Source: a virus
Length of the DNA: 16,371 nucleotides
UHGV virus genome: UHGV-0104965
Strand: one strand, 5' to 3'
Each line of letters begins with the position of its first letter. Positions within the stretch are counted from its first letter, which is position 1. Position numbers and translations under genes: made by a program. A model generated the notes under the pieces. The model saw only the letters and a program-made list of their open reading frames with translations, was not told where the DNA came from and searched no databases. Of this stretch, positions 1 to 16,371 are shown piece by piece.

Positions 1-15
1 TCAAATGCAGGAGAT

Positions 16-44
16 AAAAAAGGTCGCAAACCGCGACCTTTTAT
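16..44 (-). terminator. Rho-independent terminator downstream of the lipoprotein gene
   Basis: GGTCGC(22-27)-aaacc-GCGACC(33-38) hairpin; on the minus strand it is followed by a run of 6 U (complement of A-run 16-21). Sits directly after the stop of CDS 50..391. Confidence 0.6.
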
Positions 45-49
45 TAAAA

Positions 50-391
50 TTATTTTGATTTGTACTGCTGTATTAGTTTTTCTTTTTTCTCACGATAGTC
101 TTTAGCCTCTGAAATAATCTGATTAGCAGTTTTACCATTCAGAATAACTAAACGCATTTTATCGGGAGAGTAATTTTTATCACCATTAATCATGGCTTCT
201 GTATTGTAGTAACTGAGAGTATCTGAAATTGCTGTTAGCAATTCCTGTTTTTGCTCCGGGGAAAGCGGCTCAATGACCTTCTCACCTGAATAACGCAATG
301 ACTCTTGATTTGCACCATCAAATTTAGGTGCATTATCACAACCTGCCAAGAGCAACGTTAAAGCCAGACTAAATATATAAATAACTCTCAT
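50..391 (-). CDS. Putative secreted lipoprotein (moron), function unknown
   Basis: ATG at 391 with GAGGT Shine-Dalgarno about 6 nt upstream; N-terminal signal peptide with lipobox LLAGC; region 1-520 is markedly AT-rich compared with neighbouring phage genes; own terminator. No family recognised by eye. Confidence 0.8.
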   Translation of the reverse strand: MRVIYIFSLALTLLLAGCDNAPKFDGANQESLRYSGEKVIEPLSPEQKQELLTAISDTLSYYNTEAMINGDKNYSPDKMRLVILNGKTANQIISEAKDYREKKEKLIQQYKSK

Positions 392-497
392 ATGATTAAC
401 CTCATATCTAATGAAGATAAGAGTCTATCAAATCAAAAATAGCTATGACAGGATGATCTGTTATTGCATCTTGTAATAACTATCCCTCTTAGTAGAT

Positions 498-539
498 AAC
501 CATTATCAAGCCCATCTGCAGATGAGCTTTGTAATGGTT
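498..539. repeat. 42-bp imperfect palindrome centred on CATCTGCAGATG, with adjacent hairpin GCCACT-tcccgg-AGTGGC
   Basis: Left arm AACCATTAtcaagccCATCTG, right arm CAGATGagctttgTAATGGTT (3 mismatches in 21-bp arms). Lies exactly at the AT-rich/GC-rich composition boundary, about 110 bp upstream of the lipoprotein start. No U-run, so not an intrinsic terminator. Confidence 0.5.
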
Positions 540-807
540 GCCACTTCCCGGAGTGGCCACGCTCATGCCCTTGAGTTGCTGTCGCTTCATCGCCGCTGAT
601 AACCGGTGCGCGTATGGCGTTCGTGCTGCTTTACCGGAGCATGTACCCTTATTTACCCTCACATCGGTATGCTATACCTGCTCGCCATTACGCGACTCGG
701 GGCAGCATCATGACTGCTGCATTGCCTTCCGGCTACGGTCTTACCGCTTTGCTACTTCAAAAAGGTTTACTCCTTAGTACCGTTTGTTCCCCTGCTTTGC
801 AAAAGGC

Positions 808-1323
808 TCACCGCCGCTCTTGCTCAATCTGCCGTATACCAGCCAGGTTATTGTTGCCCTTCTCAATCACGGCCAGCAGCGGCTTAATCCAGAGCACAGC
901 CTGGCAGTAAGTTATTGAGCCGGCGGCAGCGGTACTATCATCGGCTGCGTCAGGTCCGTCGGTATCGGCGTGCATTGCGCTGGAACGTAAACGGTACGCG
1001 TATTCGAGCAGCCCACCAGCAATGTCAGCAGGAACAGGCAGATCACAGGTTTTTTCACGGCGGAGAATCTCCCGGTATTCGATTACGGTTTCTTCGGTGC
1101 TGGTGTCTATCAGGGCGTTAAGCCTGTTGGCATGTTCGGCTACCTGATTGAACCTATTAAAGTTGAATGCCTGGGTAGCGATCACCTGCCCCTGCAAAGA
1201 GTTGTCACTTCGCAGAACGTCGTTATCGCTCTGTAGGCTACTGGCGTTTGAGCAACTCTTAACGAGAGCGACCGAAAGGCCAGCAATAACGACAACGCCG
1301 ATAAGACCTGCATTAATTTTCAT
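808..1323 (-). CDS. i-spanin (Rz-like inner-membrane spanin subunit)
   Basis: ORF 808..1416 trimmed to internal ATG at 1323, which overlaps the endolysin stop (ATGA). N-terminal TM helix [21 protein letters not shown] followed by charged, probably coiled-coil periplasmic domain; last gene of the lysis cassette; contains the embedded o-spanin ORF. Confidence 0.7.
   Translation of the reverse strand: MKINAGLIGVVVIAGLSVALVKSCSNASSLQSDNDVLRSDNSLQGQVIATQAFNFNRFNQVAEHANRLNALIDTSTEETVIEYREILRREKTCDLPVPADIAGGLLEYAYRLRSSAMHADTDGPDAADDSTAAAGSITYCQAVLWIKPLLAVIEKGNNNLAGIRQIEQERR
912..1058 (-). CDS. o-spanin (Rz1-like outer-membrane lipoprotein), embedded in +1 frame of the i-spanin gene
   Basis: Hand translation from GTG at 1058 to TAA at 912 gives 48 aa: MKKPVICLFLLTLLVGCSNTRTVYVPAQCTPIPTDLTQPMIVPLPPAQ. 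Lipobox LLVGC, proline-rich mature part with a second Cys, as in lambda Rz1. GGGAG SD about 10 nt upstream. Absent from the ORF track (under 60 aa). Confidence 0.7.
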   Translation of the reverse strand: MKKPVICLFLLTLLVGCSNTRTVYVPAQCTPIPTDLTQPMIVPLPPAQ

Positions 1324-1859
1324 TGGTCCAGCCCCCAGCACGCCAGCGCACTTTCTTGATCGCGCCGCTCGACCTGCCCATAGCAGCCATTCTTTTGGCC
1401 TTTGGTTAGTCGGCAATCACGGCCGCCATCTTTAATCCACCAGCGAATAGCTTCACATGCCCCTTTCCGGTCACCAGCATTGATGCGCTTATAGAACGTG
1501 GACGGGAAGCATTTACCCGGCCCGATGTTGTACGGGCAAAAAGATGCGATGCCTACCTTCTGCGGCTCTGTCAGAGGCACTTTGATATTGCGATCAACCC
1601 AGGCTAATGCCTTATCACGTTCAATAGCGTTAACCTTGCGGCATTGTTCCTCTGTGGCTGTCATGCCCTTAACAACACGCCTGCCATCGATAACGGTCAC
1701 GCCGTGACATAAAGACCAGACCCCACCCGGATCAACAACGGCCACCAGCGCATTGCCTTCTTTCTCGCTGATGAATTGGTCGAAAATGAGTGGAGCAGAT
1801 GCCCCTGACGCGATTAGCGCCAGCACTGCTGCGCTGAGCTTTGCTTTGTTCGACATCAT
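1320..1859 (-). CDS. SAR endolysin (phage lysozyme, T4-lysozyme/GH24-like, signal-anchor-release type)
   Basis: N-terminal weakly hydrophobic SAR segment [20 protein letters not shown] followed by lysozyme catalytic region [15 protein letters not shown]...; start overlaps holin stop (ATGA at 1856-1859); resembles phage 21 R21 / P1 Lyz. Confidence 0.9.
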
Positions 1860-2071
1860 TCACCTCGGGCAGCTTTGCGGCGATCCGCTTTGATTTGAAA
1901 ATAAAGGTTGGTTAGGAAGGTTAGTAAGCCAAACAGTAAACTACCGATCACACCTATAGCGGCCCACTGTTCGGGTGAGTAACCGTCAAGAAGTCTTCTG
2001 AACCAGTAAATGGCACTACCTCCCGATGCGCCGTAGGAAATGCCAGTAGTTATTTTGTCCATTCGATACAT
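1856..2071 (-). CDS. Pinholin (phage 21 S21-like class II holin) with dual-start motif
   Basis: 71 aa beginning [10 protein letters not shown]... with two TM segments, closely resembling S21 (MKSMDK...). Met1 and Met4 give the antiholin/holin dual start. GAGGTGA SD upstream of ATG at 2071. Confidence 0.9.
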
Positions 2072-2112
2072 GCTCTCACCTCGCTACGTTGCGGGTGTCC
2101 AGTTGAGGTAAT

Positions 2113-2138
2113 AAAAAGGGCCGCGATAGCGACCCAAG
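2113..2138 (-). terminator. Candidate intrinsic terminator between methyltransferase and holin genes
   Basis: On the minus strand GGGUCGC-uauc-GCGGCCC (7-bp stem with one G-U pair) followed by UUUUU. Stem is more stable in the minus-strand RNA, matching the transcription direction. Confidence 0.5.
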
Positions 2139-2141
2139 CTT

Positions 2142-3194
2142 TTATTCCCCTGCCAGCTGCCTTACCTCACTTACCGTCTGGTTGAAACGTTCCTCTTCCA
2201 GTTCTACGCCGATAGCCTGGCGGCCCAGTTCAATGGCTGCTTTAACAGTTGATCCCGAGCCCATAAAGAAATCAGCTACCACATCGCCGGGCCTGCTGCT
2301 GGCGTTGATGATTTGCCGCAACATATCAGCGGGCTTTTCGCACGGGTGTTTGCCTGGATAGAACTGGACTGGTTTATGGGTCCATACGTCCGTATATGGC
2401 ACGGCAGCTGTCACAGAGAAATGCCGCCGAAGTGATTTGTACTCTTCGAGCAGCTCTGAATATTTGCGATTCAACGAATGCCACAGAGCCACCAGCTGGT
2501 GGTGTGGTGTTGCCAGTTCGCCGTTCTGGTGCTTTTCGATGGCTACCTGCGTGAAAAGGGACTGAAGTTTCCGGTAGTCTGATTCATTCGGTAATTGCCA
2601 CTGGCTACCGCTGAACCAGTGAGACACCATGTTCTTCTTTCCAGTCGCATCGGCTATTTGTTTTGAGGATATGCCAAGCGCTTCACGTGCATCCCGGAAA
2701 TAAGATATTAGGGGAGTCATTACATGCTGCTTCAGCTCGCTTCCCTTCTCAGCGTACCCGTCGCTCTTTGGTTTATACGGCCCCTGGTAATGCTCAGCGA
2801 ACAGGATGCGTTCTGTTGCAGGGAAGTAAGAGCGCAGGCTCTCTTTATTACAGCCATTCCAGCGGCCCGACGGTTTAGCCCAGATGATGTGGTTCAGGAT
2901 GTTGAACCGCTCACGCATCATGATCTCAATGTCTGCCGCCAGGCGGTGACCGGAGAAAAGATAAAGACTGCCAGCAGGTTTAAGCACTCGCCAGAATTGT
3001 GCGAGGCACATATCAAGCCAGCGAAGATAATCCTCATCCCCTTTCCATTGATTGTCCCAGCCGTTGGGTTTCACTTTGAAGTACGGCGGATCCGTAACAA
3101 TAAGGTCAATGGTGTTATCTGGGAGGGTTGCGAGGTATAGCAGGCAGTCAGCGTTGACAAGCTCAACACTGTTTATATTTACAGTATTTTTCAT
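2142..3194 (-). CDS. DNA methyltransferase, beta-class (N6-adenine or N4-cytosine), orphan phage enzyme
   Basis: Motif IV TDPPY near the N-terminus and SAM-binding motif I FFMGSGST near the C-terminus (beta-class order: IV then I). 350 aa, no adjacent restriction endonuclease gene. Confidence 0.9.
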   Translation of the reverse strand: MKNTVNINSVELVNADCLLYLATLPDNTIDLIVTDPPYFKVKPNGWDNQWKGDEDYLRWLDMCLAQFWRVLKPAGSLYLFSGHRLAADIEIMMRERFNILNHIIWAKPSGRWNGCNKESLRSYFPATERILFAEHYQGPYKPKSDGYAEKGSELKQHVMTPLISYFRDAREALGISSKQIADATGKKNMVSHWFSGSQWQLPNESDYRKLQSLFTQVAIEKHQNGELATPHHQLVALWHSLNRKYSELLEEYKSLRRHFSVTAAVPYTDVWTHKPVQFYPGKHPCEKPADMLRQIINASSRPGDVVADFFMGSGSTVKAAIELGRQAIGVELEEERFNQTVSEVRQLAGE

Positions 3195-3392
3195 AGATCC
3201 GTAAGCGTAACTCTGATAGGCTCACTATGCTTTTGCGCTAAAGCAGTGGGCCTTGGTTAGCTTGTGACCTGAAAGCATGAGCTGATGGCTGGCCGGGTGC
3301 TACAACACCCTCCAGCCGCCCATTTCTCAAGCGAAAATGCCTCCAGATAGGAGGAGCGTAGATTAGATAACTGGCTTTAATTTTCTGTCGAC

Positions 3393-3425
3393 GAAAAAAA
3401 ACCCGCTATTAAGCGGGTTTTTTCC
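3393..3425. terminator. Strong bidirectional rho-independent terminator ending the AT-rich moron
   Basis: ACCCGCU(3401-3407)-auua-AGCGGGU(3412-3418), 7-bp stem, flanked by an A8 run upstream and T-run downstream; directly follows the stop of the 53-aa CDS on the minus strand. Confidence 0.75.
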
Positions 3426-3445
3426 TATTTTTTAAGCGGCAAGAT

Positions 3446-3607
3446 TCATGCGGCTTCTCTAACACGACGGCGACCTTGACGCTCTTGAGAAGGTGCCTGT
3501 GCATTCTCTTCAAGAGCTGGACCAACCTTCATAAGAAAGTCCAGAGCTTCGCCAGCTTTTCTGTAAGTTTGGATAGTATCAAACAAGCGTTCTTTTTTCA
3601 TTTCCAT
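3446..3607 (-). CDS. Small hypothetical protein (53 aa), unlisted in the ORF track
   Basis: Hand translation: MEMKKERLFDTIQTYRKAGEALDFLMKVGPALEENAQAPSQERQGRRRVREAA. ATG at 3607 preceded by GAGGTG SD; stop TGA at 3446-3448 followed by the strong terminator. Basic C-terminal tail. Function unknown. Confidence 0.55.
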   Translation of the reverse strand: MEMKKERLFDTIQTYRKAGEALDFLMKVGPALEENAQAPSQERQGRRRVREAA

Positions 3608-3855
3608 ACATCACCTCTTCGGAAGCATTGTTCCAGAGTGAACATGCATTTCGTGTAACAACATGCGTGCTGAAGTTCACATGTTCATGTTACTACTACA
3701 TGCAAGAAGCATCTCGATACTTGAGCCACTCATTGCCATAGCTTTGAGCGATTGACATAGATGGTAGCTGCCATCTAGTTCTTCGGTATCTAGTGCTTAA
3801 ACTTGAGTACACTATAACACAATTACAATGTACCCGCTAACTTATGGGATGATGA

Positions 3856-4401
3856 TTAAGCATCTCTTTCAGCCATGTATCTCATCAGCCTATCAAGACT
3901 ACAAGTCATAACATAAGAGCAACTATCTGACATTTCAAACCCAAAGGTCCGATAGTAATCAATCTTTTCTTCCACTGGTTCAATGATACGAACCTCAGTA
4001 CCATCAACTTGCTTCATGAAGATAACGGCGGCGTATAATGTATACAAAATCATCTTACGACGCAATGGATGATCTTCACTATCCTTCACGAAGTTCTCAA
4101 CTGCATGTATATCAAACCTACTGCTACCGTGATGGTAGGTGCACAATGCCACACCCGCTGGGTAATCATCAACAAGTTTATGCTCTTTAGAAGTTATTAG
4201 TTTAATACATAAACTGAAACAATCCGGGTCATTACCTACTGAGGTTACATAGTATTCCCAGTTAAGTTCACCATAAGCTCTTATGAGGGAACTAGTATCA
4301 TTAAAAGAAAGCGGACCGACTGCTAGATCTATCTCACGATGATCCATGTATGCCTGGAGGGTGTTATAGGTTTGTTGAGCTACTTCTTCCAGAGAAAGCA
4401 T
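3856..4401 (-). CDS. Hypothetical protein in AT-rich moron (about 181 aa), possible GNAT-like fold
   Basis: ORF 3856..4413 uses a TTG; first ATG is at 4401 (MLSLEEV...). No clear SD. Low GC versus flanks. C-terminal segment ...RRKMILYTLYAAVIFMKQVDGTEVRIIEP...IDYYRTFGFE loosely resembles the acetyltransferase core and Y-x-x-x-G-F motif; weak, eye-only. Confidence 0.7.
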   Translation of the reverse strand: MLSLEEVAQQTYNTLQAYMDHREIDLAVGPLSFNDTSSLIRAYGELNWEYYVTSVGNDPDCFSLCIKLITSKEHKLVDDYPAGVALCTYHHGSSRFDIHAVENFVKDSEDHPLRRKMILYTLYAAVIFMKQVDGTEVRIIEPVEEKIDYYRTFGFEMSDSCSYVMTCSLDRLMRYMAERDA

Positions 4402-4500
4402 AATGTAGGCCAAAACAGGAGTTTAAGGGTTGAAAAAGAATACCATTAACAAATGTTAAAAACACTGAAGGATGGGATGTTTTTTCAGATTACTCCCAAG

Positions 4501-4522
4501 AAAAAACCCGCTCACTGGCGGG
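4501..4522 (-). terminator. Intrinsic terminator immediately downstream of the Q-like gene (tR'-like)
   Basis: On minus strand CCCGC-cagtga-GCGGG followed by UUUUUU (complement of 4501-4506). About 50 nt downstream of the candidate late promoter. Confidence 0.7.
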
Positions 4523-4558
4523 CTGATATACTTTTAGCAACATATCAAATTAGCTTCA

Positions 4559-4587
4559 AATATCGCTTATTTTGTTGCATTTTGCAA
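4559..4587 (-). promoter_or_regulatory. Candidate late promoter pR' (sigma70-like)
   Basis: On minus strand TTGCAA (-35; plus 4582-4587), 17-bp spacer, GATATT (-10; plus 4559-4564), placed between the Q-like gene stop and the tR'-like terminator. Hexamers are imperfect; positional argument is the main support. Confidence 0.3.
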
Positions 4588-4617
4588 GCTTAATTGAGGG
4601 AGTTAGTGAAAGTTACA

Positions 4618-5331
4618 TCACATTTCCGCCACTTTCAGTTCTTGGTACTCTTCGTACCGTGACAAAATTTCGCTTAGTGCCTGGCTGTCCATCTCAGTAA
4701 ACGACGCTTTGAAAGCCGCCCAGTGGCATGAATACACTCTGAGCCAGGTGGAACGCTCAACGCTGACCATGCGCGCCAGCGCTGCACCAGCATACTCCTG
4801 ATAGGTATCGTTATTACGCGAGGCAGCAACTTCTTGCGCCGCCAGCCAGACAAGCCCTATCAGTTTTTTAGTGACACGGTCCTGGATTTTTTTGCCGCTA
4901 TGCTGACGCTGAAACTCTTCCCATACGAACTGGCACATTAACCTCTGGTACCGGAAAGCAAGGTCATGCCCATAGCAGTACCGCACCCATGCCTGCAAAT
5001 GCTCCCCAAGACCATTGACCGAACGACGCCATGCTGAACAAGCGAACTCCGCATCCTTAATAGGCGGTAAAGGTCTGCGACGGCTCCTTGTCTCAAGAAC
5101 ATAAAGTGGAGTGGCCATCGTTTTTACAACCTTGGATCCACAACCTTCCCCACCCTCCATGACGATTTCAGGATGGTGCCGGGGGTATTTGTTCTTATCT
5201 GCTGGTGGATGCTCACTGAACGCCTGCAGCTGTCCTTTTGTCGATCCTGATAAATCCGCCAGCGCGCGGCGCAGTTCAATCCGCGTATATTCCAGTTCTT
5301 GTAAATTCATTATGCTCAGCGCTCCATACAA
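4618..5331 (-). CDS. Putative late-gene antitermination protein Q (QuuQ/YdfT-like)
   Basis: 237-aa ORF directly downstream of the YdfU-like gene and upstream of a promoter-plus-terminator pair and the lysis cassette, the canonical Q position; this gene order and size match my recollection of ydfU-quuQ in E. coli Qin. No Cys4 zinc finger seen, so not lambda-Q type. Start may be the internal ATG at 5310 (MNLQELEY). Confidence 0.6.
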   Translation of the reverse strand: MYGALSIMNLQELEYTRIELRRALADLSGSTKGQLQAFSEHPPADKNKYPRHHPEIVMEGGEGCGSKVVKTMATPLYVLETRSRRRPLPPIKDAEFACSAWRRSVNGLGEHLQAWVRYCYGHDLAFRYQRLMCQFVWEEFQRQHSGKKIQDRVTKKLIGLVWLAAQEVAASRNNDTYQEYAGAALARMVSVERSTWLRVYSCHWAAFKASFTEMDSQALSEILSRYEEYQELKVAEM

Positions 5332-6393
5332 TTACGCTTTTGTTATTACGCCGATCGCCAGCGCTCGATTCATAAACCGGAATAGCAGCTCCAGCTGGGT
5401 ACCGTGCTTTTTCTCGAACGCTGCAACATCAGCATGTAAATTGTCGTGACACTCTCTGCACAGAGGGATCACAAACAAATCGTGGGCTTTAGTGGCGGTA
5501 CCGCCCATGCCGTGACCAATGACATGGTGTGGATCATCCGCTGGCCGCCGGCAAGCTTCACAGGGCTGGGTTTTAACCCACCGGGTATAGTCCTCATTCA
5601 CCCACCTGCGGTGTTTTGGGCGCAACATGAATGATTCAGGGGATTCAGGATCCGCATGCAGAGCCAGAACCTTTGGCAGTTCATAGGCTACTTCCTGATT
5701 TGCTCCATGCTTTAATTTCGCAGCCGTGACCGCAGGGGTGACCTTCTTCTGCAAAATGCTTTTTGCCGGGGGCATCGGCACAATGTCACTTTCTCGATAT
5801 ACGGATAAAAACGGCTCATCCGGTAATCGAAGCGCAAGCTGGGCCATCCTTTCCGTGATTGCATCAGCAATGCCTGAATAAACAGCCCACCAGCACAATT
5901 CACCGAGGGATAATTCACGCTCGTTGTTATACCCAAGCGATGACAGGATGGAACTGATCAGCCAGTTAATGAGATTACGCCGGGCCAATTCTGCCAGCGC
6001 CGCGGTGGTTTGATCGCGCAGCTGGTTATCGCAATGCCAACAGAGCAACATTGATCCAGGGGGATGTCGCATCGTTACCAGCTCATGATGGTGATAATCA
6101 GTGTGCGGGTACTGGCATTCCTTCACGTTACGCTCTAACCAGGATTCCAACGCGGTCAAACCGCCTGCTGCACGGATAACTCTCTCGTCGGTGAAGAATT
6201 CCTCGAGCGACTTATCTTCTGCCAGCGGCTGCCTGGCATCAGGGACGAGCCCCGACGGAAGCCCAGCCATACTTTTCGGCTGAGGCTCCACCAGCACACG
6301 CCCCTGTTGAAACAAAGACATCAGTTCGCTACCTGGCTTTAACAGCACAAGCCCAAGGCGCGGAACAGTCTCGGCTGTAAACAGTCCTCTCAC
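5332..6393 (-). CDS. YdfU-like phage protein (DUF968-type with C-terminal HNH/zinc-binding Cys-His cluster)
   Basis: 353 aa; Cys/His clusters CQYPHTDYHHHE...CWHCD and C-terminal PCEACRRP...HHVIGHGMGGTATKAHDLFVIPLCRECHDNLH (YbcO/DUF1364-like pattern). Start ATG overlaps the antirepressor stop (ATGA at 6390-6393). Confidence 0.8.
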   Translation of the reverse strand: MRGLFTAETVPRLGLVLLKPGSELMSLFQQGRVLVEPQPKSMAGLPSGLVPDARQPLAEDKSLEEFFTDERVIRAAGGLTALESWLERNVKECQYPHTDYHHHELVTMRHPPGSMLLCWHCDNQLRDQTTAALAELARRNLINWLISSILSSLGYNNERELSLGELCWWAVYSGIADAITERMAQLALRLPDEPFLSVYRESDIVPMPPAKSILQKKVTPAVTAAKLKHGANQEVAYELPKVLALHADPESPESFMLRPKHRRWVNEDYTRWVKTQPCEACRRPADDPHHVIGHGMGGTATKAHDLFVIPLCRECHDNLHADVAAFEKKHGTQLELLFRFMNRALAIGVITKA

Positions 6394-7082
6394 GCGGCAT
6401 GCCCCTTAGCGATGTGTGCCGTCCACAGGCCGCCGATCCACTCGATGCCTTTGGGTGTAAAACGTGCCTGGCTAAAGGCGTAGTTTGTTTCGCTCGAAGT
6501 GCCAGTTTTCACTTCAAACCGCCCGGCAGCAATGTGCTGGTGCCGCGGTGTCAGCACTCCGCCGAGCCGGTATAAAATGCCGCTCTCAATGAGGAACAAG
6601 CGGAAATCTGTCTCTTTGGCCTGCAACAGCTTTGCCACCTGGCGGAAAGACATTGAGCCTTTGGCAGTACAATACCGATCGACAAACTCAATTTTCGGCG
6701 CGGCAGCGGCTAACTGCTGGCTGAGTTGTTCTTTCTGCTCGGCCAGATCCGCGGCGAGACGTAATGCCTCCGGCAATGTTTGGGGGACACTTACGGCCTG
6801 GCTGTTCTCCAGCTCTTGCCAGCGATCGACAACAGCGGCGGTAAATTCTGGCGACAGCCTGGCGACGATCACCAGAGAATCACGTTTGTTGAACCAATAC
6901 TCCTCGTAGGTTTGCCCGTTTTGCGGGTGTGTGTAGGGGGTGTGCGCCAACGGCGCGGTTAAAATACCAGCAGATGCAAGGCGCTCAGCTGAGCGCTTCA
7001 CATCACCATGTTTGCTCTGTACCAGCCTGGCAATTTCACGGCTGGACATTGTCACAACACCCTTTGCGGTTAACTGATTCAT
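6390..7082 (-). CDS. Phage antirepressor, Rha/AntA-like N-terminal domain plus KilAC C-terminal domain
   Basis: ORF 6390..7130 trimmed to Met17 (MNQLTAKGV...), which has a GGAGA SD 7 nt upstream. N-terminus TMSSREIARLVQSKHGDVKRSAERL matches the Rha/Ant pattern; C-terminus ...FRQVAKLL...LYR...P.Q.I..GRFEVK... matches the KilAC pattern. Confidence 0.85.
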   Translation of the reverse strand: MNQLTAKGVVTMSSREIARLVQSKHGDVKRSAERLASAGILTAPLAHTPYTHPQNGQTYEEYWFNKRDSLVIVARLSPEFTAAVVDRWQELENSQAVSVPQTLPEALRLAADLAEQKEQLSQQLAAAAPKIEFVDRYCTAKGSMSFRQVAKLLQAKETDFRLFLIESGILYRLGGVLTPRHQHIAAGRFEVKTGTSSETNYAFSQARFTPKGIEWIGGLWTAHIAKGHAA

Positions 7083-7096
7083 GCTATTTCTCCATA

Positions 7097-9034
7097 TCAG
7101 GCGGCTGCACCCGCCTTTTGATTTGCACATAATTCAGGAAGATTTGCTTCTACCAGCGCACGAGCGAACGGCGGCGGTACTGCGTTACCGCAGCGCGCTA
7201 CCTGCTTGTCTTTGGCGTAACGATTGCCGCGATAGTCCTGATCGATAACGTAGCCGTCAGGGAAGCCCTGCGCCTTATAAAGCTCATGCGGTTGCAGCAT
7301 GCGCATTCCGATATCGACGATCTGGTACTTAACCCCCTCGATCGTCACCAGCCATTCATCCTCGCTATCACCGCAGTAGGTTTCGAGGAATGTCCGGACC
7401 TCGCCAACGTGCTGGCCACCAGCGGTAATCGTCGGCATAGGTGTATCCATGGTCTGACCGTCGCGGCAGGTTCCGCGCAGCTTCACCAAGTGCGACGCAA
7501 CTACCGCGTGATGATCAACAGTAGTGACAGAGTGGGCAGGCTCATCCATACCAACACCCGGCCCCGTGTAATTCCCACCATAGTGCTTTGCCAGGAACGC
7601 GCTCACCGTTGCAAACTTATTACCACCAGCAGTGACCGTGCCGAGCGGGTTATTCAGTTGAAGAACACGCGGTTCTTGCCCTAGGCGTTCGCCGTACCCC
7701 ATCTGGATCAGTGTTGGAGTTACCAGCTGCGACTTACCGCCACCACCTGCAGTAATCGTCGCGCTCGGTTCGTCAGCCCTGTGCCCAACACTAGCGCCAA
7801 ACTGGCGGGCGATGACCGGCGCAACCACGCACGCGCGGGACTGCCTGAGGATTGTATGAGCGGGTTTATCCAGCGGGCGCGGCTTTGCCTGGTACTCACT
7901 GCCGCCATTGCCAGCCAGGAACGGTGTCAGGGCGGCCTCAACTACGCCAAGCGCATGCCCATTCCCGCCCGGACGCGCCGACGTACCAGCGGTGACAGTT
8001 GGTACCGGCTCGGTCACTGGCTGCCCGGTGGCCCCGGTGCGGAATTTAGTAAGATGCGGTACCGCCAGCGCGTAGCCATGCTTTTTAGTGATGGTCTGCA
8101 ATGGCTCTAACAACGATTGCCCGCGGAAACAGTCATAACCTCCTTTCGTCGTGGTGTGGTTACACTTCACGATGAAAGGTGATGCGCTTTCGATAACAAA
8201 GCGCTGGATGCCGCGCGCGATACGTTTGAGCGTATTTTCCGCCAGCGGCTTTTTGCGGTCGAAGATGGAACGGGCCGGAATGTTCCAGTCAATGCACTCC
8301 GCCGCGGTACGCCATGGCGCCAGCTTGCCGCTTTGTACTTCCAGTGATTTTGGATCCCCATGAGTCGCTTCAGGCCAATGAATCTTGCGGCCGTCACAGC
8401 GCATGACCATGAAGAAACGCCTTCTGATCGTCGGCGCGCCGTAGTCACAAGCGCGCAGCTCACGATAATCGACCTCATAACCAAGCCCGGCGATCAGCTG
8501 TTGAGCCTGCTGGCCGTGCGGCTCAATGGCAAGAAATTCACAAACCTCAGCCAGTGCTGGGTGATTCGCCGCGATCCCCGTCGACAGCATGCCGACAAAT
8601 GCCTCGAATGTTTCACCAGCACGCTCAGGATCCGGGCGTAATTCTTCATCCAGCAGCGGGCCCCATGTCTTAAATTCTTCGACGTTCTCCAGCATCATGA
8701 CTCGGGGACGTACTGCCAGCGCCCAGCGCAGAACAATCCACGCCAGCCCGCGAATCTCTTTCTTAACTGGCTTAGCGCCCTTCGCTTTGGAAAAGTGGCG
8801 GCAGTCAGGGCTAAACCAGGCCAAGCCGACAGGTTTACCGCTGGTGGCTGCGCTTGGGTCAACGTCAAACACCGACTCGCAATAATGCAGCGTGTCAGGG
8901 TGATTCGTCTTATGCATCGCAATAGCGTTTTCGTCGTGGTTGATAGCGATATCCACGCTACGCCCGATCGCCACTTCAATGCCGGTACTCGCGCCGCCGC
9001 CACCAGCAAAGTTATCAACGATAATTTCACGCAT
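7097..9034 (-). CDS. DNA (cytosine-5)-methyltransferase with enlarged, four-module target-recognition region
   Basis: ORF 7097..9088 (GTG) trimmed to ATG at 9034 (MREIIVDNFAGGGGASTG, motif I). Motif IV region SPDCRHFS, motif VI ENV, motif VIII RRR, C-terminal motifs IX (QGFPDGY) and X (CGNAVPPP). Between VIII and IX are four degenerate repeats of P-x-x-T-[VI]-T-A-G-G ... [FT]-L. Confidence 0.9.
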   Translation of the reverse strand: MREIIVDNFAGGGGASTGIEVAIGRSVDIAINHDENAIAMHKTNHPDTLHYCESVFDVDPSAATSGKPVGLAWFSPDCRHFSKAKGAKPVKKEIRGLAWIVLRWALAVRPRVMMLENVEEFKTWGPLLDEELRPDPERAGETFEAFVGMLSTGIAANHPALAEVCEFLAIEPHGQQAQQLIAGLGYEVDYRELRACDYGAPTIRRRFFMVMRCDGRKIHWPEATHGDPKSLEVQSGKLAPWRTAAECIDWNIPARSIFDRKKPLAENTLKRIARGIQRFVIESASPFIVKCNHTTTKGGYDCFRGQSLLEPLQTITKKHGYALAVPHLTKFRTGATGQPVTEPVPTVTAGTSARPGGNGHALGVVEAALTPFLAGNGGSEYQAKPRPLDKPAHTILRQSRACVVAPVIARQFGASVGHRADEPSATITAGGGGKSQLVTPTLIQMGYGERLGQEPRVLQLNNPLGTVTAGGNKFATVSAFLAKHYGGNYTGPGVGMDEPAHSVTTVDHHAVVASHLVKLRGTCRDGQTMDTPMPTITAGGQHVGEVRTFLETYCGDSEDEWLVTIEGVKYQIVDIGMRMLQPHELYKAQGFPDGYVIDQDYRGNRYAKDKQVARCGNAVPPPFARALVEANLPELCANQKAGAAA

Positions 9035-9926
9035 TGACGGCCCCCTGCATGCTGTTGAAGAGACCACCAGCGGTCGTGATAATTTCACTCATCGGCATAC
9101 GTTCGAGCCACAGCTGGTTGATATTGGCTTTCAGCTTGTTCTGCTGTGAAACAGGTAGAGCGTCAGCCCCTTCAATCTGGTTAAACACCAGGCCAACCTC
9201 AAGAGGCCAGATGCGCGACTCTGCATCAGGCGTTGCAATGGGAGCAGGCATTACATTTTCCGGCACCGACGGAAGGGCCAATTTTGCCGCGGCGAATTGA
9301 GCCAATGACAATGCGGCACGCCCTTTTTCTTCCAGTTCGGTGCGATTGATATAGCTGAATCTTTCACCACGCCAGGTTTTGTCAAAGACAGCGATTGCCC
9401 CGGCAAAAAATGCGCTGGTGGGTTGCTGCTTCTCGTCAGCGGGAACAAACCAAACAGGAAGATCGAACCCAATACGACCACGAATAAACATGATGTGATC
9501 GGCATCCTCCGGCCACCATGTTTCACTTGTGGCTGACTTCACGAGGTATATGTAACGACCACCTTGATCACGCATCGCCATTGTGTGATTCATGATGTGG
9601 GTCATGCCAGTGATGGCCTGCTTTTCATGGTACTGAGAACGGCTATATGGCGGATTTGCAAACGCGGCGCCACCGAGTTCTGCCAGACGCTCTGACCAGT
9701 CCTGCGTCAGCGCGTTATCTTCGGCGGTATACCATGCAGGGCATTTAGCATTGCTATCGTCTGCAAACAGATCCAGAACCATCGGCCCAAATATCGAATT
9801 GATGCCCCAAAACAACAAATCCGGAGTGCGCCACTGATCGCCAACCTCTTTCAATTCATGCGCTGGCTTTGAGCGCAGTTCAGCCAGCGCGCGGCAATAT
9901 TTGTTATCAGCATTCATGCTCATCAT
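9027..9926 (-). CDS. Phage DNA N6-adenine methyltransferase (phage Dam family) with about 100-aa C-terminal extension
   Basis: WRTPDLLFWGINSIFGPMVLDLFADDSNAKC...AFANPPYS: the W-x-T-P ... D-x-x-A ... NPPY pattern of the phage Dam family. ATG overlaps stop of the O-like gene (ATGA at 9923-9926). Confidence 0.9.
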   Translation of the reverse strand: MMSMNADNKYCRALAELRSKPAHELKEVGDQWRTPDLLFWGINSIFGPMVLDLFADDSNAKCPAWYTAEDNALTQDWSERLAELGGAAFANPPYSRSQYHEKQAITGMTHIMNHTMAMRDQGGRYIYLVKSATSETWWPEDADHIMFIRGRIGFDLPVWFVPADEKQQPTSAFFAGAIAVFDKTWRGERFSYINRTELEEKGRAALSLAQFAAAKLALPSVPENVMPAPIATPDAESRIWPLEVGLVFNQIEGADALPVSQQNKLKANINQLWLERMPMSEIITTAGGLFNSMQGAVNA

Positions 9927-10786
9927 TTCGCTCCCCTGAAGCCAGCTGGAATGGCTTTATCTGGTCCACCAAATTTCATCGGATCATGCTTACGGATTGA
10001 GCCCCAATACTGTCGTTCTGGACGTCCTGCTGCGTTCCACTTATTTGCGGATTGCAGGTAGCCTGGGAATTTTGTTGGCAGAAACAGCGTTGTTGGGCGC
10101 AGATATTCGGCCATTTTCAGATCCTCGCCCCACTTCTCGACGCTGTAATCCACCACCAACAGCAGCTCATCGGGCGTAAACCCGTCAGCCAAGCGAGCCC
10201 GGATGTTTTCCAAGGATGATTTGCAGACCTGATACCGTGATCCGGTGGTCTTGTTCAGATGTGATAAAACCTGCTTCGCCTGATCGGTGATAACCACCAC
10301 AGGGTCGGGTTGCGCAGCAACCGGACAAGAATGTTTTTTATCTGATGGATCAGTAGTTGTATTTACTGACGGATCCCCCCCAGATTCTGACTGGTGAAAA
10401 CCGCCTTTTTCATCGTTTTTTGATGCCTCAGATTTTGACGCGTCGGTTTTTGAGGCATCAGATTTTGATGCGTCAGAATCTGACAGGTGAGAAAAGGCAG
10501 CAGCCTGTAATTTCGCAACATTGAGCTGGTAAACGTTCGATGCATTGCGGTTGCCTTTACGGCGCTGCTGGCGGGTTAACCACCCGTCTTTTTCCAGTTG
10601 AGATATGGCTGTGCGAACCGTGCTCTCACCGGCACCAATCTGGCGCGCGATGGTAGCGATGGAAGGCCAGCTAACCCCTTCATCACTGCTGAAGTCTGCC
10701 AGACGCGCCATGATGGCAACGCTGGACAGCTTCATGCCAGAAGCGGCACAAGCGTCCCAAACGTAACCCGTTAATTTAGTGCTCAT
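9923..10786 (-). CDS. Replication initiator (lambda O-like function): N-terminal winged-HTH, repetitive linker, conserved phage C-terminal domain
   Basis: N-terminal HTH ...WPSIATIARQIGAGESTVRTAISQLEKDGWL; central low-complexity repeats SDSDASKSDASKTDASKSEASKND encoded by iteron-like DNA repeats; C-terminal domain ...VLSHLNKTTGSRYQ...ENIRARLADGFTPDELLLVVDYSVEKW typical of phage replication proteins. ATG at 10786. Confidence 0.85.
   Translation of the reverse strand: MSTKLTGYVWDACAASGMKLSSVAIMARLADFSSDEGVSWPSIATIARQIGAGESTVRTAISQLEKDGWLTRQQRRKGNRNASNVYQLNVAKLQAAAFSHLSDSDASKSDASKTDASKSEASKNDEKGGFHQSESGGDPSVNTTTDPSDKKHSCPVAAQPDPVVVITDQAKQVLSHLNKTTGSRYQVCKSSLENIRARLADGFTPDELLLVVDYSVEKWGEDLKMAEYLRPTTLFLPTKFPGYLQSANKWNAAGRPERQYWGSIRKHDPMKFGGPDKAIPAGFRGAK
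10325..10484. repeat. Candidate origin of replication: four iteron-like repeats plus adjacent AT-rich tract inside the initiator gene
   Basis: CAGATTCTGAC (10381), CAGATTTTGAC (10429), CAGATTTTGAT (10459), CAGAATCTGAC (10474); 23-bp direct repeats GATGCCTCAGATTTTGACGCGTC / GAGGCATCAGATTTTGATGCGTC 30 bp apart; AT-rich segment 10325-10375. Same layout as lambda ori within gene O. Confidence 0.55.
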
Positions 10787-10955
10787 GGTCGTCCTTTAAC
10801 TCTGTAAACTTGCGCTTGAATTGTTCGAGCGGGCTGAAACATTCGTGGTTATAACCATCCCGCAGGTAGATAACTCGTTGAGTCTCTGGCTCCCACCGGA
10901 TAACCCGAACGGGGATCCCTCTGCGGTCTTTGAACCTTCGGTTAACTTCGCGCAT
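10776..10955 (-). CDS. Small hypothetical protein (59 aa), unlisted, translationally coupled to the initiator gene
   Basis: Hand translation codon by codon: MREVNRRFKDRRGIPVRVIRWEPETQRVIYLRDGYNHECFSPLEQFKRKFTELKDDHEH. ATG at 10955 with AGGAAGG about 10 nt upstream; stop TAA (10776-10778) overlaps the initiator start by 11 nt. Preferred over the composition-poor 126-aa ORF 10796..11176 in another frame. Confidence 0.5.
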   Translation of the reverse strand: MREVNRRFKDRRGIPVRVIRWEPETQRVIYLRDGYNHECFSPLEQFKRKFTELKDDHEH

Positions 10956-11127
10956 AAGCGTTTCGCCTTCCTGTAGTAAACCCCCACAATTGCGACCGCC
11001 CGACTGTGGTTACATGGCACCCAGCGGTTTGCTATTCTGCGTTCATACCGAAACAACGGAGCGCCCGGTACCGGGATCATCCTGAGTTGCGGCAAACGGT
11101 TAAAAGCCGTTAAACTGGTCATGCGGA

Positions 11128-11733
11128 TTACTTCTCCATACAAGATTTGTCTGCCACGACGCCCGGAGCTGCACACTCGCGGGCGTCACTCTTTTCCGGC
11201 GCACAAAACACACGGAAAAGCAGCGTCAAATGTTCCTGCCACTTAGCCATCACCTGATAGCTGTTCTCTTCGATCTGGGTGCGTTCCTGAGCATCAATAA
11301 CGCCGTCAGCGGTAGCTTTACGAACGTATTGTGAATGCCTGCCGATCCACTCAACTGACTCCATGAGACGCTGGTTGATATCGCCGTTCTCAATCTCTTC
11401 AACATCAGCCAATGGCACAAAAACACCGTTCGAGTGACGTGCAATAGCGTTCGCTATGTGGTTTGAACCACCAGCACGTTGAAGCACCATCGCCCAACCG
11501 AGCGGGAAGATCTGATCGCCATCGGTACGCAGCCGGTTAAACAGCGCGTTCTCGGTCACACCCAACCACTCAGCAGCTTCTGAATATCCGCCAGGCAGCT
11601 CGGTGATCGTTTTTTTGATTGCGGCCACCAGCCAGGCTGGCTGCTTATCTACTTTCCATTCAGGTTCTATACCCACGGCTAGGTCCTCCCTTCTGTGGTT
11701 ATTTCTGATCGTTAGGCGATGTATTCTTGCCAT
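11128..11733 (-). CDS. CII-like lysogeny-establishment regulator (phage 186 CII / YdaT-like family)
   Basis: Position immediately downstream of cro-like gene; HTH-like segment YSEAAEWLGVTENALFNRLRTDGDQIFPLGWAMVL resembles the phage 186 CII pattern. ORF 11128..11760 begins with GTG; first ATG at 11733. Start uncertain (no clear SD); overlaps cro-like gene end. Confidence 0.6.
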   Translation of the reverse strand: MARIHRLTIRNNHRREDLAVGIEPEWKVDKQPAWLVAAIKKTITELPGGYSEAAEWLGVTENALFNRLRTDGDQIFPLGWAMVLQRAGGSNHIANAIARHSNGVFVPLADVEEIENGDINQRLMESVEWIGRHSQYVRKATADGVIDAQERTQIEENSYQVMAKWQEHLTLLFRVFCAPEKSDARECAAPGVVADKSCMEK

Positions 11734-11914
11734 AACGTTCTGGGTTGAATTCCAGTTCACCAGCAGTTCGATACGCAGCTTCAGCAGCTCGTCCTTTAGG
11801 GATTAAGCGTCCGGGGCGATTACGCCACTGGTAAACGGCCTCACTGGTGATGCCAAAAAATTCGGCAACTTTCTCAGTGCTGCCGAAATGTTGTTCAATC
11901 TCGTCGGTTGTCAT
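11699..11914 (-). CDS. Cro-like repressor (YdaS/Cro-type HTH)
   Basis: 71 aa with HTH STEKVAEFFGITSEAVYQWRNRPGRLIP; strong AGGAGG SD (11919-11924) before ATG at 11914; divergent from the CI-type repressor across an operator-rich region. Confidence 0.8.
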   Translation of the reverse strand: MTTDEIEQHFGSTEKVAEFFGITSEAVYQWRNRPGRLIPKGRAAEAAYRTAGELEFNPERYGKNTSPNDQK

Positions 11915-11927
11915 GAAGCCTCCTTAG

Positions 11928-11991
11928 CTAAGTTTGGTTAGATATTAATAACCAATCTAACTTTGGTCAATAAAAACTAAGATTACTTAGT
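11928..11991. promoter_or_regulatory. Right operator region with PR and three CTAAG-type repressor binding sites
   Basis: Sites CTAAGTTTGGTTAG (11928-11941), CTAACTTTGGTCA (11957-11969), ACTAAGATTACTTAGT (11976-11991). On the minus strand TTGACC (-35; plus 11965-11970), 17 bp, TAATAT (-10; plus 11942-11947) forms PR for cro; the CI-type repressor gene starts at 12014. Confidence 0.6.
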
Positions 11992-12013
11992 CTTTTTTAA
12001 ATTTGGTGCTTTC

Positions 12014-12640
12014 ATGGAAACGGTTGGTCAGCGCATTAAAGCCCTACGCAGGGTTACAAAAACCTCTCAAAAAGAACTGGGTAAGTTCTGCGGGGTTAGT
12101 GACGTAGCGGTGGGTTATTGGGAAAAGGATGTGAATATCCCTAACGGAGAATCGCTGGTTAAGCTGGCTAAATTCTTCAATACATCAATAAATTACATTC
12201 TTTACGGCACTGAATTTGAAGGTACCCTCATAACTAAAATGAGGCGTGTGCCCGTGATTTCCTGGGTTCAAGCTGGGCAGTTTACGGAATGTAAGGCCGC
12301 TGATTTATTCAGTGATGTTGATAAATGGGTTGAAACATCACTACGCATTGGGGATAGCTCGTTCGCTTTAGAGGTCAAAGGGGATTCAATGACCAATCCA
12401 AATGGCCTCCCAACAATCCCTGAAGGGGCAACCGTTATTGTTGATCCAGATGCCGAACCCCTTCATGGCAAGATTGTTGTTGCGCGTATTGATGGCACTA
12501 ACGAAGCGACTGTTAAAAAACTGGTCATTGATGGCCCACAAAAATTTTTAGTCCCACTAAATCCTCGCTACCCCAACCTCCCGATCAATGGTAACTGCCT
12601 CATTATTGGCGTAGTTAAAGGCGTTCAGTACGAACTCTAA
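12014..12640 (+). CDS. CI-type prophage repressor (N-terminal XRE HTH, C-terminal S24 LexA-like peptidase)
   Basis: HTH QKELGKFCGVSDVAVGYWEKDVNIPNGESLVKLAKFF; C-terminal autocleavage domain with Ser in GDSM and Lys in VKKLV; divergent from cro-like gene. Confidence 0.95.
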   Translation: METVGQRIKALRRVTKTSQKELGKFCGVSDVAVGYWEKDVNIPNGESLVKLAKFFNTSINYILYGTEFEGTLITKMRRVPVISWVQAGQFTECKAADLFSDVDKWVETSLRIGDSSFALEVKGDSMTNPNGLPTIPEGATVIVDPDAEPLHGKIVVARIDGTNEATVKKLVIDGPQKFLVPLNPRYPNLPINGNCLIIGVVKGVQYEL

Positions 12641-12670
12641 TCCCTTCCCGCTCTTCCTCTAAGCATCAAG

Positions 12671-12723
12671 CTAAGTTTAGTTTGATGTTTTCACTTGACC
12701 AATAAACTAAGTTAAGTTAGATT
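12671..12723 (+). promoter_or_regulatory. Left operator region with PL-like promoter
   Basis: Operator-like sites CTAAGTTTAGTTT (12671-12683) and CTAAGTTAAGTTAG (12707-12720) related to the OR sites; TTGACC (12695-12700), 17 bp, TAGATT (12718-12723) directed rightward into the early-left operon. Confidence 0.55.
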
Positions 12724-13076
12724 TTTTTCTGTCGACACCAAACCACCGCGCCTGATGTGGTTAAAAGCAGGCCAAAGCAATAAGACGTGATCCCTGTTCT
12801 GGCTGCTCACTTTCCCCTTGAGGGTGACAGCCAGCTTTTTAAGGGCACAACGTGAAAGCGCACTCCTTCTCTCTTTCACTGCGGGGGCAGGTTTGTTACC
12901 GAAAGAGTGCGCTTCCAGTTGTGGTAATGCGGCTCTGCGCACGTGACGAGGCCAACAAGTTTTTATTTCAACTTTTGAAATGAATACGTTTCTTGAGGTG
13001 TAGCGTCGCCGGTTCTGGCCGGTCCGGCAGGTGGAGGCACCACCGCCACAACAAAATCATTGCTGTGTGTAGTCTT

Positions 13077-13105
13077 TGCCCATCACATCGGTGGGCACCT
13101 TTTTT
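13077..13105 (+). terminator. Candidate intrinsic terminator in the PL leader
   Basis: TGCCCA(13077-13082)-9 nt loop-TGGGCA(13092-13097) followed by CC and TTTTTT (13100-13105). Moderate stem; lies about 380 nt downstream of PL and about 165 nt upstream of the first clear early-left gene. Confidence 0.4.
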
Positions 13106-13268
13106 ACACAAGAGACAAGGGCATCACCGGGCGACGGGCTCATTCCCCAATCCACCCGGGCGCTATGGAAATGGACCTCCTACCCATAGCCGAAGCGCAG
13201 GTGCCCTTTTCTGTTGTGTATGGAGAAGTTCCACTGGCGGTGGCAGCCGCCTCACAGAGGGTTAAACC

Positions 13269-13640
13269 ATGAGTAGTGACCGCATGACCGTAGTGCCCGA
13301 TTTCCTGGGCGAACTGGATGCCGGCGTGTTCATGAACAAGATCGCGGCAGCTTTAAACACTACCGCGCTTGGCGTTCTGAATAACGGTACCAAAGGCAAA
13401 GTAGTCCTTACCTTTGATATTGAGCGTATGGGTAACTCCGTCGAAGAGAAGCGCGTCAAGATCAAGCACAAGCTGAACTACGTCACCCCAACCCCGCGCG
13501 GTAAAGCCTCCGAAGAAGACACCACCGAAACACCAATGTGGGTTAACAAAGGCGGCAAGCTGACCATCCTGCAGGAAGATCAGGGGCAGCTGTTCGGGAT
13601 CAACGGCGGCGTTGACGGAAAGCTTAAAGCGGCACAGTGA
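13269..13640 (+). CDS. Hypothetical early-left protein (123 aa)
   Basis: ATG at 13269 with GAGGG SD 8 nt upstream; protein-like composition; first convincing gene downstream of PL. No family recognised. Confidence 0.8.
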   Translation: MSSDRMTVVPDFLGELDAGVFMNKIAAALNTTALGVLNNGTKGKVVLTFDIERMGNSVEEKRVKIKHKLNYVTPTPRGKASEEDTTETPMWVNKGGKLTILQEDQGQLFGINGGVDGKLKAAQ

Positions 13641-13693
13641 TCCGCAGCAGACAAATCACTGATATCCCTTTGACCAAATATTAAGGAAATTTT

Positions 13694-14524
13694 ATGTCCC
13701 AGATTTTAGACGGTAATGCCCTGCAGCAGGTGAAAGACCTGGTTCTTTCCGGTTACCACCTGGATGCAGCAAAAGTTACGGCATGCCCGACTGCCCTGCT
13801 TCCTGAAGGGGTTCACGTAGAAAGCCTCGAGCGTTTCGAGCTGGAGCGTTTTCGCTTCCGTGGCGCCATGACCACAACCAGTATTCCTGACTTTGTGCGT
13901 TATGCAGCTGGCTATGCCAACGAAGCTGAACCAGCGCGATGCTTTATCGATGCTGACAACATGACCGCACGCTCCGTGTTCAATATCGGTACTCTGGCTA
14001 ACCCTGGCCATGCTGATAACGTCGCATCTATCACTCTCAAAAAGACAGCGCCATTCCGAGCCCTACTTCAGGTAAATGGCGATCGACTGAGCCAGAAGGA
14101 AATTGCTGAATGGCTGGAGGACTGGGCCGACTTCCTGAGCGCATTTGATGCCGACGGGAATGTGTTGTCCATCGCGCAGGCAGCTGGTGCCGTTCGTCGC
14201 GTCAATATCAAACAAGTCTCGGAAGCAGCTCATGAAGACGAAGATTTTGGCGGCAGAAAGTCCCTGATGCAGAGCGTTGAAGCCAGCAGTAAAGACGTGA
14301 TGCCTGTCGCCTTCGAATTCAAATGCCTGCCATATGAAGGCCTGGGCGAACGCCGCTTTAGCCTGCGTAACAGCCTGCTTAAAAGCGGGGAACCGGTGTT
14401 TGTACTCCGCATCGTTCAACTGGAAGCCCAGGAAGAAGCTATCGCCAACGAGTTCCGTGACCTGCTGATCGAGAAGTTCACCGACAAGTCGGTTGAAACC
14501 TTTATCGGTAACTTTAAAGCGTAA
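13694..14524 (+). CDS. YfdQ-like phage protein (DUF2303-type, by recollection)
   Basis: 276 aa, AAGGAA SD before ATG; size and gene order (followed by an HD-domain protein) match the yfdQ-yfdR pair of E. coli CPS-53 as I recall it; not verified by search. Confidence 0.9.
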   Translation: MSQILDGNALQQVKDLVLSGYHLDAAKVTACPTALLPEGVHVESLERFELERFRFRGAMTTTSIPDFVRYAAGYANEAEPARCFIDADNMTARSVFNIGTLANPGHADNVASITLKKTAPFRALLQVNGDRLSQKEIAEWLEDWADFLSAFDADGNVLSIAQAAGAVRRVNIKQVSEAAHEDEDFGGRKSLMQSVEASSKDVMPVAFEFKCLPYEGLGERRFSLRNSLLKSGEPVFVLRIVQLEAQEEAIANEFRDLLIEKFTDKSVETFIGNFKA

Positions 14525-14536
14525 TTTCTCTGCATT

Positions 14537-14560
14537 AAATCCCCGGCGCCGCGGGGATTT
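14537..14560 (+). other. Intergenic GC-rich hairpin (possible weak terminator/attenuator)
   Basis: AAATCCCCG-gcgccg-CGGGGATTT, 9-bp stem, followed by ATTTATT; between the YfdQ-like and HD-domain genes. Confidence 0.35.
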
Positions 14561-14659
14561 ATTGAAGCGCAATTCCCTTTATTAATCGCCAATGGCGAGG
14601 GATTCGTACAACCAAAAACTGGCGCAGGTGCAGCTGCCAAATATGGAGAAGAAAATACG

Positions 14660-15199
14660 ATGAGTTATATCCAGACACTTTCAGGTAAGAAATTTGATTA
14701 CCTCAATTCAACCACTGACGACGTAGAGATCGAGGATATTGCGACCGCACTTTCCCACATCTGCCGCTTCAGTGGTCATCTGCCGGAATTTTACAGCGTG
14801 GCCCAGCACTCGGTACTGTGCAGCCAAATTGTGCCGCCAGAGTTTGCCTTTGAAGCCCTGATGCATGACGCAGCTGAAGCCTATTGCCAGGACATCCCAG
14901 CCCCCCTGAAAGCATTGCTTCCAGATTACCGTCGCATTGAAGAGCGGGTAGAACAGCTGATCCGGGCCAAATTCAGCATCACCCCTGATATGTCAGCGGT
15001 AGTGAAATACGCCGATCTGGTGATGCTTGCCACGGAACGCCGCGATCTGGATATCGACGACGGCTCACTCTGGCCTTGCCTCGAAGGTATTCCGGCCAGC
15101 GACATTATCCAGATCGTCCCTCTTCGCCCAGGCCAGGCATATGGCTTGTTCATTAACCGTTTCAATGAGCTTATGGAATCACGCGCATGCCTCGCATGA
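14660..15199 (+). CDS. HD-domain phosphohydrolase (YfdR-like 5'-deoxynucleotidase family)
   Basis: Metal-binding residues in SVAQHSV and LMHDAAEAY (HD motif); 179 aa; GGAGAA SD before ATG at 14660. Confidence 0.9.
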   Translation: MSYIQTLSGKKFDYLNSTTDDVEIEDIATALSHICRFSGHLPEFYSVAQHSVLCSQIVPPEFAFEALMHDAAEAYCQDIPAPLKALLPDYRRIEERVEQLIRAKFSITPDMSAVVKYADLVMLATERRDLDIDDGSLWPCLEGIPASDIIQIVPLRPGQAYGLFINRFNELMESRACLA

Positions 15200-15384
15200 A
15201 GATAAAAGAACTGGTAGCCGCAGCCCATGCTGCGGCGGGGAAACTGCCACCAGCAGAAGCCTCTCTGATGCGTGAGGTAGCCACTCGCCTGGACGTGACA
15301 TTTGCCGCCTTGACGGAATCGATGGACCAGCGAATGAGCCTTGACGCCGAAATTAACCATCTTCGTCAGGAGTCCGTCCAATGA
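15196..15384 (+). CDS. Small hypothetical protein (about 62 aa), translationally coupled on both sides
   Basis: ORF 15187..15384 trimmed to ATG at 15196, which overlaps the upstream stop (ATGA); its own stop overlaps the next ATG at 15381 (ATGA). Confidence 0.55.
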   Translation: MKIKELVAAAHAAAGKLPPAEASLMREVATRLDVTFAALTESMDQRMSLDAEINHLRQESVQ

Positions 15385-15884
15385 CCACCAACAAATACGC
15401 GACTCTGCGCGGCACAATCGCCAGAGCTAAACGCAACGACTGCCAGAAGGTAGTGATGCGTGTGACGTTAGTTGAAGAACTCCTCCTTCAACTGTCAAAT
15501 GTTGAGAGGCAGGTAGCTGCGCTGGCTGCGGAAGTTCAGGCGGTGCGATGGGCTGCCGGGAAGGTTTATTCAGCTGGGTATAATCATGGGCACCTTAACA
15601 CTGCTGATGAACTCCCCTATGCATCTGATGAAGAACTTCTTCAGAGAGGAAATGAAGTCCTTATCGAGTTCACCGACCCAGACCATTCAGGCAATGTGAC
15701 CGACGCTGTACTGGATGAAGTGCGTGCCCACGCTATCAAATCTGCCCTCAACGATTGTACGGAGTGCCTCGATAGGGACTGCATCATGGATTCGAAAGGC
15801 ATCAGTTATGAAGATGCTGCACTCCATGAAGCGGGGGCTATGGCACTGCATGATGCGTTACTTCGCCAGGAGCGTGCCGTATGA
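15381..15884 (+). CDS. Hypothetical early-left protein (167 aa), possibly Ead/Ea22-like
   Basis: Protein-like composition with predicted coiled-coil N-terminal half; coupled to flanking genes by ATGA overlaps. Family assignment is a guess. Confidence 0.8.
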   Translation: MTTNKYATLRGTIARAKRNDCQKVVMRVTLVEELLLQLSNVERQVAALAAEVQAVRWAAGKVYSAGYNHGHLNTADELPYASDEELLQRGNEVLIEFTDPDHSGNVTDAVLDEVRAHAIKSALNDCTECLDRDCIMDSKGISYEDAALHEAGAMALHDALLRQERAV

Positions 15885-16102
15885 GTTCAGACATCATCGA
15901 TCAGGCAAACGAACTGGTAGAGCACCGCCTGCAGCTGGCCATACAAAAACACCGTATTGATCAGAATGCAGTCTCTGCAGAGCACTGTTCTGAATGCGAA
16001 GAGGACATTCCTGAGGCGCGCCGGGTTGCAATGCCTGGCTGCAAAACGTGCGCCAGTTGCCAGGAAGTTTTAGAGCTCATGATAAAGCAGCGTAAGGGGT
16101 GA
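15881..16102 (+). CDS. TraR/DksA-family C4 zinc-finger protein
   Basis: CSECEEDIPEARR...GCKTCASCQE: two Cys pairs in the spacing typical of phage TraR/DksA-like zinc fingers; 73 aa. Confidence 0.85.
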   Translation: MSSDIIDQANELVEHRLQLAIQKHRIDQNAVSAEHCSECEEDIPEARRVAMPGCKTCASCQEVLELMIKQRKG

Positions 16103-16108
16103 TCGACA

Positions 16109-16321
16109 ATGGCAATAAACCAGAAAATAAAAACCCATACCGGAACCATCATCACCAAAGATGGCGAGAAAACCGTGCAGTTGCGCGAGACTCCAACGAC
16201 CTGGTGTGTTGGCCGCACTGAAACCTACCGGAAAGAAGATGGTCGCCGTAGCGGTGCACCGCTGACATCACGCCGTTTGATTCTGAGCAGCATTAAGCCG
16301 ATAGAAGGTGGTACAACATGA
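16109..16321 (+). CDS. Small hypothetical protein (70 aa)
   Basis: ATG at 16109 preceded by GGGGTGA SD; stop overlaps next gene start. Confidence 0.7.
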   Translation: MAINQKIKTHTGTIITKDGEKTVQLRETPTTWCVGRTETYRKEDGRRSGAPLTSRRLILSSIKPIEGGTT

Positions 16322-16371
16322 GCACTATTACCAGAGAACGCCTACTCATAATCCAGCAGTGGCGCGAAACA
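16318..16371 (+). CDS. Hypothetical protein, 5' end only (truncated by window edge)
   Basis: ATG at 16318 overlapping previous stop (ATGA); reading frame open to the window end (MSTITRERLLIIQQWRET...). Confidence 0.5.
   Translation, partial: MSTITRERLLIIQQWRET

Follow-up and report, generated by a model that had tools for sequence, protein, structure and literature searches.

How does a lambdoid prophage that encodes no N-like protein transcribe its early-left genes through a leader containing terminator-like structures, and what else might such a leader produce? This question is raised by positions 12724–13268 (+ strand) of a 16,371-nucleotide stretch of DNA from the UHGV virus genome UHGV-0104965, henceforth termed the window. 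The leader lies between a PL-like promoter flanked by CI operators and a yfdP-like gene, and the window also contains the early-right operon as far as the lysis genes and encodes a Q-like protein. A preliminary description made from the sequence alone reasoned that PL transcription should stop within the leader unless antitermination occurs, and offered three solutions: a cis-acting antiterminator RNA resembling the put sites of phage HK022, a nut site served by a factor encoded elsewhere, or a small RNA (sRNA). Here, we compare the leader with related phage loci and present a reading that we regard as fairly probable: the CI-controlled early-left leader of this N-less lambdoid prophage is built from exchangeable RNA modules and would yield an Hfq-binding mimic of the host sRNA RprA, with read-through transcripts supplying the early genes.

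A non-coding leader under CI control

The repeat that forms the OL-like operators recurs in two copies between cro and cI (11926–11946 and 11974–11998). In lysogens PL is presumably repressed, and we infer that its transcript starts near 12730. A promoter scan of the + strand from 11500 to 14000 returned the PL-like site alone, with no second promoter-like site. The CCGG palindrome, the GGTG/CACC hairpin and the hairpin followed by T6 that had been described earlier were all found again in place (Table 1). Four terminator-like sites were found against 3.1 expected, a count that by itself shows no enrichment; we take the features of the leader to be real because they are conserved and covary in other phages, and not because of their number.

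Table 1. Coordinates of the leader elements and of the neighboring genes and regulatory sites in the window.
Feature	Position	Strand	Basis or remark
Repressor-like gene (cI)	12014–12640		
OL-like operators	12668–12692, 12704–12728	+	Flank the PL-like promoter; repeat comparison with the cro/cI region
PL-like promoter, TTGACC-17-TAGATT	12695–12723	+	Promoter scan
M1, CCACC-GCG-CCUG-AU-GUGG-UUAAAAG-CAGGC	12743–12772	+	Conserved 5'-proximal element
M2, strong hairpin (12799–12834), C, U5 (12836–12840)	12799–12840	+	Fold; first terminator-like structure
Hairpin A, long, imperfect	12846–12923	+	Closed by CACAAC (12846–12851) and GUUGUG (12918–12923)
Module B, 135-nt five-helix RNA	12918–13052	+	RNAalifold, covariation, covariance model
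P1, 8 bp	12918–12925 with 13045–13052	+	Covaries, UA to CG in 3 sequences
P2, hairpin	Within module B	+	
P3, long variable arm	Within module B	+	
P4, GCCGG/CCGGC	13009–13028	+	CCGG palindrome of the preliminary description
P5, GGUGG-AGGCA-CCACC	13030–13044	+	GGTG/CACC hairpin of the preliminary description
RprA-like module (like processed RprA), 47 nt	13059–13105	+	Rfam match, identity to E. coli rprA, terminator scan
Seed AUUGCUGUGUGUAGUCUUU	13059–13077	+	Within the RprA-like module
Terminator hairpin, CC spacer, U6	13077–13097, U6 at 13100–13105	+	Terminator scan
Hairpin D, long, branched	13105–13220	+	Closed by ACACAAG and CUGUUGUGU; body of the yfdP 5'-UTR
Small hairpin GGCGG-UGGCAG-CCGCC	13236–13251	+	Read from sequence; conserved in relatives
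Shine-Dalgarno-like AGAGGG	13256–13261	+	Before the yfdP-like start codon
yfdP-like gene (PHROG 204)	ATG 13269	+	Next real gene after the leader

The interval had been described as non-coding and the phage as lacking an N-like protein, and both statements hold. A search for a conserved protein-coding gene between 12724 and 13268 found none: the leader ORFs of 76, 90 and 70 amino acids gave zero matches in Pfam and a single marginal match in PHROGs (90-aa ORF, E 0.016), and none is kept in a relative of 81% identity (L011). Searches of PHROGs and Pfam matched no ORF of the window to an N family. In other phages, the RprA-like module is preceded by small genes that were considered as N analogues and rejected, since their products are of many kinds and not rich in arginine.

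A hidden small protein, or the translationally coupled leader peptide that had been suggested for the ATG ORF 13159–13272, would offer another account of the interval. This ORF ends on the yfdP start and can be found in 32 of 47 distinct relatives, and in phage Eeyore small ORFs of the leader have been annotated by gene callers. The ORF 13159–13272 is missing, however, from the other 15 relatives, the close relative LLS included; its start shifts, and wherever the surrounding structure carries a different apical hairpin, the ORF has another sequence altogether. Substitutions in the leader are moreover compensatory at the RNA level, which speaks against a coding reading. We consider a coding function of this kind exceedingly improbable.

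The T6 hairpin belongs to an RprA-like module

The sole notable Rfam match in the leader is RprA (RF00034) at 12970–13106, with 42.3 bits (E 9e-4) for the full-length model, below its gathering score of 70 bits. The match contains a 47-nt insertion relative to the model, and its 3' 57 nt align almost perfectly. Within this region, the first 26 nt of the module at 13059–13105 are identical to E. coli rprA (AUUGCUGUGUGUAGUCUUUGCCCAUC). RprA is cut by RNase E at GA↓AUU to yield a stable, functional 3' species (PMC5222698), and this processed form is 47 nt in length (PMC5222698, PMC9262595). The phage module shares with it the 47-nt length, the succession of seed, GC-rich hairpin and U-run, and A↓AUU at the RNase E position. 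In the window, the motif C↓AUU is present with U at +2 and +3, in line with the RNase E rule of PMC5222698, and cleavage is predicted between C13058 and A13059. The hairpin forms 8 pairs, 5 of them GC, and together with the U-run has the makeup of an intrinsic terminator. The T6 terminator of the preliminary description was thus correctly positioned, but had not been recognized as the 3' half of a host sRNA. Among the three solutions offered there, the RprA-like module favors the small RNA.

The phage copy differs from RprA in several respects. The host gene stands between ydiK and ydiL under its own Rcs-controlled promoter, whereas the module is not a free-standing gene: it is located inside the leader of a prophage, 330 nt downstream of a CI-controlled promoter, and no promoter of its own was seen. 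Its hairpin loop differs, and a CC spacer precedes the U-run. The 5' and central domain of RprA, including the region that pairs with rpoS, is missing. The predicted duplex of the window precursor with the rpoS leader (−26.3 kcal/mol) is no better than that of shuffled sequences (−26.4 ± 4.4 kcal/mol), while the E. coli RprA control reaches −33.3 kcal/mol against −23.4 ± 4.6 kcal/mol for shuffles. RprA targets cited in the literature include rpoS, csgD, ydaM/dgcM, ricI and narP; those of the processed form are known in part (PMC9262595).

Conservation begins at the RNase E position

An exact 22-mer of the module was matched in no fewer than 120 IMG/VR contigs, representing 96 distinct contexts of 172 nt (110 nt upstream to 62 nt downstream of the 22-mer). 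Because the exact 22-mer was searched, invariance inside it is partly by construction, a bias from which only the set anchored on module B (see below) is free. The sequences upstream of the module are mutually unrelated among contigs. The base preceding the 22-mer is A in at least 90% of 56 distinct phage and host copies, and the 8 nt before this A vary, which places the onset of conservation at +1 of the processed RNA. In loci collected by module B only, UGCUGUGUGUAG is kept in 23 of 55 distinct downstream contexts, each position being at least 90% conserved, and is accompanied by two unrelated terminator hairpins. The terminator stem covaries, with GC, AU, CG and UA found at one pair.

These patterns bear on a simpler explanation, in which the module is a terminator or attenuator captured from the host, equivalent to tL1 and devoid of a function in trans, and the leader hairpins serve RNase III or RNase E processing and RNA stability. 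In many phages it is the first terminator downstream of PL, or the second, and on either side of it stand the long hairpins A and D, as processing sites would. When both strands of the window were scanned for sites that the seed might target, nothing rose above the background distribution, and no phage target emerged. Yet the single-stranded seed that precedes the hairpin is conserved best, and the hairpin itself is free to vary; the seed is retained with two unrelated terminators, and the boundary of conservation falls on the RNase E site of RprA. A plain terminator would need neither the seed nor this boundary, which argues against such a role, and we judge it unlikely.

The genomic context of the module recurs as well. 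Where module B precedes the copy, a cI-like gene lies upstream on the same strand and yfdP/yfdQ downstream in 45 of 54 cases, and 49 of 77 copies without the exact module B pattern are located downstream of a same-strand cI-like gene, mostly at 230–1200 nt where a distance is listed. In virulent N4-like Erwinia phages, the module follows a thymidylate synthase gene and reads GAA↓AUUGCUG, and a P1-like plasmid also carries it. An origin as an attachment-site remnant was considered and rejected, since the sequence is located kilobases from int and occurs in virulent phages and on plasmids. In the literature searched, which took in few subscription journals, neither module B nor an RprA copy carried by a phage was found described.

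Module B is a conserved five-helix RNA

Six nucleotides upstream of the RprA-like module ends module B, a well-supported, unclassified structured RNA. Its topology is that of a cloverleaf plus an extra arm. The consensus was derived with RNAalifold from 54 distinct sequences, in which 99.3% of the proposed pairs are formed and 8 pairs are changed on both sides; none of 500 shuffles performed as well, and partners slid out of register are 24–67% paired. Many of its pairs on this (+) strand are G-U. Structure prediction with covariation analysis, which the preliminary description had named as a check on the leader, thus supports module B across its relatives. The CCGG and GGTG hairpins noted there are real, but had not been recognized as parts of one larger conserved RNA.

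A covariance model of B scores 132 bits in the window and detects, independently of the sequence pattern, divergent copies in SfV, mEp460 and locus L065. A 20-mer of B gave 43 matches in genome contigs, to be read against about 35 expected by chance by our own arithmetic. The covariance model was applied to 15 of these, leaving out the other 28, all outside Enterobacteriaceae: 11 score 119–135 bits (ten from Enterobacteriaceae and one labelled Chryseobacterium), and 4 gave nothing significant. Carriers include the studied phage SfV, P1-like plasmids, in which B is flanked by a tRNA gene and a Tad2 gene, and virulent Klebsiella phages. In Lastavirus, B is found close to the end of the genome, and some phages have it joined directly to the yfdP leader.

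Module B matches no Rfam family. At gathering thresholds, Rfam searches of the window and six related loci returned ordinary tRNAs in the plasmid loci only, ARAGORN found no tRNA in the window and 11 related loci and neither tRNA nor tmRNA in the leader modules, and the Rfam tRNA model had no match in the leader at E up to 10. The 8-bp closing stem P1 and four further helices emerging from one junction give B a tRNA-like appearance, which is a likeness of shape only; the loop at the position of the T-loop is the 5-nt AGGCA, and tRNA detectors do not respond to it.

Some relatives carry canonical T-loops or D-arms at the equivalent place.

Antitermination as an alternative role of the leader

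Module B or M1 might instead act as a cis-acting antiterminator of the HK022 put type, binding RNA polymerase and carrying it past both terminator-like hairpins without N. In HK022, put RNA renders the polymerase resistant to terminators by way of the beta' zinc-binding domain. Several features fit: the phage has a Q-like but no N-like protein, two terminator-like structures separate PL from the first gene, and B, a structured RNA that is conserved, precedes the second of them. M1, for its part, begins some 13 nt from the transcript start and follows at least five unrelated promoters, which resembles the position of putL (PMC9378689). Module B shares with putL and putR that it is a structured RNA of an early leader, ahead of terminators, in a lambdoid phage lacking N. 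Comparison of HK022 putL and putR with the window (blastn-short), however, yielded chance matches of 9–11 nt (E 0.2–4), none of them in a structured leader module. B comprises five helices in 135 nt and begins about 190 nt from the transcript start, whereas put sites have two stems in some 70 nt and begin at +3. HK022 possesses putR in addition to putL, but no leader module has a second copy elsewhere in the window, including the early-right operon. B also occurs where no terminator follows, as in P1-like plasmids, in Lastavirus and where it is fused to the yfdP leader. The put-like solution proposed for this leader is accordingly without sequence support, and we see it as improbable.

A site of the nut type, acted on by an antiterminator protein that phage or host encodes elsewhere, would recall the arrays of small GAAAGA-loop hairpins, reminiscent of boxB, that accompany the RprA-like module in phages of the L006 and L023 types. 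The leader of the window has no GAAAGA-loop hairpins, and a search of 12724–13268 for boxA (CGCTCTTWA with at most one mismatch) gave no match, so that the succession of a CGCUCUUA-like boxA and a boxB is not found; nor is there an N family match among the window ORFs in PHROGs or Pfam. We regard this second form of antitermination as very unlikely.

A proposed route from leader to sRNA

Returning to the RprA mimic, we propose that transcripts from PL, and possibly read-through transcripts from cI, traverse the leader. Those ending at 13105 would be cut by RNase E at UC↓AUU, releasing an sRNA with a 5'-monophosphate that is expected to bind Hfq and shares its seed with mature RprA. During infection or induction, this sRNA would act on host targets of mature RprA. 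Transcripts that read through would carry the yfdP operon, and the two non-U bases between stem and U-run may favor such leakage. The terminator-like hairpin M2 further upstream could limit synthesis of the sRNA.

Several known systems resemble parts of this proposal. In Shiga-toxin phages, RNase E processing of the terminated PR' transcript produces StxS, a host-acting sRNA of the Hfq type that acts on rpoS, as do RprA, DsrA and ArcZ (PMC7547250). Both cases concern an sRNA from a phage regulatory transcript that ends at the first terminator, here proposed from sequence. StxS derives from the late promoter and lacks similarity to RprA in sequence, whereas the module described here belongs to the early-left promoter, carries the seed of the RprA 3' part and has no predicted pairing with rpoS. 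The arrangement of a terminator-bearing sRNA directly 3' of a multi-helix RNA with a 7–8-bp closing stem and putative RNase E release recalls 3'ETS-leuZ and similar sRNAs excised from the 3' trailers of structured precursors (PMC5222698), but the precursor element B is not a tRNA according to ARAGORN and the Rfam tRNA model. HK022 put sites share no sequence with B and differ from it in size, helix number and copy number. The C4 RNA of P1 and the CI RNA of P4 are compact RNAs processed by RNase P from the leader of phage immunity operons. Module B resembles them as a compact folded RNA in the leader of a regulatory operon; the C4/CI family (RF01695) has no match in 12600–13350 at E up to 10, and no target boxes of complementary sequence came to light.

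Host-acting sRNAs of phages are already known, among them DicF, StxS and the anti-sRNAs AgvB and AsxR. A copy of processed RprA in many phage lineages would, if confirmed, represent a different strategy, namely mimicry of the seed of a host regulator, and would tie phage early transcription to the RprA regulon. The module would also provide a handle on what processed RprA does alone. We tentatively extend this to a broader, rather doubtful picture in which unrelated lineages of enterobacterial phages (lambdoid prophages, phage-plasmids of the P1 type, and virulent N4-like and jumbo Erwinia phages) use an imitation of mature RprA soon after infection to capture part of the envelope-stress (Rcs/RprA) regulon of the host. 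Lambdoid phages would deliver it from a leader of interchangeable cassettes bounded by CACAAC/GUUGUG, with module B, tRNA-like in shape, as a new class of functional RNA. In that setting, B could be a processing platform for tRNA-maturation enzymes, an antiterminator that modifies the polymerase, or a decoy against tRNA-directed defence.

Further exchangeable elements of the leader

The remaining elements also recur in other phages, in part with exchanged interiors. M1 starts about 8–15 nt after at least five unrelated promoter/operator regions. Its pairings CCAC/GUGG and GCCUG/CAGGC interleave and might form a pseudoknot; they are weakly supported because the single-sequence fold is no better than shuffles, and in the variant of locus L053 both stems are changed compensatorily. 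M2, hairpin A and hairpin D had gone unmentioned in the preliminary description. M2 folds at −25.1 kcal/mol (z −3.9, with 0 of 200 shuffles as stable), is stronger than the hairpin at 13077, and is kept in relatives with other immunity regions. Hairpin A (−35 kcal/mol, z −3.8) is shared with Klebsiella prophages, downstream of cI, and its 3' box overlaps the 5' strand of P1 in module B. In L011, the interior of hairpin A is replaced by an unrelated hairpin between unchanged flanks.

Hairpin D folds at −56.9 kcal/mol (z −5.0). Its inner part, around 13127–13162, is common to SfV, mEp460 and Stx2c phages, its lower stem covaries (GGGCA/UGCCC in the window, GAGCA/UGCUC in L011), and different relatives carry different apical sub-hairpins. 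At the position of the small hairpin before the yfdP-like gene, relative L010 carries a flipped hairpin, CCGCC..GGCGG.

Genome setting and leader

The window covers the regulatory half of a lambdoid phage or prophage. Its nearest sequenced relatives are the Escherichia phages LLS (97%), Flotzy and Eeyore, and in LLS xis and int end the same early-left operon. The PL-like promoter proposed in the preliminary description was found. Because two operator-repeat copies bracket this promoter-like site and the repeat recurs twice between cro and cI, the PL label is reasonable. No terminator-like structure was seen between the cI stop codon and PL (12640-12695), so repressor-gene transcripts could enter the leader, and leader RNAs could thus occur in lysogens.

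Coordinates of the features in the window, with the leader at 12724-13268
Feature	Position	Strand	Description
Lysis genes		minus	
Three DNA methyltransferase-like genes	2142-3194, 7097-9088, 9027-9926	minus	early-right and late-regulatory region
Q-like antiterminator	4618-5331	minus	
Ant-like, O-like replication and CII-like protein genes		minus	
Cro-like protein	11699-11914	minus	
CI/LexA-type repressor	12014-12640	plus	
PL-like promoter	12695-12723		TTGACC-17-TAGATT
M1	12743-12772		30 nt, CCACC-GCG-CCUG-AU-GUGG-UUAAAAG-CAGGC
M2	12799-12834		15-bp hairpin, then C + U5 (to 12840)
Hairpin A	12846-12923		long hairpin
Module B	12918-13052		predicted 135-nt RNA, helices P1-P5
P1			joins the ends, GUUGUGGU with GCCACAAC
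P2			hairpin, bulged A
P3			long variable arm
P4	13009-13028		CCGG palindrome (GCCGG..CCGGC)
P5	13030-13044		GGUGG-AGGCA-CCACC hairpin
RprA-like module	13059-13105		47 nt
Terminator-like hairpin	13077-13105		with T6 run
Hairpin D	13105-13220		long hairpin
yfdP-like	13269-13640	plus	
yfdQ/DUF2303-like	13694-14524	plus	more early-left genes follow
DksA-like zinc-finger protein (PHROG 54)	15881-16102		part of early-left operon

That the leader holds no convincing gene was upheld: no ORF in it matched Pfam, the sole PHROG match was marginal (a 90-aa ORF, E 0.016), and L011, a Klebsiella quasipneumoniae element that shares the repressor and whose leader is 81.5% identical, does not keep the ORFs. 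The window likewise encodes no N-like protein, as first stated. A short ORF ending on the yfdP start had been offered as a coupled leader peptide; of 47 distinct relatives 15 lack it, and the peptide shows no conservation, leaving this reading unsupported. A nut site, the second option raised, is also unsupported, boxA being absent from the leader.

The CCGG palindrome, the GGTG-CACC hairpin and the terminator-like hairpin are present as first described; M2 and the long hairpins A and D had been overlooked. M2 (-25.1 kcal/mol, z -3.9) lies ~70-110 nt into the PL transcript and is the stronger of the two terminator-like structures. Judged by eye, GCAGGCCA (12767-12774) could alternatively pair with its 5' arm. 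Given two such hairpins ahead of the first gene and the lack of an N-like protein, a put-like antiterminator role is possible for M1 or module B; sequence, architecture and copy number give no support to the suggested likeness to HK022 put.

An RprA-like module in the leader

When the leader was scanned permissively against Rfam, one match was notable: the host sRNA RprA (RF00034; 12970-13106), at 42.3 bits (E 9e-4) where the family's gathering score is 70. Alignment is near-perfect over the last 57 nt, upstream of which lies a 47-nt insertion. From 13059, 26 consecutive nucleotides (AUUGCUGUGUGUAGUCUUUGCCCAUC) are identical to annotated E. coli rprA; next come a hairpin shaped as in rprA and a U-run. 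The sequence identifies this terminator as RprA's 3' half. RNase E cuts RprA between GA and AUU to give a stable, Hfq-dependent ~50-nt 3' species that retains the seed (PMC5222698); this processed form, the last 47 nt, is active alone on at least narP (PMC9262595). The window element, too, spans exactly 47 nt and has AUU at its start.

In host rprA the U-run directly follows the stem. Two or three non-U bases separate them in the window-, L011- and L006-type copies (L006 being another lambdoid leader), which lie in leaders preceding the first early-left gene; these bases may weaken termination. Whereas E. coli RprA pairs with the rpoS leader better than shuffled sequences do, the window precursor does not. 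Among targets of the seed within the window, none stands out.

The 22-mer UUGCUGUGUGUAGUCUUUGCCC occurs in at least 120 IMG/VR contigs by exact-word scan, with 96 distinct 172-nt contexts (110 nt upstream to 62 nt downstream) among the matches listed. Its upstream neighbours fall into unrelated classes: module B (the window's case), M1, GGAAAGACC hairpin arrays, and the 3' ends of small phage genes of various kinds. Across 56 distinct aligned copies, A precedes the 22-mer in at least 90% and the eight bases before that position are variable, so conservation begins with the first nucleotide (+1) of processed RprA; the stem of the hairpin shows compensated variation. As exact-word scanning imposes invariance inside the 22-mer, loci fetched solely via module B were examined separately. 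Among the 55 distinct downstream contexts of these loci, 23 contain UGCUGUGUGUAG, whose positions are each conserved to 90% or more, and in them it is attached to two unrelated terminator hairpins. This sequence pattern points to selection on the single-stranded seed rather than on a terminator; a plain captured terminator would leave the seed conservation unexplained.

Of the copies that follow module B, 45/54 are flanked upstream by a same-strand cI-like gene and downstream by yfdP/yfdQ; 49 of the 77 without the exact module-B pattern also lie downstream of a same-strand cI-like gene, mostly by 230-1200 nt where distances are listed. This context supports an early-transcript origin.

The RprA-like module also occurs after module B on a P1-like plasmid (L005), in another lambdoid leader on an E. 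coli chromosome, and in virulent N4-like Erwinia phages, where a complete copy (GAA|AUUGCUGUGUGUAGUCUUUGCCC-hairpin-U6) directly follows a thymidylate synthase gene (L250 1500-1546, Erwinia phage Ea9-2; also Frozen, Rexella and Gutmeister). Jumbo Erwinia phages pEa_SNUABM and Y3 carry the seed alone (25-26 nt). These occurrences exclude an attachment-site remnant. Small hairpins whose loops are of the GAAAGA type (CGGGAAAGACCG and the like) are numerous in the other lambdoid leader type (L006 2080-2830, L023, L046, L107, L116), which also has a boxA-like CGCUCUUUUU; these elements may serve another antitermination system as nut-type sites.

Module B

The RprA-like module is accompanied by an unclassified structured RNA family, module B, of which the CCGG and GGTG hairpins are, on the predicted fold, parts. 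Module B has no Rfam family match and no tRNA call. It matches unannotated DNA of virulent Klebsiella Lastavirus phages, of P1-like plasmids (a tRNA gene on one side, a Tad2 gene on the other) and of many viral contigs. Covariation analysis, suggested in the preliminary description, was run on it: RNAalifold predicts five helices with compensated pairs from 54 distinct sequences. Pair counting gave 99.3% standard pairs and both-side changes in 8 of 25 pairs; 0 of 500 shuffles were as good, and sliding partners out of register lowered pairing to 24-67%. Its many G-U pairs assign the RNA to the PL-sense strand.

Since the search pattern had fixed the 3' part of the alignment, we built a covariance model. 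It finds divergent, pattern-independent copies in SfV (52 bits), L065 (51.5 bits) and mEp460 (20.6 bits), where P5 is CCGGG-AGGCA-CCCGG and the last P1 pair U-A, and confirms module B in ten species-representative Enterobacteriaceae genomes (Kluyvera, Buttiauxella, Silvania, Enterobacter, Raoultella, Klebsiella, Pseudescherichia). A full-scoring copy outside this family (131 bits; L213 3113-3240) lies on a contig labelled Chryseobacterium sp. 18061, which could reflect contamination or mislabelling.

With a 7-8-bp closing stem and four arms, module B resembles a class II tRNA in shape only; some relatives have canonical T-loops or D-arms at equivalent places. On P1-like E. coli plasmids it lies in the tRNA-gene region, upstream of the Thoeris anti-defence gene Tad2 (L004 2508-2623, L005 2406-2590), and L005 2896-3024 is an odd 129-nt RefSeq 'tRNA-Met' without an ARAGORN call. 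In Klebsiella phage SopranoGao, module B and a CACAAC..GUUGUGG hairpin are followed by a tRNA-shaped element (L003 2210-2297), again without an ARAGORN call. Its D-arm (UAGCUCAGGGUAGUAGAGC) looks canonical, and its acceptor-like stem likewise pairs GUUGUGG with CACAAC.

Proposed mechanism

Early-left transcripts would traverse M1, M2, hairpin A and module B. Those ending at 13105 would be cut by RNase E at the predicted site between C13058 and A13059, yielding a putative 47-nt sRNA that shares its seed and Hfq-type 3' end with mature RprA and might act on host targets of the processed form; read-through transcripts would express yfdP and the genes after it. StxS offers a precedent: this sRNA arises from a phage regulatory transcript that terminates and is trimmed by RNase E (PMC7547250). 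Phage-encoded regulatory sRNAs are already known; our literature search, whose incomplete coverage makes an earlier description possible, found neither a phage-borne RprA copy nor module B described.

Mosaic structure of the leader

The leader is a mosaic, with homology to phages of other immunity types starting at 12742. M1 lies behind at least five unrelated promoter/operator regions, ~8-15 nt after them (about +13), and thus at the extreme 5' end of early-left transcripts. It recurs in the related loci L035, L052, L053, L111, L023 and L138, and in L035-type elements is fused directly to the RprA-like module. Its two interleaved pairings, both stems of which L053 alters compensatorily, could form a pseudoknot. 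In SfV, mEp460 and Stx2c phages, hairpin D makes up the conserved body of the yfdP-like 5'-UTR; its lower stem covaries and its tip is exchanged among relatives.

Klebsiella prophages share hairpin A with the window. L011 keeps the flanking CACAAC and GUUGUG boxes and has an unrelated hairpin between them in place of hairpin A. The GUUGUG box has two possible partners, the upstream CACAAC or the 3' strand of P1, and GUUGCGG variants are compensated solely in P1. Such boxes recur at 12846-12851, 12918-12923, 13047-13052, 13107-13112 and 13213-13218, bounding hairpin modules, and are also seen in L003, L004, L005, L010 and L011. Entire hairpin interiors are swapped among phages with the boxes retained, as if the leader consisted of cassettes.
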